Both the position numbers and the translations under genes were made by a program. From Escherichia phage Bp7: DNA of 64,000 bases. The notes beneath the pieces were generated by a model that ran no database searches, was not told the origin of the DNA, and worked only from the letters and a program-made list of their open reading frames with translations. Location: the sequence record NC_019500.1; one strand, given 5' to 3'. The number at the start of each line of letters is the position of its first letter. Position 1 is the first letter of the stretch. This document shows, piece by piece, positions 1 to 64,000 of this stretch.

Positions 1-130
1 GAGATGGACAGTGGTATACTGTAAAGGTTGTGGTTAATATGTTTGCTGCCGAAGGTTATGTTAAATTGTCTACCAAAGTTTACCATGATAACGATTTTGA
101 TGCGGAAGATTATTTCAATAATATGAAATA
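1..130 (+). CDS. hypothetical protein, 3-prime end only (partial)
   Basis: Open frame entering the window, stop TAA at 128-130. Confidence 0.3.
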
Positions 131-133
131 ATT

Positions 134-163
134 GTTTACATGGGCTCATGATTAAGATATTAT
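134..163 (+). promoter_or_regulatory. early sigma70-type promoter
   Basis: GTTTAC at 134-139, ~18 nt spacer, TATTAT; inverted repeat GGCTCAT/ATGAGCC flanks the -10. Confidence 0.4.
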
Positions 164-188
164 GAGCCTATAATTTGAGGAGAACATA

Positions 189-587
189 ATGAATATCGAA
201 GATAAAGAAATGCAAGAGTTGTATAATTCATTAACACCTGAACAACAAAAATATGCCAAAGAATTAGAGAAAGCTCTTACTTTCAACTTGGCAAAAACTG
301 ATTGGGCTGCCATGTATGAAGAAAAAACTAGATTAGAACTTGAAGCTGTCGAAAGAAATGAATGGATTGTCGAAACCAAGATTTCTGATGGTGGTTGCTC
401 TGTTGAGGTGTCAGCTGTAGTTAAAGGTACCCATGGCGAAAAATCATGGGGCTGGCATAATGAAGCAAACAAATGTATTGTTCTCTCAACGTCAAAAACT
501 TATGGGCAAAGGGCTCCTGTATCCAAAGCTATTATTAAGCAAGCTCAATGGGAAGCCAATGAAATTTGCCTCGCAAAAATGAAATAA
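189..587 (+). CDS. hypothetical protein (132 aa)
   Basis: ORF with GAGGAG RBS upstream of ATG. Confidence 0.6.
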   Translation: MNIEDKEMQELYNSLTPEQQKYAKELEKALTFNLAKTDWAAMYEEKTRLELEAVERNEWIVETKISDGGCSVEVSAVVKGTHGEKSWGWHNEANKCIVLSTSKTYGQRAPVSKAIIKQAQWEANEICLAKMK

Positions 588-591
588 AAAT

Positions 592-621
592 GTTTACAAC
601 CCTCAGAGGACAGGGTATAAT
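592..621 (+). promoter_or_regulatory. early sigma70-type promoter
   Basis: GTTTAC 592-597, TATAAT 616-621; inverted repeat GAGGACA/TGTCCTC flanks the -10. Confidence 0.4.
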
Positions 622-664
622 GTCCTCATGGATTACAAAACGTTAACCAACTGAAGGAAATACT

Positions 665-1258
665 ATGAACACTTTAAAGAAACTCGTTGAATTCATTCGT
701 TCTAAACTGGGCACCGCGATGACTCAGAACCTGTCAATCGAAGACCAATACACCAAAGCGGCTTCTACTCTGATTGATAAAATCACTGAACTCCAGACTG
801 CTCATGTTAAGTCCGTGAATGAAGAAAAACGTATTCGTGAACTCGCTAACGAAAAGGACCAACTGGCTAGTTCTAAAGAACGTGAAATTCGTAAACTGAT
901 TAAAGAAGGTGCCGATGTTCAGGTGCATGCTAAACTTGGCCTCCTTTATCGTCGTACGGCTACTCAACTTCGTAAGAAAGCTGATGATTATGTTGAAATG
1001 CGTAATGAAATTAAGCTTAAGGTCAAGGAACTTGATGACTCTCGTCAGGAACTAGCCGTTAAGCTCGAGTATATCCGTGAAACTCGTAATATGGCTGCCC
1101 TTGGTATTGCTACTGCTGACGATGTTGTTGAAATCGCTGCACTGACTAAGATTGATATTGAAGACACCCTGATGCGTGTAGAAACGTTTAAAGGCCCACA
1201 AGTTGGAATGGATACGACTTCTGCCGATATCGAAGACTACATTAATTCACTTAAGTAA
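665..1258 (+). CDS. hypothetical coiled-coil protein (197 aa)
   Basis: ORF with RBS; charged K/E-rich sequence typical of coiled coils. Confidence 0.6.
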
Positions 1259-1265
1259 TGTTACC

Positions 1266-1288
1266 GGGAGACTTCGGTCTCCCTATTT
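1266..1288 (+). terminator. stem-loop terminator candidate
   Basis: GGGAGAC-TTCG-GTCTCCC followed by a short T-rich tract. Confidence 0.5.
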
Positions 1289-1306
1289 GGAGGAGAGGAG
1301 AATATT

Positions 1307-1843
1307 ATGAGTTTATATGATAACCTTATATCAAATATTGATTGGTTTAAAAACAGTGGTCTTTCCCATGAAACCAATTCAGTTCTTTATAGAATTCGCC
1401 AAGACCTAGGCTATTCAAACGATTTCTTAAGCAGAACATCTAGCCGTGGCTATACTACCAAATTACCTTTTATTTTTGCTTTAGCCGAGGACCTTTCTTT
1501 TGCGGAAGCTTTAGAAATTATTGACGTAAATCTGGGTATTCAACGGGTGGAGTTCGCTGGGCTACGCTATTCGGTATACTCTTTAAATGAACCGAGCGAT
1601 TATAAACAGCTTACTAATGCCGACGATGATTATCATTTAGTATGCTATTTGATGTTAGAAAATGGTGACCATTTTGGTATGGTCGACCGCCGCCCATCTT
1701 ACTCTGATATTAAAAATTACGATAAAGACGAGCTTATTATTTTAGCCAATGAGTATACATCAGAGATTCGAAAACAACAACGGAAGCTTAATCGTTTTAT
1801 TGCTGAATGCCGTGAATATGCTAAAGAGGTTCAAAATGTATAA
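1307..1843 (+). CDS. hypothetical protein (178 aa)
   Basis: ORF with strong GGAGGAGAGGAG RBS. Confidence 0.6.
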   Translation: MSLYDNLISNIDWFKNSGLSHETNSVLYRIRQDLGYSNDFLSRTSSRGYTTKLPFIFALAEDLSFAEALEIIDVNLGIQRVEFAGLRYSVYSLNEPSDYKQLTNADDDYHLVCYLMLENGDHFGMVDRRPSYSDIKNYDKDELIILANEYTSEIRKQQRKLNRFIAECREYAKEVQNV

Positions 1844-2186
1844 GCCTAGTAAAACCGACCCTGGTTACGCATTAGCAGATTATGATATCGCTATTTCTTT
1901 ATTCGCTGGACTTGTCACTGGTACGATTGCCGGATTTGTTGGACTAATTGCTGGTGGAGTCGTTAATGATACGACACAAAACCTATTTGAATTGAACCTT
2001 GCCTGGATTTGGGTTCCTGCTTTAATAGGGTATTTTATCCCATTGGTCTTTGATATTGCCCAAACCAATAAAATAAACAAGCCACGTAAAAAGAGATATG
2101 CTGTATCGATGGCTAATTATAATGAGTATGTAAAACAAACCAAACGTAATGACCTTGAAACCTTTATTAAGGAATGTAAATCATGA
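1836..2186 (+). CDS. small membrane protein (116 aa)
   Basis: ATG at 1836 overlaps upstream stop; two hydrophobic helices; C-terminal tail ...FIKECKS shared with ORF 6059-6646. Confidence 0.5.
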   Translation: MYKPSKTDPGYALADYDIAISLFAGLVTGTIAGFVGLIAGGVVNDTTQNLFELNLAWIWVPALIGYFIPLVFDIAQTNKINKPRKKRYAVSMANYNEYVKQTKRNDLETFIKECKS

Positions 2187-2473
2187 ATAAAATTGAAATC
2201 GAAATCCCAGAACACAACGACGAGAAATCTGCAGAAAAGGCTATCTATGCTCTTCTAAATAAAGTAGATACCATCGAACATGAATGTGAAGCTATTGCCG
2301 ATAAGTATGGTATCCAATTCGGTACTGGTGATTATGGTTCAGGCCGTACATATTATCCTGTCGGTTATGAATGCTCCCAGTGGTTTAAAGATGAAATTGA
2401 AAACAACGGTGGTGAAGTTGAAAATGGCGTCGTTACAGTTGGTGCTTGGATCTCCTCTTCGGCAATGTGCTAA
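2183..2473 (+). CDS. small protein, member 1 of a tandem paralog family (96 aa)
   Basis: Overlapping ATGA start; C-terminus WISSSAMC. Confidence 0.55.
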   Translation: MNKIEIEIPEHNDEKSAEKAIYALLNKVDTIEHECEAIADKYGIQFGTGDYGSGRTYYPVGYECSQWFKDEIENNGGEVENGVVTVGAWISSSAMC

Positions 2474-2482
2474 GGAAACGCT

Positions 2483-2764
2483 ATGATGAATGATAATCAT
2501 AACAACCCAGAGCTTCTGGCTGCAGTAAAAGAAATCCATGAAGCTATTCGTCGTGCTGAGGAAATTGCTGACAAATATGAGACTCATTTTAATATATACC
2601 CTGCTCGCGGTATGGGCGGTGACTATTATTCTCCTGGCGCCTTGAAAGCCGACCTTGCCCACTGGGAAGAATACGGTGGAGCCCAGTACGCTATTGTAAA
2701 CCAGCATGATTACACTACCAGCCTAGAAAATGGCGGTTGGGTGTCCTCTTCTTCTGAATGTTAA
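2483..2764 (+). CDS. small protein, paralog family member 2 (93 aa)
   Basis: C-terminus WVSSSSEC; similar internal ADKY/EEYGG motifs. Confidence 0.55.
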   Translation: MMNDNHNNPELLAAVKEIHEAIRRAEEIADKYETHFNIYPARGMGGDYYSPGALKADLAHWEEYGGAQYAIVNQHDYTTSLENGGWVSSSSEC

Positions 2765-2773
2765 GGAAATAAA

Positions 2774-2986
2774 ATGACTATTGATGAAATCGAAAAACAA
2801 ATCCGCGAATTGGTACGTAAAGGCCAGTCTGTGGCTGACGAAACAGGTGAAGAGTTCCATGTTTCTGGTCGTGGACAATATATTTCTCCAAAGAACCCGG
2901 AATATGATGATTACGAATGGGCCCGTGATGATTACGGTATCCCAGATGGTGAAGGTTTCTGGTTTACATCCTCTATGTCTTGCTAA
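2774..2986 (+). CDS. small protein, paralog family member 3 (70 aa)
   Basis: C-terminus WFTSSMSC. Confidence 0.55.
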   Translation: MTIDEIEKQIRELVRKGQSVADETGEEFHVSGRGQYISPKNPEYDDYEWARDDYGIPDGEGFWFTSSMSC

Positions 2987-2996
2987 GGTGATAAAA

Positions 2997-3221
2997 ATGT
3001 CTAATATTAATGAATTAGAAAAAGCTGCACTTGAACTGGCTGCACTGTATAAGAAAGTAAAAGATATGGCTTCTGCTCAAAGTTTTGGTGTTGAGCTCGA
3101 TGATTATGACGGTGAAGTTCGTCTCGAAGATTGGCTGAATAGCCCGTGTTATGGTGAAGAAGCTGGTCGCACCTTCGTTGCTCAGGCCGATGGTAAAATC
3201 TGGTATCCGAGCTCATGCTAA
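2997..3221 (+). CDS. small protein, paralog family member 4 (74 aa)
   Basis: ATG at 2997 after AAGGTGATAAAA; C-terminus WYPSSC. Confidence 0.5.
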   Translation: MSNINELEKAALELAALYKKVKDMASAQSFGVELDDYDGEVRLEDWLNSPCYGEEAGRTFVAQADGKIWYPSSC

Positions 3222-3442
3222 AATTAAAGAAAAGATACATTCGTAAAATAAATGGTCTTCGCGATTATGCCAAAGGTTGGCCGTTAAGTATTATTATGGC
3301 TGATAGACACCCGCGTTATAATACTGAGATGACTTATTACAAAAAGTACGATTCATATTGTCGGTCTAAAGCAGGTCGTTTAGATGGTTCTTATGAAGAC
3401 TATTTCGGTAAAAAACCTACTCGTATTTCGTTAGGAAAATAA
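3215..3442 (+). CDS. hypothetical protein (75 aa)
   Basis: ORF with ATG overlapping upstream stop. Confidence 0.35.
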   Translation: MLKLKKRYIRKINGLRDYAKGWPLSIIMADRHPRYNTEMTYYKKYDSYCRSKAGRLDGSYEDYFGKKPTRISLGK

Positions 3443-3472
3443 TTTAACCGCATGGATGTGGTAGGAGGACTT

Positions 3473-3802
3473 ATGCATAAAGATTCAGTATTCAAATATC
3501 TTTTGAAAACAGATAAAGAATTCTATATGAATGGGCAAGCTTTCTTGTTCGTTCGCGGTAAACGTGAGATGTTTTACAAATGCGACCTCTCAATGCACCA
3601 TCATATGTATCACACCCATGGTGAGCCTATACTGGGATTCTCTGGCGACGAGACTAAACGTATAGCTATGTACTACGACCATTTTAAGCTCAATGATTGT
3701 GGTGACAACGCTTTGGTCTGGAACCCATCTTGGCGTCGTTGGGATACAGTAGACAACGATAAATTATTTTTAGAATATTGCAGAAGTGATGTACAACTCT
3801 AA
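3473..3802 (+). CDS. hypothetical protein (109 aa)
   Basis: ATG at 3473 preceded by AGGAGG RBS, in frame with track ORF 3452-3802. Confidence 0.5.
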   Translation: MHKDSVFKYLLKTDKEFYMNGQAFLFVRGKREMFYKCDLSMHHHMYHTHGEPILGFSGDETKRIAMYYDHFKLNDCGDNALVWNPSWRRWDTVDNDKLFLEYCRSDVQL

Positions 3803-3845
3803 AAATACGTGTTACTATTACCTTACACAAACATGAGGAGTACAT

Positions 3846-4085
3846 ATGTGGTATTACGCCCCGATGTCCGATAAGTCTAATGAACCGGTACGCATTACTC
3901 GTGCCAAGTTTAAAAAGATTTATGGCTTTGCCTATAAGAAGTCTGATTACGGTGTTCGTTTTGAAGATGCTCACTGTATCAATGACCCTTATGCTGAAGA
4001 AATCTCTAATGAGATAATTCCTATCATTAAGAATAATTCTGATGATATGTGGGAATTGCATAACGATTACGTCGCTGAAATTTAA
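3846..4085 (+). CDS. hypothetical protein (79 aa)
   Basis: ORF with GAGGAG RBS. Confidence 0.5.
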   Translation: MWYYAPMSDKSNEPVRITRAKFKKIYGFAYKKSDYGVRFEDAHCINDPYAEEISNEIIPIIKNNSDDMWELHNDYVAEI

Positions 4086-4104
4086 GTTTACTGAGGAAAA
4101 TATT

Positions 4105-5064
4105 ATGATGTTAGTTATTGGTTCTCGTGCACTGCACCACGCTGGTCTGATTGAAAGTAAGCATATCGAAAATTCTGATTGGGATTTCATTGCCGACCAA
4201 GGCTCATGGAATCACTTTAAAGCTCGGATGTTTGGTGCCCATGTTCCTGTGGATAACCCTGATGTCCAGGCTTTTAAATGCATGTACAACGGTAAAGAAA
4301 CCTATTTTGAAGCATATATCGTTCGTGCTCTGACTAACGTACGAGAAATCACCGGTGAGCTCCAAGATGAAGATTTCACCTCAAGTTATCGTCTCCTGAA
4401 ATATGCTGAAAATCATATTAAAAAGGATCGTCTTACAGGTTTCTATTGGGCTACGCCTGATATCTGTCTTGCTATCAAAACCTCTCATCGTTTCCTGAAG
4501 AATAATCCTTTCTTCCTGAAAACTATGTCCCACATCAAATACCTTCGTAATAAAGGTATCACCCTGAACGAAGAACTCCAGGAAATTATGCTGCAACGTC
4601 AAAAAGAAACGTTGAGCTACAAGCACCCTAAATTGGATGTAAACAAATCATCGTTCTTTAATGATACCATTTATACCCTAGACCACGACTCTATCCATGA
4701 AGCAGTGGCATTGGCAGGGCGCCCTGCATATACCTTTTATATGAAGGAAGGTTCTGAAGTCATGACCTCTCGTGAGAAGTTCGAGGCTTTGCCTGAAGCT
4801 ATTAAACTGGCTGGTGTGTATGAAGAAACTTGTGTCCTGGCACTAGAACGTTCACAGGTTCCTAATGACTTCAATATTTCACCATCATTAAGTTTCTATA
4901 TGGCCCTTGAGAAAGTGTGCACCTCAATCACTTCAGGTTGGTTCCGCACTTATGCATGGGAAAACTACCAAGCTGTGGTTAATATGTACAAGACTTTAGG
5001 TGAAAACGACTACATTGAACGGTTTAAGCGTAACCAACATTTAATTCGTCCTTTCGAAAAATAA
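4105..5064 (+). CDS. hypothetical protein (319 aa)
   Basis: ATG at 4105 preceded by TGAGGAAAATATT RBS module; track ORF 4042 start rejected. Confidence 0.6.
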   Translation: MMLVIGSRALHHAGLIESKHIENSDWDFIADQGSWNHFKARMFGAHVPVDNPDVQAFKCMYNGKETYFEAYIVRALTNVREITGELQDEDFTSSYRLLKYAENHIKKDRLTGFYWATPDICLAIKTSHRFLKNNPFFLKTMSHIKYLRNKGITLNEELQEIMLQRQKETLSYKHPKLDVNKSSFFNDTIYTLDHDSIHEAVALAGRPAYTFYMKEGSEVMTSREKFEALPEAIKLAGVYEETCVLALERSQVPNDFNISPSLSFYMALEKVCTSITSGWFRTYAWENYQAVVNMYKTLGENDYIERFKRNQHLIRPFEK

Positions 5065-5142
5065 TTGCACAAAACAGTGTACAAGGTCTATAGGTGTGAT
5101 ACTATAGACCTATCAAAACAACAGAGTGAAATGGAGAATAAA

Positions 5143-5355
5143 ATGAAACTTTCTAACCAAGCAATCAACATGTTAAACGAAGTTCGTGCAGCTGGTGCTA
5201 AATGCCTGATGGTTAACACTCGTGACGGTGACCTTCGTCAAGCATTTGGTGAATTGAAATCTGCTGACCTGGTTAAATGTTCAGTTGGTATTGGTAACGC
5301 ACTTCGTGTATCCTTATCCCCTAAAGGTAAAATGTACTTTTTCAACAAAAAGTAA
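5143..5355 (+). CDS. hypothetical protein (70 aa)
   Basis: ATG after GGAG; downstream of a promoter-like element at 5068-5110. Confidence 0.45.
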   Translation: MKLSNQAINMLNEVRAAGAKCLMVNTRDGDLRQAFGELKSADLVKCSVGIGNALRVSLSPKGKMYFFNKK

Positions 5356-5369
5356 GTGAGGAAAATATT

Positions 5370-6059
5370 ATGAACGGTCCAAAAATTTTTAATTCTAAAG
5401 CTCGTGCAGTAGGTGGTTTTGCTCAAGATATCAGTAATGATATGATTAAAAATGAGCCTATGTTCTTTAATTGCGATGCTTATTTTGCTCATAAACATGG
5501 CGGTCCTATTACTCGTAGCTTTATTGAAAACCTGCCTGAAGATTGGCAATGTGGCCCTGATATTGTATTTGATTCCCGTGTACACATGTTAATGCCCGGC
5601 TGGTACCCTGCAATTCCAGGCTTCCACCATGATGATGTACCACGCCCGGATATTCCGGTGGGTCAACACTTTATTACCGCAGGGCAACCTGATTATGATA
5701 ATCCTCGATACCATTCTGAACATATTCTTGGTCTTGTTAACGCTGATGTGTGTCCTACTCATTTTGCAACCGGAACTGCACAGTTCAGTCAGATTCCTGA
5801 AGGCGAACTTATCTATCGCCAGTGGCATAAAGAAGTTCTGGAAAAAATTGAGTCCAATGAATTAACCAAGTGGGATGCTCCTGACCGCACGTTGCTCCAG
5901 TTTGATTGGCAGACATGGCATACAGGTTCTCGTGCAGTAAGTAATGGGTGGCGCTGGTTTGGTCGGGTGTCTCGTAATACAGACCGTGTTAAAAAGATTA
6001 CAAATGAAATCCGCGTTAATGCTCAAGTATATCTGGAATTCCCTATGGAGGGCTGGTAA
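5370..6059 (+). CDS. hypothetical protein (229 aa), His-rich
   Basis: ORF with GTGAGGAAAATATT RBS; no confident family assignment. Confidence 0.6.
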   Translation: MNGPKIFNSKARAVGGFAQDISNDMIKNEPMFFNCDAYFAHKHGGPITRSFIENLPEDWQCGPDIVFDSRVHMLMPGWYPAIPGFHHDDVPRPDIPVGQHFITAGQPDYDNPRYHSEHILGLVNADVCPTHFATGTAQFSQIPEGELIYRQWHKEVLEKIESNELTKWDAPDRTLLQFDWQTWHTGSRAVSNGWRWFGRVSRNTDRVKKITNEIRVNAQVYLEFPMEGW

Positions 6060-6646
6060 TGGCCCTTTATGAACCTGGTTGTATGGGTATTGATACAAAC
6101 TTCATCCGTCGGTCGGAAAATGCTGGAATTATTATCCCAAGTGGTGAGAATATGATTATTAAAAAGTCCTGGCGAAATATCGATGACTGTGATGAAGGAA
6201 TTTCAGCCAGTACAATAGATTGGTCAGGTTGTACTGCCGAAATGAAACAGCTTTTAATTGAGGAATATAAAATGGGCTATATTGTAAACGGCTGGCAAGC
6301 GGAACCACATAAAGAACAGACTCCAGACCCATTGATTTGTTATAGCAAAAAATACGGCTTCCGTGCCTGGAGTGATGAATACGACAAATTGGTGGGTTCT
6401 AGATTCTATGTTTGGATGGGTATATTATTTTTCCCACTCCTAGGGTTTTTCCTGACAACAGATAATGACCTGCCTATTTGTGTATTCGCTTCAGCGATGT
6501 CTGCTGCTATCTTAGGTCTTATCGCATCATTTTTATGGACCTCTGTTATCGAAGTACCTTTTCGTATTTCTAAAGTTAAAAAGGTATATGACGATATCAC
6601 TAAGAAAAATACATTAAACTCTTTTATTAAGGAATGCCGTAAATGA
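6059..6646 (+). CDS. membrane protein (195 aa)
   Basis: Hydrophobic segments; C-terminal tail ...FIKECRK paralogous to ORF 1836-2186. Confidence 0.55.
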   Translation: MALYEPGCMGIDTNFIRRSENAGIIIPSGENMIIKKSWRNIDDCDEGISASTIDWSGCTAEMKQLLIEEYKMGYIVNGWQAEPHKEQTPDPLICYSKKYGFRAWSDEYDKLVGSRFYVWMGILFFPLLGFFLTTDNDLPICVFASAMSAAILGLIASFLWTSVIEVPFRISKVKKVYDDITKKNTLNSFIKECRK

Positions 6647-6879
6647 GTATTGCAATTTATATTAAATCCGAGTCATGTGATTCTTATCTGTATTCCTATG
6701 ACACCGGAACATCAGAAGAGAAAATTAAAGAAGACTTAGAAAGCGATATGGATATGTTCTGTCCTATTGGTGACTATATGCTTCAAGTGTCTGATAGTGA
6801 AAGTCCATCATCAGAAAATAGACTTCAAATTATTATGCAAGATATTTTTAAACAATCATGGGAACGAGACGATGAGTAA
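6643..6879 (+). CDS. hypothetical acidic protein (78 aa)
   Basis: ORF with overlapping start. Confidence 0.5.
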   Translation: MSIAIYIKSESCDSYLYSYDTGTSEEKIKEDLESDMDMFCPIGDYMLQVSDSESPSSENRLQIIMQDIFKQSWERDDE

Positions 6880-7321
6880 GAAAGCTAAGGAATTATCGGC
6901 AGGTATTTTGTTCATGACCGTTGATAAAGAACTAGTTATGGGTCGTGTAACAGGCTCTCGTAATCCAGAGAACATGCGTCATAAATGGGACATTCCTAAA
7001 GGTCATGTCGAACCAGGCGAAGAGCCTATTCAAGCGGCAATGCGCGAAACCGAAGAAGAGATTGGATTCACAGCATACGATCCTGCGTTCCTGAAAGACC
7101 TAGGTGAGTTCAAATATTCAAGCAATAAGAATCTACATCTGTTCTTATATACAGTGCCTGTGGAACACGAGCAGTTCAAGGATTGCAAATGTACAGCTTA
7201 CCATACGTTCCCTGATGGTCGTACTATTCCTGAATTCGATGCTTTTGCCTTGATTAAACGACCTCAATGGGAATATGTCATGGGCCCGTCGATGTTTAAG
7301 GTTTTAGATTCGCTCTTTTGA
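6872..7321 (+). CDS. nudE: Nudix hydrolase
   Basis: Nudix box GHVEPGEEPIQAAMRETEEEIG; sits immediately upstream of lysozyme as in T4. Confidence 0.75.
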   Translation: MSKKAKELSAGILFMTVDKELVMGRVTGSRNPENMRHKWDIPKGHVEPGEEPIQAAMRETEEEIGFTAYDPAFLKDLGEFKYSSNKNLHLFLYTVPVEHEQFKDCKCTAYHTFPDGRTIPEFDAFALIKRPQWEYVMGPSMFKVLDSLF

Positions 7322-7347
7322 TATAAATACCTCCTATACTCAGGAGG
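7322..7347 (+). promoter_or_regulatory. late promoter TATAAATA plus RBS-sequestering hairpin for gene e
   Basis: TATAAATA at 7322-7329; CCTCCT (7330-7335) pairs with the SD AGGAGG (7342-7347). Confidence 0.6.
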
Positions 7348-7351
7348 TATT

Positions 7352-7840
7352 ATGGATATTTTTGATATGTTACGTCAAGACGAAGGTCTTGATTTAAATC
7401 TTTATAAAGACACTGAAGGTTATTGGACTATTGGTATTGGCCAGTTAGTTACCAAGAACCCATCTAAAGATGTTGCTCGTGCTGAACTTGATAAGCTTAT
7501 GGGTCGAGTTTGCAATGGTCGTATTACTATGGCTGAAGCCGAACAACTCTTTAACCGGTCGGTTGAAAATGCTCGTAGAGCTATTCTGCGTAATCCTAAA
7601 TTGAAACCTGTTTATGATGTACTGGACGAAGTTCGTCGTTGTGCTTTAATTAACATGGTCTTCCAAATGGGTGAAGCAGGTGTAGCAGGGTTCACTAACT
7701 CTTTACGTATGCTCCAACAGAAACGTTGGAATGATGCGGCAGTTAACCTGGCCCAATCCCGTTGGTATAAACAAACTCCTAATCGTGCTAAGCGCGTTAT
7801 CGCCACCTTTAAAACAGGTACTTGGGCTGCTTATAGATAA
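7352..7840 (+). CDS. e: endolysin, T4 lysozyme family
   Basis: 162 aa; strong similarity to T4 lysozyme ([45 protein letters not shown]). Confidence 0.95.
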
Positions 7841-7845
7841 AAGCA

Positions 7846-7874
7846 GTTTACATCTCCTGCAGTCATGATACTAT
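7846..7874 (+). promoter_or_regulatory. early promoter (PeSL-type)
   Basis: GTTTAC, 17 nt spacer, TACTAT, then conserved box GATACTATAGACCTATCAACT; CTCCTGCAG/CTACAGGAG inverted repeat. Confidence 0.5.
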
Positions 7875-7901
7875 AGACCTATCAACTACAGGAGATTAAA
7901 A

Positions 7902-8345
7902 ATGACTCGTATCAACCTTACCTTAGTATCTGAATTGGCTGACCAACACTTAATGGCTGAATATCGCGAATTACCACGTGTTTTCGGTGCAGTTCGTAAG
8001 CATGTTGCTAATGGTAAACGTGTTCGTGATTTTAAAATTAGCTCTACTTTTATCCTCGGTACGGGCCATGTTACGTTCTTTTACGATAAGCTCGAGTTCT
8101 TACGTAAACGCCAAATCGAGCTTATAGCCGAATGTTTAAAACGTGGTTTTAATATCAAGGATACTACGGTCCAGGACATTAGTGACATTCCTCAGGAATT
8201 CCGTGGTGATTACATTCCTCAGGAATTCCGTGGTGATTACATTCCTCACGAAGCTTCTATCGCCATTTCACAGGCCCGTTTGGACGAAAAAATTGCACAA
8301 CGCCCTACCTGGTACAAACATTACGGTAAGGCGATTTATGCATAA
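7902..8345 (+). CDS. denV: endonuclease V, pyrimidine-dimer DNA glycosylase
   Basis: Near-identical to recalled T4 EndoV ([29 protein letters not shown]...) but 147 aa because of a 9-aa internal duplication. Confidence 0.9.
8187..8248 (+). repeat. perfect 27-bp in-frame tandem duplication inside denV
   Basis: ATTCCTCAGGAATTCCGTGGTGATTAC at 8187-8213 and 8214-8240, then partial third copy; encodes IPQEFRGDY twice. Confidence 0.9.
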
Positions 8346-8384
8346 GGGAGCAACCTGGACCTCACAATTCTGTGAGGGACTCCC
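8346..8384 (+). other. nested stem-loop element downstream of denV
   Basis: GGGAG...CCTCACA-ATTC-TGTGAGG..CTCCC; no U-tract follows. Confidence 0.35.
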
Positions 8385-8447
8385 GCCAACCTGTAATAAG
8401 GTCGAGCCCAAGTGCGGTAATGGGTAAATGCAGAAAGGGATTAATTA

Positions 8448-9035
8448 ATGTGCCAAGGAATGGCCCCACAACTTAAAAAAGAGCCAATTATGAAAACGTT
8501 TTTAACCGGTAGTTATCTATCCCTGATGAATGCTTTTGCAAACCATTCTGATGCTAGAGTAGAACACATTTGTAATAGTGGGTTTTATGTACCTGATTCA
8601 CAAACCCTGTTTAAAGAATGCTGCACCCTAAAACTTGATGGTGGACGCCAATCTGGTAAAACAAGGGCAGTATCCATTTTTGCGTCTGATTGGCTCGCAG
8701 GTGGCGGGACCGTAATTATTTTGTCTAATTGCGCCGCGTATGCTAATGTTTCGGCTGCTGCAATCCGAAAGGAATATTTTAATAACCATACAGAAAGTAT
8801 TAAGTATCGTTTGTACACTGATTCTGTTCGTAGTTTTATTGGTAATACTGCATGCAAATTCCGTGGATTATCGCTTTCACGTGTTCTGTATATAATTGAC
8901 GAGCCTGTTAAAACACCTGATATGGATAAGATTTATGATGCTCATATAAAGGTGGTGCAACATTGTTGTCATGCATCATGTGAAGAAACCAATCAAACCG
9001 CACGTCCTCTGTTCTTTGTGATAGGAATGCAATGA
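8448..9035 (+). CDS. P-loop NTPase-like protein (195 aa)
   Basis: Walker A-like GGRQSGKT and Walker B-like LYIIDE; start codon uncertain. Confidence 0.5.
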   Translation: MCQGMAPQLKKEPIMKTFLTGSYLSLMNAFANHSDARVEHICNSGFYVPDSQTLFKECCTLKLDGGRQSGKTRAVSIFASDWLAGGGTVIILSNCAAYANVSAAAIRKEYFNNHTESIKYRLYTDSVRSFIGNTACKFRGLSLSRVLYIIDEPVKTPDMDKIYDAHIKVVQHCCHASCEETNQTARPLFFVIGMQ

Positions 9036-9328
9036 TGACTGATGAAGAACTTTTTGAGTTCTGTTATTTCTCACGTAAGGTTCGAAGAGAGGACCTTACT
9101 GCAAATTTTGAATATGCTTATTTCTACCCATTGGAATATGTATTCATGACAGGGCCCTTTAAGGGCTCTCGTTTTAGATGTCATGCTCCTAGTATCCGAT
9201 TAATGAAACAGGTTCCTTACTTCACTCTCGAGTTCATCTCAGGGCCTTGTAAGGGTATTATTGCTCGTAGTCTCTTGACTTATGACCAAGAGATTCATAT
9301 GATTTCTGATTGGAAAAAATATGTCTAA
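9032..9328 (+). CDS. hypothetical protein (98 aa)
   Basis: ORF with overlapping ATGA junction. Confidence 0.5.
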   Translation: MMTDEELFEFCYFSRKVRREDLTANFEYAYFYPLEYVFMTGPFKGSRFRCHAPSIRLMKQVPYFTLEFISGPCKGIIARSLLTYDQEIHMISDWKKYV

Positions 9329-9539
9329 ATTGACAATTGAAGGTTCTGAAGAAGCTCTGAAAAGATTTGTTGAATGGCTTAATGGACCAGGTGAACAAGA
9401 CTTTCTGGAAGTCTGGGATGGCGGTCGGTGGAATGGTAAAGAAATGATTTACCCGACTACCTATATCTCCGTGCAAGGTTGGACTGAAGGCCTTCGTTTG
9501 GTAGAATATGATATCGCAACTGGCGAGGAAGTGAAATGA
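9321..9539 (+). CDS. hypothetical protein (72 aa)
   Basis: ORF with overlapping junction. Confidence 0.5.
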   Translation: MSKLTIEGSEEALKRFVEWLNGPGEQDFLEVWDGGRWNGKEMIYPTTYISVQGWTEGLRLVEYDIATGEEVK

Positions 9540-9814
9540 TTGAAGATATCAAGGGTTATAAGCCGCATACCGACGATAAAATCGGTAAAGTAAACGCTAT
9601 CAAAGATGCTGAAGTTCGTCTTGGGTTAATGTTTAAAGCTCTGGAAGAAGAACATGTTACTCATTATATGAACTTAGATACCGAAGAGGTTTCTGAACAA
9701 GAACTAGACCAGGCTCATGAACGCATCACCCAGATTCGTAATGCAATTGACCGTCTGAAAGAAGCAAGCATGTGGGCGTGTCGTTCCGTTTTCCAACCAG
9801 AAGAAAAGTACTAA
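9536..9814 (+). CDS. hypothetical protein (92 aa)
   Basis: ORF with overlapping junction. Confidence 0.5.
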   Translation: MIEDIKGYKPHTDDKIGKVNAIKDAEVRLGLMFKALEEEHVTHYMNLDTEEVSEQELDQAHERITQIRNAIDRLKEASMWACRSVFQPEEKY

Positions 9815-9818
9815 AGCA

Positions 9819-9847
9819 GTTTACATCTCCTGTAGGTATGATACTAT
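9819..9847 (+). promoter_or_regulatory. early promoter (PeSL-type)
   Basis: GTTTAC, 17 nt, TACTAT; CTCCTGTAG/CTACAGGAG perfect inverted repeat spans promoter and RBS. Confidence 0.5.
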
Positions 9848-9875
9848 AAACCTATCAACTACAGGAGATTACAAA

Positions 9876-10334
9876 ATGTCAGAAATTAATTCAGAAGTAT
9901 TCATCCGCCGCAACAAATTACGTCGTCAGTTCGAAACCGAATTCCGTGAACTGAATGCGTCCATCAAAAAAGCCGCCATTAAGAGCGGAGTCCCAGCCTT
10001 CTTTATTAAGTACTCTAATCACTTGTTGGACCGTGCTATCCAACGTGAAATCGACGAAAAATACGTTTTTGCTTTATTCAAGCAACTCCATAACCATGTT
10101 AAAGAAATTCATGAATTTTTAATCCAGGAACCTCTGCCTGATGTAGAATCCGAAATTGTCCCTGGTAAAGTGTATCGTCCATTGCGTCTCGAAATTACCG
10201 ATAAAACCTTATGGCTAGGTATGACAGTAGACCGTAAACATCCTGATAAAGGATATTCCCTTAAATGCCGTATGGCATTTGTTAACTCTAAACGTTTAGA
10301 AGGTAAAACCAGCACGAAAGTAATCTATCTTTAA
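9876..10334 (+). CDS. hypothetical protein (152 aa)
   Basis: ORF downstream of promoter with GGAG RBS. Confidence 0.55.
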   Translation: MSEINSEVFIRRNKLRRQFETEFRELNASIKKAAIKSGVPAFFIKYSNHLLDRAIQREIDEKYVFALFKQLHNHVKEIHEFLIQEPLPDVESEIVPGKVYRPLRLEITDKTLWLGMTVDRKHPDKGYSLKCRMAFVNSKRLEGKTSTKVIYL

Positions 10335-10346
10335 TAATGAGGTCTC

Positions 10347-10886
10347 ATGAAAAAAGTATTAGCCACTTTACTATTGACAGTTAGTATGTCTGCCTATAGC
10401 GTAGAGCCTACTTTCAGTAATGAACAACTCGATAATTTACATTATGCGTATGCTTTCGGTGAACAATACCAAAAGTCGGGAAAGTTCAAAGAAAACCCTA
10501 ATCAAAAAGGATTAGGATATATCATGGCCGGATTACTATGGCAGGAGTCATCAGCCGGAATTAATCAAGGTTTAAATAAAGATAAGCACCATGCTTATGG
10601 CATGTTCCAAAATTACTTGCCTACGTTAAGAAGTCGTGTTCAACAGGTAGGTTGGAAGATGTCTGATAAAGAAATAATTCGTATGGTCCAAAAACGACAG
10701 AACAGTGCCTCTTGGGCCTACATTGAACTGTCTTATTGGATTGATGTTCACAAAGGTGACCTGAGAAAAGCGATTGCTTCTTATAATGCGGGCTGGAACG
10801 TCAAAGCAGGCAGTAAATATGCTTCTGAAGTTCTAGAAAAGGCCAATTACCTAAAATCTAAAAAGATGTTTGAGGCGGTATATTAA
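10347..10886 (+). CDS. secreted lytic-transglycosylase-like protein (179 aa)
   Basis: N-terminal signal peptide; SLT-like motifs WQESSAG...GMFQ and SYNAGWN. Confidence 0.5.
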   Translation: MKKVLATLLLTVSMSAYSVEPTFSNEQLDNLHYAYAFGEQYQKSGKFKENPNQKGLGYIMAGLLWQESSAGINQGLNKDKHHAYGMFQNYLPTLRSRVQQVGWKMSDKEIIRMVQKRQNSASWAYIELSYWIDVHKGDLRKAIASYNAGWNVKAGSKYASEVLEKANYLKSKKMFEAVY

Positions 10887-11243
10887 ATGATTAAGCAGAT
10901 GACTATAGCGCTTATGTTGATTGCTCCGGGAGTATTAGCGTCACAAGTTGATGATAGCAATAATTCAATTGTCGAGTATGCTACCCGTACAGCAAAAGAT
11001 TATTGTCATCCAAGTAATACTGAATGTGTTATCGAATTCAGTTCAAAAATCACGGCTGCTTTTAAAGATGGACAGAACGACGTAGAGCATCGACGAATGA
11101 AAGAGAAAACTCTTTCTAAAAGATACGAGCAACGTCTAAACGTTACTGAATGTATTCCATCTGATAAAAAGTACAAAGAAATGTGCGCGTCTATGGTAGA
11201 CAGACTCGTTGACTCGTACAACCGAGGATTAAACTCTAAATGA
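10887..11243 (+). CDS. secreted small protein (118 aa)
   Basis: Signal peptide MIKQMTIALMLIAPGVLAS; several Cys. Confidence 0.5.
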   Translation: MIKQMTIALMLIAPGVLASQVDDSNNSIVEYATRTAKDYCHPSNTECVIEFSSKITAAFKDGQNDVEHRRMKEKTLSKRYEQRLNVTECIPSDKKYKEMCASMVDRLVDSYNRGLNSK

Positions 11244-11707
11244 TTATTGATTATATTAAGGGCGATATTGTCGCCCTGTTTCTTCAAGGTAATAATGTTG
11301 CACACGGGTGCAACTGTTTCCACACAATGGGTTCAGGTGTAGCTGGACAATTAGCTAAGGCTTATCCACCTATTCTCGCTATCGATAAAACCACTTATTT
11401 AGGCAATTTGGAAAAACTTGGCACGTTTACTCAAGCCACAGGTAATAATGGCCAAATTTGCTATAATTTATATACCCAATACGAACCAGGCCCTAATCTT
11501 GATTATGGTGCTTTAGTAAACTGTATGATAGAATTAAATCAACAAGCAAAAGGTCTTTTGTTTAAACCAAGAATTTATATCCCTCGCATTGGTTGTGGTA
11601 TTGCTGGTGGTGATTGGGACAAGGTTTATCAATTGATTAATTTGTTTACTCCTGATATTAATTTAGTGGTGGTAGATTATGAAAGCCCATTACCCACATC
11701 CGTTTGA
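11240..11707 (+). CDS. macro-domain (ADP-ribose binding/processing) protein
   Basis: 155 aa; HGCNCFHTMGSGVAGQLAKAYP glycine-rich loop and IGCGIAGGDW typical of macro domains. Confidence 0.55.
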   Translation: MIIDYIKGDIVALFLQGNNVAHGCNCFHTMGSGVAGQLAKAYPPILAIDKTTYLGNLEKLGTFTQATGNNGQICYNLYTQYEPGPNLDYGALVNCMIELNQQAKGLLFKPRIYIPRIGCGIAGGDWDKVYQLINLFTPDINLVVVDYESPLPTSV

Positions 11708-11881
11708 CCCTAAAAACAAAGCGGAAATTATTCGACGATGGACCGAAACTCGAGTAACCAAATGCCCTATAAAAAGTCAACACAACACCGATAAATGGTA
11801 TATCGGTGAATACGTTGAATATATTTTTATAGATAAAAATAAACGTAAACAGCATGTAGAAGAATATTGCTTAAAGGTGCA

Positions 11882-12073
11882 ATGGTTATGAGTCTGAGTA
11901 AAGAACAGAAAGATAAATTGTTTGAGCTTATCCATGAGCTTTTGGACGAGCATACAGAAGCAAACGCCTTTTATGATGAATACGGCCCTATAGGTGCCGA
12001 ACACCAGGAAGAATTCGCCAGTCGGTTTGATGAGAAAGAAAACGAATTAATTGCTTATGTAAATAGTCTTTAA
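11882..12073 (+). CDS. hypothetical acidic protein (63 aa)
   Basis: ATG 11882 in frame with track ORF 11867-12073. Confidence 0.45.
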   Translation: MVMSLSKEQKDKLFELIHELLDEHTEANAFYDEYGPIGAEHQEEFASRFDEKENELIAYVNSL

Positions 12074-12082
12074 GAAGGTAAT

Positions 12083-12655
12083 ATGGCTCAACTTTATTTT
12101 CACTATGCGGCAATGAATTCCGGGAAGACTGCTTCATTGCTAACAGCCGCTCATAACTACAAAGAACGCGGTATGGGTGTACTCCTTTTAAAGCCTGCGG
12201 TAGACAATAGAGAATCAAGCCATAGCATTTCGTCTCGTATAGGGATTAGTCAAGAGGCTAATGCCGTGACTCCGGATATGGACCTATACGAGTTCTATCG
12301 TTGGGCTGAATCTCAAAAAGATATCCACTGTGTGTTTGTGGATGAAGCACAATTCTTAGAACCTGCACAGATAAAACAACTGGCAAAGATAGTAGACAAT
12401 TATAATGTTCCAGTTATGTGCTATGGGCTAAGAACTGATTTTCAGGGTAAACTGTTTCCTGGCTCTGCTGAATTACTCGCTACGGCAGATAAACTCGTTG
12501 AGTACAAAGGTGTGTGCCATTGTGGCCGTAAAGCTACTATGACTGCTAGGGTCCAGGATGGTATCGCAATTAAGGACGGCGCCCAAGTTTCTATAGGTGG
12601 CAACGATTCTTACGTGTCATTGTGCAGGAAGCACTGGATAGAAATAACGAGTTGA
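12083..12655 (+). CDS. tk: thymidine kinase
   Basis: 190 aa; P-loop AAMNSGKT, VFVDEAQF, C-terminal Cys zinc cluster; strong similarity to T4 Tk. Confidence 0.9.
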   Translation: MAQLYFHYAAMNSGKTASLLTAAHNYKERGMGVLLLKPAVDNRESSHSISSRIGISQEANAVTPDMDLYEFYRWAESQKDIHCVFVDEAQFLEPAQIKQLAKIVDNYNVPVMCYGLRTDFQGKLFPGSAELLATADKLVEYKGVCHCGRKATMTARVQDGIAIKDGAQVSIGGNDSYVSLCRKHWIEITS

Positions 12656-12662
12656 GGGTACT

Positions 12663-12941
12663 ATGGACCTAAATTCAAAGATTTTAATTCTAGCGTTCGC
12701 TGTGGCTATTTCTTATATTGTTCTTTCGCCTATCATGGATGATGTGGCTTACAAAAGAGAGATAGAGGTTGTAGCAGCGACGTATAATGCTAATAATAAA
12801 GAGTGTCCTAATAAAAATGGGATGGATTTAATTAAGGCCCATTATATGCTTTCCATTACCTCGCCTATACAGAGGAATTGGGTTGAATATAATTTTAACG
12901 ACGTGTTCTATTCTTATTGTCGTAAGCTTAAAAAGCTATAA
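12663..12941 (+). CDS. small membrane/secreted protein (92 aa)
   Basis: N-terminal hydrophobic helix; TATAAATA-like motif at its 3-prime end (12937-12944). Confidence 0.5.
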   Translation: MDLNSKILILAFAVAISYIVLSPIMDDVAYKREIEVVAATYNANNKECPNKNGMDLIKAHYMLSITSPIQRNWVEYNFNDVFYSYCRKLKKL

Positions 12942-13033
12942 ATAATAATACTAACCGTAGAGCTTTAGCTTTTGGTAATCGCTATCGGTTAAGGCCGAAA
13001 GGCAAATAGTATAAAACAACAAAGGACTTTTGT

Positions 13034-13327
13034 ATGGATATTTTCCGTACAGCGGCTTGTATCCTTATGGCGGGATGTTTAAGCCCTACAGTTTCACTAG
13101 CAAATGGTGCCAATGATAAATTGATGGATGCATTTGCTAGTAGTGCGATGCCTGTTTATGCGCAAATGAGTAGACCCAGCGTAAAGGCCTCCGAAGACTA
13201 TTGGGCCTATGTTACGGCTTCCTGGAAGATTTCAAGTTGTCGGACTATAGAAGCGTGCTCAATTGAAGGTCGGGCCATCGGAGAGCGTTATGTAAAACTA
13301 ATGAAGGTGGAAGATGAAGTTCAATGA
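13034..13327 (+). CDS. putative lipoprotein (97 aa)
   Basis: Signal peptide ending in lipobox-like LMAGC. Confidence 0.5.
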   Translation: MDIFRTAACILMAGCLSPTVSLANGANDKLMDAFASSAMPVYAQMSRPSVKASEDYWAYVTASWKISSCRTIEACSIEGRAIGERYVKLMKVEDEVQ

Positions 13328-13685
13328 TTTCGTACCCAGTCGAGGGTCTGAAGTGGATTCTTATATTGGTTGGCTACTGGTTTCTTTAGCCTATTTTAAG
13401 TCAGCCCATTTAGAAACCAAAAGCTATGCAAGACACAAAGCGTATGACTTCTATTATGTAGAAGTTCAAGGACCGCTGGACCAATTTAGTGAGCAATATC
13501 TTGGATTCAGTGGCAAAGAATATAAAGCATCATTACCGTCTGCTTCAGACTTGCCTAAGGACCCTGTAGATTTCCTTGACGAGCTTCTTAAAGCATCTGA
13601 TAAATCTATGATACACTTCCTAAGGCCATCCAGTCGACTTTGGACGATATCACTGGTGTCTTTTACCAGACTAAGTATTTGTTGA
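13314..13685 (+). CDS. hypothetical protein (123 aa)
   Basis: ORF overlapping upstream gene end. Confidence 0.5.
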   Translation: MKFNDFVPSRGSEVDSYIGWLLVSLAYFKSAHLETKSYARHKAYDFYYVEVQGPLDQFSEQYLGFSGKEYKASLPSASDLPKDPVDFLDELLKASDKSMIHFLRPSSRLWTISLVSFTRLSIC

Positions 13686-13701
13686 CGTTAGAATAATCAA
13701 A

Positions 13702-13730
13702 GGTCTCACTTCGGTGGGACCTTTTTTTTT
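13702..13730 (+). terminator. rho-independent terminator
   Basis: GGTCTCAC-TTCG-GTGGGACC followed by T9. Confidence 0.7.
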
Positions 13731-13739
13731 CGTTTAGGT

Positions 13740-13768
13740 GTTTACATCCTCTAGGAACGTGATACTAT
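13740..13768 (+). promoter_or_regulatory. early promoter (PeSL-type)
   Basis: GTTTAC, 17 nt, TACTAT plus conserved GATACTATAGACCTATCAACT box. Confidence 0.5.
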
Positions 13769-13796
13769 AGACCTATCAACTAATGAGGAGAACAAA

Positions 13797-14033
13797 ATGA
13801 AACTTACAAGTACTACGGTTTCATTAGAATATGAAATCAACGGTCGTATCCTTGAGATTAAGATATTCGACGACCGAAGTATCTTTGCCGATTATCGAGG
13901 ATACAGAATTCGTCTAGAAAAGGACGAGCTCAAGGAACCGTGGCTCCTTAAAGACACATTAAAGGGATGTGGATGTAAACTGAAAACCACCCAAGCCCAA
14001 GAATTAATTTCTACTATCAACAAATACTGGTGA
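13797..14033 (+). CDS. hypothetical protein (78 aa)
   Basis: ORF with GAGGAG RBS. Confidence 0.55.
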   Translation: MKLTSTTVSLEYEINGRILEIKIFDDRSIFADYRGYRIRLEKDELKEPWLLKDTLKGCGCKLKTTQAQELISTINKYW

Positions 14034-14037
14034 TATT

Positions 14038-14220
14038 ATGTTAACTACTGAACAGATTGAACAAATCCTTAAACTAGCTACTGCTATTGAACGTGATTCT
14101 TATGATAGTGCAGTAGAACATTGCGAAGGCTATTCATATTCCGGAATAGAGCAGTGTAAACGAGATTTGGCTAATTCTAAAGCGGCCTTGGTTGAGTATC
14201 TTAATGAGTTGAAAGCATAA
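14038..14220 (+). CDS. hypothetical protein (60 aa)
   Basis: ORF closely following upstream gene. Confidence 0.45.
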   Translation: MLTTEQIEQILKLATAIERDSYDSAVEHCEGYSYSGIEQCKRDLANSKAALVEYLNELKA

Positions 14221-14340
14221 TGGCTGATGGCACAGGAGCCTGAAGATGATTTACTATCTTGAACCTTGGGCTTGGTTAACAATGGTTGTAGGGTCTGTTT
14301 TAATTGGTTTATTCTTTTCATGGTTAGCGAGGAAACTGTA

Positions 14341-14538
14341 ATGTTATATGACCCGAGTGGTAATTCTGAAGATGGTATTATTGTTCTTTTGGCAGATGTT
14401 GAAGAATCTGACGATGATGTCTTTGTTAAAGATTGGGAAGAAAAAGGTGGAATTACGCTCCAACAAGAAAATGATATGATTTGTCTGAACGCAAGCCAAG
14501 TCGAAGAGCTTTATAGTATTTTAAAACATAACCGTTGA
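14341..14538 (+). CDS. hypothetical acidic protein (65 aa)
   Basis: ATG 14341 after GAGGAAACTGTA; in frame with track ORF 14266. Confidence 0.45.
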   Translation: MLYDPSGNSEDGIIVLLADVEESDDDVFVKDWEEKGGITLQQENDMICLNASQVEELYSILKHNR

Positions 14539-14548
14539 GGAACAGAAA

Positions 14549-15109
14549 ATGATTATTGAAACATCTGAGCTGTTTGGTGACCTGACCGCTGAAGTAGTTG
14601 ATAATGCAATCGTGCTTTCACAAGAAGACGATAAAATCATATTGACCATCCAAGATATCAAACCGCTTTATGATTTAAAGGTTTTGGACAAACAGGATTA
14701 TCTTGATAGACGCCATAGTGCCTCGATTGATATTAACAGCGATGTATGGGCCCAAATTTATAAAAATGAAGACGGATTTAATATTGAAACTAAAACAGAA
14801 TGCCTAAGCATCAGTGATTCTGATAACTTCTTTAAATGTATTTTTAAACTGTTCCAGGAAGAATGCAAGCCAGAAGTTGAATGGAAAGTCCCTGGTCAAG
14901 ATGCGGTGATTCGTTCCAGTGAAACATTTGAAGGTGATGAAGAAGAACTGGATTATGATACCGAATTATCCGTGTATCAACATCAGGGTCGTGATTTGCT
15001 ATCCTTGACCCAAAGACACGATGGTGAAAGTGAAGTGGTATTTACTAAGGATGAGCTCAAAGCTTTAGTCTCTTATCTGAACTCTGTTATCCCAACTATG
15101 AACTCTTAA
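14549..15109 (+). CDS. hypothetical acidic protein (186 aa)
   Basis: ORF with GAGGAACAGAAA RBS. Confidence 0.55.
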   Translation: MIIETSELFGDLTAEVVDNAIVLSQEDDKIILTIQDIKPLYDLKVLDKQDYLDRRHSASIDINSDVWAQIYKNEDGFNIETKTECLSISDSDNFFKCIFKLFQEECKPEVEWKVPGQDAVIRSSETFEGDEEELDYDTELSVYQHQGRDLLSLTQRHDGESEVVFTKDELKALVSYLNSVIPTMNS

Positions 15110-15119
15110 GGAAAATATT

Positions 15120-15572
15120 ATGATTATCAATGCAAACTCTTGGCACGTTAAATTACACGACCGTTTTTATGACCGTCATTCTCGACCACACTCTTTGTGT
15201 GCTTACTTCTGGAAAATGGTTTGGGCTTGTTTTGCTTGTGCTGTTGTTGCAGGTAGTACGCTTTTTGGATTAACTGTTGCAGGTGTTGGTGTATTAGAGC
15301 ATTTCTTTGTATTAAGTACCCCTGTTCTGTTGAGTCTAGGGTTTGTTTTAGGATTGGTTGCAATAGCTCTTATTATTGCGCTATCCATTGGTTTGGCATT
15401 CGGTGCGATGAATTTACACGCATGGTATGATGCCCGTAGAGAAGAAAAGGAATGGCAACGTATTCAAGCTGAGCGTGAAGGCCGAGAAACTAAAGAAAAC
15501 GTTGTCATCCAATATATCAAAGCTCGTAAATCTAAGGTCTGTCCGGTAATCCACTTCGAGAACAAAGAATGA
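15120..15572 (+). CDS. membrane protein (150 aa)
   Basis: Two long hydrophobic helices then a charged tail. Confidence 0.55.
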   Translation: MIINANSWHVKLHDRFYDRHSRPHSLCAYFWKMVWACFACAVVAGSTLFGLTVAGVGVLEHFFVLSTPVLLSLGFVLGLVAIALIIALSIGLAFGAMNLHAWYDARREEKEWQRIQAEREGRETKENVVIQYIKARKSKVCPVIHFENKE

Positions 15573-16579
15573 GAACAGTTATGAAAGGCTACTTCGGTAG
15601 CCATCTTTATGGAACGAGTACTCCGGAATCTGATGTCGATTTTAAAGAAATCTTTGTTCCACATCCGCGTGATATTCTGTTGGGTACGGCAATGAACCAT
15701 ACCAACCTGAACACGAATAACACTGCTTCCAAAAACACCAAAGATGATGTTGACCATGAGCTTTACAGTCTGAAATATTTCTTTAAACTGGCGGCAGATG
15801 GCGAAACCGTTGCTCTGGATATGCTCCACACTCCACCTGAAATGGTGGTTAAATCTGATTTACCTGATGTATGGAAATTTATCCAAGACAATCGTTCTCG
15901 GTTCTATACGACTAACATGAAAGCCTATTTAGGGTACGTCCGTAAGCAAGCTTCTAAATATGGTGTTAAGGGTTCTCGACTAGCTGCACTGCGTGGTGTA
16001 CTGGCTATTGTTAACCAGATTCCTGAACAGTGGGTCGATTATCAAGAAGATGGTTCGACTAAGCAACGTCGTACTCGTGTAGAAGATATCAAACATCGAC
16101 TCCCTGAAAACGAATTCTGTGAATGGGTATTCCATAACCATGAGAAAACAGGCCCTCAAACGTTCTATACTGTTCTTGGACGTAAGTACCAAACTACTTT
16201 ATCTTTAATCGAGCTCAAGCAATCTCTGAATAAGCTCGATGCGGAATATGGTGAACGGGCCCGTAAAGCTGAAGCTAACGAAGGTATTGACTGGAAAGCT
16301 CTGAGCCATGCTTATCGCGCAGGGTATCAATTGTTGGAAATCTACCAAACAGGCGACCTGGTGTTCCCATTGCGCGAAGCCTCTATCATTAAGCTGATTA
16401 AAGCCGGTGAATTACCATTTAAAGAAGTTCAAGAACTTCTTGAAGATACTGTTGATTTGGTTGAAGTCCTAGCCATCCAGGCATCTAAGAACGGTATGCC
16501 TGAGAAGGTAGACATGAAGTTCTGGGACAAGTTCGTTGAAGAGGTATACCTCGACAACCACAACTCGTATTATAAATGA
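15569..16579 (+). CDS. nucleotidyltransferase-fold protein (pol-beta-like NTase superfamily)
   Basis: N-terminal GSHLYGTSTPESDVDF matches the G[GS]x9-13Dh[DE] NTase signature; about 336 aa. Confidence 0.55.
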   Translation: MRTVMKGYFGSHLYGTSTPESDVDFKEIFVPHPRDILLGTAMNHTNLNTNNTASKNTKDDVDHELYSLKYFFKLAADGETVALDMLHTPPEMVVKSDLPDVWKFIQDNRSRFYTTNMKAYLGYVRKQASKYGVKGSRLAALRGVLAIVNQIPEQWVDYQEDGSTKQRRTRVEDIKHRLPENEFCEWVFHNHEKTGPQTFYTVLGRKYQTTLSLIELKQSLNKLDAEYGERARKAEANEGIDWKALSHAYRAGYQLLEIYQTGDLVFPLREASIIKLIKAGELPFKEVQELLEDTVDLVEVLAIQASKNGMPEKVDMKFWDKFVEEVYLDNHNSYYK

Positions 16580-16582
16580 TAA

Positions 16583-16602
16583 AAGGCCTTCGGGCCTTTT
16601 TT
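16583..16602 (+). terminator. rho-independent terminator
   Basis: AGGCC-TTCG-GGCCT followed by TTTTTT. Confidence 0.7.
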
Positions 16603-16622
16603 GGGTTTAGTGCAAAAAAGAG

Positions 16623-16650
16623 TTTACACTCTCGTAGAGCATGTTATTAT
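16623..16650 (+). promoter_or_regulatory. early promoter
   Basis: GTTTAC, 16 nt, TATTAT, then GGACCTATCAA box variant. Confidence 0.45.
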
Positions 16651-16687
16651 GGACCTATCAAATCTACTGAGTGAAATGGAGAATATA

Positions 16688-17668
16688 ATGTTAACTATCA
16701 AAATCAACAAAGGTATCTATCGCGGTAATGTAATCTCTGGTACGTTCATGAGTTCAGGTAAAACCTGGTTCCCTAATAAAATTCATGAATCCGAAGCTCA
16801 CCTAGGTGATGGCAAGGTATTCGTACAGATTGATGGTGTTGAACGTGGTGTATGGGTGTTCAAATGTGATATCGAAACCGAAGGTGCTGGAGCTCCTGCA
16901 ATGGTTACTGAATCCGCTGAAGAAATGAAACATCGCATTAACAAACGTTTTAAAGTAATGAACATGATGACTAATGGAATCATCGATGGTAAAATTCGTT
17001 CCCTTATCATCTCTGGTGCCGCAGGTATTGGTAAAACGTATTCTTTGGATAAAGCATTACAGAATGCCCACGAAAATGAAACTATCGAATATAAATCAAT
17101 CAACGGAAAGATTAGTGGAATCGGTCTTTACGAGCAGCTTTGGAATAACCGCGGCCCTAATAGTGTTCTTCTTATCGATGATGTTGATGTATTCTCTGAT
17201 ATGGATATCCTGAACCTTCTGAAAGCGGCATTGGATACCGGTGAAAAACGTAAGGTGTGCTGGAGCACTTCAAGTTCTTACCTCGATGATAAAAATATCG
17301 ATAAAGAATTCGAATACGAAGGCACCATCGTGTTCATCACCAACGTTGATATTGACCGTGAATTAGAGCGTGGAACTAAACTTGCTCCACACCTCCAGGC
17401 TTTAGTATCTCGTTCAGTTTACTTAGACCTCGGAGTTCACTCGAACGAAGAGATTATGGTTCGTGTTGAAGACGTTATCCTGTCCACTGATATGATGCAA
17501 AACCGTGGTCTGACTGACGCCGAGACTTACCAAGCTTTAGCATGGATGAAGGCTAATGTATCTCGTCTTCGTAACGTATCATTACGTACAGCTCTTTATC
17601 TGGCGGATTTCATTGCCACCGATAAAAATGACTGGGGTGAAATCTCTGAAGTTACACTTCTGAAATAA
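16688..17668 (+). CDS. AAA/P-loop ATPase (326 aa)
   Basis: Walker A GAAGIGKT, Walker B LLIDDVD; start ATG 16688 after GGAG. Confidence 0.6.
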   Translation: MLTIKINKGIYRGNVISGTFMSSGKTWFPNKIHESEAHLGDGKVFVQIDGVERGVWVFKCDIETEGAGAPAMVTESAEEMKHRINKRFKVMNMMTNGIIDGKIRSLIISGAAGIGKTYSLDKALQNAHENETIEYKSINGKISGIGLYEQLWNNRGPNSVLLIDDVDVFSDMDILNLLKAALDTGEKRKVCWSTSSSYLDDKNIDKEFEYEGTIVFITNVDIDRELERGTKLAPHLQALVSRSVYLDLGVHSNEEIMVRVEDVILSTDMMQNRGLTDAETYQALAWMKANVSRLRNVSLRTALYLADFIATDKNDWGEISEVTLLK

Positions 17669-17680
17669 GGATAAATTATG

Positions 17681-17733
17681 TTCGAACAATTGGTCCCGAA
17701 GTCGCATGCTCCCGGCCGCCATGGCCGCGGGAT
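17681..17733 (+). other. cloning-vector polylinker-like sequence (pGEM-T-type, T7-side arm)
   Basis: GTCGCATGCTCCCGGCCGCCATGGCCGCGGGATT (17700-17733) matches the recalled pGEM-T MCS up to the T-overhang site; upstream ~20 nt is a diverged ApaI/AatII region. Confidence 0.75.
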
Positions 17734-17745
17734 TATCGTGATGCC

Positions 17746-18030
17746 ATGAAACAGTCCGTCGAGGACTATGATAAAGAAGTTGTCGACGGATATACTAATA
17801 GAGTTTATAAAACTGAATGCGAAGAAGGAGACTACAGGAGATTGCTCTTGGCCGCGAAGACCCAGGCCTTAATAAATCTAGACCGCAAGCAGGTAAAGTT
17901 GGCAGGCGACTTCAGAGATAAGCAGCGCGCCATTCGTAGTGATTATCAAGAGCGTATCGCTCAACAAAGGAAAACTGTGACCCAATCAGCGTGGTTTAGT
18001 GGACAAGCAGGTGAAAAAAGTTTCTATTAG
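17746..18030 (+). CDS. hypothetical protein (94 aa) inside the vector-flanked segment
   Basis: ORF with noticeably higher GC than flanking phage DNA, no clear RBS; function unknown. Confidence 0.35.
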   Translation: MKQSVEDYDKEVVDGYTNRVYKTECEEGDYRRLLLAAKTQALINLDRKQVKLAGDFRDKQRAIRSDYQERIAQQRKTVTQSAWFSGQAGEKSFY

Positions 18031-18032
18031 TT

Positions 18033-18061
18033 GTTTACATCTCCAGTAGAAATGATACTAC
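18033..18061 (+). promoter_or_regulatory. early promoter (PeSL-type variant)
   Basis: GTTTAC, 17 nt, TACTAC; CTCCAGTAG/CTACTGGAG inverted repeat with compensatory changes. Confidence 0.45.
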
Positions 18062-18087
18062 AGACATATCAACTACTGGAGGTTATC

Positions 18088-18582
18088 ATGAACGCTAAAG
18101 ATATTTTTTCACTGATTAATTTCAACAACGGTAATTTCAAATCTGAAAAACAAAGCAAGTTCTTTAACGACGTTGCTTGTGGTAATGAGATTACTGTATC
18201 TGGAGGAGAGATTTACAAAAGCCGTTGGAACTGGATTGTTATCATCGATTCAGTTGGTATTGTAGAGCTCTATAAAAACACCAACAAAAAACGTACTCTT
18301 CACTGGAGTCGTGAAACCAATCAAGCTTATCAAGCTGAACGTAACAAACGTTTAATGCCTACCGAATCCGACCTGGCAAACGTTAAATCTGATATCGCTT
18401 ATTTCGATAATCTGATTGCTGAACAACAAGCTGTTATTGATAAGTTTGACGAAATCAAAGCTTGTAAAGAGATTCCTGAATTCATGCGGGAATCAGTAAA
18501 CGAACAGTACGCCCTCACTTCAGGTCGATCAATAGTGCGAACCCCTGCAAGTCGAACATCTGGGAGAGCTCCGATCGCGTAG
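18088..18582 (+). CDS. hypothetical protein (164 aa); 3-prime end runs into vector-like sequence
   Basis: ATG 18088 after GGAGG; last ~18 codons are encoded by polylinker-like sequence, so the native C-terminus is probably lost. Confidence 0.45.
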   Translation: MNAKDIFSLINFNNGNFKSEKQSKFFNDVACGNEITVSGGEIYKSRWNWIVIIDSVGIVELYKNTNKKRTLHWSRETNQAYQAERNKRLMPTESDLANVKSDIAYFDNLIAEQQAVIDKFDEIKACKEIPEFMRESVNEQYALTSGRSIVRTPASRTSGRAPIA

Positions 18583-18592
18583 TATGAAGAGC
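18528..18592 (+). other. cloning-vector polylinker-like sequence (pGEM-T-type, SP6-side arm, diverged)
   Basis: ATCAATAGTGCGAACCCCTGCAAGTCGAACATCTGGGAGAGCTCC... aligns to the recalled MCS at ~80 percent identity; SpeI/NotI/PstI/SalI/NdeI each lost by point changes. Confidence 0.65.
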
Positions 18593-18678
18593 GTTTAAAG
18601 ACGGTTCTCGCATAAACGCTTTATACCAAGGATGGTATAATGGTTCTAGGTTCTTAATTACTTACTGAGGAAATTATT

Positions 18679-19518
18679 ATGTCACAGGCAATTAATCAAA
18701 TTCGTTCTGAAGTTAAAAAAGTTGTTAAATTCGGACGTATTCCGAGTTCTAAAGAAGTGGTTGAAAAGGTTTTGGCCATGATGTGGGAAAAGTTTGAAGT
18801 TTGTATTTCTGTAGATGAATTCACTAAAATCTTTGACAAGACTAGGATGTTTACGTTAGAAGACCGAGTCATGAAATCTCTTCACAGGGCCGGTATGTTG
18901 ACTCGTGCTAACGCCAGAATTATTCTTAGAAATTATAACAAAGGCTATGACCTCTATGGTCGTTTAATCCCGGCGATGTCATTTGATGAAGTTGTTAAAG
19001 ACCTTCGTACTAACCAACGACGTTTACTAGCACTGGGTGCTCGTCTAGCTTTAGGTAAAGATAAGCAAATGCCATTTAAGACTAATGGTTCAGGCGATTG
19101 GATTATCTTTAATATTGTCAACCAACCAGGTAACGAAAACGAGTATCTTACTTCAACTTTTAGTGGTTGTCAATATGACAACTGGAAATTCCATCTTCGA
19201 TTGGCTTTGTCTGAACTCGAACGTAGCGGTATTCTTACCTTCGATAATGTTAATACCAGTACAGGCTGGCGTATTAAACTTGTTAAGCCAGGTAATGAAG
19301 TTAAGAGTCATTCAGAAGCTCCTAAACCGGAACCTGTACCAGTGCGCAGCAATGAGAAGCATCAAGCTCAAATCGAGTATTTTAGCAATTTGCTTACTTG
19401 CTTGAATGTTACAATTCAGCAACAAGATGATGAGATTTTCCGACTCTCTGGTCTGAATGCTAAAGCCAAGGCTGAACGCCAGAAATATATCGATATCCTA
19501 AATCTTCTTAAGGATTAA
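18679..19518 (+). CDS. hypothetical protein with C-terminal coiled coil (279 aa)
   Basis: ORF with TGAGGAAATTATT RBS module; C-terminal heptad-like region. Confidence 0.6.
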   Translation: MSQAINQIRSEVKKVVKFGRIPSSKEVVEKVLAMMWEKFEVCISVDEFTKIFDKTRMFTLEDRVMKSLHRAGMLTRANARIILRNYNKGYDLYGRLIPAMSFDEVVKDLRTNQRRLLALGARLALGKDKQMPFKTNGSGDWIIFNIVNQPGNENEYLTSTFSGCQYDNWKFHLRLALSELERSGILTFDNVNTSTGWRIKLVKPGNEVKSHSEAPKPEPVPVRSNEKHQAQIEYFSNLLTCLNVTIQQQDDEIFRLSGLNAKAKAERQKYIDILNLLKD

Positions 19519-19519
19519 T

Positions 19520-19708
19520 ATGGCTACTTTAATTATTGGTTCTATTTTTGGATACCTTGTGATAGGATTCATTACTACTGTATTAATCCACAAATTTGAC
19601 AGCTGTTTTGAAAAAGGTGATGAGTATGATGCAGTGTTCACTACTCTCGCCTGGCCTATATTCTGGGTTACAGGTATTGTTCTGGCTATAGTGTGTGCCT
19701 ATGGCTAA
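19520..19708 (+). CDS. small membrane protein (62 aa)
   Basis: Two hydrophobic helices. Confidence 0.5.
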   Translation: MATLIIGSIFGYLVIGFITTVLIHKFDSCFEKGDEYDAVFTTLAWPIFWVTGIVLAIVCAYG

Positions 19709-19737
19709 ATTCTATAAAAAATTATTTGGACTTTAAT

Positions 19738-20607
19738 ATGAACATTAAAACACGTAAAGAATATTCCCGATATGATTTTGGTGTAACCAAGCGTATCGCT
19801 ATCGATCGGCTGGCCGACTTCGGCCATATTTGTAATGGTAATTATACTTATGGTGTAGGTCGTAAAGGGACTTATATTAGTTCTTTGAACGATTATTGCC
19901 GTGGCCCAGCCAACCTGTTTGGTGTAACATTGCGAGCTAATATCAAAGACCTCTTGGCTACCGCAGGACGTATTTCTACGGTTCCTGTTAATATCAAGAA
20001 TATTAATTTTACGGCTCGTAACCTAGTCATTAATATTCTGAATGACGGCATTCAAGTTCGTTTCCGTCCTACCTCAAAAGGTAATAAGGCCCTTCGTGAA
20101 GCATTTGAAACCTTATTCAGGGAAGCAATGACTCGTATTAAGGCTGTAGAATCATATAAGGTTACAACAGATGAATATGCTGATTGTTCCGGACGGCCCG
20201 ATGCAGTGTATTTTAATGTTAAACTAACTCGTGAATATCTTTTGTCTTATGCCCCTTATCAATCCCAACAAAAGGAACCGGAAATGGAACGACGTATCTC
20301 TGCAGTATCATGTGACAGCGTAGGCCAGTATGCAGCCTATGACAGATTCAAAACCACGGCTGTACCGAGTCCATTCAATTCCGAACCGTATCATTGGAAA
20401 ATTAAACCTGATAATTCTTTGGTTGTTACTAACCCTACGATGAAACCCATCGAGAAGTATCATGAGGACCACCTCCAGGAATCAATCCACCGTTTAAACG
20501 GTCAGATTGAAGATGAGAAAAAGAGTATCCAAGACGTATTGATTCGCATCAAGAACATGGAAATCCAGCGTGACAAGCTTAGCGCGGCAGTATTAGCTCT
20601 AAAATAA
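19738..20607 (+). CDS. hypothetical protein with C-terminal coiled coil (289 aa)
   Basis: ATG 19738 in frame with track ORF 19693; C-terminal heptad-like region. Confidence 0.55.
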   Translation: MNIKTRKEYSRYDFGVTKRIAIDRLADFGHICNGNYTYGVGRKGTYISSLNDYCRGPANLFGVTLRANIKDLLATAGRISTVPVNIKNINFTARNLVINILNDGIQVRFRPTSKGNKALREAFETLFREAMTRIKAVESYKVTTDEYADCSGRPDAVYFNVKLTREYLLSYAPYQSQQKEPEMERRISAVSCDSVGQYAAYDRFKTTAVPSPFNSEPYHWKIKPDNSLVVTNPTMKPIEKYHEDHLQESIHRLNGQIEDEKKSIQDVLIRIKNMEIQRDKLSAAVLALK

Positions 20608-20608
20608 T

Positions 20609-20638
20609 GTTTACATCCAAGGACGGATGGAGTATAAT
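20609..20638 (+). promoter_or_regulatory. early sigma70-type promoter
   Basis: GTTTAC 20609-20614, 18 nt, TATAAT 20633-20638; CATCC/GGATG inverted repeat in spacer. Confidence 0.45.
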
Positions 20639-20665
20639 CTTTTTAAATCTACTGAGGAGAATATC

Positions 20666-21676
20666 ATGACTCGTACTGAATACATCAATGCCTTTACTAC
20701 GTATATCACTACCAACACCCCTCCGTTAACCCCATACGAGGTAATAGTTTCTAATATCAATAAATGGGTCGACCAAATTGATGATGCATTATCGCGCTGT
20801 TTCAAAGCCGAAATCGAAAAGATTGCAGGCCGTTTGTGCATTCATGATATCATTAAAACATTTAAAGGTTCTCGACTGCTTTCGCGACTGGTCAATAAGG
20901 ACATCCTTTCAGAGTTCGGCAAAGAGAAATATCCGGGTTCTAGCCATGTTGTTAGCTACAAATGGTTTGGTGATACCATAAAAGGTTATGTCAAAATTAA
21001 AGGTATGGACCCTAGTAGTTTATTTCCGCAACGTTGGGTTAGCGAATTCAAGGCTAACTCTGCATTAATTCTCAAAGCGGCCTCTAAAACTATAGTTTCC
21101 GGTGATTGTCGTACTATTCACCCTATGGCTAATTGCATGATTAAAACAAATAGTTATAAAGGAAAAGCTATTATTTCTGTTATTTGGTCGCCTAATAGGA
21201 AACCTAAAGATGATGCGGAAGTTGTAAAGTATCAAGATATTGCTTACGATACCTTGAATACTATCGAACAAGCTTTAGCTCTGATGGATACCGTAGAGAA
21301 ATATGAGACCCAAGAAGTTAAACACCACTTAGGCTGGAAAGGATATGAAGTCTTAGTAACAGTCCGTGAAATCAAATGTACCGTTCCAAAAACTGACGCT
21401 GAAATTTACCAAGAAAAATGTGAGGAAATTGTGAACACTGATAAAGAGCCTGCTACATTAGAAGACTTGATTAACGACTTGAACAGCCCTATCATGGCCC
21501 CTACACCAATTACTAAATCCAAGTTACCGGAAATAGTGGCCTTAGAAAAAGCGTATAAAGATGCCCTGGCTATTAACAAAAAACTGACTGGACAATATAC
21601 TGCTGCCAAGAAACTTTGGGAAGAGTCTACCAATCGTTTAGACCGTCTTGAACAGGCTCTGGAGCTGCTGAAATGA
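20666..21676 (+). CDS. hypothetical protein with C-terminal coiled coil (336 aa)
   Basis: ATG 20666 after TGAGGAGAATATC; C-terminal heptad-like region. Confidence 0.55.
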   Translation: MTRTEYINAFTTYITTNTPPLTPYEVIVSNINKWVDQIDDALSRCFKAEIEKIAGRLCIHDIIKTFKGSRLLSRLVNKDILSEFGKEKYPGSSHVVSYKWFGDTIKGYVKIKGMDPSSLFPQRWVSEFKANSALILKAASKTIVSGDCRTIHPMANCMIKTNSYKGKAIISVIWSPNRKPKDDAEVVKYQDIAYDTLNTIEQALALMDTVEKYETQEVKHHLGWKGYEVLVTVREIKCTVPKTDAEIYQEKCEEIVNTDKEPATLEDLINDLNSPIMAPTPITKSKLPEIVALEKAYKDALAINKKLTGQYTAAKKLWEESTNRLDRLEQALELLK

Positions 21677-21984
21677 AACAACGTTTAGCTGAAGATATTG
21701 CTTCAGCATCTAATACCGGCTTATTGAAATTTATTAAAGCCGCTGATGTTGAAGTTGAATTGGTTGGTAAAATTCATGGTTGTGATGATTATGGTGATGC
21801 CGTTAATTGGGATGCTGTAATGGCTATGGTCGCACGACGAGAACAAGCTTCTAAGAATGTTCCTAATTGTCCTAAGTGCGGCACAGAACAGGTTCAGTTG
21901 GTTCAATGGCGCCATAATCCGCTTCAGTATAAATGCCGCCATTGCAAACACCGATTTGAGCGAGAAGAAAATGGCAAAGTGTAA
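21673..21984 (+). CDS. zinc-ribbon protein (103 aa)
   Basis: CPKCG...CRHCKH four-Cys motif. Confidence 0.5.
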
Positions 21985-22207
21985 AGAATATGTAGAGGCT
22001 GCCGATAAGGCAGTCCGCGAACTTACTCTAGCTTATTATAAAGAGCACGGTAAATTTCCGGACAGTTATTCAGTATTGAAATCTGCTTTAACTCGCTCGT
22101 ATAATAATATACTATCTGATGTGTATAATTTAAAATATGAGCACATGGAAAAATACGGAACAGAACTCGACCGTTCTGAAGCATTCAAACAAATATTAGG
22201 AATTTAA
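21971..22207 (+). CDS. hypothetical protein (78 aa)
   Basis: ATG 21971 overlapping upstream gene end. Confidence 0.45.
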
Positions 22208-22208
22208 A

Positions 22209-22472
22209 ATGTTTAAAGTTTATGGTTATGATTCAAATATTCACCGTTGTGTTTTCTGTGATAATGCCAAACGACTGCTTGATGTTAAGAAACAACCTTA
22301 CGAATTCATTAACGTGATGCCGGAAAAAGGTGTATTTGATGATGAGAAGATTGCCGAACTCCTGGCTGCTCTTGGACGCGAATCTCAGGTAGGTTTGACT
22401 ATGCCTCAGGTATTTGCTCCGGACGGAACTTCTATTGGTGGCTTTGACCAACTGCGAGCGTATTTCAAATGA
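22209..22472 (+). CDS. nrdC: thioredoxin/glutaredoxin NrdC
   Basis: 87 aa; CVFC redox motif; strong similarity to T4 NrdC. Confidence 0.9.
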   Translation: MFKVYGYDSNIHRCVFCDNAKRLLDVKKQPYEFINVMPEKGVFDDEKIAELLAALGRESQVGLTMPQVFAPDGTSIGGFDQLRAYFK

Positions 22473-22630
22473 TTGAACTATTGTTGAGTGTTTTGTATCT
22501 TATCATCGGTATTGGTTATGCTAAGACCCTAGCTAAATTAGATGATTCAGGTGACTTTTGTTGGTGGCTGACGTCTATGATTTGTTGGCCTTTATTTCTG
22601 GTTGGTGCTTCATTCTGGAACTTTAAATGA
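22469..22630 (+). CDS. small membrane protein (53 aa)
   Basis: ATG overlaps nrdC stop; hydrophobic; below the 60-aa cutoff of the ORF track. Confidence 0.4.
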   Translation: MIELLLSVLYLIIGIGYAKTLAKLDDSGDFCWWLTSMICWPLFLVGASFWNFK

Positions 22631-22935
22631 TTGAATTAAATGAACAGACTATTTTTCTGGGTGATGGTACCGAAGATGACCTGGAATATAAACTATACGA
22701 ATATATGGTTTGGCTGGCTAAAGCAGAAGGTATAGACTTTGCTGTATCTCACCCGTATGGCGAGAACACCGTTGTAATCGGTGGCACTGCTTATGAAGTC
22801 CAATGGCAATACGTTGGCCTTGAATCTGAAGAATTTGAAGAAGATGAACACGGTGATTGGCATCCAGTCGGTCCTTGGTACTGGGAACACGGTGGACCTG
22901 ATTTTGAAGTAAGTAGTTGGTGGTGTGACCGTTAA
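22627..22935 (+). CDS. hypothetical acidic Trp-rich protein (102 aa)
   Basis: ORF with overlapping start. Confidence 0.5.
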   Translation: MIELNEQTIFLGDGTEDDLEYKLYEYMVWLAKAEGIDFAVSHPYGENTVVIGGTAYEVQWQYVGLESEEFEEDEHGDWHPVGPWYWEHGGPDFEVSSWWCDR

Positions 22936-22981
22936 GCCATGGTATGTCGCTCGGTGGAAAACTACCGAGCCAGAGGAACCT

Positions 22982-23011
22982 GTTTACAACGATTCCGAAA
23001 TAGAGTATAAT
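22982..23011 (+). promoter_or_regulatory. early sigma70-type promoter
   Basis: GTTTAC, 18 nt, TATAAT. Confidence 0.45.
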
Positions 23012-23051
23012 GAACCTTCAAACAATGATTTAATCGATATGGAGTTTGGAT

Positions 23052-23225
23052 ATGAGTACCAAAATTGAAGTTGGCCGTCATAAAGGCCGTCTGATTGAAC
23101 ATTCGCTTTACGAGTTGTCGGATTCGGGTTCTTTACCTGACTTAGAATCCGATTTGATTAAAGCTGCAGCCGATTATATTCATTGGCTTGAAGCTCAACT
23201 TCGCTTTTCCGATGAGGCCTTCTGA
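23052..23225 (+). CDS. small protein (57 aa)
   Basis: ATG after GGAG; below track cutoff. Confidence 0.35.
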   Translation: MSTKIEVGRHKGRLIEHSLYELSDSGSLPDLESDLIKAAADYIHWLEAQLRFSDEAF

Positions 23226-23527
23226 TGAATTTATTTGAATTTGAAGGTAAAACTGTTCGTATTACTGAAGAAGATGTCGACCATTATGTTGACTGGCCTG
23301 AATTAAATGGTAATCGTGGTTTTGAGTCAGGTGAGCTCTGTGAAGGCGCTGAAGTTAAAATCTTGAAGGTGGAGATTTCTCCATGGGGCGACCCTGAAAT
23401 CATCGGCGTAACTGCTATCGAATTCAATGGTAAGGTATACGAATACACTAAAGAAATGTTTGAAGATACTAAAGCTTCATTCTGGTGTTTTTGGACTAAC
23501 GATGATAATGAATTTGAGGTCGCATGA
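23225..23527 (+). CDS. hypothetical protein (100 aa)
   Basis: ORF with overlapping start. Confidence 0.5.
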   Translation: MNLFEFEGKTVRITEEDVDHYVDWPELNGNRGFESGELCEGAEVKILKVEISPWGDPEIIGVTAIEFNGKVYEYTKEMFEDTKASFWCFWTNDDNEFEVA

Positions 23528-23709
23528 AAACTGTATTAGTCTATACCGAAAAATTAAATGGCGGTAAGGTCTGGAAACTTCTTATCAAAGGAAGTCCAAC
23601 TGACCAGTTTATGGCCACCTGTGTAGGATTATACACTCGTCCTACTAAAAAGATGATTCGTCAATTTAAACGGTTGCATCGCTCGTTTTATAGTACATTT
23701 GAAAAATAA
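23524..23709 (+). CDS. hypothetical basic protein (61 aa)
   Basis: ORF with overlapping start. Confidence 0.45.
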   Translation: MKTVLVYTEKLNGGKVWKLLIKGSPTDQFMATCVGLYTRPTKKMIRQFKRLHRSFYSTFEK

Positions 23710-23747
23710 TAAATACCTATATCTAATTATTATTAAAGGTATAGGTC

Positions 23748-24563
23748 ATGCAAGATTTCGGACATTGGGCGGTATTTGAAGAAACCGATATTAAAAACCA
23801 TATTGGATTTGTATACGTAATCACTTTTGAAGATGGCAAAAAATATGTAGGTGCTAAAAAGATTTGGAAACGAATTAAAGCTGCACCTTGCACATTTAAA
23901 CGCGGCCCTAAAAAAGGATTTGAAGAATCTGATTGGAAAACCTATACCTCATCATCTAATGAACTAAACGCAATGATAGAAAAGGGTATAAGTCCTAAAG
24001 AGTATCTTATTGTAGGATGGTATCCTACTTGGGGTAAAACTCTTATGGCAGAAATGGAAATGCAATTAGCCAATGATGTTTTACGAGACCCTATGTGGCT
24101 TAACAAGCAAATTGGCGGACATTTCAACCCTAACTGCTTTGACGATTTAACCGAAGATGATATTGCAAGATGGATGGAATTTGATAAAGGGAACGAACAT
24201 GTTTCCTGGCCTATGATGTACAAAATAGGTCAGAAAACCAAATATGTTAAACCTGACGAAGTTGGCGAGTATATTAAATCCGGGTGGCAATTTGGTCGTT
24301 CTAAAACAGAAAAACATTCTGTTACCTATAATTGCTCTAAATTTACTATATGGGACTATCAAGAAAATAAAGCAGTGGAAGTTCTAAATCAAAATGAGTT
24401 TGCTCGTAATAATGATTTAAGTAGTAACCATCTAACTAGACTACTTCAAGGAACTCTCGATCTTATTAAAGATCGCTGGGGACTTCCACCAGATATTGCT
24501 CGTCAGCGTTATAAATTTCAGACGTTTCTTCAGGAACAAAATTTTTATCTAATTCCGAGTTAG
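23748..24563 (+). CDS. GIY-YIG-like homing endonuclease candidate (271 aa)
   Basis: N-terminal GFVYVITFEDGKKYVGAKK resembles the GIY-x10-YIG motif. Confidence 0.45.
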   Translation: MQDFGHWAVFEETDIKNHIGFVYVITFEDGKKYVGAKKIWKRIKAAPCTFKRGPKKGFEESDWKTYTSSSNELNAMIEKGISPKEYLIVGWYPTWGKTLMAEMEMQLANDVLRDPMWLNKQIGGHFNPNCFDDLTEDDIARWMEFDKGNEHVSWPMMYKIGQKTKYVKPDEVGEYIKSGWQFGRSKTEKHSVTYNCSKFTIWDYQENKAVEVLNQNEFARNNDLSSNHLTRLLQGTLDLIKDRWGLPPDIARQRYKFQTFLQEQNFYLIPS

Positions 24564-24932
24564 AAGAATTTTACGGTATGACACGCGGTCAGGCTAACAA
24601 AGCCGTTAAAGATGGAAGAGCCGTTAAATTGGTAGTCGAAAGCAAAGAAGACCACATTAAAAACTTGGCTCTATCGAATTGGTAAAACCGAAAAGACAAA
24701 AGTTACGTCTCAAGTAATGCTTAACAGTTTTAAAGATATAGTTAATCCTATGACCGATACCGAAAAATCAGAAATGATTGAATGGTTGGAAAGTTATATA
24801 ACTTATTTGAAATCTTAATGAGGAAATCGCTTAAATGATTAATTTTTATGGCTTAACCGAATCTATGAATGATATTATCCGGCGCATGGGTGTTGAGTAT
24901 CCTGCTCAATGGTTATTTGTTGTAACTAATAC

Positions 24933-25160
24933 ATGGACTATCGTATGAATAAATTTCGTAATGCTGTTTCTGATATCCTGGCTAATATAACATTGGTTCT
25001 GTTTATCGTATGCCTTTTAATCCTGGCTATTCCGTTTGGATTGCTGTTCATGATTATTGGTGCATTGAGTACTGAAAAGGGTCTTGAAGGGGCCGAGTTC
25101 GACAAACGAATCCAGGCTGTTCATAGTGTTATTGCAAAAATGATGAAGGTGAAAGAATGA
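24933..25160 (+). CDS. small membrane protein (75 aa)
   Basis: Hydrophobic helix. Confidence 0.5.
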   Translation: MDYRMNKFRNAVSDILANITLVLFIVCLLILAIPFGLLFMIIGALSTEKGLEGAEFDKRIQAVHSVIAKMMKVKE

Positions 25161-25453
25161 AACGTTTTGAAGAGTATGTAGCTTTGAATTGGACCGCTTG
25201 GGAAAAGTTCGGTGATGACTGGTACTTCCATGACTGTGACCTGAACCCTGAATTCTTTAAAGGTAAGGAAGAAGACCTTAAAGACATCTATGCTCTGTCA
25301 GAGATTCATGGTATTAAACCTACTGTCTACTTCTCTTTTGATGACACAGGTTTCCTTGTACAGATTTACGTCCCATACAGAACTAATGAAGACGAAGTTC
25401 TAAAAACCTGGGACTACCAAGGAGTTATTTCCTGTGGACCAAAAGTTAACTAA
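25157..25453 (+). CDS. hypothetical protein (98 aa)
   Basis: ORF with overlapping start. Confidence 0.5.
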   Translation: MKRFEEYVALNWTAWEKFGDDWYFHDCDLNPEFFKGKEEDLKDIYALSEIHGIKPTVYFSFDDTGFLVQIYVPYRTNEDEVLKTWDYQGVISCGPKVN

Positions 25454-25751
25454 AATTGAGATTTACGGTATCCCTGAGACAGTCATGCGCTGTCCAGGGT
25501 GCATTGCTGTTCTATCGCTCCTAAATTCCCTTTCTATCCCACATACTTTCTATCCTGTGATTAATCAGACGCCGTCAGGCGCAGTATATGACAAGCCTCT
25601 TATAGTATCATTGGCCAAACGTGCAGGCTTCAAGAGCTTAGCGATACGCTATCCTGTCATATTTGTCGATAATAAGAAAATAGAAAATATTCCTGCCTTC
25701 AAATCGCTTTTGATTGAACTTGGTTATGACCGAGATTTAATTGAAGATTAG
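25434..25751 (+). CDS. glutaredoxin/thioredoxin-fold protein candidate (105 aa)
   Basis: CPGC motif near N-terminus in a beta-alpha context. Confidence 0.4.
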   Translation: MDQKLTKIEIYGIPETVMRCPGCIAVLSLLNSLSIPHTFYPVINQTPSGAVYDKPLIVSLAKRAGFKSLAIRYPVIFVDNKKIENIPAFKSLLIELGYDRDLIED

Positions 25752-25752
25752 T

Positions 25753-25781
25753 GTTTACTTCCTCTCCTCACGTGTTATAGT
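25753..25781 (+). promoter_or_regulatory. early promoter (PeSL-type)
   Basis: GTTTAC, 17 nt, TATAGT; CTCCTCACGTG/CACATGAGGAG inverted repeat. Confidence 0.45.
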
Positions 25782-25810
25782 CTATCCTATCAACACATGA
25801 GGAGAACATT

Positions 25811-25993
25811 ATGACTATCCAAGATAAAGAAATTAAAGCCGACCAGTATTATTTGGTAAATGGGCGTGCGGTTCGTGTAATTGCTGCTAGCGATTCAGAC
25901 GTATGGTATCGTGTACTGGACCATAGAAATATTCCAATGATGGTATGTGACCGTAGCGTGTTTTGTTCAATAGCTAAGGAAATCAAATTATGA
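25811..25993 (+). CDS. hypothetical protein (60 aa)
   Basis: ORF with GAGGAG RBS. Confidence 0.5.
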   Translation: MTIQDKEIKADQYYLVNGRAVRVIAASDSDVWYRVLDHRNIPMMVCDRSVFCSIAKEIKL

Positions 25994-26244
25994 GCCTGAA
26001 ATTACATTCAATGAAAAATGTCGTCACCCTTAATCTGGATGATGAGCGCCTGATTTTTCTCACCGTCACTGATAAGAATATTGAAATCGCCAACGGCCCG
26101 AAAACTTATTGCTGTCCTGTTAAGAATTGGAAACGTGTATCATTTCTTACTCTGGCCGAACGCCTGAAAGATATTAAGTTAGATTTGGATGTCAAAGATG
26201 TCCAATACATTAAAAATCTTATTGGATACAAACTGCTGAGGTAA
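25990..26244 (+). CDS. hypothetical protein (84 aa)
   Basis: ORF with overlapping start. Confidence 0.5.
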   Translation: MSLKLHSMKNVVTLNLDDERLIFLTVTDKNIEIANGPKTYCCPVKNWKRVSFLTLAERLKDIKLDLDVKDVQYIKNLIGYKLLR

Positions 26245-26246
26245 CT

Positions 26247-26510
26247 ATGGGTAAAACTATTCGTCGTAAAGAATTGTCTGTAAAAGATTTTTATTATTCC
26301 GGACGTCGTAAAGCACCTGACGGCGTAAGTCAGGAACTGGTTGAAGAAAATATCTTCCGTTCCGACAAGTGGAAACGTATGCGCGGTGTTGATTCTGAAG
26401 TTAAGAATGAAATGAATCGCCAACTTCGTAAAGAAGTGAGAAAGCTGAAAAAGATGTTTACAACGACGATGAACCTGATTACAATACTTCTCATCAAGTT
26501 GCAAACGTAA
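26247..26510 (+). CDS. hypothetical basic protein (87 aa)
   Basis: ORF with RBS. Confidence 0.5.
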   Translation: MGKTIRRKELSVKDFYYSGRRKAPDGVSQELVEENIFRSDKWKRMRGVDSEVKNEMNRQLRKEVRKLKKMFTTTMNLITILLIKLQT

Positions 26511-26545
26511 ATCAAACGAGTGCTATCGTTACAGCTGAGGAAAAT

Positions 26546-26677
26546 ATGAATATTAAACGAATGCTTTTTAAGCAAGGGTTATATACTTTAAATGTTACTC
26601 CAAAAGGCGATACAACCAAGTGGTCAGTAAATGACTGGGTTAAATTCATTGATGAAAACGGTAACTGGAAAATTTAA
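26546..26677 (+). CDS. small protein (43 aa)
   Basis: ATG after TGAGGAAAAT; below track cutoff. Confidence 0.35.
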   Translation: MNIKRMLFKQGLYTLNVTPKGDTTKWSVNDWVKFIDENGNWKI

Positions 26678-26878
26678 ATGAATCCTGAATCTAAATTATC
26701 ACAGCGAATTGCTGAAGCTCGTCGTCAGTTCTTTGAAAATATGATAGCCCAAGGTATTGATGACGAAGTTTTTCTAAACTGGTTTTGGAATCACAAATAT
26801 TCAAGTTGCTCGGGTGCTTTGTTAATTTCCGCCGGAATGATGTATGAAGGTTGGAAAGGTGCCAAAGCACAAAAATAG
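26678..26878 (+). CDS. hypothetical protein (66 aa)
   Basis: ORF with overlapping start. Confidence 0.45.
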   Translation: MNPESKLSQRIAEARRQFFENMIAQGIDDEVFLNWFWNHKYSSCSGALLISAGMMYEGWKGAKAQK

Positions 26879-26907
26879 TTTACAAACTCTTGGGACCGGA
26901 GTATAAT
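26878..26907 (+). promoter_or_regulatory. early sigma70-type promoter
   Basis: GTTTAC, 18 nt, TATAAT; GGACC/GGTCC inverted repeat flanks the -10. Confidence 0.45.
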
Positions 26908-26945
26908 GGTCCTACGGATTATAAATTTTAACTGAGGAAATTATT

Positions 26946-27275
26946 ATGTCACAAGCTATTAAAAACGTACTGAACTCTTTCGCTTTCGATAAAGTAAATG
27001 AACTGATGAATACAGGTTTTGTGACTCCTGAAATTCTCGACCAATGGGTTGCTGAACTGTTACCAATCATGCACTCTAAAGACCAGAAAATTGGTAAGAA
27101 TGGTATTCGTGAAATTCTGGTTCAATATATCCTCGATGAATTCGATGTCGCTGCCTTTGGTGTAGAATCTAAAGCTTGGGCCCCTGGTGAAATCTCTGAT
27201 AAAACTATCCGTCGTATGAAGAACCAGCGTAAGAAAAAATTCGTTGACCTGAAAATTGTTAAGGCAGCGAAATGA
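26946..27275 (+). CDS. hypothetical protein (109 aa)
   Basis: Shares a 23-nt RBS/start module with ORF 18679 (both begin MSQAI). Confidence 0.55.
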   Translation: MSQAIKNVLNSFAFDKVNELMNTGFVTPEILDQWVAELLPIMHSKDQKIGKNGIREILVQYILDEFDVAAFGVESKAWAPGEISDKTIRRMKNQRKKKFVDLKIVKAAK

Positions 27276-27538
27276 TTAAAATAAAACTCTCTAATTACGA
27301 TAAAAACTTGGAAATGATTGCTATGAAAGAAGAACTCTTGAATGATGTCCGCTTTACAGGTTATGCAGTTCAATTTAATGGTGATGGGGTTCTTCAAATT
27401 GAAGGCGACCACTTTATTATTGAATACGAGTTTAAACAGTATTGGCTGTATGCAAAAGATGAGGTTGGCGGTGTTGATTACGTCGACGAGTTCGATAACC
27501 TAGATGATGCCTTGGAAGGAGCTCGATTCCTACAATGA
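27272..27538 (+). CDS. hypothetical protein (88 aa)
   Basis: ORF with overlapping start. Confidence 0.5.
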   Translation: MIKIKLSNYDKNLEMIAMKEELLNDVRFTGYAVQFNGDGVLQIEGDHFIIEYEFKQYWLYAKDEVGGVDYVDEFDNLDDALEGARFLQ

Positions 27539-27798
27539 AACCCATATCCACCACCCTCGCCTACGAAGGTCTCGGATTTTTCTTAATAGATAACTGTATG
27601 GATGTTGAGTTTGTTTGTGGTGAGACTTCTTTAGTATGGAAGTCTCATATTTCCAAATACAACCATCGCGAATATCCAGGTCTTTTTAAAGAATTTTGTG
27701 GATATATGTCTGAACATGGATGTACTGATACAATTTCTTATTCCGAGTTCACACAAATCCTTGAAACCGTATTTCAGGCTTATTGCTTACTCCGTTGA
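27535..27798 (+). CDS. hypothetical protein (87 aa)
   Basis: ORF with overlapping start. Confidence 0.5.
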   Translation: MKPISTTLAYEGLGFFLIDNCMDVEFVCGETSLVWKSHISKYNHREYPGLFKEFCGYMSEHGCTDTISYSEFTQILETVFQAYCLLR

Positions 27799-27864
27799 TG
27801 CTTTAAAAGGGTCTTCAAATACTATGATATAATAGACCTATGATTTGAGTTATCTGAGGTAACA

Positions 27865-28422
27865 ATGACCGAAATTAAACTGACTAAAAATAACTATGTA
27901 AATAATAAGGAGCTTCTGAAAGCTATCACCCAATGGAAAACAGAACTCAGAGAAAATACCGATCCTAATAAAATAGTTCGCCAGAACGACGTTATCGGCT
28001 TGGCTATTATGCTCATTGCTGAAGGACTAAGTAAACGTTTCAACTTCTCAGGATATACCCAATCTTGGAAGCAAGAAATGATTGCTGATGGAATCGAAGC
28101 TTCGATTAAAGGTCTTCACAACTTCGACGAAACAAAATACGACAACCCACATGCATATATCACTATGGCTTGTTTTAATGCCTTCGTTCAGCGTATCAAA
28201 AAAGAACGTAAAGAAATGGCAAAGAAATATAGCTACTTCGTCCATAATGTCTATGACAGTAATGATGACGACATGGTAGGTATTGCAGATGAAACCTTTA
28301 TCCAAGATATCTACGACAAAATGACTCAGTATGAAACCTCTTTAACTAAAGCACCAGGGTCTGATAAGAGTGCCGAACCTAAAGTTGGTGAACTGGATTT
28401 TTTATATGGAACATCAGATTAA
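27865..28422 (+). CDS. 55: late-transcription sigma factor gp55
   Basis: 185 aa, same length as T4 gp55; position upstream of gene 47. Confidence 0.85.
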
Positions 28423-28636
28423 TATCACTCCACTTTTAGATGGAATGGAAGACTTCGAAGCACTCCCTTATTTTATTAAATTGATATTACGGGATGTTAA
28501 AGGTCTTCCTATTGATATTGACCCACTTAACGTCAGGAATATTGAATTCACTTCTCCTGACAATAACGTAGATTACCGTTATCATGTTGAGAACGCTAAT
28601 TTCTACTTCACTATTGAATTGACTCCAAAGGATTAA
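28406..28636 (+). CDS. hypothetical protein (76 aa)
   Basis: ATG 28406 overlapping the gp55 3-prime end. Confidence 0.45.
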
Positions 28637-28637
28637 T

Positions 28638-28949
28638 ATGCAAAGCCATGACATTTCTCAATTGACTGATGAGCAAATTGAAGAAGCCCAGCAACGTTTA
28701 GAAGAGCACAATATTAAAGAAGCTAATTCTCAAGCGGCTAAGATTCTTAAGAAGAATGCTCGTGAAATCCGTCGTTTAAATCTCCATGCCCAAGGCGCTG
28801 TACTTGAAAACAACTTTGAAGCATATAAGTACGCTTTAATTAAATTACGTGGTATTTACCGTCAACCTGTTACTGATGAACTTGTTCAATTGATGTGGAA
28901 ATCTACCCGCAAACAAATTTGGGAAATCGTCAATGGCCCTAGTAAATAA
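28638..28949 (+). CDS. hypothetical protein (103 aa)
   Basis: ORF with short intergenic gap. Confidence 0.5.
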   Translation: MQSHDISQLTDEQIEEAQQRLEEHNIKEANSQAAKILKKNAREIRRLNLHAQGAVLENNFEAYKYALIKLRGIYRQPVTDELVQLMWKSTRKQIWEIVNGPSK

Positions 28950-29133
28950 ACCCTTTAAACGGCTTCTTATTGGAGCCGCCTTTAGACTTCGCTCATACGG
29001 TAATATCTGTATTAAGCAGTCCGAAACCGAATATAAAATGGTCGGCCAGTATTCCGATGGAATTTTTCGGATTGAGCCCGTAGCCAAGGTTTGGGTAGAT
29101 TCTCATCAACTTAAGAAATGGTGGCAACGATGA
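28933..29133 (+). CDS. hypothetical protein (66 aa)
   Basis: ORF overlapping upstream gene end. Confidence 0.4.
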   Translation: MALVNKPFKRLLIGAAFRLRSYGNICIKQSETEYKMVGQYSDGIFRIEPVAKVWVDSHQLKKWWQR

Positions 29134-29191
29134 TAACGTGGACAGGCGGCTAATGAAAGACGAATACGAAAAAGTTTAAGAGGTTGTATGA

Positions 29192-29365
29192 ATGACGAAT
29201 TCGATGGATTTTGATAAGATTAAATCTGACAAAAATGAGATGATACTTCAATTTGAAGCCGCTCGTATTAAAGCAGAAAATGAAGGTACTATTACCTATA
29301 AGCCTATCAAGTTCAGGTCTAATCACGAACCTCTGTACGGTGTATTAGTTGGTAAAGGAGCTTAG
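29192..29365 (+). CDS. small protein (57 aa)
   Basis: ORF below track cutoff; ends inside the terminator stem. Confidence 0.3.
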   Translation: MTNSMDFDKIKSDKNEMILQFEAARIKAENEGTITYKPIKFRSNHEPLYGVLVGKGA

Positions 29366-29376
29366 GCTCCTTTTTT
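29357..29376 (+). terminator. rho-independent terminator
   Basis: GGAGC-TTAG-GCTCC followed by TTTTTT. Confidence 0.7.
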
Positions 29377-29430
29377 GCTTTCTGAATGGATGATAAAATA
29401 AATCTATGAAATACATTATAAAGGTAGATT

Positions 29431-30453
29431 ATGAAAATTTTGAATATAGGTGATTTGCATATCGGAGTAAAAGCCGATGACCCTTGGATTCAGGAAATCC
29501 AGCTTAACGGTATTAAACAGGCTGTAGAATATTCTAAAGCAAACAATATTGATACATGGATTCAATATGGTGATTGGTTCGATGTACGCAAGGCTATCAC
29601 CCATAAATGTATGGAATTTAATCGTGGTCTGGTGGAAATTATCAGCGATGCAGGTATTAAAGTCCATGTTATAATTGGTAACCATGATGCAACGTTTAAA
29701 AATAGCATAACTCCTAATGCGGTTTCTGAACTTCTTACTCAGTATGAAAATTTTACTGTTTACGAGAAACCTACTACTGTTAATTTTGATGGCACCGAAA
29801 TTGATTTGATTCCATGGATGTGTGAAGAAAACACGACCGATATCATGGACCATATCAAAAATACTACTGCCGATTTCTGTATTGGCCACTGGGAATTAAA
29901 TGGTTTCTATTTCTATAAAGGAATGAAATCACATGGTTTAGAACCTGATTTCCTTAAGAAGTATAAGCAAGTATGGTCTGGTCACTTCCACACCATTTCT
30001 GATGCAGCAAACGTCAAGTATATTGGTACGCCATGGACCCTGACTGCAGGTGATGAGAACGACCCTCGTGGCTTCTGGATTTTCGATACAGAAACCCATA
30101 AAATGGATTTCATCATCAATGAAACTTGTTGGCATCGTAAGATTCATTACCCGAATGCGACTATCGATTACAAAGATTTTACAAATATTGCGGTTCGTGT
30201 TATAGTCGATAAAATTGATGACGGGCTTACTAAGTTCGAATCTGAACTTGAAAAGGTTGTTCACTCTTTACGTATTGTGTCTAAGGTAGATAACAGTGTT
30301 GATATCGATGATTCTGAAGAGGAAGATGAAGTTAAGTCCCTCTTGGATATGATGTATGATTATATCGATGCCCTTCCTGATGGCCACACTGAAGACGATG
30401 TTAAAGCCCTTAAGACCATGGCTGCACAACTTTATAATGAGGTTACACGATGA
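29431..30453 (+). CDS. 47: recombination nuclease subunit gp47 (Mre11-like)
   Basis: 340 aa; phosphoesterase motifs DLHIG, GDWFD, GNHD, GHWE. Confidence 0.9.
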   Translation: MKILNIGDLHIGVKADDPWIQEIQLNGIKQAVEYSKANNIDTWIQYGDWFDVRKAITHKCMEFNRGLVEIISDAGIKVHVIIGNHDATFKNSITPNAVSELLTQYENFTVYEKPTTVNFDGTEIDLIPWMCEENTTDIMDHIKNTTADFCIGHWELNGFYFYKGMKSHGLEPDFLKKYKQVWSGHFHTISDAANVKYIGTPWTLTAGDENDPRGFWIFDTETHKMDFIINETCWHRKIHYPNATIDYKDFTNIAVRVIVDKIDDGLTKFESELEKVVHSLRIVSKVDNSVDIDDSEEEDEVKSLLDMMYDYIDALPDGHTEDDVKALKTMAAQLYNEVTR

Positions 30454-30713
30454 CTTTAGATGAATTCAAAAAATCGGGACTTGAACTAGAACACGACTGC
30501 ACAGTTATTGATGACGACGGACAAACGAGTATTATTAAGTTCTGGTTTGAAGCCGTGAGCACTCGTGATACCAACGAGCTTATTAAAGTTTATGTTGCTA
30601 CTGATTGGGCTGTGGAATTTAGCTTTAATGTAATGGTAGATGATACTCCAGAAACATTAATTCATATGGCTGAATCATGCATCAAGGATGCTTATAATGA
30701 CGAAAATGTATAA
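30450..30713 (+). CDS. hypothetical acidic protein (87 aa)
   Basis: ORF between genes 47 and 46. Confidence 0.5.
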   Translation: MTLDEFKKSGLELEHDCTVIDDDGQTSIIKFWFEAVSTRDTNELIKVYVATDWAVEFSFNVMVDDTPETLIHMAESCIKDAYNDENV

Positions 30714-30912
30714 ACATGATTTTCATATTGGCGATGGCTGGTTCGGTAATGTAGAATGGGACGTGGATGGTTCTTGGTATACCGGAACTATGTATGTCAC
30801 TTCTGGATATTCTGAAGGTGTTTCATGGGCCATGGAACTTGACGACGTGTTTGCTTCTTCCGAAGAAATGCTAGAATATGCCGAACAAACAATTCGTGAG
30901 AACAATACATGA
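30697..30912 (+). CDS. hypothetical acidic protein (71 aa)
   Basis: ATG 30697 overlapping upstream gene end. Confidence 0.45.
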   Translation: MTKMYKHDFHIGDGWFGNVEWDVDGSWYTGTMYVTSGYSEGVSWAMELDDVFASSEEMLEYAEQTIRENNT

Positions 30913-32586
30913 AGACTTTTAAGTTAAAGAAAGTAACGTATAAAAATATCATGTCAGTAGGCCAACAGCCTATTACAATCCAACTTGATAAGGTCCAAAA
31001 GACCTTAGTCACAGGTAAAAATGGTGCAGGGAAATCTACGTTCCTTGAAGCTGTTACATTTGCTCTGTTCGGTAAGCCTTTTCGTGATGTTAAGAAAGGG
31101 CAATTAATTAACTCAAGTAACAAGAAAGACCTTTTGGTCGAACTGTGGATGGAATATGATGGCAAAGAATACTACATCAAACGTGGGCAAAAACCGAACG
31201 TTTTTGAAATCTCTTGTGGCGGTGAACGTCTTGATGAATCTGCCAGCAGTAAAGACTTCCAAGCAGAATTTGAACAGCTTATCGGAATGTCCTATGCAAG
31301 CTTCAAACAGATTGTCGTTCTTGGCACGGCAGGGTATACCCCCTTCATGGGTTTGTCAACCCCAGCGCGTCGAAAGCTGGTGGAAGACCTTTTAGAGGTT
31401 TCTGTATTAGCGGATATGGATAAGTTGAACAAATCTTTGATTCGTGAGACTAATAGCCAAATCCAGGTGATAGACGTTAAACAGGATTCTATTACCCAAC
31501 AAATTAAAATTTATAATGACAACGAAGAACGTCAACGTAAATTATCTGGCGAGAACGCGGCACGACTACAAACAATGTATGATGAGCTCGTTAAAGAAGC
31601 CAGGACTGCGAAGGGCAATATAGAAAAACTAACTGATGAATTACTCAATGTCATCGTCGATGATGACCCTAGCGACTCCATGAGTGACCTGAGTAATAAA
31701 GGATTTGCAATCAAGAATGATATGGCAACCTTTACGAAGGTCGTGAAATTATACGAAACTGGTGGCAGCTGTCCTACATGTATGCAAGGATTGGAAGAAC
31801 ACGGGAACATCCTTACTAAAATTAAGGATAAGAACTTTGAGCTTCAAAAATCTTTGGATAAGATTAATGAGCAATACCAAGAGCTCAAACTTATTAAAGA
31901 CCAAGTAACCGAACAACGTAATAAAGCGCTGGCTATTAAATCTCAGATAGCTACTCATAAGCAACAAGCCATTACTGCCGTAGAGAAAGCTAAAAAAGTT
32001 AAAGTATTAATCGACCAAGCAGCTGCTGAGTTCGTAAGTAATGCCGAAGAGATTGCCGCGCTTCAAGCAGAGCTTGATAAAATCGTCTCTACCAAATCCA
32101 CATTGGTAATGGAAAAATATCATCGTGGAATTCTGACAGAATGTTGAAGGATACTGGTATTAAAGGTTCCATTATTAAGAAATACATCCTATCTTTAATA
32201 AGCAGATAAATTCTTATTTGAAGATTATGGAAGCCGACTACGTCTTTACACTAGACGAAGAGTTCAATGAGACGATTAAATCACGTGGACGTGAAGACTT
32301 TAGTTATGCTTCATTTTCACAGGGTGAGAAAGCACGTATTGATATCGCACTACTTTTTACATGGCGTGATATTGCTGAAAAAGTCAGTGGAGCCACATTA
32401 GTACATTAGTGTTGGATGAAGTTTTGATGAGCAGTTGACGCTGAGGCTGTTAAGGCGATTGCAAGTATTCTTAATAATCTTGAAGACAGTAATGTTTTTA
32501 TAATCAGCCACAGGGACCATGACCATCAAGCATATGGCCAGCATTTACAAATGAAAAAGGTTGGTCGATTTACAATTATGGAATAA
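30909..32586 (+). pseudogene. 46: recombination ATPase gp46 (Rad50/SbcC-like), 3-prime end disrupted
   Basis: Walker A GKNGAGKST and zinc hook CPTC are intact to 32147; C-terminal SQGEKARIDIALLF, LVLDEV and ISHRD are spread over shifted frames with an 8-bp tandem duplication at 32395-32410. Confidence 0.75.
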
Positions 32587-32591
32587 GCCTC

Positions 32592-33308
32592 TTATTGAGG
32601 CTTCATTTTACAGTTATCGAAATGCCAACGATTCATATTACCGGAATTCCCTTGTTTACCACAATGAGGGCATTCTACCTTCTTTTCTGATTTTTTGCGC
32701 CCGTTAGGATTTTTCTTACAAAAAACTTTATGAGCCGCAATAACACAGGATTTTCCTGAAAGGCCGCAGAATTCACATTCCACAATTTTATAGACCATGT
32801 TTTCTAGGCCTTTCTTTATTTTTAATTTTTGCTCCTCAGATATAGAGCGGTCCACTTTATTAGGGCCTTTAGGGCAGTTATCGAAATGCCATCTGTTCAT
32901 ATTGCCTACCAATCCAGTTTTACCGCAGTGTGGACAGGTAACTCTAGGCTTTTTTAAAGCGGAAATTGACATTTTCTTTCTGGTTTCTTCCGAGAATTCT
33001 TTATCCTTTTGGACTTCTGAATTCTTACGACGAAGCCATCCAAATAATTTATTTTTAGACCTATCAGCTTTTGGTGAGCTAACTGTCATCATTCTTGCTG
33101 CATAGACTAACGATGCATTATCTGGATGGATTTTAACTAACAACTGATGAGCCAAGTAATGTTCTTCAGGTGTTAAGTCTACCAAGTTTAAAGCGTCGTC
33201 CGTTCCACCCATGCATTGTGGTATAATGTGATGACGTTCTTTATAGGTAGTTAAATTTCTATTAACTGCTCGTTGAATAAGCTTTTCGTATATTGATTTA
33301 TAATTCAT
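32592..33308 (-). CDS. HNH homing endonuclease (Mob-like)
   Basis: Minus strand; HHIIPQCMGG...N...H HNH motif plus repeated CPHCGK...NMNRWHFDNC zinc-binding modules; ATG 33308 after AAGGA. Confidence 0.8.
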   Translation of the reverse strand: MNYKSIYEKLIQRAVNRNLTTYKERHHIIPQCMGGTDDALNLVDLTPEEHYLAHQLLVKIHPDNASLVYAARMMTVSSPKADRSKNKLFGWLRRKNSEVQKDKEFSEETRKKMSISALKKPRVTCPHCGKTGLVGNMNRWHFDNCPKGPNKVDRSISEEQKLKIKKGLENMVYKIVECEFCGLSGKSCVIAAHKVFCKKNPNGRKKSEKKVECPHCGKQGNSGNMNRWHFDNCKMKPQ

Positions 33309-33351
33309 TATCAAATCCTTATTTGATACAGCGACCGATAAAGATATTTAT

Positions 33352-33546
33352 ATGGCTTCCAATTTTATAACAGGCCAGCATTTGTTGGCCGTTCCTGAAC
33401 TAAAGCGGTATGTTTTAGTTAATAACTTCTCTGGAGACGAACATCTTGTTACTGAAGATTATCTCCGAAATGCTTTTAAGTCAGAGTATGATAGAATCAT
33501 GTCGAACAGGAATCCTGCCTGGTTCGTTTATGAATACTTTGATTAA
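33352..33546 (+). CDS. hypothetical protein (64 aa)
   Basis: ORF upstream of rpbA. Confidence 0.4.
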   Translation: MASNFITGQHLLAVPELKRYVLVNNFSGDEHLVTEDYLRNAFKSEYDRIMSNRNPAWFVYEYFD

Positions 33547-33606
33547 ATTAAGTGCTTTAAAATATTGATTTATAATACATCTACCAACCAAATGAGAGAA
33601 AATATT

Positions 33607-34020
33607 ATGTTTGCTAACGCTATTACTGTTAAAGATATCCAAGTTAAAACCATTCGTACTGATTCCAACCCACATAATCAAAACCGTATCCGTAAATCAT
33701 GGGTACTGAATATTGATACCGACTCTGCACGTCGTCTGCAGTCTCTTCCACAAGAAACTAAGTTCATGCTCTACGGTATCATTGATAACGACGTATCCGA
33801 TAAGTGGGTAGAAATTATGCGTCGCCACTATAATGATTCACTGGCCGCAGGTGCTAAACTGGTTATCGACCGTGATGGTTCTGAACGTCTCGAAGATGAT
33901 TATTGTGTAGATTTTGACGAACAACTGCTTGAAGCTGGTGCTATTGTTGCTTCCCAGATTCCAGAGTATATTGAATCTCTGCCTGAATCCATTCGTAAAC
34001 AAATGATCGTTATTGCTTAA
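33607..34020 (+). CDS. rpbA: RNA polymerase-binding protein RpbA candidate
   Basis: 137 aa acidic protein immediately upstream of gene 45, as in T4. Confidence 0.55.
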   Translation: MFANAITVKDIQVKTIRTDSNPHNQNRIRKSWVLNIDTDSARRLQSLPQETKFMLYGIIDNDVSDKWVEIMRRHYNDSLAAGAKLVIDRDGSERLEDDYCVDFDEQLLEAGAIVASQIPEYIESLPESIRKQMIVIA

Positions 34021-34048
34021 TTAATTTTTGACTTGATAAGGAAACATT

Positions 34049-34747
34049 ATGAAATTCTCTAAAGAAACTCTGAACATTCTGAAAAACTTCTCCGGTATTA
34101 ACCCAGGTATCATGCTTAAACCTGGTAACACTATTCTAACTCGTTCAGTAACGGGTGCAAGTTATGGTGAAGCTACTGTAAATGACACCTTTGATATCGA
34201 AGCCGCAATCTACGACCTGAACGGCTTCTTAAGTATTCTGTCATTGGTATCTGATAGTGCTGAAGTTTCGGTAAGTGAAGACCAAACCACCTTAATTATT
34301 AAAGACCAACGTTCAACTATTAAATGGCCTATTGCCGACCCAAGTACAATTGCATTCCCAAGCAAAGCTATTCCATTCCCGGTGGCTGAAGTTATTTTCG
34401 ACCTTAAAGCCGAAGATTACCAACAGTTGATGCGTGTGTCCTCTGGATTGAGTATTGATACATTTGCTATCACTGTAGACAACGGTAAAATTGTAATCAA
34501 TGGCTACAAACAAGTTGATGATAAGGACCTGGCACGTCCATTGTATTCCTTAGTGGTTGCAGACCATGATGGTCCTGAATTCAAATTCATTATCAACAAA
34601 ACTAATATGAAAATGATGCCTGCCGATTACCATGTATTGTTATGGGCTCGTGGTGAAGGTCAGGACGCTCGTTTCGCAGCCAAGTTTGAAGGTTCACAAG
34701 CTTCTTATGTATTGGCTATGGAAGCAGGCTCAAGCCACTCGTTCTAA
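34049..34747 (+). CDS. 45: sliding clamp gp45
   Basis: 232 aa; N-terminus MKFSKETLNILKNF resembles T4 gp45; upstream of 44/62. Confidence 0.9.
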   Translation: MKFSKETLNILKNFSGINPGIMLKPGNTILTRSVTGASYGEATVNDTFDIEAAIYDLNGFLSILSLVSDSAEVSVSEDQTTLIIKDQRSTIKWPIADPSTIAFPSKAIPFPVAEVIFDLKAEDYQQLMRVSSGLSIDTFAITVDNGKIVINGYKQVDDKDLARPLYSLVVADHDGPEFKFIINKTNMKMMPADYHVLLWARGEGQDARFAAKFEGSQASYVLAMEAGSSHSF

Positions 34748-35325
34748 TGTATATATGTTATCATAATACGATAACCAACACTAAAACCAAGTGTGTCTAT
34801 CATTATTTTGGTAGACACCGTGTTACTGCTGAAGAATACTACGGTACAGGTAAGTTTGTTAAGAAATGCAAACGAGAAAATGCTATTACTCCAGGTCTTT
34901 GGGAGTTTTGTGTTGAAGTTATCCATACAGTGGATACGTTTAAAGAAGCCAAGATTATTGAAGAAGAGCTTGTTAAAGAAGGCATATCAAAATATGGTAT
35001 CCTTTGTGTTAATAAGAATCCTGGTGGTGATGGCGGTGTGGATTACCACACCGAAGAATCTAAACGTAAAATGTCAGAAACTAGAACAGGAAAATCAAGA
35101 ATATTTTCCGAAAGTCATAAAGAAAATTTAAGTAAACGAGCCAGAAAATACTCTGATGTTTGGTCCGAACCTGTATATTCAAATCTTAAAACCATTTGGC
35201 TGGAAACAGGTATGTTAAAACGCGGACGGTTTAGTACGCTTTTACAAAAATATGGGTATAATTATTCTGCGAATGAATTGAATAAAATTGTTAAACATTT
35301 TAATGAGGAAAATAATAATGAGTAA
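34747..35325 (+). CDS. Seg-like GIY-YIG-family endonuclease candidate, possibly degenerate (192 aa)
   Basis: Inserted between 45 and 44, overlapping both; NUMOD-like repeats (SKRKMSETRTGK, SESHKENLSKRARK); N-terminal GIY-YIG core atypical. Confidence 0.5.
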   Translation: MYICYHNTITNTKTKCVYHYFGRHRVTAEEYYGTGKFVKKCKRENAITPGLWEFCVEVIHTVDTFKEAKIIEEELVKEGISKYGILCVNKNPGGDGGVDYHTEESKRKMSETRTGKSRIFSESHKENLSKRARKYSDVWSEPVYSNLKTIWLETGMLKRGRFSTLLQKYGYNYSANELNKIVKHFNEENNNE

Positions 35326-36295
35326 AGTAGTAAATGGTTTAACTATTAATGAAAACGACTTCATGTGGGAACAGAAATATCGTCCAGGTACTTTATCTGA
35401 GTGTATTCTGCCAGCGCATGATAAAGAAACCCTCCAAGCCATTGTTAATAAGGGTCTAATCCCTAACATTATCCTAGTCTCTGCTTCACCAGGCACAGGT
35501 AAAACTACCGTAGCTAAAGCATTGTGTGCTGATACAAATTCAGATATGCTTTTTGTTAACGGTTCCGACTGCCGTATTGATTTCGTTCGTAATGAACTTA
35601 CTCGTTTTGCATCTTCCAAATCTATCGAAGGTAAACGTAAGGTAATTGTTATCGACGAATTCGACCGCGCCGGTGTTGCTGAAGCTCAACGTCACCTTCG
35701 TTCGTTCTTAGAAGCCTATTCCTCAAACTGTTCTGTAATTATTACAGCAAACAATATTGATGGTATTATCGGTCCACTTCAATCCCGTTGTCGTGTTATT
35801 AAATTTGGTGAAGCCACTCCGGCCGACCAAACAACCATGATGAAAGAAATGATTCATCGTGCTGTAGCAATCTGTAAAAACGAAAATATCGAAGTCGAAG
35901 ACCTTAAAGTTATTGCTGCCTTAGTTAAACAAAACTTTCCTGACTTCCGTAAAACAGTTAACCAACTGGACCGTTACTCATCCAGTGGTAAAATCGATAC
36001 AGGCATTTTGAGTATTGTAATGAATACCAATTCGCCTATCGATGAAGTAGTGGCTGCACTTAAAGATAAAAACTTTAAAGAACTCCGTGCATTAGCTCCA
36101 CGTCATGTCAACGATTATTCCAACTTTATTATGTCGCTGGCTAACGAACTCTATGGTAAATTGCCTGGGCCAAGCATTGTTAGAATGTACGAAATTGTCG
36201 GTGAAAATAACCAATACCACGGTATTGCGGCTAACCCAGAAATTCACATGACTTATCTGTTCATCCAACTTGCTCTGGAGCTCCAATGGCTATAA
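35318..36295 (+). CDS. 44: clamp-loader large subunit gp44
   Basis: AAA+ Walker A SPGTGKTT, Walker B VIVIDEFD; start ATG 35318 after GAGGAAAATAATA. Confidence 0.9.
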   Translation: MSKVVNGLTINENDFMWEQKYRPGTLSECILPAHDKETLQAIVNKGLIPNIILVSASPGTGKTTVAKALCADTNSDMLFVNGSDCRIDFVRNELTRFASSKSIEGKRKVIVIDEFDRAGVAEAQRHLRSFLEAYSSNCSVIITANNIDGIIGPLQSRCRVIKFGEATPADQTTMMKEMIHRAVAICKNENIEVEDLKVIAALVKQNFPDFRKTVNQLDRYSSSGKIDTGILSIVMNTNSPIDEVVAALKDKNFKELRALAPRHVNDYSNFIMSLANELYGKLPGPSIVRMYEIVGENNQYHGIAANPEIHMTYLFIQLALELQWL

Positions 36296-36858
36296 GTCTT
36301 TTTGATGATGACGTTGAACTGAACGAACATGAAGTTGCTTGGAAATCACGTAACGACGCTGCAATTCAAGCCTTGGCCGATTCATTTAAAGAAAAGGCTG
36401 AAAACGAACTGTTCGCCATTATGAACGATATCACATATGGTAAAAACCAACGTAACTTGGCTCAATCGGAAAACTACAATCAATTTTGGCTCGATAATAG
36501 TTTGAGCCAACATGTGGATTGCATTATGCAAGCTGCAATGGTTAACTGTCTGAAACTTGATGACCAAAGTCATTTCAACTATCTTTTACATGCTGTTCCT
36601 AAGGGTAAGAGATTTGGTAAATGGGCTAAGGCCCATGATGATGAAGTTAGTGTAGTTTTTATTACTCGTTTATTGATGAAATACCATTCAATTAATAATG
36701 ATGACGCTTATCGTTATCTCGAGACTTATAAAATTAAAGGCCATCTTCCGGCGGTGCTTAAGAAGATGAAAGGGTTGGTTACTGACGAGTTCCTGAAATC
36801 CGTAACCAAAAATGTTAAAGAACAAAAAGACTTGAAAAAGAAAGCATTGGAATGGTAA
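36286..36858 (+). CDS. 62: clamp-loader small subunit gp62
   Basis: 190 aa ORF overlapping the gp44 end, position as in T4. Confidence 0.8.
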   Translation: MAISLFDDDVELNEHEVAWKSRNDAAIQALADSFKEKAENELFAIMNDITYGKNQRNLAQSENYNQFWLDNSLSQHVDCIMQAAMVNCLKLDDQSHFNYLLHAVPKGKRFGKWAKAHDDEVSVVFITRLLMKYHSINNDDAYRYLETYKIKGHLPAVLKKMKGLVTDEFLKSVTKNVKEQKDLKKKALEW

Positions 36859-36863
36859 ATTAA

Positions 36864-37226
36864 ATGATTGAAATTACTCTGAAACAACCTGAAGACTTCT
36901 TGAAAGTGAAAGAGACCCTAACTCGTATGGGTATCGCTAATAATAAAGAAAAGAAACTATATCAATCCTGCCACATTCTGCAAAAGCAAGGGCTGTATTA
37001 TATAGTCCACTTTAAAGAGATGTTACGTATGGATGGTCGCCAAGTTGATATCGATGGTGAAGACTATCAACGTCGAGATTCAATTGCCCAGCTTCTTAAG
37101 GAGTGGGGACTGATTGATATTGTAGATGAATCTGAACTGTTCGAAATCACCAATAACTTCCGTGTCATTTCCTTTAAGCAGAAAAATGACTGGGAACTAC
37201 TGTCTAAGTACACCATTGGTAATTAA
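36864..37226 (+). CDS. regA: translational repressor RegA
   Basis: 120 aa, between 62 and 43 as in T4. Confidence 0.8.
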   Translation: MIEITLKQPEDFLKVKETLTRMGIANNKEKKLYQSCHILQKQGLYYIVHFKEMLRMDGRQVDIDGEDYQRRDSIAQLLKEWGLIDIVDESELFEITNNFRVISFKQKNDWELLSKYTIGN

Positions 37227-37227
37227 T

Positions 37228-37443
37228 ATGATTCTTGAAATTGAAACGTGTGAACGTCTTAAAGAGGTATACGGACTTTCTCCAACTCAAACTGTTTTTG
37301 ACCTTTCCGAAGAGCTCCAAATAGAATTTCAAAAGGACCTCCATAAGTTGCTACATCCAGGTCAGAAAGTCTTCCAGGCTATGATTAAAACTAAAGACGA
37401 AGATGGTAATTCAACCATTAAACGTCAAACAATAGAAATTTAA
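37228..37443 (+). CDS. hypothetical protein (71 aa)
   Basis: ATG overlaps regA stop. Confidence 0.45.
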   Translation: MILEIETCERLKEVYGLSPTQTVFDLSEELQIEFQKDLHKLLHPGQKVFQAMIKTKDEDGNSTIKRQTIEI

Positions 37444-37448
37444 GCAAA

Positions 37449-37466
37449 GGGACTTCGGTCCCTTTT
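37449..37466 (+). terminator. rho-independent terminator
   Basis: GGGAC-TTCG-GTCCC followed by TTTT. Confidence 0.7.
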
Positions 37467-37524
37467 GGAGTATAATGATTCATCAACAAACAAAAGACAA
37501 TCACTCGTCTATAAAGGAAATGAA

Positions 37525-40236
37525 ATGCAAGAATTCTATTTGACAGTCGAACAAATCGGTGATAATATTCTCGAACGTTACATCGATAAAAATGGTAACG
37601 AACGTAGTCGTGAAGTTCCATACAAGCCTACAATGTTTATGCATGCTAATCCAGAGCAAGCCGTAAAATACATTGATATCTACGGTAAGGGTTGTGTTAA
37701 GAAAGAATTCGACTCTATGCGTGATGCATCCCAATGGATGAAACGTATGGACGATATGGGTCTCGAAGCCCTGGGTATGGACGACTATAAATTAGCCTAT
37801 TTGTCTGATACCTATCGTAAAGAAATCAGATATGATTCTTCTAAGATTCGTATTGCTAACTTCGACATCGAGGTAACATCTCCTGATGGATTCCCTGAAC
37901 CAGCTCAGGCTAAACATCCTATCGATGCCATTACCCACTACGACTCGATTGACGATAAATTCTATGTATTCGACCTTTTAGTTTCGCCTTATGGTACTGT
38001 TGAAGAGTGGTCGATTAAAATCGCTGAGAAACTCCAAGACGAAGGCGGTGACGAAGTTCCACAAGAAATCATTGACAAAATCGTTTATCTTCCGTTTAAT
38101 TCTGAAGAAGAAATGATGCTTGAGTACTTGAATTTCTGGCAACAGAAAACTCCTGTGATTTTGACTGGATGGAACGTTGAGTCGTTTGACGTACCATACG
38201 TTTATAACCGTCTGAAAAATCTGTTCGGTGAGAACACTGCTAAGCGATTAAGCCCACATCGTAAAACTCGTGTTAAAGTTATCGAGAACATGTACGGTGC
38301 TCGTGAAATCATTACATTGTTCGGTATCTCTGTTCTGGATTATATCGACCTGTATAAAAAATTCAGCTTTACCAACCAGCCTTCTTATTCTCTGGATTAT
38401 GTTTCTGAATATGAATTGAAAGTAGGTAAGTTGAAATATGATGGCCCAATCTCCAAGTTACGTGAGACGAACCACCAACGATATATTTCCTATAACATTA
38501 TCGACGTATATCGTGTAGTGCAGATTGATATGAAGCGTCAGTTCATTCTTCTGAGTTTGGACATGGGTTATTATGCCAAGATGCAGATTCAGTCGGTGTT
38601 CAGCCCAATTAAGACTTGGGACGCTATTATCTTTAATAGCCTTAAAGAACAAGGCAAGGTAATTCCACAAGCTCGCTCACACGTGGTCCAACCTTATCCT
38701 GGTGCTTTCGTTAAGGAACCGATTCCTAACGCTTACAAATATGTAATGAGTTTCGACCTTACATCTCTGTATCCGAGTATCATTCGACAAGTGAATATAA
38801 GCCCAGAGACCATCGCAGGGACATTCGCTAACGCACCGATACATGAATATATTGCCGGAACTGCTCAGCGTCCTAGCGACACCTACAGTTGCTCTCCTAA
38901 CGGCATGATGTACTATAAAGACCGTGAAGGTGTGATTCCGACAGAAATCACCAAGGTATTCTTGCAGCGTAAAGAACATAAAGGTTACATGCTTGCAGCT
39001 CAACGTAATGGTGAGTTAATTAAAGAAGCATTGGAAAATCCTAATCTCTCAGTTGATAGTCCACTGGATATCGATTATCGTTTTGACTTCTCTGACGAAA
39101 TCAAAGCCCAGATTAAAGCACTGTCAGCGCCTTCTTTAAGAGAAATGTTGAAGAAAGCCGAGCTCACTGAAGTTGCAGGTAACACTGCTCAGATTAACCG
39201 TAAGTTGCTTATCAACTCCCTTTACGGTGCACTTGGTAACGTATGGTTCCGTTACTATGACCTCAGGAACGCAACTGCAATCACACTGTTTGGTCAAATG
39301 GCCCTCCAATGGATTGAACGTAAGGTTAACGAATATCTGAATAGCGTGTGTAAGACTGAAAATCAGAAGTTCGTGCTCTATGGTGATACTGACTCCATTT
39401 ATGTTAAGGCAGATGCAATCATCAATAAAGTAGGCGAAGATAAATTCCGTGACACTAACCACTGGGTCGACTTCTTAGATAAATTTGCACGTGAACGTAT
39501 GGAACCAGCTATTGATGCAGGCTTCCGTGAGATGTGTGAGTACATGAACAACAAACAACACTTGATGTTCATGGACCGAGAAGCTATCGCTGGTCCTCCA
39601 CTTGGTTCTAAAGGCCTTGGTGGATTCTGGACAGGCAAGAAACGTTATGCACTTAACGTTTGGGACATGGAAGGTACTCGTTATGCCGAACCACACTTGA
39701 AAATCATGGGTCTCGAAACTCAGAAATCAAGTACACCTAAAGCAGTTCAGAAAGCTCTGAAGGAATGTATCCGTCGTATGCTTCAGGAAGGCGAGGCATC
39801 TTTGCAAGAATATTTCAAACAGTTTAATAAGGAATTTAACGAACTCGATTATGTAAGCATTGCAGCAGTATCCAGTGCTAACAACATCGAGAAATATAAT
39901 GAAGGTGGATTCCCTGGCTCTAAATGTCCGTACCACATCAAAGGTTGCTTAGCTTACATGCGTGCTTCTGCAGGTGATTTGACTATGCCTCGTATCGTTG
40001 ATGGTGAAAAGGTATATGTACTGCCGCTTAAAGAAGGCAACCCGTTCGGTGAAGCTTGTATGGCATGGCCGTCAGGTATTGAACTTCCGGTTCAGATTCG
40101 TGACCAAGTCCTCCGTTGGATGGACTACAACGTACTGTTCCAAAAGACCTTTATCAAGCCTCTGACTGGTTTTACTGAGTCCGCTAAAATCGACTACGAG
40201 AAAAAAGCAACATTATTTGACATGTTTGACTTTTAA
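37525..40236 (+). CDS. 43: DNA polymerase gp43 (family B)
   Basis: 903 aa; N-terminus MQEFYLTVEQIG and exo/pol motifs (FDIEV, YGDTDS, KKRY) as in RB69/T4 gp43; in-frame upstream extension from 37465 rejected. Confidence 0.97.
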   Translation: MQEFYLTVEQIGDNILERYIDKNGNERSREVPYKPTMFMHANPEQAVKYIDIYGKGCVKKEFDSMRDASQWMKRMDDMGLEALGMDDYKLAYLSDTYRKEIRYDSSKIRIANFDIEVTSPDGFPEPAQAKHPIDAITHYDSIDDKFYVFDLLVSPYGTVEEWSIKIAEKLQDEGGDEVPQEIIDKIVYLPFNSEEEMMLEYLNFWQQKTPVILTGWNVESFDVPYVYNRLKNLFGENTAKRLSPHRKTRVKVIENMYGAREIITLFGISVLDYIDLYKKFSFTNQPSYSLDYVSEYELKVGKLKYDGPISKLRETNHQRYISYNIIDVYRVVQIDMKRQFILLSLDMGYYAKMQIQSVFSPIKTWDAIIFNSLKEQGKVIPQARSHVVQPYPGAFVKEPIPNAYKYVMSFDLTSLYPSIIRQVNISPETIAGTFANAPIHEYIAGTAQRPSDTYSCSPNGMMYYKDREGVIPTEITKVFLQRKEHKGYMLAAQRNGELIKEALENPNLSVDSPLDIDYRFDFSDEIKAQIKALSAPSLREMLKKAELTEVAGNTAQINRKLLINSLYGALGNVWFRYYDLRNATAITLFGQMALQWIERKVNEYLNSVCKTENQKFVLYGDTDSIYVKADAIINKVGEDKFRDTNHWVDFLDKFARERMEPAIDAGFREMCEYMNNKQHLMFMDREAIAGPPLGSKGLGGFWTGKKRYALNVWDMEGTRYAEPHLKIMGLETQKSSTPKAVQKALKECIRRMLQEGEASLQEYFKQFNKEFNELDYVSIAAVSSANNIEKYNEGGFPGSKCPYHIKGCLAYMRASAGDLTMPRIVDGEKVYVLPLKEGNPFGEACMAWPSGIELPVQIRDQVLRWMDYNVLFQKTFIKPLTGFTESAKIDYEKKATLFDMFDF

Positions 40237-40238
40237 GT

Positions 40239-40268
40239 GTTTACATACCACAAGGAACGTGGTAGTAT
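40239..40268 (+). promoter_or_regulatory. early promoter
   Basis: GTTTAC, 18 nt, TAGTAT, then CCTATCAACT box. Confidence 0.45.
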
Positions 40269-40298
40269 CCTTCCTATCAACTACATGAGGAAATTACA

Positions 40299-40535
40299 AT
40301 GGAAGCTTTAATCGTTAGTGCTGGTGTTTTAGGATTCGGTTCTCTGGTTATTATGTTCATCGGTTACTTTTTACCATGGATTCTGGCTCTTCTGCGAGGC
40401 ACTCGTAGTAATGTCGGAATTTTCTTCCTTAATCTCCTGTTAGGCTGGACGATGATTGGTTGGGTAGTGGCTTTAATCTGGGCCATCGTCGCTGAACGTA
40501 AATCAAACGCTCAAATCATTATTGTTAAACAATGA
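40299..40535 (+). CDS. imm: immunity (superinfection exclusion) membrane protein Imm candidate
   Basis: 78 aa, two transmembrane helices, directly downstream of gene 43 as in T4. Confidence 0.7.
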   Translation: MEALIVSAGVLGFGSLVIMFIGYFLPWILALLRGTRSNVGIFFLNLLLGWTMIGWVVALIWAIVAERKSNAQIIIVKQ

Positions 40536-40669
40536 AAATAATTATTTTATTTCTTATAATGGCCGCCTTTACCATTTACTGGGCAGTGGCAATTCCACCA
40601 ATGATTCCGACACTAATCATCGGATGGATTATTCTTATAGCACAAATTAAGTATAACTGTTTTAATTGA
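40532..40669 (+). CDS. small membrane protein (45 aa), imm.1-like position
   Basis: ATG overlaps imm stop; fully hydrophobic; below track cutoff. Confidence 0.4.
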   Translation: MKIIILFLIMAAFTIYWAVAIPPMIPTLIIGWIILIAQIKYNCFN

Positions 40670-40676
40670 GGATATT

Positions 40677-41177
40677 ATGAAAAAGTTAATTATCGCAATG
40701 AGTATGCTCCTATCAGGTTGCGCAGTCCAGTACGGTGATGCAGTTTCGGCTGATGAAGTTGGTAAAGCTCGTATCGCAGCTGAACAGAAACAATTCGATG
40801 GCGAAATGAAATTCCGTGCAGGTTCAGGACTTGTGTATACCCGAGCTAATAATCAATGTGGTAATAACTGTGCAAAATATGCTCAACGAGAAATTGAATT
40901 CCAACGTGAACAAGAGTCTAAGCGTGAAGCGGTACTAGCCAAACGCCAGGCAGAAATGAAGCGCCAAGATGATTTGTATAAAAAGCAGAAACTGTATGCG
41001 ATGTGCGTAAACCATATCAATCTACAGATTTCTATCCATGAGGCTCGTTATTACGAAATGCTCGAAACCGAAAGCTTTGATAAGGCCCGTGATTATAAGA
41101 AACAAATCAATAAGCTCAAGACCAAAGTGCCGGCAGCAATAGAACAGTGCATCGAAATCGGTAAAGATAAGATTTAA
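40677..41177 (+). CDS. lipoprotein (166 aa)
   Basis: Signal peptide with lipobox LLSGC; mature part charged and helical. Confidence 0.6.
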   Translation: MKKLIIAMSMLLSGCAVQYGDAVSADEVGKARIAAEQKQFDGEMKFRAGSGLVYTRANNQCGNNCAKYAQREIEFQREQESKREAVLAKRQAEMKRQDDLYKKQKLYAMCVNHINLQISIHEARYYEMLETESFDKARDYKKQINKLKTKVPAAIEQCIEIGKDKI

Positions 41178-41237
41178 GCAGTATCAATTTATTAAAAATA
41201 GTGTATAATGTACCTACATTCACTTGAGGAACAGATA

Positions 41238-42911
41238 ATGAAAAAGGTTGTTATTTTAGGCGCAGGTCTTGGCTCACGGTTGTATCCAATTACTAACGAA
41301 ATCCCGAAGGTATTGGTTAACTACAAACAACATACAGTACTAAAACATTTGTATGATTTGTATAGTAACCAATCAGATGAAATCATTTTGGTAATTCATA
41401 GCAAATTTAATGACCTTGTTAAGGGTTACATTAAATCCATTAACATGATTACCAGTGATAAGCCTAAATTCATTATTCGTAACGTAGATGTTGCCAATGG
41501 TTCAGCTCATGCTATCGATTGCATTGCTGAAGATATCATCGGGCACAACGTCCTGTTTAACTGGTGTGACATCATTCCTGAGGGTCATAAAGTTGAGTGG
41601 GATAACGACTACTGTTATACCTACGGGACTGACTGTCGTTTTACATTTGAAGAACCGTATTTGCGTGAAATTGGTACCGGCGGTGGTGTGGTTGGTTTGT
41701 ATCAGGTGGCTAATTGGACAGGTTTCGACCGTTCTAATTATGGTGAAGACCTTGCCGACAACCTGGATTCGATGGTCTATTTGACTGAACGTAAGCTGGA
41801 CTTTGTAGTTGATGTAGGTGACAAACTGAAACTGGCTAAGGCCCATGAAGATTCCGAAATTAACCGTGAATTTAATAAATTAGAGTTCACTGAGAATCTG
41901 GCTATTAAAGTACCAACTAACGAATTAGGTAAAGAAATCCAATCTAAAGAAATCAATTGGTACAATTCTATTGATTCTGAATTCGTTCCGAGCATTGTAG
42001 ACTTTGCTCCAGGTGAATTCATTAAAATGGAACGTATCTTTGGACGCACCATGGCAGATGCCTACCGGTTTATGTCTAAAGAAACTAAAGTCCTCATGGT
42101 TTATAAGGTCATTAGTGCATTACGTTCATTTGGTGGAACCATCGATAATCCATCTGATGAGCAATGGTATTCTGATGTTAAGAAAGAAGTATTGGACAAG
42201 GTCCTTATTCGTAATGCTTCTATTGCTGGATTGATTGAAGGCTTTGCTCCACAGGGCATTACCCATGTCAATGACTTTAAGGTAGGCGACCCGGAAAAAC
42301 TTCTTCGTCACGCCTTAGAAATTCTGTCTGAACATAAAGAACCGTACCAACTTATTCATGGCGACCCGCACTACAGTAATATTATGTTGTCGGACGAAGG
42401 TAATATTAAAATCATCGACCCACGTGGTTATTTTGGTAATAGTTCTAAAGGCCCTGCGATTTATGATGAAGCTAAGGTGCTTTATTCTATCGATGGCTAT
42501 GACAAATTTAACTCTGACCCTCTATGGGGTGGCTTAACTCGTAACGGAACTCGTGTATTCGTTGATATTGAAAAGGTTATGCCTTTAGATGATATTCCAA
42601 TGTGTACATTTAAGCACAAGCTCTGGATTGCTGTTATCTGGATGGCACTGGCAGGTTACTTTAAAAATAACCCTCTGAAAGCTCTGGGTGCTTATTACAA
42701 TGGGCTATATCAACTGAGTGTGCTGCTGAAGCGGCATCCTCGTAAGCGTAAGCTTATCACAGGTGAATTCGTCGATGAAGTTCGCGACCCTATCACGGCT
42801 CAAATTATCACTCGTTGTCCTGATAAGTGGGTTTTGCTTGACCAGGAAACTGGTGTAAAATATAAACCTACAGGTTCTACCGAACTCCACAAACAATGGA
42901 AGAAAATTTAA
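41238..42911 (+). CDS. bifunctional sugar-1-phosphate nucleotidyltransferase / anomeric kinase-like protein (557 aa)
   Basis: N-terminal ILGAGLGSRLYPITNEIPKVLV (NDP-sugar pyrophosphorylase signature); C-terminal HGDPHYSNIML...IKIIDPRGY (APH/choline-kinase-like catalytic motifs). Confidence 0.7.
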   Translation: MKKVVILGAGLGSRLYPITNEIPKVLVNYKQHTVLKHLYDLYSNQSDEIILVIHSKFNDLVKGYIKSINMITSDKPKFIIRNVDVANGSAHAIDCIAEDIIGHNVLFNWCDIIPEGHKVEWDNDYCYTYGTDCRFTFEEPYLREIGTGGGVVGLYQVANWTGFDRSNYGEDLADNLDSMVYLTERKLDFVVDVGDKLKLAKAHEDSEINREFNKLEFTENLAIKVPTNELGKEIQSKEINWYNSIDSEFVPSIVDFAPGEFIKMERIFGRTMADAYRFMSKETKVLMVYKVISALRSFGGTIDNPSDEQWYSDVKKEVLDKVLIRNASIAGLIEGFAPQGITHVNDFKVGDPEKLLRHALEILSEHKEPYQLIHGDPHYSNIMLSDEGNIKIIDPRGYFGNSSKGPAIYDEAKVLYSIDGYDKFNSDPLWGGLTRNGTRVFVDIEKVMPLDDIPMCTFKHKLWIAVIWMALAGYFKNNPLKALGAYYNGLYQLSVLLKRHPRKRKLITGEFVDEVRDPITAQIITRCPDKWVLLDQETGVKYKPTGSTELHKQWKKI

Positions 42912-43270
42912 TGCATCTGTGTTTTGATATCGATAATACCATTACTCACTGGCAAGATGACCGTGATTACGAAAACTTTAAACCGGACACCGAAATGGTG
43001 TCCATGATTAATAAGCTTTATGATGAAGGGTACGAGATTACCTTGTTCACTGCCCGTGGTATGACTTCATGCGGCCCAGGTCGAATCTTGGTTGAAGTAG
43101 TTCCTGCATTAGTTAAGAACCTTGAAAAGATTGGATTGAAATATCACAATCTGCTTACACATAAGCCGAGTTATACTTTTATCATCGATGACCGAGCAAT
43201 CCGTCCTGACCACTTTAAAGAAATGGTTCGTGAAGGAACTCTTGAAACCTATAAGGCATATCATCCGTGA
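42911..43270 (+). CDS. HAD-superfamily phosphatase (119 aa)
   Basis: HAD motif I FDIDNTIT at the N-terminus; small capless HAD size; ATG overlaps upstream stop. Confidence 0.6.
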   Translation: MHLCFDIDNTITHWQDDRDYENFKPDTEMVSMINKLYDEGYEITLFTARGMTSCGPGRILVEVVPALVKNLEKIGLKYHNLLTHKPSYTFIIDDRAIRPDHFKEMVREGTLETYKAYHP

Positions 43271-43803
43271 AACCAAAAATCATTGTTATCGACGGCCCGG
43301 ATAATTCCGGGAAGTCTACTTTAATTGAATCACTTTTATCTGATAAGAAATATCGTCTTATTGATTTCCCTAAAAAGATTAATGGCAAATGCATTTCATT
43401 AGGGACTGATAATGACAAGGCTTTAGTCGAGACGTTGTATAAGTTTTTAGACCCTAATTTTGTCTACATCTTAGACCGTGGGTATCCTAGTAATATTGTT
43501 TACTCTGGATTCCTTCGTGGTGAAATGGACCCTTATGTAGAACTGGAAGATTGGAAAGGGTTTAAATCTGAATTCAATATTATTGAGGTTATTTTAACCC
43601 GTAATCCACTGGATAAAGACTTTGAAGATGACCTTATTAAATTAACCAAAGATGAGTTCAACCTAACTATCCGGCAATATGAAACATGTTTTGAAAACGT
43701 GTTTAAAATCTTAAATCACGACGGCCATAATAACTTGCTTAACGTCGATATGGTAGAATTAAAACGTCTGAATGAATATATTGAAAATAAGGTGAATAAA
43801 TGA
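43267..43803 (+). CDS. P-loop nucleotide/nucleoside kinase-like protein (178 aa)
   Basis: GTG start overlapping upstream stop; IVIDGPDNSGKST Walker A typical of dNMP/thymidylate-kinase-like enzymes. Confidence 0.55.
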   Translation: MKPKIIVIDGPDNSGKSTLIESLLSDKKYRLIDFPKKINGKCISLGTDNDKALVETLYKFLDPNFVYILDRGYPSNIVYSGFLRGEMDPYVELEDWKGFKSEFNIIEVILTRNPLDKDFEDDLIKLTKDEFNLTIRQYETCFENVFKILNHDGHNNLLNVDMVELKRLNEYIENKVNK

Positions 43804-44498
43804 AACACATTACCGCTGTTAGTTTTGAAAACGCGTTTAAGCAAATGAACGAAGAAATCCTGGAAGCTCCACAGTTTGCAGTTGATTCTCGTATCGGCCG
43901 TTGTTATGAAATTGGTTCTGCTTCGGTAGAAGTACTGGATGCAAGCACCTATAAATTCACCGACCCTCGTATTAATCGTATCAACTATGATTATGCCGAA
44001 TCTTTCTGGAAGTTTATGATTTCTGGTGGTACTGACGCCACCGAAGCATTTAAGGAATACCCTAATGTTGCTAAGTTCATTGATAAGCCGAAAAGTGACG
44101 TATTGCCTGCAAACTTCAACACTTTCTATGGACCTAGAATTGTGGCCCAACTCCCAGCCCTACTTAAAGAGCTTAAAGAAAAGCCTAACTCGAGACGAGT
44201 TGTGTTCCAAATTCTCCAAGAACAAGACCAAGCCCTCCTTGATTCTGACGAATCCTTAGAATATCCATGTACCGATTCGGTGACATATTATATTCGTGAT
44301 GGACGTCTGTATGCACACACCCATATGCGTTCACAGAACTGTGCTATCGTTATGCAGCTGGATTTCTATCTGCAGGGTAAACTGATGGCCTTTATTGCTG
44401 AACAGTGTGGTGTTGGTCTGGGTACATATTCCCATACTATGGTTAGTGCACATGTATTTGAACGTGATTTTGACTACGTTCGAGGATTCCTGAAATGA
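43800..44498 (+). CDS. 42: dCMP hydroxymethylase gp42 (thymidylate-synthase fold)
   Basis: 232 aa; EYPCTDSVTYYIRDGRLYAHTHMRSQN resembles the catalytic-Cys region of T4 gp42. Confidence 0.8.
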   Translation: MKHITAVSFENAFKQMNEEILEAPQFAVDSRIGRCYEIGSASVEVLDASTYKFTDPRINRINYDYAESFWKFMISGGTDATEAFKEYPNVAKFIDKPKSDVLPANFNTFYGPRIVAQLPALLKELKEKPNSRRVVFQILQEQDQALLDSDESLEYPCTDSVTYYIRDGRLYAHTHMRSQNCAIVMQLDFYLQGKLMAFIAEQCGVGLGTYSHTMVSAHVFERDFDYVRGFLK

Positions 44499-45388
44499 GT
44501 TTGTTTATCGTTCCTATTTTCAGTATGCGTAGTTACGAAACAGGTGAATATGCCGTCCTTAAGGACGGTAATTTTCAACTCCATTTAAACCGTGCTTGCC
44601 CAGGTGATTATCTGGCTTATCCTAGAAATTCGAGCGATATCAAAGAATGCATTGAATTATTTCCTGAACTGAATTTTGTACCTCTTTGGTATAAAGAAAA
44701 TGCTTATGAAACTCGTAAACATTTTTGGTCTGAAAATGAGTTCGTTGTTGATTCGTTAATCGAATACTATGACTGCTCAGGATTGGTAACCGATATCACA
44801 GGTTATGAGGGTACCCAGACTGTACAATTCAACTTTAACATTACAATGGACCCTGAAGTTCCTCGTTATTATATTGATGAGTTCATTGATATCGACGTGT
44901 CTTCAGTTGAACGTTCGATTTATACTACAGTCTTGAATCAATGTCAGAAAGACGTCCTGGTGACACGAGGTGCGTCCTCTGATAAGATTTTTGTAGACCA
45001 AAAGGTAATTAATCCGGCAGTAATTGAGCGTTACTCTGAAGGTCTAGCGCCTATTAAAATTGATGGTATTTTCCATCCATTCCGTATCTCTGATAAATGC
45101 TATCAATTCGAAAGAGTTGTAGACCAAGCTGCGGCTGAAGGTTCTCGCCTTTATATCACCGATCCGAATGATTCATTTAAACGTGAAGACTATCGTCCTG
45201 ATGTAGAGATTATTAAATTCAAACCGAGTAAGGTTGAATATTATCAGATTCTGAAATCAAGACCTCATATCATTTATCATGAGAATCCTGGTTTAGTATT
45301 CCATCCAGGTCTAGCCGAATTCATTTATTTCGGTGCCCATATCCATTCTGAGCACGAAATGCCAAGTTATGAGGACGTGGTCCTTTAA
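44495..45388 (+). CDS. hypothetical protein (297 aa) in the position of T4 beta-glucosyltransferase
   Basis: ORF between gene 42 and uvsX; no recognisable GT-B signature by eye. Confidence 0.6.
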   Translation: MSLFIVPIFSMRSYETGEYAVLKDGNFQLHLNRACPGDYLAYPRNSSDIKECIELFPELNFVPLWYKENAYETRKHFWSENEFVVDSLIEYYDCSGLVTDITGYEGTQTVQFNFNITMDPEVPRYYIDEFIDIDVSSVERSIYTTVLNQCQKDVLVTRGASSDKIFVDQKVINPAVIERYSEGLAPIKIDGIFHPFRISDKCYQFERVVDQAAAEGSRLYITDPNDSFKREDYRPDVEIIKFKPSKVEYYQILKSRPHIIYHENPGLVFHPGLAEFIYFGAHIHSEHEMPSYEDVVL

Positions 45389-45465
45389 CGCTGTAAATGT
45401 GAAGTGATATAATTACCCTATCTTAAAACGTGAGTAAAATATAATGATGCCTATGGAAAAATATA

Positions 45466-46647
45466 ATGTCTGATTTAAAATCCCGTTTGATTAAAGCTTC
45501 TACTTCTAAAATGACCGCCGACCTGACCAAATCTAAATTGTTTAATGGTCGTGACGAAGTTCCTACTCGTATCCCTATGCTGAATATTGCATTGGGCGGT
45601 GCGTTGAATGCAGGCTTACAATCAGGTTTGACAATCTTTGCTGCTCCATCTAAACACTTTAAAACGTTGTTTGGACTTACCATGGTTGCGGCATATATGA
45701 AGAAATATCCAGACGCAATTTGTTTGTTCTATGACTCTGAGTTTGGTGCTTCAGAATCTTATTTCCGTTCGATGGGTGTTGATTTGGAACGTGTGGTTCA
45801 TACACCAATCCAGTCAGTCGAACAGCTTAAAGTTGATATGACCAACCAGTTAGAAGAAATTACTCGTGGCGAAAAGGTTATTATCTTTATCGACTCCATT
45901 GGTAACACTGCTTCTAAGAAAGAAACCGAAGATGCTTTGAACGAGAAAGTTGTAGGTGATATGACTCGTGCTAAATCACTGAAATCTCTGTTCCGTATCG
46001 TAACACCTTATCTGACCATCAAAGATATCCCTTGTGTAGCAATTAACCACACGGCTATGGAAATTGGTGGAATGTACCCTAAAGAGATTATGGGTGGTGG
46101 TACTGGTATTCTGTACTCTGCTTCTACCGTGTTCTTTATCTCTAAACGTCAGGTTAAAGATGGTACTGAGCTCACTGGTTATGACTTCACACTGAAGGCC
46201 GAGAAATCTCGTACGGTTAAAGAGAAATCAACGTTCCCGATTACAGTGAACTTCGAAGGTGGTATCGACCCATTCAGTGGATTGCTTGAAATGGCTACTG
46301 ATATTGGCTTTGTCGTGAAACCTAAAGCTGGCTGGTATAATCGTGCATTCCTTGACGAAACCACAGGCGAAATGGTTCAAGAAGAAAAAGCATGGCGTGC
46401 TAAAGCTACCGATTGTGTTGAGTTCTGGGGACCGCTGTTTAAACATGCTCCGTTCCGTGAAGCAATCGAGAATAAGTATAAGCTTGGTGCAATTAATTCT
46501 ATTAAAGAAGTTGACGATGCGGTAAATGACCTTATTAACTCTCGTGTCTCTAAGAACGTTGCTGTTAAATTAAGCGGAAATACCCAAAGCGCCGCTGATA
46601 TCGAAAACGATTTAGAAAATATGAATTTTGTGAGCGACCATGACTGA
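45466..46647 (+). CDS. uvsX: recombinase UvsX (RecA-like)
   Basis: 393 aa; N-terminus MSDLKSRLIKASTSK near-identical to T4 UvsX; Walker A AAPSKHFKT. Confidence 0.95.
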   Translation: MSDLKSRLIKASTSKMTADLTKSKLFNGRDEVPTRIPMLNIALGGALNAGLQSGLTIFAAPSKHFKTLFGLTMVAAYMKKYPDAICLFYDSEFGASESYFRSMGVDLERVVHTPIQSVEQLKVDMTNQLEEITRGEKVIIFIDSIGNTASKKETEDALNEKVVGDMTRAKSLKSLFRIVTPYLTIKDIPCVAINHTAMEIGGMYPKEIMGGGTGILYSASTVFFISKRQVKDGTELTGYDFTLKAEKSRTVKEKSTFPITVNFEGGIDPFSGLLEMATDIGFVVKPKAGWYNRAFLDETTGEMVQEEKAWRAKATDCVEFWGPLFKHAPFREAIENKYKLGAINSIKEVDDAVNDLINSRVSKNVAVKLSGNTQSAADIENDLENMNFVSDHD

Positions 46648-46969
46648 TTTATCTGATTTAGATAATTTTGTTAAAGATACCGAAGAGGGTCCTAGTGACC
46701 CTCGTTATTATGAGAAATCGTTAGATATAATCCGTAAGTCAATGGGTTCTGTTAAGCAGGAAATTATGCTTACTTTACCCGATGGCACTGCTCACATCGT
46801 TTATGTGATGAATATTGTTATTGAGAAAGATGGAAAAGTGTCGGTTGATTTCGGAACACCTTCCGAAGACCGAAAAGAAGAGCTAGCGCTTCATGTAGAA
46901 AAATGTGTTACAATGCAAATACAAGAAGAACTGGATAAAATTAAATCTAAGAGGTGGTGGAAGTGGTAG
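46640..46969 (+). CDS. 40: gp40 head-vertex assembly protein candidate
   Basis: 109 aa ORF between uvsX and 41 as in T4. Confidence 0.65.
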   Translation: MTDLSDLDNFVKDTEEGPSDPRYYEKSLDIIRKSMGSVKQEIMLTLPDGTAHIVYVMNIVIEKDGKVSVDFGTPSEDRKEELALHVEKCVTMQIQEELDKIKSKRWWKW

Positions 46970-48393
46970 AAACTATTTTGGCTCAACTGCTAGGCAATAG
47001 TGATTATTTCACTAAGGTCTGGCCTTATATGAATGATTCTTATTTTGACCAGGGTCCTGCAAAGACCCTTTTCAAAGAAATTAAAAAACACGTCAATGAA
47101 TATAATGCAGTGCCTTCTAAGAACGCGCTGAGCATTGCATTAGATAACAGTACGCTTTCAGAAGTTGAACATCAAGGCGCTAAAGAGCTTTTAAGTTCAC
47201 TGAATGCCGGACCTGAAGACCAAGAATGGTTGGTTAAAGAGACGGAGAAATACGTTCAGAAAGCAGCGATGTATAATGCAACTTCAAAAATCATTGAAAT
47301 CCAAACTAATGCCGACCTTCCGGTTGAGCAACAAAATAGAAAACTTCCAGGTATTGGTGCTATTCCGGATATCATGCGTGATGCATTATCGATTTGTTTC
47401 GATTCTGAATTAGGTCATGACTGGATGGATGACTATGAAGAACGTTTCAAAAGTTATTCTGATAAAGCACGTAAGGTTCCGTTCCGTCTTAATATTCTGA
47501 ATAAGATTACCAAAGGTGGTGCCGAGTTTGGTACTGAAAACGTATTGTTGGCAGGAACAAACGTAGGTAAGTCTCTTGGTCTTTGTTCATTGGCTGCTGA
47601 TTATCTTCAATCTGGTTACGATGTTCTTTATATCTCCATGGAGATGGCAGAGGAAGTATGTGCTAAGCGTATCGATGCCAACCTTCTGGATGTATCACTG
47701 GATGATATCGATGATGGCCACGTCTCTTGGCCTGAATATAAAGCTAAGATGGATAAATGGCGTTCAACTGCTACTTTAGGTCGTTTAAAGATTAAACAGT
47801 ATCCTACTGGTGGTGCTAATGCCGATACATTCCGTGCATTATTAAACGAATACAAGCTCAAACAAAACTTTGTCCCTCAGGTTGTTATCGTCGACTACTT
47901 GGCTATCTGCGCATCGTCTCGTACGAAAGTTTTCTCTGAAAACAGTTACGGATTGATTAAGATGGTTGCTGAAGAACTACGTGGACTTGCAGTAGAGAAG
48001 AAATTATTGCTGTGGACAGCCGCCCAGACTACTCGTGGTGCAAACGTTGCAGCCGAAATCGATATGGCTGATATTGCTGAATCATTTGGTATTGCACATA
48101 CTGCAGACTTCATGTTGGGTGTGGTCGAGACAGAAGAGTTTGCTCAGATGGGTATGCAGATGGTTAAGCAGCTTAAATCTCGTTATGGTGATAAGAGCTA
48201 CTACAACAAATTTAAGATTGGTGTTAAGAAAGGAAATCAGCGTTGGTACGAAGTTGAAGATGATTCCAACCCGGGCCCAGTGAACACTGTTCGTGAGGCC
48301 ACAGGTGAGATGAATCGTCAAGCCGAGGTCAATCGACAGACGCGTGTTAATAGAAGTGATTTGGACGATTTAGCAGCATCTATCAAATTTTAA
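46954..48393 (+). CDS. 41: replicative DNA helicase gp41 (DnaB-like)
   Basis: Strong similarity to T4 gp41 (LAGTNVGKSLGLCSLAADYLQSGYDVLYISMEMAEEVCAKRIDAN); probable GTG start. Confidence 0.95.
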   Translation: MVEVVETILAQLLGNSDYFTKVWPYMNDSYFDQGPAKTLFKEIKKHVNEYNAVPSKNALSIALDNSTLSEVEHQGAKELLSSLNAGPEDQEWLVKETEKYVQKAAMYNATSKIIEIQTNADLPVEQQNRKLPGIGAIPDIMRDALSICFDSELGHDWMDDYEERFKSYSDKARKVPFRLNILNKITKGGAEFGTENVLLAGTNVGKSLGLCSLAADYLQSGYDVLYISMEMAEEVCAKRIDANLLDVSLDDIDDGHVSWPEYKAKMDKWRSTATLGRLKIKQYPTGGANADTFRALLNEYKLKQNFVPQVVIVDYLAICASSRTKVFSENSYGLIKMVAEELRGLAVEKKLLLWTAAQTTRGANVAAEIDMADIAESFGIAHTADFMLGVVETEEFAQMGMQMVKQLKSRYGDKSYYNKFKIGVKKGNQRWYEVEDDSNPGPVNTVREATGEMNRQAEVNRQTRVNRSDLDDLAASIKF

Positions 48394-48413
48394 GGAGCTT
48401 CGGCTCCTTTTTT
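48394..48413 (+). terminator. rho-independent terminator
   Basis: GGAGC-TTCG-GCTCC followed by TTTTTT. Confidence 0.75.
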
Positions 48414-48422
48414 GTTTTAAGG

Positions 48423-48451
48423 GTTTACATCTCCTGTAGGCGTGATACTAT
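48423..48451 (+). promoter_or_regulatory. early promoter (PeSL-type)
   Basis: GTTTAC, 17 nt, TACTAT plus GATACTATAGACCTATCAACT box. Confidence 0.5.
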
Positions 48452-48475
48452 AGACCTATCAACTTGGAGAACAAA

Positions 48476-48793
48476 ATGAAAACCATCGACTGTAAAGCAG
48501 AATACAAAGTATATTATCACGGAAGTTGTAGTGTCGCTAATATCGGTAATATGCTTTGTCCTCCTGAGGAAACAGGAGTTCTGTCTGAAACCGGTCGTAA
48601 GAAAAACCTAAATCGTGTGTTCTTTACTGAAGATATCGGTTTGGCTAAGATTTATGCTGGACGTGCAGCTCGTTCAGTGGGAGGAGAACCTCGTCTTTAT
48701 CGTGTAATTGCTCCGGTAGATGTGGTTTGTTTAAATGATACTAAAGGCGCTACGGTTTATCATGCTGAATGGGCCTTCTGTGAGGAAATCTAA
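48476..48793 (+). CDS. hypothetical protein (105 aa)
   Basis: ATG 48476 after GGAG; Cys/His-containing. Confidence 0.5.
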   Translation: MKTIDCKAEYKVYYHGSCSVANIGNMLCPPEETGVLSETGRKKNLNRVFFTEDIGLAKIYAGRAARSVGGEPRLYRVIAPVDVVCLNDTKGATVYHAEWAFCEEI

Positions 48794-48988
48794 ATGTCTG
48801 AATCAATTAAAGTAAAATTTGTCGGCCATTTCGCCAACGGTGATACCGCTACCAAAGAAGCTTCAGTGCGTGAAAACGATATTGTGTGGGTGGCTACCCA
48901 ATTCGCTGAAGTCAATAGTATTCTAGTCAAGGCCTATGTCGACGACGTAGAAGTTTATGAACACGATGCTCGCATTGAGGAAATCTAA
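48794..48988 (+). CDS. hypothetical protein (64 aa)
   Basis: ORF abutting upstream gene. Confidence 0.45.
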   Translation: MSESIKVKFVGHFANGDTATKEASVRENDIVWVATQFAEVNSILVKAYVDDVEVYEHDARIEEI

Positions 48989-49129
48989 ATGGAAGAATTT
49001 GAATGTGTAGTATGTGGTTGTTCGGTCTGTGAAGACCAGGCAGTATTTGATGCTTGGGACAACGCAACCTGTTTAGACTGTGACAGCGAATTCGAAGAAA
49101 TTGCCCATAAACATGAAGGTGAGGAATAA
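48989..49129 (+). CDS. small Cys-rich zinc-binding protein (46 aa)
   Basis: CVVCGCSVC...CLDC motifs; below track cutoff. Confidence 0.35.
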   Translation: MEEFECVVCGCSVCEDQAVFDAWDNATCLDCDSEFEEIAHKHEGEE

Positions 49130-49369
49130 ATGAATATTACCTTAATGAAACCAACTCCTAGTTCTTTTTGGAATAAATCTTTCGGTAAGCATAATATGTT
49201 TATCCAACGTACCGTAAACAACTGGGAACTAGTTCTTTCAGTCGGTCACAACGATTATGAACAAGAATACGTAGAGTTCTTCGAATTTCCTGTGAAGCCC
49301 ACTAAGCGTCAGATTCGTCAGACAAAACGTAAATTCCGTAAAATTTCTTTGGAAGATTCATTAAAATAA
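49130..49369 (+). CDS. hypothetical basic protein (79 aa)
   Basis: ORF with overlapping start. Confidence 0.45.
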   Translation: MNITLMKPTPSSFWNKSFGKHNMFIQRTVNNWELVLSVGHNDYEQEYVEFFEFPVKPTKRQIRQTKRKFRKISLEDSLK

Positions 49370-49370
49370 A

Positions 49371-49400
49371 GTTTACAACGGTCTATGGTAGTGATACTAT
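49371..49400 (+). promoter_or_regulatory. early promoter (PeSL-type)
   Basis: GTTTAC, 18 nt, TACTAT, GGACCTATCAACT box. Confidence 0.45.
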
Positions 49401-49428
49401 GGACCTATCAACTACCGAGGAGAACATT

Positions 49429-49722
49429 ATGAAAAAGTTATTAATCGCAGCAATCCTTACAGTAGCATCATGTGGCACAGCTCCAGTTACGGCTGGATTG
49501 GATAAAGACCTGTGTGAATGGTCTATGACTGCAGACCAAGAATCAGTCGAACATCAGATTTATGCCGATATCATGAACATCACTAAACGCGACCGCCCTG
49601 ATATGGTTAAAGAAGTGTCAGACCAATTGGCTTCAAGCGGTGTTATGCAATATAACTATGTTTTGTATTGCGATGCCAATTTCGATAACAAAAATATCGT
49701 TAAAGAGGTGACAGGTGAATAA
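49429..49722 (+). CDS. putative lipoprotein (97 aa)
   Basis: Signal peptide with lipobox-like VASC. Confidence 0.5.
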   Translation: MKKLLIAAILTVASCGTAPVTAGLDKDLCEWSMTADQESVEHQIYADIMNITKRDRPDMVKEVSDQLASSGVMQYNYVLYCDANFDNKNIVKEVTGE

Positions 49723-50155
49723 GATTAACAGAAATTTAGTTATCAAAAAACTTCGTTGTAAAAATCCAAATGCACAAGCATACAGGATGTTTTGGAGCGA
49801 CGACCACCAGTACCTAGGTTATTTTCTTGTTGATAGTGATAATATAATTACGTTTGCTCATAAACTTCTTAACAAAGAATTAAACCATTGGCAAGAACTT
49901 ATTGCAGTGAGGTCTAAATTGTTTTCACGTAATGCAATGCACCAATTGGTTTATTTTTTCGCTGAAGGTATTCCTGACAAGGTCGAGTTTGATGGATTCG
50001 AATTTAAAGATATCCTCCCGGACAACGAATTGAACGACTGCATTAATATAGATGTCCCTAGCAAGTATATCAAAAATAGCCTGTTGAAAATTCTGGAAGC
50101 CCCAGTTTATTCAATTGACGACCAGATTTTTAATGCCTTTATGAATCGAGGTTAA
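49715..50155 (+). CDS. hypothetical protein (146 aa)
   Basis: ORF with apparent GTG start. Confidence 0.45.
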   Translation: MNKINRNLVIKKLRCKNPNAQAYRMFWSDDHQYLGYFLVDSDNIITFAHKLLNKELNHWQELIAVRSKLFSRNAMHQLVYFFAEGIPDKVEFDGFEFKDILPDNELNDCINIDVPSKYIKNSLLKILEAPVYSIDDQIFNAFMNRG

Positions 50156-50156
50156 T

Positions 50157-50348
50157 ATGAGTGCAATGTGTACGGGCTCTAAGATTTCTGTATTCGAATT
50201 ATTCGAAGAGTATGAAATCGTATCAAAGGACCAAGAAGCTATCCATATTATTGCCGGTGATGGTGTGACTTGGATTATCCCACTGTATCATGAAGATACC
50301 TATGAAGTCACTGATGCGAATGGTGATAAAGCTATTTTCGTAATATAA
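50157..50348 (+). CDS. hypothetical protein (63 aa)
   Basis: ORF with GAGG RBS. Confidence 0.45.
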   Translation: MSAMCTGSKISVFELFEEYEIVSKDQEAIHIIAGDGVTWIIPLYHEDTYEVTDANGDKAIFVI

Positions 50349-50351
50349 ATA
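50344..50351 (+). promoter_or_regulatory. late promoter TATAAATA
   Basis: Exact TATAAATA ~14 nt upstream of the ORF at 50365. Confidence 0.45.
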
Positions 50352-50364
50352 AGGCCAGGAGCCT

Positions 50365-50526
50365 ATGAAATCTTTTAAAGAAGTTATGAACGAAGATATG
50401 GTCGCAGGCGATGCAGGTGGTAACCCATCTAATATTGCCTCCGGAACTACCTCAGGCGTGGTCGTCAACAAAGGGCCTGAACAAATCCCATCTAAAAAGC
50501 GTAAAGAAAAATCCGAAAACGAATGA
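50365..50526 (+). CDS. small protein (53 aa), possibly late-expressed
   Basis: ATG after AGGAG; preceded by TATAAATA; below track cutoff. Confidence 0.35.
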   Translation: MKSFKEVMNEDMVAGDAGGNPSNIASGTTSGVVVNKGPEQIPSKKRKEKSENE

Positions 50527-50564
50527 TATAATGGCTCTATTAATTTAGAGCCCAAGGAAAAATA

Positions 50565-51593
50565 ATGTCATATGTCGATAAAGAATTTGCTGTACGTGCC
50601 TTGAATTACCAACCTAAATTCAGACAAGTAACTGGTAGTGATTTTAAATTAAACTGTCGTTGTCGTGTATGCGGTGACTCTCAAAAAGATGAGAACAAAG
50701 CTCGTTTTTGGGCCTATCCGGCTAATGACGGCTCTGTAATGCTGCACTGTTTTAACTGTGACTATTCAGCAGGAATTAAGAAGTATCTATACGAATACGA
50801 GCCTGATTTATATCGCGAATATATTCTTGAGAAACATAAAGAGCAATCGTTCGGGAGACAAGCTGCACCTAAGGTGGAGATATCTGAAAAAATTAAAGCT
50901 AAGATGCCTGTCATCGAAAAGCTTAATTTCTGTGAACGATTAGATAGGATGCCGAAGGACCATCCTATTATCAAATATGTGACGTTACGTTGCATTCCTG
51001 AAAACAAATGGAACCGGCTGTGGTTTACTAAAGAATGGCCTGCATTAGTTAACTCTGTGAATCCAGGGACCTATTCTAAAGAAATGCCTGAGCCTCGTTT
51101 GGTTATTCCAATTTTCAATAAGAATAAACAAATTGAAAGTTTTCAGGGTCGAGCCTTACGTAAAGATGCTCCACAAAAATATATTACAATAAAAGCTCAC
51201 GACCAAGCTACAAAAATATATGGAATGGATACAGTTGACGAACGTCAGTTGGTGTGGGTAATGGAAGGCCCTATTGACTCTTTGTTTGTTCCGAATGCAA
51301 TAGCAATTACTGGCGGGTCGTTGGACTTGGCTATGGTTCCGTGCAAAGAAACTAGGGTTTGGGCCCTTGATAGCGAAAGCCGCCACCCAGATACTATTTC
51401 AAGAATGAAAAAGCTTATCGAGGCTGGTGAAAAAGTAGTGTTTTGGGATAAGGTCCCTTGGCCTTCTAAAGATATTAACGATATGATTAGAAAAGACGGG
51501 GCGTCGCCGGAAGCAATACTAGAATATATGAAAAGTAATTACAGTCAAGGATTAATGGCTAAATTGAGATTACAACGGTATGCTAAAATATGA
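50565..51593 (+). CDS. 61: DNA primase gp61
   Basis: 342 aa; zinc ribbon CRCRVCGDSQKD...CFNCDY; strong similarity to T4 gp61. Confidence 0.95.
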   Translation: MSYVDKEFAVRALNYQPKFRQVTGSDFKLNCRCRVCGDSQKDENKARFWAYPANDGSVMLHCFNCDYSAGIKKYLYEYEPDLYREYILEKHKEQSFGRQAAPKVEISEKIKAKMPVIEKLNFCERLDRMPKDHPIIKYVTLRCIPENKWNRLWFTKEWPALVNSVNPGTYSKEMPEPRLVIPIFNKNKQIESFQGRALRKDAPQKYITIKAHDQATKIYGMDTVDERQLVWVMEGPIDSLFVPNAIAITGGSLDLAMVPCKETRVWALDSESRHPDTISRMKKLIEAGEKVVFWDKVPWPSKDINDMIRKDGASPEAILEYMKSNYSQGLMAKLRLQRYAKI

Positions 51594-52345
51594 ATTATAA
51601 TAAAATTTATGACGATTTGGTTAATAGGGCCCTTGAAAGGGGTCTTATTAAAGAAAATTTAAAATACTATACAGAATCTCATCATATTATACCTGAATGT
51701 ATAGGTGGGCCTGATATAGATTCAAACAAAGTATTATTTACGGCAAGAGAGCATTTTATAGCTCACATATTATTGTATAAGATTTATAAGTTGCCTAAAT
51801 TAATATATGCTGTGCATATGATGTGCAATTCTAGTGAAAAGCACCAAAGAAATTCTAAGATGTATGACTGGCTTAGAAAGGACCATAAAGCAGCCTTAAG
51901 TAAGAAAATGACCGATGCTTGGAAAGCCCCTGAATTTAGGACCAAAATGGTGGCGGCCTTATACCAAAGGCACAAAGATAAGCCCGTCACAGAGGAGACT
52001 AGGGAAAAACAGTCTAATTCTCTAAAGAGGTATTATAAAGAAAATCCTATCTCTGAAGAAGCAAAAAAGAAAAATTCAGAAGCCCAAAAACAAAGGTTTA
52101 AAGATAGGCCTCAAACAGAAGAAACAAAAAGATTAAGGAAGGACTCATGCAGAAAAACCCAAGGCACCCCTATATGGTTATGTAATTCGAATGGGGTAGG
52201 AATAGAAAAGTTTTCTTCTGCGGCAGAAGCTAAAGAAATCTTAGGATTGTCCGGGCACACCCAAAATATATACACCGCTTGTAAGCGAAACAAAGAAACC
52301 GGGAGATTGTATAAATCCTCCGGTTTAATTTGGAAATATCAATAA
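51590..52345 (+). CDS. HNH homing endonuclease (Mob-like)
   Basis: 251 aa; ESHHIIPECIGGPD...N...H HNH motif with NUMOD-like repeats; N-terminus paralogous to the HNH gene at 32592-33308. Confidence 0.8.
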   Translation: MNYNKIYDDLVNRALERGLIKENLKYYTESHHIIPECIGGPDIDSNKVLFTAREHFIAHILLYKIYKLPKLIYAVHMMCNSSEKHQRNSKMYDWLRKDHKAALSKKMTDAWKAPEFRTKMVAALYQRHKDKPVTEETREKQSNSLKRYYKENPISEEAKKKNSEAQKQRFKDRPQTEETKRLRKDSCRKTQGTPIWLCNSNGVGIEKFSSAAEAKEILGLSGHTQNIYTACKRNKETGRLYKSSGLIWKYQ

Positions 52346-52351
52346 TGGCAT

Positions 52352-52552
52352 TTAAACCTGCATACCTGTAAAGAATCCAATGATGCTCAACACGTGTTCC
52401 ATAGTAACCGCAGGGAGAGTAATACCCTGACTAGCCGCAACAGGTACAACTAAAAGATTCCATAGGAACACATCTAAAGCAAGGAAGCCCATCATGAGCT
52501 TTTTATCTTTCTTGCTGGTTAATTTCCAAATTTGGTAAAATATACTACCCAT
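52352..52552 (-). CDS. small membrane protein (66 aa) on the minus strand
   Basis: Two hydrophobic helices; preceded on the minus strand by TATAAATA and AGGAGG RBS. Confidence 0.5.
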   Translation of the reverse strand: MGSIFYQIWKLTSKKDKKLMMGFLALDVFLWNLLVVPVAASQGITLPAVTMEHVLSIIGFFTGMQV

Positions 52553-52573
52553 GTTATCCTCCTGTTAAATTAA

Positions 52574-52581
52574 TATTTATA
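52574..52581 (-). promoter_or_regulatory. late promoter TATAAATA (minus strand)
   Basis: Reverse complement of 52574-52581 is TATAAATA, ~20 nt upstream of the minus-strand ATG at 52552. Confidence 0.5.
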
Positions 52582-52651
52582 GCTTGCTTTACAAATTAAT
52601 GATATAATTATCTAACTTATTACCTAATATGAATCGAAAAGGAAAAATATA

Positions 52652-53167
52652 ATGGCTCATTTTAACGAATGTAGTGGTTTGATTGCAGGTGTTGATAAAG
52701 CTGAGGAAGCTTATGTTAGTGCAATTACCAAAGGTATCGACCCACTGCAGGTTATGCTTGATATGCAGAAATCTTTACAGGTTCGTCTGGCTAATGACCG
52801 TGATTATTGTTACCACCCGGATAAACTGGCTACTGCAGGTGATGTTGTTGGATGGATGCGCGAACAGAAAGACTGCATCGATGATGAATTCCGTGAACTT
52901 CTGACTTCACTTGGTGAAATGTCTAAAGGTGAGAAAGATGCTTCTGCCGTCTGGAAAAAATGGAAGGCACGTTACCCAGAAGCTCAGTCTAAACGTATTG
53001 ATGAAATGAGCCCTGAAGACCAGTTGGAAATTAAATTTGAACTTGTGGACATAATCCATTTCGTATTAAACATGGTTACAGGTCTTGGTATGACTTCTGA
53101 AGAATTGTTCAAACTTTATTATCTGAAAAATCTTGAAAATTTCAAACGTCAGGACAATGGGTATTAA
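52652..53167 (+). CDS. 56: dCTP pyrophosphatase gp56
   Basis: 171 aa; strong similarity to T4 gp56 (MAHFNEC..., EQKDCIDDEFRELLTSLG, MSPEDQLEIKFEL). Confidence 0.9.
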   Translation: MAHFNECSGLIAGVDKAEEAYVSAITKGIDPLQVMLDMQKSLQVRLANDRDYCYHPDKLATAGDVVGWMREQKDCIDDEFRELLTSLGEMSKGEKDASAVWKKWKARYPEAQSKRIDEMSPEDQLEIKFELVDIIHFVLNMVTGLGMTSEELFKLYYLKNLENFKRQDNGY

Positions 53168-53171
53168 TCAG

Positions 53172-53179
53172 TATAAATA
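53172..53179 (+). promoter_or_regulatory. late promoter TATAAATA
   Basis: Exact TATAAATA upstream of soc. Confidence 0.6.
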
Positions 53180-53210
53180 CACCTGTAATTAAACAACAAA
53201 GGAGTTAATT

Positions 53211-53444
53211 ATGGGTGGTTTCGTTAATATCAAAACCTTTACGCATCCGGCTGGTGAAGGTAAAGAAGTTAAAGGTGTTGAAGTATCTGTTCCGTTTGAA
53301 ATCTATTCAAACGAGCATCGTATTGCGAATGCACACTATCAGACATTTCCTTCTGAAAAGGCGGCATACACTACTGTAGTAACTGATGCAGCCGATTGGC
53401 GAACTAAGAACGCGGCGATGTTTACGCCTACCCCAGTAGTTTAA
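53211..53444 (+). CDS. soc: small outer capsid protein Soc
   Basis: 77 aa; VNIKTF...AHYQTFPSEKAAY matches T4 Soc. Confidence 0.85.
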   Translation: MGGFVNIKTFTHPAGEGKEVKGVEVSVPFEIYSNEHRIANAHYQTFPSEKAAYTTVVTDAADWRTKNAAMFTPTPVV

Positions 53445-53450
53445 TTATAA

Positions 53451-53472
53451 GGAACCTTCGGGTTCCTTTTTT
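53451..53472 (+). terminator. rho-independent terminator
   Basis: GGAACC-TTCG-GGTTCC followed by TTTTTT. Confidence 0.75.
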
Positions 53473-53538
53473 GGTTTTAAGGGTTTACTTTCTAGGAAGG
53501 CCGTGTTAAGATGGTCTTATCTTATAGAGGAGAACACT

Positions 53539-53736
53539 ATGTTAAATCGTTGGATTAAACCTAATAATGCAGTAGGTGCTTTGATTGCTCAAGAAGTTTC
53601 GCTTAAATACGGGTTAGGGTATCATGACGATGTTATTACGCATTCTTTTATGATGTATGAAGATAATTCTGTAGAATTTAATGCAGAAATCCGCTTAGAC
53701 AATGGCGATGTAAAATTTGTGAGAGGTTTCCTATGA
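53539..53736 (+). CDS. hypothetical protein (65 aa)
   Basis: ATG 53539 after GAGGAGAACACT. Confidence 0.45.
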   Translation: MLNRWIKPNNAVGALIAQEVSLKYGLGYHDDVITHSFMMYEDNSVEFNAEIRLDNGDVKFVRGFL

Positions 53737-54062
53737 TTCAGTGGCTTAAGAATTTATTCAAAATTACCCCAGGCGAAGGTCCGGTTCCTATTAGTCCATC
53801 AGACGTTAAGTTAAGGGAATATGTTTACGTGGGCGATGGTATGATGGAAGAAGTTATCAGGCAACCTGAAAAAGCTGGTAATGTGGGGCCAGGCGCTCTT
53901 CCTTTGAATTCTAAAAAGTTTAAAGAACATCTAGAAGCTCGTCGCACGAGCCATATTGATACCACTCCTATTATGGTTGCGGCGGCTGTTAGTTCATGGA
54001 CCGGTGATTCGTCTTATTCTGACTCAGGAAGCTGTGGCTCATCGTCCAGCTCGTGTGATTAA
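53733..54062 (+). CDS. hypothetical protein (109 aa)
   Basis: ORF with overlapping start; Ser-rich C-terminus. Confidence 0.5.
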   Translation: MIQWLKNLFKITPGEGPVPISPSDVKLREYVYVGDGMMEEVIRQPEKAGNVGPGALPLNSKKFKEHLEARRTSHIDTTPIMVAAAVSSWTGDSSYSDSGSCGSSSSSCD

Positions 54063-54262
54063 TGAAACCTTTATCATGGCTTAAAGATTGGCTAGACCGT
54101 CCTGGCGATTATCTTGATGACGGATGGTTAGACCAAGCCAATGCAGAAATGAAACGTGACTCCGAAGAATGGATTCTTAAAGGTATCCGTGAAGAACGCG
54201 AAAAGAAATTAGAACGCAAAGCTCTTAGAATTATGCGTGACATCTATGGGGATAAATCATGA
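54062..54262 (+). CDS. hypothetical protein (66 aa)
   Basis: ORF with overlapping start. Confidence 0.45.
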
Positions 54263-54426
54263 CTACTGAAGAGGCCGAAAAACAAGCTAAAGAGGCATTG
54301 GATTTGCTTCTTAAAATTGGTAGTAAAATGATGGAAGAAAACGAGAAATACATCCAAGAAAATAAAATTCCGGATGGTCCTTTAGCGGGTAAACTAAAAA
54401 GAGGAAAACATAATGAAAGTTTATGA
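54259..54426 (+). CDS. small protein (55 aa)
   Basis: ORF below track cutoff with overlapping junctions. Confidence 0.35.
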
Positions 54427-54901
54427 ACTAGAATTCTTTGTTCGTGATTCTGCCGGACAAACGCGACCTTATGATGCTACGGCGTGTCTTATCCTTGTCG
54501 ATAATGGTACGAATTCTATAACCCAGTTAGAAACACGATTAAAAGATATTAAGCTTCCAGAAAATATTATGATGAAGGCTTACCATAACAAAAATGTTGA
54601 TGTTGCTGAAGATTGTCCTTTTAGCCTGGCTGAAGCATTGCATATCAAGGGTTATCGCCATCCGGACCCGGATGGCGAAGGAACAATGGACATTTTCTAT
54701 AAAGATACCGATAGAATGTCCAACGAACGTCTTAAAGGTCGTACTTATCTTATTTCCGCTACCGAAGACCTTATTGAAGTTGAACGTCAGATTTGGAAGC
54801 ACTTTGATATTGGATTGCGCTTTACCATGACTGAAGACGCTATTCGTGATGCTAAGTTACGAGCTCGTATGTACGGTTATGGTCCTATCGGTGGTTACTA
54901 A
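54413..54901 (+). CDS. hypothetical protein (162 aa)
   Basis: ORF with RBS. Confidence 0.55.
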
Positions 54902-55089
54902 TGGACTTATTTGATATGTTTGTCATTCCGGACCCTGAGCCTGAAACAACTCAGGAGCCGCCTGTTGACCTTGTCAACGAACTTGATATGATTATACAGA
55001 AGCACGGTTTTAAGTTGCCTAAAGAGGTCCTTAGTGACCTTGCTTCTTATTACTTAGACCCTCCACCCTGGGCCCCTTGGGTAAAATAA
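54901..55089 (+). CDS. hypothetical acidic protein (62 aa)
   Basis: ORF with overlapping start. Confidence 0.45.
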   Translation: MDLFDMFVIPDPEPETTQEPPVDLVNELDMIIQKHGFKLPKEVLSDLASYYLDPPPWAPWVK

Positions 55090-55144
55090 AGTTTTACACC
55101 TCCTCCCTTCATGTTATAATGACCTCTAAATCACTGGAGGTCAT

Positions 55145-55714
55145 ATGAACATCGAACAAAAATGTCTTTATCAAGACCGAATCAATTCCAAATTCTCAAA
55201 ACACGAACAGAATCTTTTAGAAAAATGTCTGGATGCTAAAAAAGACCCTAACTTCCATTACGACCTTGACAAACTGGTTCGCAAGCATGTTACTTCAGCG
55301 GTTCCAGTAGAGTTGTATCGTGGGATTACCACCAGAGAACTTGAGCAATTAGAGCTCCTTTCAGTAGGGTGTCAATGGTCTCCTGGTCGAGTTACTTCTT
55401 TTAGTACACAATACTCTCAGGCTCGTCAGTTCGCAGGGGCGTGGGAATATGGAACCAAAACCATTTTAAGTCTCAGGAATGCACCGTTCATTTTCGACTA
55501 CTACAACCATGCTATAGACCTTGTTCTTGCAGGGAATGTAGACGCCCTTGAAATTGATGAAACTCGTATTGACCTCTATGATATGGTCGAAACTGAATGT
55601 GAGTTCATGGTCTCTAGCCAATCGCGATTTGAGATTGTTGCAATCGAAACCGTCAAAAGAGACCCGTATGAAATCGAGTACAAAACAATTCATTTAAAAA
55701 TGTTGGATTTTTAG
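55145..55714 (+). CDS. ADP-ribosyltransferase, ModA/ModB family
   Basis: 189 aa; R-S-E ART motifs (LYRG, SFSTQ, EFMVSSQ); position near dda as in T4. Confidence 0.65.
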   Translation: MNIEQKCLYQDRINSKFSKHEQNLLEKCLDAKKDPNFHYDLDKLVRKHVTSAVPVELYRGITTRELEQLELLSVGCQWSPGRVTSFSTQYSQARQFAGAWEYGTKTILSLRNAPFIFDYYNHAIDLVLAGNVDALEIDETRIDLYDMVETECEFMVSSQSRFEIVAIETVKRDPYEIEYKTIHLKMLDF

Positions 55715-55768
55715 TTTACAAGCAAGGATGCTTGTGGTACTATCTTTCTATCAACTGAGGAGAATAAT

Positions 55769-56383
55769 ATGTTATATCCAAGCCACCGATTATCAGAGTT
55801 CTATGACAATGTTAAGTGTGATGATTTCCGTGAAAACATCCAGTGCGAAATCAACCAGCAGTATTCTGATTTAGAACAGAGTACCCTCTGGCAGTGCATG
55901 GAAAATAAACCAGATTGTATCCAGGAAACTCTGAACAAAATTATTCGTAAGAACCTGACTTCTGTAGTGCCTGATAAGCTCTATCGAGGCATATCTAAAA
56001 AGACTATGAAGTATCTAGAGTCCACAATGTGTGTAGGTGCGGTAATTGAATTCGACCGCGTGATGAGCTTCTCTAAAGACTTCAACGTGGCAAGGAATTT
56101 CGCGTCTTATAACTTCTACGGCACATTTAATATCTTTTGTATTAATGATGCACCATTTGTGTACAATTATCAGGAAGAAATCTTTAAAATGTTATGTGCC
56201 GCGCCCCCTGAAGAGTTCCCAGGTGCATTTCCTGAATCTACCCGTGTAGCAAACTTACAATTAATCAATGATGAAGATGAGATGATGTTCCCTGCGGGAA
56301 CTACGCTGCGCGTAGACTCTATTGAGAGAAATCCTAAATGGAATAATTACACCATTTGGAATCTTTCCGTTCTTTCTTACTGA
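55769..56383 (+). CDS. ADP-ribosyltransferase, ModA/ModB family (paralog)
   Basis: 204 aa; LYRG, MSFSKD, EMMFPAGT motifs; tandem paralog of 55145-55714. Confidence 0.65.
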   Translation: MLYPSHRLSEFYDNVKCDDFRENIQCEINQQYSDLEQSTLWQCMENKPDCIQETLNKIIRKNLTSVVPDKLYRGISKKTMKYLESTMCVGAVIEFDRVMSFSKDFNVARNFASYNFYGTFNIFCINDAPFVYNYQEEIFKMLCAAPPEEFPGAFPESTRVANLQLINDEDEMMFPAGTTLRVDSIERNPKWNNYTIWNLSVLSY

Positions 56384-56452
56384 ACCACCTGGTTTAATTG
56401 AAAGGCAAAGTCCTTGATTCATTATACCGTCGAAAATTTAAAGCAAAAAAGT

Positions 56453-56481
56453 GTTTACTTTACCGAGCAACATGATACTAT
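56453..56481 (+). promoter_or_regulatory. early promoter (PeSL-type)
   Basis: GTTTAC, 17 nt, TACTAT plus GATACTATAGACCTATCA box. Confidence 0.5.
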
Positions 56482-56521
56482 AGACCTATCAGCTAATCGT
56501 CCGTAAGATGAGAAAAATATT

Positions 56522-57187
56522 ATGCCTACTATTAAAACTAACGATGAATTTGAGTTAAAGGTTTACAAACGTCGCGAACACACTAAAGCCTCTGCCAAAA
56601 AACGTGGTAAGGACTTTAACCTGTCTAGTAAGTACGTTCGTAGACTTCTTGAACAAAAAGTGTGTGCATATTCAGGCGAGCGCTTTGATGAGAATTCAGA
56701 TAAAGATAAGATTTCGTTTGAACGCTTTAACAACGATATAGGTTATATCGAAGGTAATGTAATCCCGGTTAAAGTTAAGTACAACGGGTTGCGAGCTGAT
56801 TTGTCTTTAGATGAATTGAAACGTGCACAGACTCGTTTAGCGTCCCGTATTTCAGGTGGTTCTAAAATGCCTAATAGTTTTAAAGTTACCCCAGATAATT
56901 ATTATAAAATTCGTAAAATAGTTAAAAATATTAAAGATACCCAAAGAGGTCTTAAAAAGCGTGAAAAACGTCTTAAGGACCTTATTAAATCAGGAGCCAC
57001 TGATAATACCCCTTCTGTCATCGCGGTTAAGGCCCGTATCCATGGTTCTAACGCTTCAATAGGTACTATGGAAAAGGGTCTCAAATCTATATTGGTGGGC
57101 CTGATTGGCGTGTCAAGTTTAAATTGTCTGAAGCAGAAACGCGTTACTATATGTATGATAAAATTATTCAAGGTCTGGAGCGTTTAG
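56522..57187 (+). CDS. endonuclease-VII/HNH-like domain protein, possibly degenerate (221 aa)
   Basis: N-terminal KKRGKDFNLS...CAYSGERF...NNDIGYIEGNV resembles Endonuclease_7-type domains but lacks obvious catalytic His. Confidence 0.4.
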   Translation: MPTIKTNDEFELKVYKRREHTKASAKKRGKDFNLSSKYVRRLLEQKVCAYSGERFDENSDKDKISFERFNNDIGYIEGNVIPVKVKYNGLRADLSLDELKRAQTRLASRISGGSKMPNSFKVTPDNYYKIRKIVKNIKDTQRGLKKREKRLKDLIKSGATDNTPSVIAVKARIHGSNASIGTMEKGLKSILVGLIGVSSLNCLKQKRVTICMIKLFKVWSV

Positions 57188-57274
57188 AACACCTTTCTTT
57201 TATTGACAAAATGAAGTTGAAAAAAGGTCTTCCGCTGAATGCTTCAATTTTTTCACTGATTAGAGGTTAACGTG

Positions 57275-57571
57275 ATGTACTATGCATACGTATTAGTTCA
57301 CAAGGACAAAGACGGGTACGAAATTCCATTAGAAGAGGCCGGTGAAGTGACTTTGTATTCGACAAAGATTGGAGCCGATACCGCTCTATCCGTTTATGAA
57401 ATGTCAACAAAAAGATATCTTCGGCTTGGACGCCTTGAAACGGTGTGCACACCTAGAAAATGGTGGTTTGATAAGTGGGAAACTAAAACAGTATATCCTA
57501 CCGAAGAACGAGCCCGAGAACTTAAATTAGTTTTAGACACTTTATATGTTAAGCGAGTAAAATTGGCATGA
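57275..57571 (+). CDS. hypothetical protein (98 aa)
   Basis: ATG 57275 after GAGG, directly upstream of dda. Confidence 0.5.
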   Translation: MYYAYVLVHKDKDGYEIPLEEAGEVTLYSTKIGADTALSVYEMSTKRYLRLGRLETVCTPRKWWFDKWETKTVYPTEERARELKLVLDTLYVKRVKLA

Positions 57572-58899
57572 TTACATTTGAAGACTTGAACAACGGCCAG
57601 AGGACGGCCTTTAAAGAAATCATTGAAGCTATTAAACGACGTAAGGGCGAATGGATTACATTGAATGGTCCGGCCGGTACAGGTAAAACAACCCTTACCA
57701 AATTTATTCTTGACCATCTAGTCAAGAATGGTGAACTCGGAGTTATTTTGACTGCACCCACTCATGCGGCCAAAAAGGTGTTGTCGAAACTCGCAGGTCA
57801 AGAAGCATCAACAATTCACAGAATTCTAAAGATTAACCCTACTACATACGAAGACCAGGACATCTTTGAACAACGCGAAGCTCCTGACTTGAGCAAATGC
57901 AATGTGTTAGTTGTTGATGAAGGCTCGATGATTGATGGTAAGTTGTTTAAGATTATTGAATCTTCCGTGCCACCATGGTGTACTGTATTAGGGATTGGCG
58001 ACAGAGCTCAGCTACAACCGGTAGAACCTGGCTGTGATGGTAGTCCGCAGTTATCTCCGTTCTTTACTCATCCAAAAATCAAACAATTACATTTGACTGA
58101 AGTGATGCGTAGTAATGCTCCTATCATTGAGGTGGCTACTGAAATCCGTAATGGTGGATGGTTTAGAGATTGTATATTCGAAGACCACGGTGTCCATGGT
58201 TTTAAATCTCAGACTGCTTTAAAAGATTTTATGATGAATTATTTTTCCATTGTAAAAGATGCTGATGCTCTGTTTGAGAATAGGATGTTTGCTTATACAA
58301 ATAAATCGGTTGAAAAGCTGAATAGCATTATTCGTAAAAAGCTTTATGAAACCGATGCACCTTATATCAAGGGTGAAATCCTAGTAATGCAAGAGCCTTT
58401 TATGAAGGAACTTGAATACGATGGTAAGAAATTCTCTGAAACCATTTTTAATAACGGTCAAATGGTTCGTATTCTGGATGTGAACCATACCTCATTGTTT
58501 TTGTCTGCTAAGGATGTAGGCACTCGTCAAATGATTAATTACTGGGACCTGCAAGTAGAATCTGTTGATGAAGACGATGAGTACTATGTAGAGCATTTAA
58601 AGGTTATCGATGAGACTTCGGTCGAGAAGTTCCATTATTTCTTGGCTAAGGTTGCTACTGAGTACAAAGCCATGCGTGGTAGTGGTAAGAAACCTAAGTG
58701 GGCTGATTTCTGGAAAGCCAAGCGAATGTTCAGTAAGGTTCGAGCTCTTCCAGTGAGCACTGTTCATAAATCCCAAGGACTTACAGTCCAAAACAGCTTC
58801 ATCTATACTCCGTGTATGCACATGGCTGATGCGAATTTAGCTTCACAGCTGGCTTATGTTAGTATTACGCGTGCTCGTACCGACGCTTACTACGTTTGA
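57568..58899 (+). CDS. dda: SF1 DNA helicase Dda
   Basis: 443 aa; Walker A GPAGTGKTT, Walker B VDEGSM; length and context as T4 Dda. Confidence 0.9.
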   Translation: MITFEDLNNGQRTAFKEIIEAIKRRKGEWITLNGPAGTGKTTLTKFILDHLVKNGELGVILTAPTHAAKKVLSKLAGQEASTIHRILKINPTTYEDQDIFEQREAPDLSKCNVLVVDEGSMIDGKLFKIIESSVPPWCTVLGIGDRAQLQPVEPGCDGSPQLSPFFTHPKIKQLHLTEVMRSNAPIIEVATEIRNGGWFRDCIFEDHGVHGFKSQTALKDFMMNYFSIVKDADALFENRMFAYTNKSVEKLNSIIRKKLYETDAPYIKGEILVMQEPFMKELEYDGKKFSETIFNNGQMVRILDVNHTSLFLSAKDVGTRQMINYWDLQVESVDEDDEYYVEHLKVIDETSVEKFHYFLAKVATEYKAMRGSGKKPKWADFWKAKRMFSKVRALPVSTVHKSQGLTVQNSFIYTPCMHMADANLASQLAYVSITRARTDAYYV

Positions 58900-58906
58900 G
58901 GAAAAT

Positions 58907-59146
58907 ATGATTAAAGTAACTAAAGACCAATTTTATAAGTTGAAATTTGAAACCGAATATATTATTAAGGTCGACCAAGACGATACAAATATTCGTGGCA
59001 AGGCCCATAAGGTCTTGCATTCTCTTAAAGAGATTGAATACGATTTTATTGCAATACAGCGTCTAATGGACGACAATATCTCTTCGGTTTATATTGAAGA
59101 CTACATCGTTGGCCAAATCCGAGACCTTATGAGGTATGTTAAATGA
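58907..59146 (+). CDS. hypothetical protein (79 aa), dda.1 position
   Basis: ATG 58907 after TGAGGAAAAT. Confidence 0.5.
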   Translation: MIKVTKDQFYKLKFETEYIIKVDQDDTNIRGKAHKVLHSLKEIEYDFIAIQRLMDDNISSVYIEDYIVGQIRDLMRYVK

Positions 59147-59817
59147 AAGATATAATTATTGACTTCGAAACCTTTGCTACTACCCAAAATGCTGCGGTTA
59201 TCGACCTTGCAGTAATTGCTTACGACCCTAATCCAGAGGTTGTAGAAACGTTTGAAGAGCTTACTCAACGAGGCCTTCGTATTAAATTTGACCTCGCTTC
59301 TCAACGTGATAAACGTCTGTTTTCTAAAAGCACGTTGCAGTGGTGGAAAGAGCAAGGGCCTGAAGCACGTAAAAACCTGGCCCCATCCGAAATTGATGTG
59401 AGCACTTCTATCGGCCTTGGTAATTTCCTGGAATACTGCCGTAAAAACGAAGTGGACCAATGGAAATCACAGATGTGGTGTCGTGGAATGTCATTTGACT
59501 TTCCTATCTTAGTCGACCTTATTCGCGATGCTTATCGTTCTGAAGGTGTTCCTGAGAATGAAATTGATACCAGTAAATTAGAACCGGTTAAATTCTGGAA
59601 CCAACGTGATATCCGTACGGCCATCGAAGCATATTCATTGACTCGCGGATTGAGCATGTGTCCTCTGCCTAACGGAACATTGAGTGGGTTTGTAGCCCAT
59701 GACTCCATCCATGACTGTGCCAAGGATATCTTGATGCTGAAATATGCTCAACGTTATGCCTTGGGCCTGGAAGATGTCCCTGAGAATCCTGACCCGTTAA
59801 GTGTAAAAAATCGATAA
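59143..59817 (+). CDS. dexA: exonuclease A (DnaQ-like 3-5 exonuclease)
   Basis: 224 aa; N-terminal IIDFETF DEDD exonuclease motif; position between dda and 39. Confidence 0.75.
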   Translation: MKDIIIDFETFATTQNAAVIDLAVIAYDPNPEVVETFEELTQRGLRIKFDLASQRDKRLFSKSTLQWWKEQGPEARKNLAPSEIDVSTSIGLGNFLEYCRKNEVDQWKSQMWCRGMSFDFPILVDLIRDAYRSEGVPENEIDTSKLEPVKFWNQRDIRTAIEAYSLTRGLSMCPLPNGTLSGFVAHDSIHDCAKDILMLKYAQRYALGLEDVPENPDPLSVKNR

Positions 59818-59821
59818 AAGT

Positions 59822-59850
59822 GTTTACTTCTCCTCATGACATGATATTAT
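59822..59850 (+). promoter_or_regulatory. early promoter (PeSL-type)
   Basis: GTTTAC, 17 nt, TATTAT; CTCCTCATG/CATGAGGAG inverted repeat. Confidence 0.45.
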
Positions 59851-59877
59851 CTACCCTATCAACATGAGGAGAACAAA

Positions 59878-60351
59878 ATGAAAATTTATCGAGTGGAGTC
59901 ATCGTTTAGTATCTTAGACAACAGCGATGTTATCACAATCACTCGTCATCAATGTCGCCAATTAACCCCGTATAGAGGCTCATTTGACGAATGGAGTGAA
60001 GGTTGGTTATTGGAAGTAGGTTTCGACAGACCTAATTTTAGACACCATCATACCAATAATAAAAATATTCCATTACCAAGTCAAGACGAATTGTTGGTTA
60101 AAAATTCTAATATGGTAATTAAAACCAAATTCGAACATGAAGATTATAAAGGTGTAGATAACTACATTCCAGGTTGGTTTGTCAATCTCTACCATTTTGC
60201 TTTTGCCAGCGAGTATGATATGATGCGCTGGTTCACTCGTGAAGAGCGTGCTGAATTATCTTCTAAAGGATTTTACCTTGCTGTTACGAAATACCTGAAG
60301 ATGAGTTGTCATTGGTGGCCGCCAAGTAAGGTTCCGCAAATCCCATGCTGA
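59878..60351 (+). CDS. hypothetical protein (157 aa)
   Basis: ORF with GAGGAG RBS. Confidence 0.55.
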   Translation: MKIYRVESSFSILDNSDVITITRHQCRQLTPYRGSFDEWSEGWLLEVGFDRPNFRHHHTNNKNIPLPSQDELLVKNSNMVIKTKFEHEDYKGVDNYIPGWFVNLYHFAFASEYDMMRWFTREERAELSSKGFYLAVTKYLKMSCHWWPPSKVPQIPC

Positions 60352-60493
60352 ACTCGTAGATTTATGAATGAGAACAATATGAAATTTAATTACAACCCTA
60401 AATACACCCCGAATCCAGCAGCTAAACTGATTGATTTGATGTTTTAAGCACTTATGTATGCCTGTTAAACCACTGGAAATTAAGGAACCTGCT

Positions 60494-60928
60494 ATGAATA
60501 CTCAGACTATCGAAATCGGCAAAACCTACAAACTGGTTGAACGTGAAATTAAAACTAAGGCCTTGATTTCTGGCCATAAAACTCTGACTGAGGTTTTTGG
60601 CGAAGGCGAATTTATTGTTGAAGAATTTACCAAAAGTGACTGGTTTACTAAATCTTACGTCATCCACGGCCGTCGATTAGATAATAACAAAATAGAGAAA
60701 ATCTTGGTTTATGAAGCAGAGTTCATCCTGTTCCAAGAAGTTGAAGTCGAACAAGACCCTACTGACCTGCTGTGTGCTGCTGTGTCTATCCGTCGTCCTT
60801 TTGATAATCCTATCTGTGGATGGGTAACAGACCAATGGGTTGAAGATGGGGTTGAGCTGCTGAACGTTGTACATGCTGGTGATTTTAGTGTAGTACCTCG
60901 TAGTGCAGTGGTTAATGTATTGAATTAA
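60494..60928 (+). CDS. hypothetical protein (144 aa), paralog of 61002-61568
   Basis: C-terminal GWVTDQWVEDGVELLNVVHAGDFSVVP shared with the next gene. Confidence 0.5.
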   Translation: MNTQTIEIGKTYKLVEREIKTKALISGHKTLTEVFGEGEFIVEEFTKSDWFTKSYVIHGRRLDNNKIEKILVYEAEFILFQEVEVEQDPTDLLCAAVSIRRPFDNPICGWVTDQWVEDGVELLNVVHAGDFSVVPRSAVVNVLN

Positions 60929-61001
60929 TAGTTTACTTTATCGAGGGCCATGTTATAATGGCTCTCATGGAGAATAAACCTTTAACCAAGAGAGAAAAAT
61001 T

Positions 61002-61568
61002 ATGATTACTATTTCCGATATCGGCGGTATTGTTCGTGTATCCAAAAAGTCTCGTTCAAAAGCTGCAGGCTGTTTAGTTGAAGTTGTTAGTATCCAACTT
61101 AAAGAAGGTGTCAGTGTAGAAAATTCTGAAGTAAAAGTGCGTATCATTCCTAAAAATGGTCAAACTGAAACTCAATTCGCTTATGTGCGTGCTAAATTCT
61201 TGGAATCGACTGAATTTACCGGATACATCGCTCCTGTAGTTGAAGAAGTTGAATCCCATGATGGGTATGTATGTGAAAGCAATGATATCCGTGGCGTAGT
61301 AGCTCAAGACGTTGAAACTATTGACCAATCTCATGTTGGTGTTGATTTCAAATGGAAATTAGGTAAAGGTGTCTTTTTCGTTTCACCTAAACCGTTTGAA
61401 TACAATTGCAAGTATGGTCCGACTTATGAAACCACTAGTATGTCCGGTTACATCACAGACCAATGGGTTGAAGAAGGTGTTAAGCTGTATAACATCGTGT
61501 TCCTTGGCACCTTTAAAGTAGTTCCTGAAAGTTTTATTGTTGAGTATGCTGATATTCATTTTGCATAA
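61002..61568 (+). CDS. hypothetical protein (188 aa), paralog of 60494-60928
   Basis: C-terminal GYITDQWVEEGVKLYNIVFLGTFKVVP. Confidence 0.55.
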   Translation: MITISDIGGIVRVSKKSRSKAAGCLVEVVSIQLKEGVSVENSEVKVRIIPKNGQTETQFAYVRAKFLESTEFTGYIAPVVEEVESHDGYVCESNDIRGVVAQDVETIDQSHVGVDFKWKLGKGVFFVSPKPFEYNCKYGPTYETTSMSGYITDQWVEEGVKLYNIVFLGTFKVVPESFIVEYADIHFA

Positions 61569-61640
61569 AGTTTAAAAACAGTATACAACAGGGTAGTAGT
61601 GTGATACTATTACCCTATCAACAAATGAGAGGAAAATAAA

Positions 61641-61865
61641 ATGGCTAAAGTTACTGTGAACTCTACTCGTGAAGAATTTGAAGATGTTCTGTTCAACCCT
61701 GATTTAATCGTGGTTCAAAAGGAACATTCTGATACGTTTTCTCATTTATCGTCAGTTTATGTATACGAAAATCAAGGCGATAAAAATCCTATCTATGCAG
61801 TGTTCCGTGAAATCACTGCTGAAGGCACCGACTTCTGGAAGGAAACTTACAATGCCACTTTATGA
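61641..61865 (+). CDS. hypothetical protein (74 aa)
   Basis: ORF with GAGAGGAAAATAAA RBS. Confidence 0.5.
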   Translation: MAKVTVNSTREEFEDVLFNPDLIVVQKEHSDTFSHLSSVYVYENQGDKNPIYAVFREITAEGTDFWKETYNATL

Positions 61866-62028
61866 TTACAAATGCCAATCTGAAGACTGTGCGAAAGAAT
61901 ACGAAAAAATCAAGAAAATCTCTGAAAGAGATAATGATGTTTGCCCTGATTGCCATCGGCTGGCTGTTCGGTTAGTCTCGGCTCCTAAACATGTTAATGG
62001 CGGTTTTTACGACCTGCTGACTAAGTGA
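61852..62028 (+). CDS. small zinc-ribbon protein (58 aa)
   Basis: CQSEDC...CPDC four-Cys motif. Confidence 0.4.
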   Translation: MPLYDYKCQSEDCAKEYEKIKKISERDNDVCPDCHRLAVRLVSAPKHVNGGFYDLLTK

Positions 62029-62034
62029 GAAATT

Positions 62035-62295
62035 ATGAAATATATTAATCGTTCTATTGCAGCTCTCGTATTAGCAGTTTCTTTGGTTGGATGTACTGAT
62101 GCCGATAATGCCACCCGTGTATTGGATGCAAATGGCTACGAACAAATCCAAATCACAGGATACAACCTATTTGGCTGCTCTGAAGATGATTTCCAACGTA
62201 CAGGCTTTATTGCTGTCGGTCCGACGGGTAAAAGGGTTGAAGGAACCGTTTGTTCTGGATTATTCTTTAAAAAGTCGACCATTCGATTTGATTAA
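62035..62295 (+). CDS. putative lipoprotein (86 aa)
   Basis: Signal peptide with lipobox LVGC. Confidence 0.55.
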   Translation: MKYINRSIAALVLAVSLVGCTDADNATRVLDANGYEQIQITGYNLFGCSEDDFQRTGFIAVGPTGKRVEGTVCSGLFFKKSTIRFD

Positions 62296-62311
62296 GGGCT
62301 TCGGCCCTTTT
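62296..62311 (+). terminator. rho-independent terminator
   Basis: GGGC-TTCG-GCCC followed by TTTT. Confidence 0.6.
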
Positions 62312-62361
62312 CTTGTTAAGCAAAGTATCCAAATCCTTAAATCTATGTTATAATACATATT

Positions 62362-63042
62362 ATGAAATATATAACATACTTAACAATATATGATGGAACA
62401 AAGCTACCTCCATTTTATATAGGCTCCACTTATTTGGATAAACACCTAGCTGGATATCATGGTTCGGTTACATCCAAAAAGTACGAAGACCTATATAATA
62501 AAGAGCTTGAGGAACACCCTGAATTATTTGATAGCATGATTTTGGGTGAATTTGAAACCAGAGAAGAAGCTACATTTTGTGAGCTTTATTACCAAAAACT
62601 TTATAACGTTGTTAAAAGTAATTTATTTTTCAATATGGCATATGCTACCGTTGACGGATGTTTTGGTATGGATGTTTGTAAAGAAAATAATCCATTTTGG
62701 AACCATAAACATTCTGAAAGTACATTAAAAGCCCAATCTGATGCTAAGATTGGAGAGCTTAATCCTATGTACGGGACTAAACGCCCTGAGCATTCTAAAG
62801 CAATGTCAAAAGAAAATAATCCTTTTTATGATAAGAAACACACCGAAGAAGGATTGGTTAAGTGTGGAATTAAAAATCGTAAAAGTCCGGTATGGGAATA
62901 TGAATCTGCTTTAGAAAAATTATGGTTAGAATTAGATAAACCTAAATTGGCTATGTTTATGCGAGAAAGTATTAAACGCGGTTTTCCTGAAGGTTCATAC
63001 AAAAATATTTTACGACAATTCGAGAGAAGACATAATGATTGA
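62362..63042 (+). CDS. GIY-YIG homing endonuclease (Seg-like)
   Basis: 226 aa; N-terminal YITYLTIYDGTKLPPFYIGST (GIY...YIG) with NUMOD-like repeats (NNPFWNHKHSE, NNPFYDKKHTE). Confidence 0.65.
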   Translation: MKYITYLTIYDGTKLPPFYIGSTYLDKHLAGYHGSVTSKKYEDLYNKELEEHPELFDSMILGEFETREEATFCELYYQKLYNVVKSNLFFNMAYATVDGCFGMDVCKENNPFWNHKHSESTLKAQSDAKIGELNPMYGTKRPEHSKAMSKENNPFYDKKHTEEGLVKCGIKNRKSPVWEYESALEKLWLELDKPKLAMFMRESIKRGFPEGSYKNILRQFERRHND

Positions 63043-64000
63043 TAATAAAATTGAAATGCTTAGTATTAAAGAACACGTTATTAAACGCCCTGGAATGTAC
63101 ATAGGAAGTGTATCATTCGAGGACCATGAACGTTTTCTCTTTGGTGAATTTAAAAAAATTCGTTATGTTGCGGGTGTTCTCAAATTAGTAGATGAAATCA
63201 TTGATAACTCTGTTGATGAAGCCATTCGTACCAATTTTAAATTTGCAAATAAAATCTCAGTTGATATTGATTTAAAAACTAATAAAGTTACTGTAGAAGA
63301 TAATGGTCGTGGCATTCCACAGGCTATGGTTATTACTCCTGAAGGTGAAGAAATCCCAGGACCTGTGGCGGCCTGGACCAAGACTATGGCAGGTGGTAAC
63401 TTTGGCGACGATAAAGAACGAGTCACGGGTGGGCAAAACGGTGTAGGCTCGAGCTTAACAAATATTTTCTCTACATTGTTTACAGGTGTAACTTCAGATG
63501 GCAAAAATGAGCTATCAGTAAATTGTTCTAATAACGCTGATAACGTTTCTTGGAAAACCAAAGCATCTAAAGCCAATGGAACAAAGGTTGAATTTATTCC
63601 AGATTTTACCCACTTCGAAATGTCAGCTTTTGACCAAATCTATTTAGATGTTACTTTAGACCGTTTGCAAACCTTGTCAGTGGTTTATCCCGACATAGAA
63701 TTTAAATTTAACGGTAAAAAGGTTCAAGGCCAGTTTAAAAAATATGCTAAGCAGTTTGATGAAGAAGTTGTAACTCAAGAACAAGAAACATGCTCTATTG
63801 CAATAGGTCGAAGCCCTGACGGATTCCGTCATTTAACTTATGTGAACAATATTCATACTAAAAATGGTGGCCATCACATTGAATGCGTAATGGATGATAT
63901 GTGTGATGAATTGATTCCAGCTATTAAAAAGAAATATAAAATCGAAGTAACTAAGGCTCGCGTTAAAGAATGTCTAACTATGTTGATGTTTGTCCGTGGA
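63035..64000 (+). CDS. 39: DNA topoisomerase II large subunit gp39 (GyrB-like ATPase), 5-prime part only
   Basis: ATG 63035; GHKL ATPase motifs (VDEIIDNSVDEA, EDNGRGIP, GGQNGVGSS); runs off the window end; absent from the ORF track. Confidence 0.9.
   Translation, partial: MIDNKIEMLSIKEHVIKRPGMYIGSVSFEDHERFLFGEFKKIRYVAGVLKLVDEIIDNSVDEAIRTNFKFANKISVDIDLKTNKVTVEDNGRGIPQAMVITPEGEEIPGPVAAWTKTMAGGNFGDDKERVTGGQNGVGSSLTNIFSTLFTGVTSDGKNELSVNCSNNADNVSWKTKASKANGTKVEFIPDFTHFEMSAFDQIYLDVTLDRLQTLSVVYPDIEFKFNGKKVQGQFKKYAKQFDEEVVTQEQETCSIAIGRSPDGFRHLTYVNNIHTKNGGHHIECVMDDMCDELIPAIKKKYKIEVTKARVKECLTMLMFVRG

Follow-up and report, generated by a model that had tools for sequence, protein, structure and literature searches.

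The closest described relatives of the locus studied here are found in phage RB69 (Mosigvirus), in which gp45-gp55, together with gp3, form a cytosine-arabinosylation cluster (PMC6024577, PMC13326640). Roles for these genes were proposed in 2018 by Thomas et al. in a study that also named gp43 of phage IME08 and reported that RB69 gp53 and gp52 are a single gene split by a sequencing error (PMC6024577). RB69 DNA was first described as containing arabinosyl-hydroxymethylcytosine (ara-hmC) (PMC6024577), but this assignment has been explicitly withdrawn, and the modification is now arabinosyl-5-hydroxycytosine (PMC13326640, PMC13390438). RB69 gp48 makes 5-hydroxy-dCMP (5hodCMP) with the help of O2 and a flavin, and LC-MS and 18O2 labelling show 5hodC (PMC13326640). 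RB69 makes both mono- and di-arabinosyl 5-hydroxycytosine (5hoC), and its cluster corresponds to the Afh genes that He et al. 2026, as cited by others, describe in phage HY126. The RB69-type pathway was elucidated between 2018 and 2026, with gene roles resolved in 2025-2026, and Lee et al. (NAR 2026, PMC13326640) list Dhakaviruses among the genera carrying a syntenic cluster. Shewanella phage Thanatos-1 has a related gene set, TH1_060-TH1_065 (PMC12838424), and is reported to be mono-arabinosylated (Lee et al., PMC13326640).

A five-gene cassette between the DNA polymerase gene and uvsX

The window analyzed here, 64,000 nucleotides of Escherichia phage Bp7 (NC_019500.1), shares 97% DNA identity with JS98/IME08/QL01-type phages and belongs to the genus Dhakavirus. 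An initial annotation had proposed a hypermodification module at the position that gene 42 and beta-gt occupy in T4, and the homology of five encoded proteins to the RB69 cluster supports this. All six open reading frames of the interval it marked out are present on the plus strand at the coordinates given (Table 1). The five proteins pair one for one with members of the same five families (fusion, HAD, Tmk-like kinase, 5hodCMP synthase, and first GT-B transferase) at the same locus in RB69, at 37-79% identity: 44% and 41% to gp53 and gp52 for the fusion, 62% to gp51 for the HAD protein, 37% to gp45 for the kinase, 79% to gp48 for the synthase, and 68% and 63% for the 297-aa protein to gp47 and gp46, likewise a single gene. 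Stop/start overlaps connect the five genes (TAATG, GTGA, ATGA, and ATGA), the second formed by the GTG start of the kinase gene and the HAD stop codon. We consider it likely that 41238-45388 is one translationally coupled cassette for making arabinosylated 5-hydroxycytosine DNA. By analogy to RB69-type phages, such a modification should make the genome resistant to restriction enzymes and to certain CRISPR systems. Because Lee et al. (PMC13326640) already list Dhakaviruses as carriers, the novelty is low, and the cassette represents an already explained system.

Table 1. Features of the Dhakavirus cassette and associated genes, with window coordinates
Feature	Coordinates	Strand	Basis
AfhE-type sugar-activating fusion, 557 aa	41238..42911	+	Pfam NTP_transferase + APH; RB69 gp53:52
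AfhF-type small cap-less HAD phosphatase, 124 aa	42896..43270	+	motifs; phrog_1238; PDB 9IQW; RB69 gp51
Thymidylate-kinase-like P-loop kinase, 178 aa	43267..43803	+	Walker A; phrog_761; RB69 gp45
5-hydroxy-dCMP synthase, 232 aa	43800..44498	+	Pfam Thymidylat_synt; RB69 gp48
Predicted GT-B arabinosyltransferase, 297 aa	44495..45388	+	phrog_3891; RB69 gp47:46; AF2 model
gp56-type dCTPase/dUTPase	52652..53167	+	Pfam dUTPase_2; outside the reported locus
Predicted lipoprotein, 166 aa, outside module	40677..41177	+	signal peptide + lipobox; phrog_1754

The cassette differs from that of RB69 in both order and content. The kinase gene lies between the HAD and synthase genes, whereas in RB69 it adjoins uvsX, and the RB69 gp55 isomerase, gp50 (Peptidase_U32), gp49, and the second transferase gp3 had no counterpart in the window or in QL01, of which all but the last 528 nt was covered. 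Thanatos-1 proteins are 44% (fusion), 57% (HAD), 71% (synthase), 51% (transferase), and 45% (kinase) identical to their Dhakavirus counterparts. In the roughly 6 kb flanking the fusion gene on each side, Thanatos-1 likewise has one glycosyltransferase candidate, and no isomerase was found there. In contrast to Dhakavirus, Thanatos-1 retains a U32 gene, TH1_065, which shares 79% identity with RB69 gp50, and it encodes a longer HAD protein (196 aa compared to 124 aa).

[quoted passage not shown] No sequence similarity to T4 alpha-gt or beta-gt was detected; neither gave a tblastn match in the window or the near-complete QL01 genome. Only a-gt.4 and a-gt.2 homologs lie between gene 55 (27865-28419) and gene 47 (29431-30453), in agreement with the earlier observation that the T4 glucosyltransferases are absent and that alpha-gt is missing from this interval.

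The modified base

The 232-aa protein matches Pfam Thymidylat_synt (E 4.8e-14) and had been annotated as the gene 42 dCMP hydroxymethylase, with hydroxymethylcytosine as the acceptor base. Its gene does occupy the gene 42 slot, the superfamily is the same, and its match to T4 gp42 is weak yet significant (E 4.6e-6); the original description of RB69 DNA also speaks for this reading. Identity to T4 gp42 is nevertheless only 25% over 159 aa, compared to 79% to RB69 gp48, a proven 5hodC maker (PMC13326640), and PDB 9IQU/9IQC/9IR2 are matched with E 1.5e-125. In the alignment, Cys146 is retained, with L143E, D169N, and N177D changes. D169N is the published diagnostic of 5hodCMP synthases, and in vivo tests confirmed nine more such enzymes (PMC13326640); all verified 5hodCMP synthases have Asn at this position, whereas the Asp is retained in T4 gp42 and in the phage’s own td. 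Given also the withdrawal of the RB69 ara-hmC assignment, sugar decoration of hmC following a gene 42-type hydroxymethylase is extremely improbable and close to refuted. By homology, the product of 43800-44498 is near-certainly a thymidylate-synthase-superfamily enzyme that hydroxylates dCMP at C5 in a flavin/O2-dependent reaction. The identity to the RB69 enzyme together with D169N therefore predicts that the base is 5-hydroxycytosine with an ether-linked sugar.

Two other proteins may act on the nucleotide. The 178-aa kinase contains a Walker A motif (GPDNSGKS, 10-17) and DRG (70-72), belongs to a family labelled ‘thymidylate kinase’, and is 76% identical to Marfavirus EK29 gp97. It is most likely a dedicated kinase for modified dCMP, which is the least certain role in the cassette; the RB69 gp1-type dNMP kinase already phosphorylates 5hodCMP. 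The gene at 52652-53167 (dUTPase_2, E 6.9e-7) is the positional equivalent of QL01 gp027, ‘gp56 dCTPase’, and judging from this homology is an accessory step in dCMP supply and dCTP removal.

Activation of the sugar

The 557-aa fusion exceeds the curated Pfam cut-offs for both NTP_transferase (E 7.5e-8) and APH (E 8.6e-6), with a nucleotidylyltransferase domain at approximately residues 1-205 and an APH/choline-kinase-like kinase domain at approximately 210-500. The motifs G10-x-G-x-R14...P23-K24 and H374-G-D376...N381, D394 are invariant across 46 homologs. Structure prediction, suggested earlier as one check of four of the proteins, gave a fusion model (AF2, pLDDT 92.9) with RmlA/MurU and APH folds: Foldseek matched the N-terminal domain to RmlA, HddC, MurU, and GalU and the C-terminal domain to APH(2'')-IIIa (3tdv). 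LicC, along with MurU, is among the structural/sequence matches of the N-terminal domain. A Shine-Dalgarno sequence, GAGGAA, precedes the start at ATG 41238; compared to this, the alternative start at ATG 41208, inside TATAATG, is unlikely.

The HAD protein carries the motifs D11-I-D13-N-T15, FTARG (51-55), and IDD (97-99) and matches PDB 9IQW (E 2.8e-53) and 1XPJ (E 2.8e-12). Its family, phrog_1238, is wrongly labelled ‘phosphoheptose isomerase’. The QL01 annotation begins the gene at an alternative start codon, at 42911 within the TAATG overlap.

We predict that the fusion is an arabinose-5-phosphate 1-kinase and UDP-arabinofuranose pyrophosphorylase and that the HAD protein is an arabinose-1,5-bisphosphate 5-phosphatase. 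The idea that a kinase, a phosphatase, and a nucleotidyltransferase together yield an NDP-sugar donor is supported by homology and domain matches. Its analogy to AmgK/MurU and LicA/LicC is apt insofar as an APH-like kinase is followed by a nucleotidyltransferase to give an NDP-activated donor; in Dhakavirus, however, the two are fused, and the fusion is a member of neither family. The analogy also does not extend to the substrate. According to He et al. 2026, as cited in PMC13326640, kinases of this type phosphorylate C1 of arabinose-5-phosphate, after which the HAD enzyme strips the 5-phosphate, an extra step needed because the sugar is already phosphorylated at C5. A tie of the fusion family to arabinose-5-phosphate is independently supported by gene fusion and adjacency: metagenomic proteins P0192 and P0214 combine HAD, SIS, nucleotidyltransferase, and kinase parts in a single chain, with the SIS part 32% identical to the RB69 isomerase, and on a 315-kb phage-like contig a SIS gene that shares 48% identity with this isomerase lies immediately upstream of a fusion homolog.

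The glycosyltransferase candidate and the proposed pathway

No Pfam family was found for the 297-aa protein, nor any Pfam domain in its homologs (0 of 117), and profile comparisons with T4 beta-gt and RB69 gp3 showed no similarity. Its AF2 model (pLDDT 94.9) has a two-Rossmann GT-B fold, matched by Foldseek to UDP-GlcNAc 2-epimerases, MshA (3c4q), and BshA (E approximately 1e-6, TM 0.5-0.6). The other large open reading frames of the window do not match a glycosyltransferase Pfam family. This protein is the sole glycosyltransferase candidate found in the genome and is predicted to be the first (base-proximal) arabinosyltransferase; the suspicion raised by its location in the beta-gt slot is thus borne out at the level of a transferase candidate. 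Lee et al. found single glycosyltransferases inactive on 5hoC DNA, and first transfer on the mononucleotide and on DNA were not distinguishable (PMC13326640); we found no reconstitution of the first arabinosyl transfer in the literature surveyed.

A conflict with the transferase role comes from Thanatos TH1_063, 51% identical to the 297-aa protein, which was reported to form UDP-xylose from UTP and xylose-1-phosphate in vitro (PMC12838424). The 297-aa protein could accordingly be a UDP-pentose pyrophosphorylase, with transfer performed by the fusion or another enzyme, and transferase activity for its family was not found in the literature surveyed. We judge this very unlikely: the model matches UDP-sugar transferases and epimerases and has no nucleotidyltransferase fold, the fusion already supplies a canonical nucleotidyltransferase domain, and the genome would be left without any transferase candidate. 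Contamination with host GalU could account for the TH1_063 result.

With the 297-aa protein as the transferase, the whole pathway probably consists of a 5hoC base branch, a UDP-arabinofuranose branch, and a GT-B joining step. The gp56 dCTPase would deliver dCMP, and the thymidylate-synthase homolog would hydroxylate its C5 to form 5-hydroxy-dCMP. This may then be phosphorylated by the Tmk-like kinase and/or a gp1 dNMP kinase encoded beyond the window, and the phage polymerase would insert the modified nucleotide instead of dC. In the sugar branch, for which we rely on homology to RB69 gp52:53/gp51 and to HY126 AfhE/AfhF as the literature describes them, the C-terminal domain of the fusion would phosphorylate D-arabinose-5-phosphate at C1, the HAD enzyme would remove the 5-phosphate, and the N-terminal domain would convert arabinofuranose-1-phosphate and UTP to UDP-arabinofuranose. 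Finally, fold, synteny, and homology suggest that the GT-B enzyme attaches arabinose to the 5-hydroxyl as an ether-type O-glycoside.

Identity and number of sugars

The earlier guess of an RB69-like ara-hmC fits in its sugar, since all five proteins are RB69 homologs, but not in its base. Arabinose, as in RB69, is most likely the sugar. An arabinose-5-phosphate isomerase, a U32-family gene, and a second glycosyltransferase were not found in the window or near-complete QL01, and we therefore predict mono-arabinosyl-5hoC, rather than the mono- and di-arabinosyl forms of RB69, made from host arabinose-5-phosphate. The single glycosyltransferase points to one sugar, and the missing isomerase to host KdsD/GutQ as the probable source. 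E. coli produces arabinose-5-phosphate constitutively for Kdo synthesis through these enzymes. The literature surveyed contains no chemical analysis of virion DNA from a Dhakavirus.

Since no isomerase was found and the fusion shares only some 42% identity with its RB69 counterpart (41-44%), the pathway could instead draw on a different host sugar phosphate, for example ribose-5-phosphate or a xylulose-derived one, and decorate 5hoC with another pentose or derivative. In Thanatos, the adduct was read as a deoxypentose, in addition to the UDP-xylose formed in vitro (PMC12838424). This alternative is unlikely, as the transferase (63-68%) and phosphatase (62%) resemble their RB69 counterparts much more closely than the fusion does, and the SIS-isomerase fusions link the enzyme family to arabinose-5-phosphate, which the host makes constitutively. 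Moreover, no isomerase was found in the Marfavirus and Thanatos clusters either, over about 6 kb around the fusion gene, and Thanatos is classed as mono-arabinosylated by Lee et al. (PMC13326640).

Left boundary of the cassette

The module had been drawn from 40677, to include the 166-aa open reading frame. This protein has an N-terminal signal peptide and lipobox (LSGC), belongs to a phrog of unknown function, and has no credible Pfam family (best MTBP_mid, E 0.0077, 15.7 bits compared to a cut-off of 25); no homolog was found in the RB69 cluster region. In the sister genus, Gaprivervirus VR20 has a 50%-identical homolog between imm and uvsX, in the order 43-imm-166aa-uvsX with nothing between, and the whole cassette is missing at the same site. 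Judging from this gene order, the 166-aa open reading frame is not part of the module, and the left edge at 40677 was wrong. The DNA homology of VR20 to the window ends at 40972 and restarts at 45403.

The cassette consists of five coupled genes

The locus is a run of ORFs flanked by the DNA polymerase and UvsX genes (table). The initial annotation assigned 40677-45388 to a candidate hydroxymethylcytosine (hmC) hypermodification module replacing the T4 glucosyltransferases, and its domain calls for the cassette proteins are borne out by Pfam and PHROGs. The last five genes are coupled by stop/start overlaps (TAATG, GTGA, ATGA and ATGA) and, because of these overlaps, behave as one translational unit. 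A longer fusion ORF starting at 41208 was rejected: this start falls within a box resembling TATAAT, and the start codon at 41238 is served by a good ribosome-binding site and corresponds to the starts in RB69 and the Dhakavirus QL01. A scan for promoters and terminators gave signals no higher than expected from shuffled sequence and is given no weight here.

Features of the locus and their counterparts in the RB69 arabinosylation cluster
Feature	Position	Strand	Description	RB69 counterpart (identity)
DNA polymerase gp43	37465-40236		left flank of ORF run	
Imm	40299-40535	+		
45-aa ORF	between Imm and 166-aa ORF	+		
166-aa ORF, predicted lipoprotein	40677-41177	+	lipobox LSGC	
557-aa fusion ORF	41238-42911	+	Pfam NTP_transferase and APH	gp53 and gp52 (44% and 41%)
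124-aa HAD ORF	42896-43270	+	weak HAD signal	gp51 (62%)
178-aa ORF	43267-43803	+	P-loop, Tmk-like	gp45 (37%)
232-aa ORF	43800-44498	+	thymidylate-synthase family	gp48 (79%)
297-aa ORF	44495-45388	+	no Pfam family	gp47 and gp46 (68% and 63%)
UvsX	45466-46647		right flank of ORF run	

The left border of the module had to be moved. In VR20, a member of the sister genus Gaprivervirus, the gene order is 43, imm, a homolog of the 166-aa ORF (50% identical) and uvsX, with nothing between the last two, and nucleotide homology to the window stops at 40972 and restarts at 45403. This gene order and homology gap restrict the cassette to five genes, from 41238 to 45388. The 166-aa ORF was rejected as a member of the module, as Gaprivervirus has the ORF without the cassette, and it is a bystander. 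The predicted lipoprotein (VR20 homolog L009:5001-5504) is conserved between imm and the following gene in several genera besides Dhakavirus and Gaprivervirus, with or without the cassette, and this location next to imm suggests a possible role in the cell envelope or in exclusion. The entire cassette is missing from VR20 at an otherwise collinear locus (window 40972-45403), making Dhakavirus and Gaprivervirus a natural presence/absence pair for studying the cost and benefit of the modification.

The 4.7-kb region shares 93-97% DNA identity with the Dhakaviruses IME540, QL01, WG01, IME08, JS98 and JS10, and at least 80% of it is covered in 50 records in a nucleotide search. An RB69-like polymerase had been invoked as a link to arabinosylating phages; because RB69 is a Mosigvirus, the polymerase in the window is not specifically that of RB69.

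The modified base is predicted to be 5-hydroxycytosine

In RB69 and DLP3 DNA, arabinose is ether-linked to 5-hydroxycytosine (5hoC) (Lee et al., NAR 2026, PMC13326640). RB69 gp48 converts dCMP to 5hodCMP with O2 as the oxygen source and flavin as cofactor, and an Asn at position 169 of E. coli ThyA is diagnostic for this activity (PMC13326640). The 232-aa protein is a thymidylate synthase homolog (Pfam PF00303, E 4.8e-14), and the catalytic Cys in its YPCTD motif aligns with E. coli ThyA C146; the ThyA numbering was validated by the invariant residues C146, R166 and S167. At position 169, both the 232-aa protein and RB69 gp48 have Asn (RSQN), compared to Asp in E. coli (RSCD) and T4 gp42 (RSND; T4 Asp179); Asp169 is also retained in the phage's own thymidylate synthase. 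The 232-aa protein additionally carries N177D, affecting the dCMP specificity residue (QLD aligned to PFN), and the acidic substitution L143E (LEYPC aligned to ALAPC). The set of Cys146, L143E, D169N and N177D is exactly that of RB69 gp48.

Overall similarity follows the same division. The protein is 79% identical to RB69 gp48 over 231 aa, compared to 25% to T4 gp42 over 159 aa only, and similarity to T4 gp42 does not reach the level of orthology. In searches of PDB sequences, it matched 9IQU, 9IQC and 9IR2 with an E-value of 1.5e-125, versus 4.6e-6 for T4 gp42 (1B49). The 9IQU, 9IQC and 9IR2 sequences differ from RB69 gp48 at only a few positions and probably represent the enzyme that He et al. 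studied from HY126. The initial annotation had named this gene as gene 42, encoding dCMP hydroxymethylase. The slot and the superfamily were correctly recognized, but the label is chemically wrong because the signature at position 169 and the PDB E-values favor a hydroxylase. Judged from these residues, the base in the phage is predicted to be 5hoC, not hmC.

A fusion enzyme and a HAD phosphatase are predicted to make the sugar donor

The 557-aa protein is a single chain composed of an N-terminal sugar-1-phosphate nucleotidylyltransferase and a C-terminal APH-like kinase, as found by Pfam, where both domains pass the curated cut-offs, by AF2 modeling (pLDDT 92.9) with Foldseek, and by homology to RB69 gp53 and gp52 along its full length. 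Structure prediction recovered both folds: RmlA, HddC and MurU matched the N-terminal domain and the aminoglycoside phosphotransferase 3tdv matched the C-terminal domain. A profile of 46 fusion homologs matches HddC, LicC, GMPP, RmlA, GalU and MurU over its first ~150 positions, and the catalytic motifs of both domains (G10xGxR14, P23K24, H374xD376xxxxN381 and D394) are invariant across these homologs. In the 124-aa protein, which is of the AfhF/RB69 gp51 type of HAD phosphatase, HAD motifs I-IV are intact (DIDNT, FTARG, K90 and IDD), and it matches PDB 9IQW, from the same deposition series as 9IQU, 9IQC and 9IR2, with an E-value of 2.8e-53. The proposed logic of the module, in which a kinase, a phosphatase and a nucleotidyltransferase together make a sugar donor, was right. 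As outlined in the passages of PMC13326640 that cite He et al., the kinase domain phosphorylates C1 of arabinofuranose-5-phosphate, the HAD enzyme removes the 5-phosphate and the nucleotidyltransferase domain makes UDP-Araf.

Distant homologs lend indirect support, through gene fusion and adjacency, to arabinose-5-phosphate (A5P), ATP and UTP as probable substrates of AfhE-type fusions. In two metagenomic proteins, P0192 (922 aa) and P0214 (946 aa), HAD, SIS, nucleotidyltransferase and APH-like kinase domains are fused, the SIS part being 32% identical to the RB69 isomerase; the whole predicted route from ribulose-5-phosphate to NDP-arabinose would be present in a single protein. A gene encoding such a four-domain fusion (L013:14-2854) adjoins a sulfotransferase gene. 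In contig JACCDQ012122952.1 (L014:6297-9461), a SIS gene 48% identical to RB69 gp55 lies directly upstream of a fusion homolog. This 315-kb NCBI contig is jumbo-phage-like and has a Fapy-DNA-glycosylase-family gene nearby; no thymidylate synthase homolog was found near the SIS and fusion genes in the part of the contig covered.

A single candidate arabinosyltransferase

The 297-aa gene lies directly downstream of the synthase gene, with an ATGA overlap, and its family (117 homologs) has no Pfam domain. The AF2 model (pLDDT 94.9) has two Rossmann-like halves, and Foldseek matched it with a probability of 1.00 to UDP-GlcNAc 2-epimerases and to the GT4 enzymes MshA (3c4q) and BshA. Structure prediction thus recovered a glycosyltransferase fold, and the protein is modeled as GT-B; MshA 3c4q is also the top match of Lee et al. 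for RB69 gp46:47 (PMC13326640). The family profile found nothing among PDB sequences; fold comparison alone was informative. The common slot with T4 beta-gt raises the alternative that the protein is a diverged beta-gt. This was ruled out, because hhalign found no similarity between the family and T4 beta-gt (probability 0.1); none was found to RB69 gp3 either.

A different function has been reported for a homolog. Thanatos TH1_063 (L011:8961-9863), which is 51% identical to the 297-aa protein, was described as an in vitro UDP-xylose pyrophosphorylase (PMC12838424). This report conflicts with the arabinosyltransferase assignment by others and by the fold model here. A transferase role is more likely for the modeled 297-aa protein than a pyrophosphorylase role because the fold fits, the fusion already contains a nucleotidyltransferase and the genome is without another transferase candidate. 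Among ten large or unassigned ORFs in the window, Pfam searches found no second transferase, and T4 alpha-gt and beta-gt had no tblastn match in the window or QL01. As noted initially, alpha-gt is absent between genes 55 and 47, where only homologs of a-gt.2 and a-gt.4 are found.

The transferase may act on DNA or on nucleotides. Lee et al. observed no activity of single glycosyltransferases on 5hoC DNA, and whether the first transfer occurs on the nucleotide or on DNA could not be distinguished by the authors (PMC13326640). The Tmk-like kinase, 5hodCMP synthase and first GT-B enzyme form a translationally coupled trio in the window, and the three genes likewise lie side by side in RL38J1, an unrelated Rhizobium phage (Lee et al. 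Table 1, PMC13326640). A PDB sequence search with the Tmk-like kinase gave only marginal matches (YorR, E 0.033). One speculative and, in our judgment, improbable reading is that the trio acts on nucleotides ahead of replication: the transferase would convert 5hodCMP to ara-5hodCMP, a product too bulky for the general gp1 kinase and therefore left to the Tmk-like kinase for phosphorylation, and the polymerase would incorporate a dNTP that already carries the sugar. If true, it would be the first case of a DNA base glycosylated before replication, and the minimal Dhakavirus cassette, which has a single transferase and lacks an isomerase, would be the cleanest test system.

Dhakaviruses have the smallest version of a known pathway

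The system has already been described, and its chemistry is established by work from 2025-2026. RB69 and JS98 were previously found to have homologs of genes 42 and 56 and no glucosyltransferases (Petrov et al. 2010), the sugar genes were proposed by Thomas et al. 2018 (PMC6024577), and Dhakaviruses are among eleven genera with a syntenic cluster (PMC13326640). The literature searched contained no chemical analysis of DNA from a Dhakavirus. All five cassette genes have their best counterpart within RB69 gp45-gp55. RB69 gp53 and gp52 are a single gene that a sequencing error had divided, and the Dhakavirus protein IME08 gp43 is a full-length fusion homolog (Thomas et al. 2018, PMC6024577); gp47 and gp46 are also one gene (PMC13326640).

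What is new here is confined to one point: the pathway is at its smallest in this genus. Four RB69 proteins, namely gp55 (the SIS A5P isomerase), gp50 (Peptidase_U32), gp49 and gp3 (the second transferase), had no match in the window (64 kb) or in the QL01 genome up to its last 528 nt. In RB69, gp3 lies between rIIA and gene 39, whereas this interval in QL01 contains only two small ORFs. Host KdsD and GutQ are a source of A5P. From the missing isomerase and second transferase genes, we infer that the phage would take A5P from these host enzymes and add a single arabinose per cytosine. The smallest pathway version therefore leads to three predictions: one arabinose on each cytosine, reliance on the host A5P pool and possibly a requirement for oxygen. 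Like Dhakavirus, Thanatos has a single transferase, and it is classed as mono-arabinosylated (PMC13326640). Marfavirus EK29 and Thanatos-1 likewise yielded no A5P isomerase up to about 6 kb from the fusion gene; unlike Dhakavirus, both retain the U32 gene.

RB69 gp50 (L001:5493-6662; Pfam Peptidase_U32) shares 79-86% identity with its counterparts in the clusters of Marfavirus and of Shewanella phage Thanatos, a much higher conservation than that of the neighboring genes, and is missing from Dhakavirus. Among the members of the U32 family are RlhA and TrhP, C5 hydroxylases that work without oxygen, and UbiU/V. Because of these family members, gp50 could be an anaerobic route to 5hoC. It has been labeled a "sugar or heterocycle reductase" (PMC13326640).

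Our analysis supports the prediction of heavily modified DNA in JS98/IME08-type coliphages, a group employed in phage therapy. The DNA of the phage studied here should be resistant to many restriction enzymes and difficult to read by nanopore sequencing, and the response of the phage to modification-dependent defenses should differ from that of T4. In sum, the hypermodification module reported initially is real and its logic holds, but its base was misassigned.

Additional observations

RefSeq names in Dhakavirus homologs are misleading for 42896-43270 ("phosphoheptose isomerase"), 43267-43803 ("thymidylate kinase") and 43800-44498 ("thymidylate synthase"). The present analysis corrects the database annotations of these three cassette genes.

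Elsewhere in the window (30909-33361), gene 46, which encodes a Rad50-like protein, matches QL01 at 99% identity through 411 aa, after which the frame is lost and stops cover the Walker B region; over the final 133 aa, identity to QL01 is only 83%. Directly downstream is a 775-bp insertion (32588-33361) that is missing from QL01 and contains a 240-aa HNH-type ORF on the minus strand (32592-33314). The anomaly reflects either invasion by a homing endonuclease with a conversion tract or sequence errors.

Follow-up and report, generated by a model that had tools for sequence, protein, structure and literature searches.

Genes and Signals at the Locus

We analyzed a stretch of 64,000 nucleotides from Escherichia phage Bp7 (NC_019500.1), which is called the window below. 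The source belongs to Dhakavirus, and the region is 98.2% identical to Escherichia phage PSD2002. Coding in the window is strongly dominated by the plus strand, on which 102 non-overlapping ORFs occupy 85% of the 64 kb. Next to gene 56, an ORF of 66 codons is located on the minus strand and is convergent with an HNH-type homing endonuclease gene (Table 1). It is preceded by the Shine-Dalgarno sequence AGGAGG and, a further 10 nt upstream, by the octamer of T4-type late promoters. Its product is identical to hypothetical proteins in phages Bp7 and PSD2002. The initial annotation had described this ORF, its two signals, the convergent HNH gene, the late promoter of soc and the near-total coding on the plus strand, and our analysis recovered all of them.

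Table 1. Positions of the genes and signals discussed in the text (window coordinates, except for the T4 homologue)
Feature	Position	Strand	Remarks
Second minus-strand gene, HNH endonuclease	32592-33308	-	238 aa; own TATAAATA at 33345-33352(-)
Primase gene 61	50565-51593	+	Upstream of the HNH ORF
HNH-type homing endonuclease gene	51590-52345	+	Separates primase gene 61 from the small ORF; annotated in PSD2002 as homing endonuclease
Terminator-like hairpin, then CUUUGUUU	52288-52326	-	26 nt past the small-ORF stop; antisense to the C-terminal codons of the HNH gene
Small ORF	52352-52552	-	66 codons, 66 aa, ATG at 52552; product MGSIFYQIWKLTSKKDKKLMMGFLALDVFLWNLLVVPVAASQGITLPAVTMEHVLSIIGFFTGMQV; family T4 Dam.1 / RB69 ORF029w / PHROG 2024
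Shine-Dalgarno sequence AGGAGG	52558-52563	-	5 nt before the small-ORF ATG
T4-type late promoter octamer TATAAATA	52574-52581	-	29 nt upstream of the small-ORF ATG
Gene 56, dCTPase	52652-53167	+	Next to the small ORF
Octamer TATAAATA ahead of soc	53172-53179	+	Motif scan
soc	53211-53444	+	Pfam Soc, 71 bits
T4 homologue of the small ORF	17738-17938 (T4)	+	66 aa, MVQKLMALVNAIKGNKKRIAFTISTMVGILLWNFILSPVAIAHGVNIPVVTLDTFVDLAFALVGLI; in the otherwise empty dam-61 gap (309 bp)

However, the small ORF is not the sole reverse-strand late unit in the window, because a second minus-strand gene, which encodes another HNH endonuclease, has its own late octamer. The two HNH proteins are paralogues (38% identity over 146 aa, E 4e-24). 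The plus-strand HNH ORF matches the Pfam HNH family at an E-value of only 0.04. Its ATG overlaps the stop codon of gene 61 (51590 vs. 51593), and its own stop codon is 6 nt from that of the small ORF.

Beyond the stop codon of the small ORF there is a terminator-like hairpin with 12 paired bases (AAACCGG.GGAUU/AAUCU.CCGGUUU). The folding z-score of the whole hairpin region is only −1.4, which is weak, and the hairpin was not on the list obtained from a simple terminator scan. Tentatively, it may end the late transcript, which would otherwise continue in antisense orientation across the HNH gene and gene 61. One more copy of TATAAATA was found at 50344-50351(+), 13 nt upstream of a 53-aa 61.1-like ORF (50365-526) that lies ahead of gene 61. 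This copy may be a chance occurrence, or it may be a late promoter that leads into 61.1 and 61.

Conservation and Distribution of the Small Gene

We searched phage records by tblastn and obtained matches in 133 of them with the Bp7 protein as the query and in 699 with the T4 version. The initial annotation had named a lack of both a phenotype and conservation in relatives as a result that would speak against it; the small gene was found in more than 800 Tevenvirinae records from at least 10 genera. The length of the ORF is 61–74 aa throughout these relatives, while identity falls to about 20%. Residues W31, N32, P37 and P47 are invariant in the family, and G43 and G63 are nearly so.

The pattern of substitution was examined by codon position. 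Between Bp7 and JS98 there are 39 nucleotide differences in 60 aligned codons, distributed 7/2/30 over the three codon positions, and only 6 amino acid changes. The bias toward the third position was also found in the Marfa, PM2 and CGG4-1 pairs, whereas counts for pairs with Q7622 are invalid because of a 1-codon indel. Nei-Gojobori dN/dS ratios between genera (0.2–0.9) are uninformative, since pS is saturated at 0.5–0.7, and codon-position counts among closer relatives were used instead. These comparisons show that the 66-codon ORF is a real gene, old and conserved.

Its position is conserved as well. Gene 56 (or dam) flanks the small gene on one side and the 3' end of primase gene 61 on the other, both being on the opposite strand. 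Convergence with gene 61 and abutment on its 3' end were found without exception in Dhaka-, Marfa-, Moon-, Mosuguk-, Kanagawa-, Gelderland-, Gapriver-, Mosig-, Karam- and Tequatrovirus. Its strand is opposite to that of all neighbors, and the ORF adjoins the 3' end of gene 61, in JS98, Marfa, Moon, PM2, PEi20, CGG4-1, PhAPEC2, Q7622, Kosakonia 305, CkP1, P896 and EAWsc9. In most relatives the two stop codons overlap by 4 nt, with no terminator between the genes. The HNH gene separates them in the Bp7 stretch and in PSD2002, which alone among 444 matching records shares this arrangement across at least 80% of the query. The HNH gene is a recent insertion, and the usual convergent partner of the small gene is gene 61. 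The insertion has altered the C-terminus of the small protein, which reads GMQV here and GVPV in JS98.

At the same locus in RB43, a Krischvirus-like phage, Acinetobacter phage 133 and Aeromonas phage avDM4, the small gene is absent and plus-strand genes are found instead. We therefore assign the gene to the enterobacterial clade of T-even phages.

Two types of sequence can be distinguished in the family: type A, the Dhaka type (MGSIFYQIWKL...), and type B, the T4 type (MxKLxxLIxAIKGNKK...). Gaprivervirus VR26 contains an intact B copy and an intact A copy in tandem, only 8 nt apart (record positions 495-692 and 701-901). A late-class motif precedes the first copy only, and the pair looks bicistronic. 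In P896 (1359-1556, 1573-1668) and EAWsc9 (1495-1692, about 1700-1800), the B copy has been kept and the A copy is truncated or frameshifted. This pattern suggests that the two types are interchangeable.

Late Promoter Motif and Predicted Expression

We compared the upstream regions of 15 homologous loci drawn from at least 10 genera. A late-class octamer (TATAAATA, A/G/C-ATAAATA or ATTAAATA; in short, NATAAATA or ATTAAATA) was found 21–30 nt upstream of the ATG at all 15 loci. A Shine-Dalgarno sequence containing GGAG (AGGAGG, AGGAG or GGAGG) starts 8–12 nt upstream of the ATG, again at 15 of 15, and the sequence further upstream than the promoter motif has wholly diverged. The background of this motif class is 7 per 128 kb (both strands of the Bp7 stretch), which corresponds to 0.0016 expected per 30 nt. 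In the window, TATAAATA itself occurs 6 times, against 6.6 expected from shuffled sequences. A single TATAAATA proves nothing alone, but the conservation of the motif is far above chance.

Geiduschek and Kassavetis (PMC2988020) have reported that 32 of 50 T4 late sites are perfect and that 9 have A at −13; the remaining sites are single deviations, bar two exceptions, one of which is a TA-to-AT change. The −13 variants among our 15 loci agree with this variation. The same authors state that all early and middle transcripts of T4 have one polarity and that late transcripts can have either, both strands being transcribed at several sites and at different times (PMC2988020). Since early and middle transcription all proceeds in the other direction, only a late promoter can serve the strand of the small gene. 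We infer that the gene is transcribed late from a gp55-type promoter. The proposal of a late small membrane protein in the initial annotation is thus supported at the level of sequence by the promoter-class motif, the ribosome-binding site and the conservation of the ORF in at least 10 genera.

In Moon (1941-1965), Kosakonia 305 (1457-1480) and CkP1 (1441-1465), only about 22–23 nt separate the small gene from the divergent early gene. As a result of this short gap, the late octamer overlaps the start codon of the early neighbor (CAT on this strand).

A Predicted Membrane Hairpin

The N-terminus of the small protein (residues 1–19) is basic (KLTSKKDKK). It is followed by a strongly hydrophobic transmembrane helix at about residues 20–41, the loop QGITLP, which contains a conserved G-x-x-LP turn, and a second hydrophobic helix at about residues 48–66, which is shorter and ends the protein. 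The maximum of the hydropathy profile (KD15) is about 2.0–2.7. An AF2 model, whose mean pLDDT of 68 indicates moderate confidence, contains helices at residues 3–11, 14–41 and 51–62. Hydropathy and the last two of these helices support the two-helix membrane architecture that had been assigned to the protein at the outset, and by the positive-inside rule the topology would be an N-in/C-in hairpin. The C-termini have no charged hydrophilic tail (...GFFTGMQV in Bp7; ...GLI, ...GVPV and ...LGF in relatives).

A dual-start motif was considered and rejected because the internal Met20/Met21 are not conserved. When the AF2 model was compared with BFVD by Foldseek, only members of the family were found at E < 0.1, and this fold search was uninformative. 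Two entries named "Holin of 3TMs" appeared in that search at E about 5, which is no evidence of a relationship.

Remote Homology to a Holin Core

A PHROGs search gave one family, PHROG 2024, labelled as function unknown, whose profile matches residues 1–64 of the small protein at positions 1–64 of 65 (E 5.1e-28). An exhaustive profile search of 1.84 billion proteins returned 23 representatives at E ≤ 1e-3, none with a known function; they are 45–99 aa long, except for one protein of 3,816 aa without the matched stretch. In Pfam, the Bp7 protein had no match at E ≤ 1, and 30 Tevenvirinae members reached no Pfam holin model by themselves, with no match to PF11351 at E ≤ 10. The gathering threshold of PF11351 (24.8 bits) is not reached by the Bp7 protein, and distant non-T4 relatives score only 13.6–15.3 bits. 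However, distant metagenomic members of 52–99 aa have sub-threshold matches to PF11351 (E 0.03–0.1), always in the C-terminal half, and they match phrog_3427, labelled "holin", at E 5e-4 to 2e-3.

By tblastn, we also found a match to gp44 of Roseobacter phage CRP-125. This protein of 134 aa scores 57.9 bits on PF11351 and reaches E 3.7e-28 on phrog_3427, and its gene is located directly upstream of the small terminase gene. In T7, the holin gene 17.5 likewise lies just upstream of the small terminase gene. With gp44 as the seed, 84 distinct PF11351-type holins were gathered from viral contigs and compared with the Dam.1 family by hhalign. The family with its distant members aligned to the 84 holins with a probability of 95.7% (E 9e-9, score 46.5), and the alignment of Tevenvirinae sequences only with a probability of 94.2% (E 1e-7, score 41.9). 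A separate run against an alignment of 7 holins gave 74.7% (E 2.6e-5, score 31.8). Reversing either side reduced the probability to 0.1% (E 0.49–0.6, score 8–9), and 60 column shuffles gave scores of 10.4 ± 1.9 with a maximum of 16.8.

The alignment comprises 44–50 columns and places residues 16–65 on holin positions 65–121 of 134, that is, on TMD2-loop-TMD3. W31-x-F/L, P37, G43, LP47 and the acidic residue that opens helix 2 are matched. The small protein starts about 15 residues before TMD2 of the holins and ends at the last residue of TMD3. The holin link comes from profile-profile comparison and from intermediate sequences, and we class the protein as a truncated remote homologue of the PF11351 TMD2-loop-TMD3 core, though not as a member of PF11351. 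The intermediates of 82–99 aa are encoded on non-T4 viral contigs of roughly 19–40 kb, 2–3 genes from a GH24 lysozyme gene; a gene for a transmembrane/coiled-coil protein, weakly similar to Rz-type spanins, is also found within 2–3 genes. In the Tevenvirinae, the small gene is unlinked to e, t, rI or the spanin genes.

Comparison with Known Lysis Proteins

The closest likeness is with GTA_holin_3TM (PF11351/PHROG 3427), which includes ICP1 TeaA, the holin of the Rhodobacter capsulatus GTA and CRP-125 gp44. In addition to the profile homology over about 50 residues, the two groups share the pattern W/Y-x-F...P....G-x-x-LP-x-x-P/T-(L/M)-(D/E)....LG, the same implied hairpin topology with basic residues ahead of the first helix, and a phage-encoded, late or lysis-related context. 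However, the small protein is half as long (66 vs. about 130 aa). It does not have the first 60 or so residues of these holins, with their N-terminal helix and polar region, the GWRP motif, the third TMD, or the basic C-terminal tail (RTFEKMKG in the holins collected). Furthermore, its gene is not beside an endolysin gene, and a T-even phage already has the unrelated, essential holin T.

The lysis genes of T4 are scattered and unlinked. T consists of one TMD and a large periplasmic domain, and RI of a SAR signal and a periplasmic domain, whereas the small protein is essentially without a soluble domain. It shares with T, RI and RIII its occurrence in the same phages, the membrane compartment and, by our reading of the promoter, late timing; no sequence relationship to these three proteins was detected. 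Class II holins and pinholins such as S68 of phage 21 have about 66–70 aa and two hydrophobic helices in an N-in/C-in arrangement, and the small protein seems to resemble them in size, in its two helices and in its predicted topology. However, it matches no Pfam holin family and has neither a dual-start motif nor a charged C-terminal tail, and the endolysin of T-even phages is cytoplasmic and requires large holes.

TeaA of phage ICP1 is a PF11351 member whose expression collapses the proton motive force and which can be triggered by dinitrophenol (PMC7182436). In the same system, LidI, a small PLE protein with predicted transmembrane domains, collapses the lysis inhibition of ICP1 (PMC7182436). 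LidI may serve as a functional model for the small protein, as a tiny transmembrane protein that tunes timing where the holin is a PF11351 member. It is, however, encoded by a satellite and not by the phage, and it is offered as a functional model with no claim of homology.

Possible Role of the Small Protein

We propose that the small ORF represents, in Dhakavirus, a late gene conserved in the Tevenvirinae, which would be read from a gp55-type late promoter opposite to the early and middle genes. The strong ribosome-binding site would then direct translation of a 66-aa inner-membrane protein, with the basic N-terminus in the cytoplasm and the two hydrophobic helices forming the N-in/C-in hairpin. 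Such a protein would accumulate in the membrane late in infection and act as a lysis accessory, modulating membrane permeabilization or its timing. We give an even chance to the reading that the product is a holin-like inner-membrane protein, truncated and made late, that plays an accessory role in lysis or membrane permeabilization. T-even lysis depends on holin T, and T4 t mutants do not lyse; because of this, the small protein cannot be a sufficient holin and is unlikely to be an autonomous one.

A more specific form of this proposal is that Dam.1 is a minimal holin-derived hairpin and a fourth, hitherto unrecognized membrane component of the lysis clock in T4 and its close relatives. By assembling together with the T holin, or by gating it or the membrane state that serves as its trigger, the hairpin would affect lysis timing or lysis inhibition. 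We regard this form as speculative and unlikely as it stands. If it is correct, the decades for which Dam.1 went unnoticed would be explained by its missing annotation in the T4 reference and its place on the "wrong" strand of an early region. Lysis and lysis inhibition in T4 are textbook systems thought to be genetically complete, with t, e, rI, rIII and the spanins. An accessory role for the small protein would mean an additional lysis or membrane factor in T4, and a holin core domesticated as a 66-aa mini-protein.

Alternatively, a two-helix hairpin may have been turned to purposes other than lysis. As a genuine inner-membrane protein made late, the product could take part in late superinfection exclusion or membrane sealing, serve as an anchor in head assembly or packaging, or modulate a host membrane protein, and its holin likeness would then reflect no more than the shared ancestry of a generic transmembrane hairpin. 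The protein indeed has neither the N-terminal portion of PF11351 holins nor their charged C-terminal tail, the gene is unlinked to lysis genes and confined to one enterobacterial clade, being absent at the locus from the four phages listed above, and holin-family proteins have been co-opted for other roles (PMC7182436). However, we found nothing positive for any specific alternative, the conserved residues fall on the same hairpin that is conserved in holins, and the intermediate relatives are lysozyme-linked. We hold a job outside lysis to be possible but somewhat improbable. The initial annotation had suggested either a lysis-timing or a virion-associated factor, and its two halves fared differently. 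The former gained from the remote homology to PF11351/phrog_3427 and from the lysozyme-linked intermediates. For a small virion protein one could cite late expression, which is common to structural genes, and the nearby soc gene; yet T4-type virions have no membrane, the product is a hydrophobic transmembrane hairpin with a basic N-terminus, and it has no similarity to structural PHROG or Pfam families. Our results do not support a virion role, which we consider very improbable.

The ORF might also be incidental to its transcript, if a late antisense RNA, reaching into gene 61 from its 3' end (in Bp7, into the HNH gene), damped early mRNAs. The 4-nt overlap of the stop codons with no terminator between, which is found in most relatives, would suit such a function, and both T4 strands are known to be transcribed at several sites and times (PMC2988020). 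It is nevertheless hard to reconcile with the third-position bias, or with a ribosome-binding site, an ORF length and invariant residues that are kept down to 20% identity. The HNH insertion moved gene 61 about 750 bp off and the ORF was not lost; moreover, VR26 retains two tandem coding copies. Thus, antisense regulation is scarcely credible as the main function. A chance ORF with a chance promoter match would agree with the number of TATAAATA copies in the window, which equals the chance expectation, but it is already refuted by the comparative data (more than 800 records, the codon-position bias and the promoter motif at 15 of 15 loci), and we consider its probability negligible.

Annotation in T4 and Other Phages

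The T4 homologue has GATAAATAttaatttaaAGGAGG ahead of it, and its promoter octamer is GATAAATA. The ORF is unannotated in RefSeq NC_000866, in AF158101 and in the 1984 record X01416, and AF158101 and X01416 have no late promoter annotated at the dam-61 gap. At the same locus, the name dam.1 is used in the T4T record and ORF029w in RB69. Our literature searches found no paper on the small gene and no transcript or protein data for it. The gene is catalogued but unstudied. Its homology to a holin core is new, and together with the missing annotation in the T4 reference it deserves attention. Even if there were no lysis phenotype, the gene would be a good reason to correct the T4 reference annotation and to give PHROG 2024 a name.

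A few records label a member of the family "holin" or "holin family protein" (OE5505 in UniRef, EAWsc9). In several GenBank records, the protein of 66–74 aa is misnamed "DNA packaging ATPase" or "dCTP pyrophosphatase" (Klebsiella phages; CGG4-1, 1501-1725).
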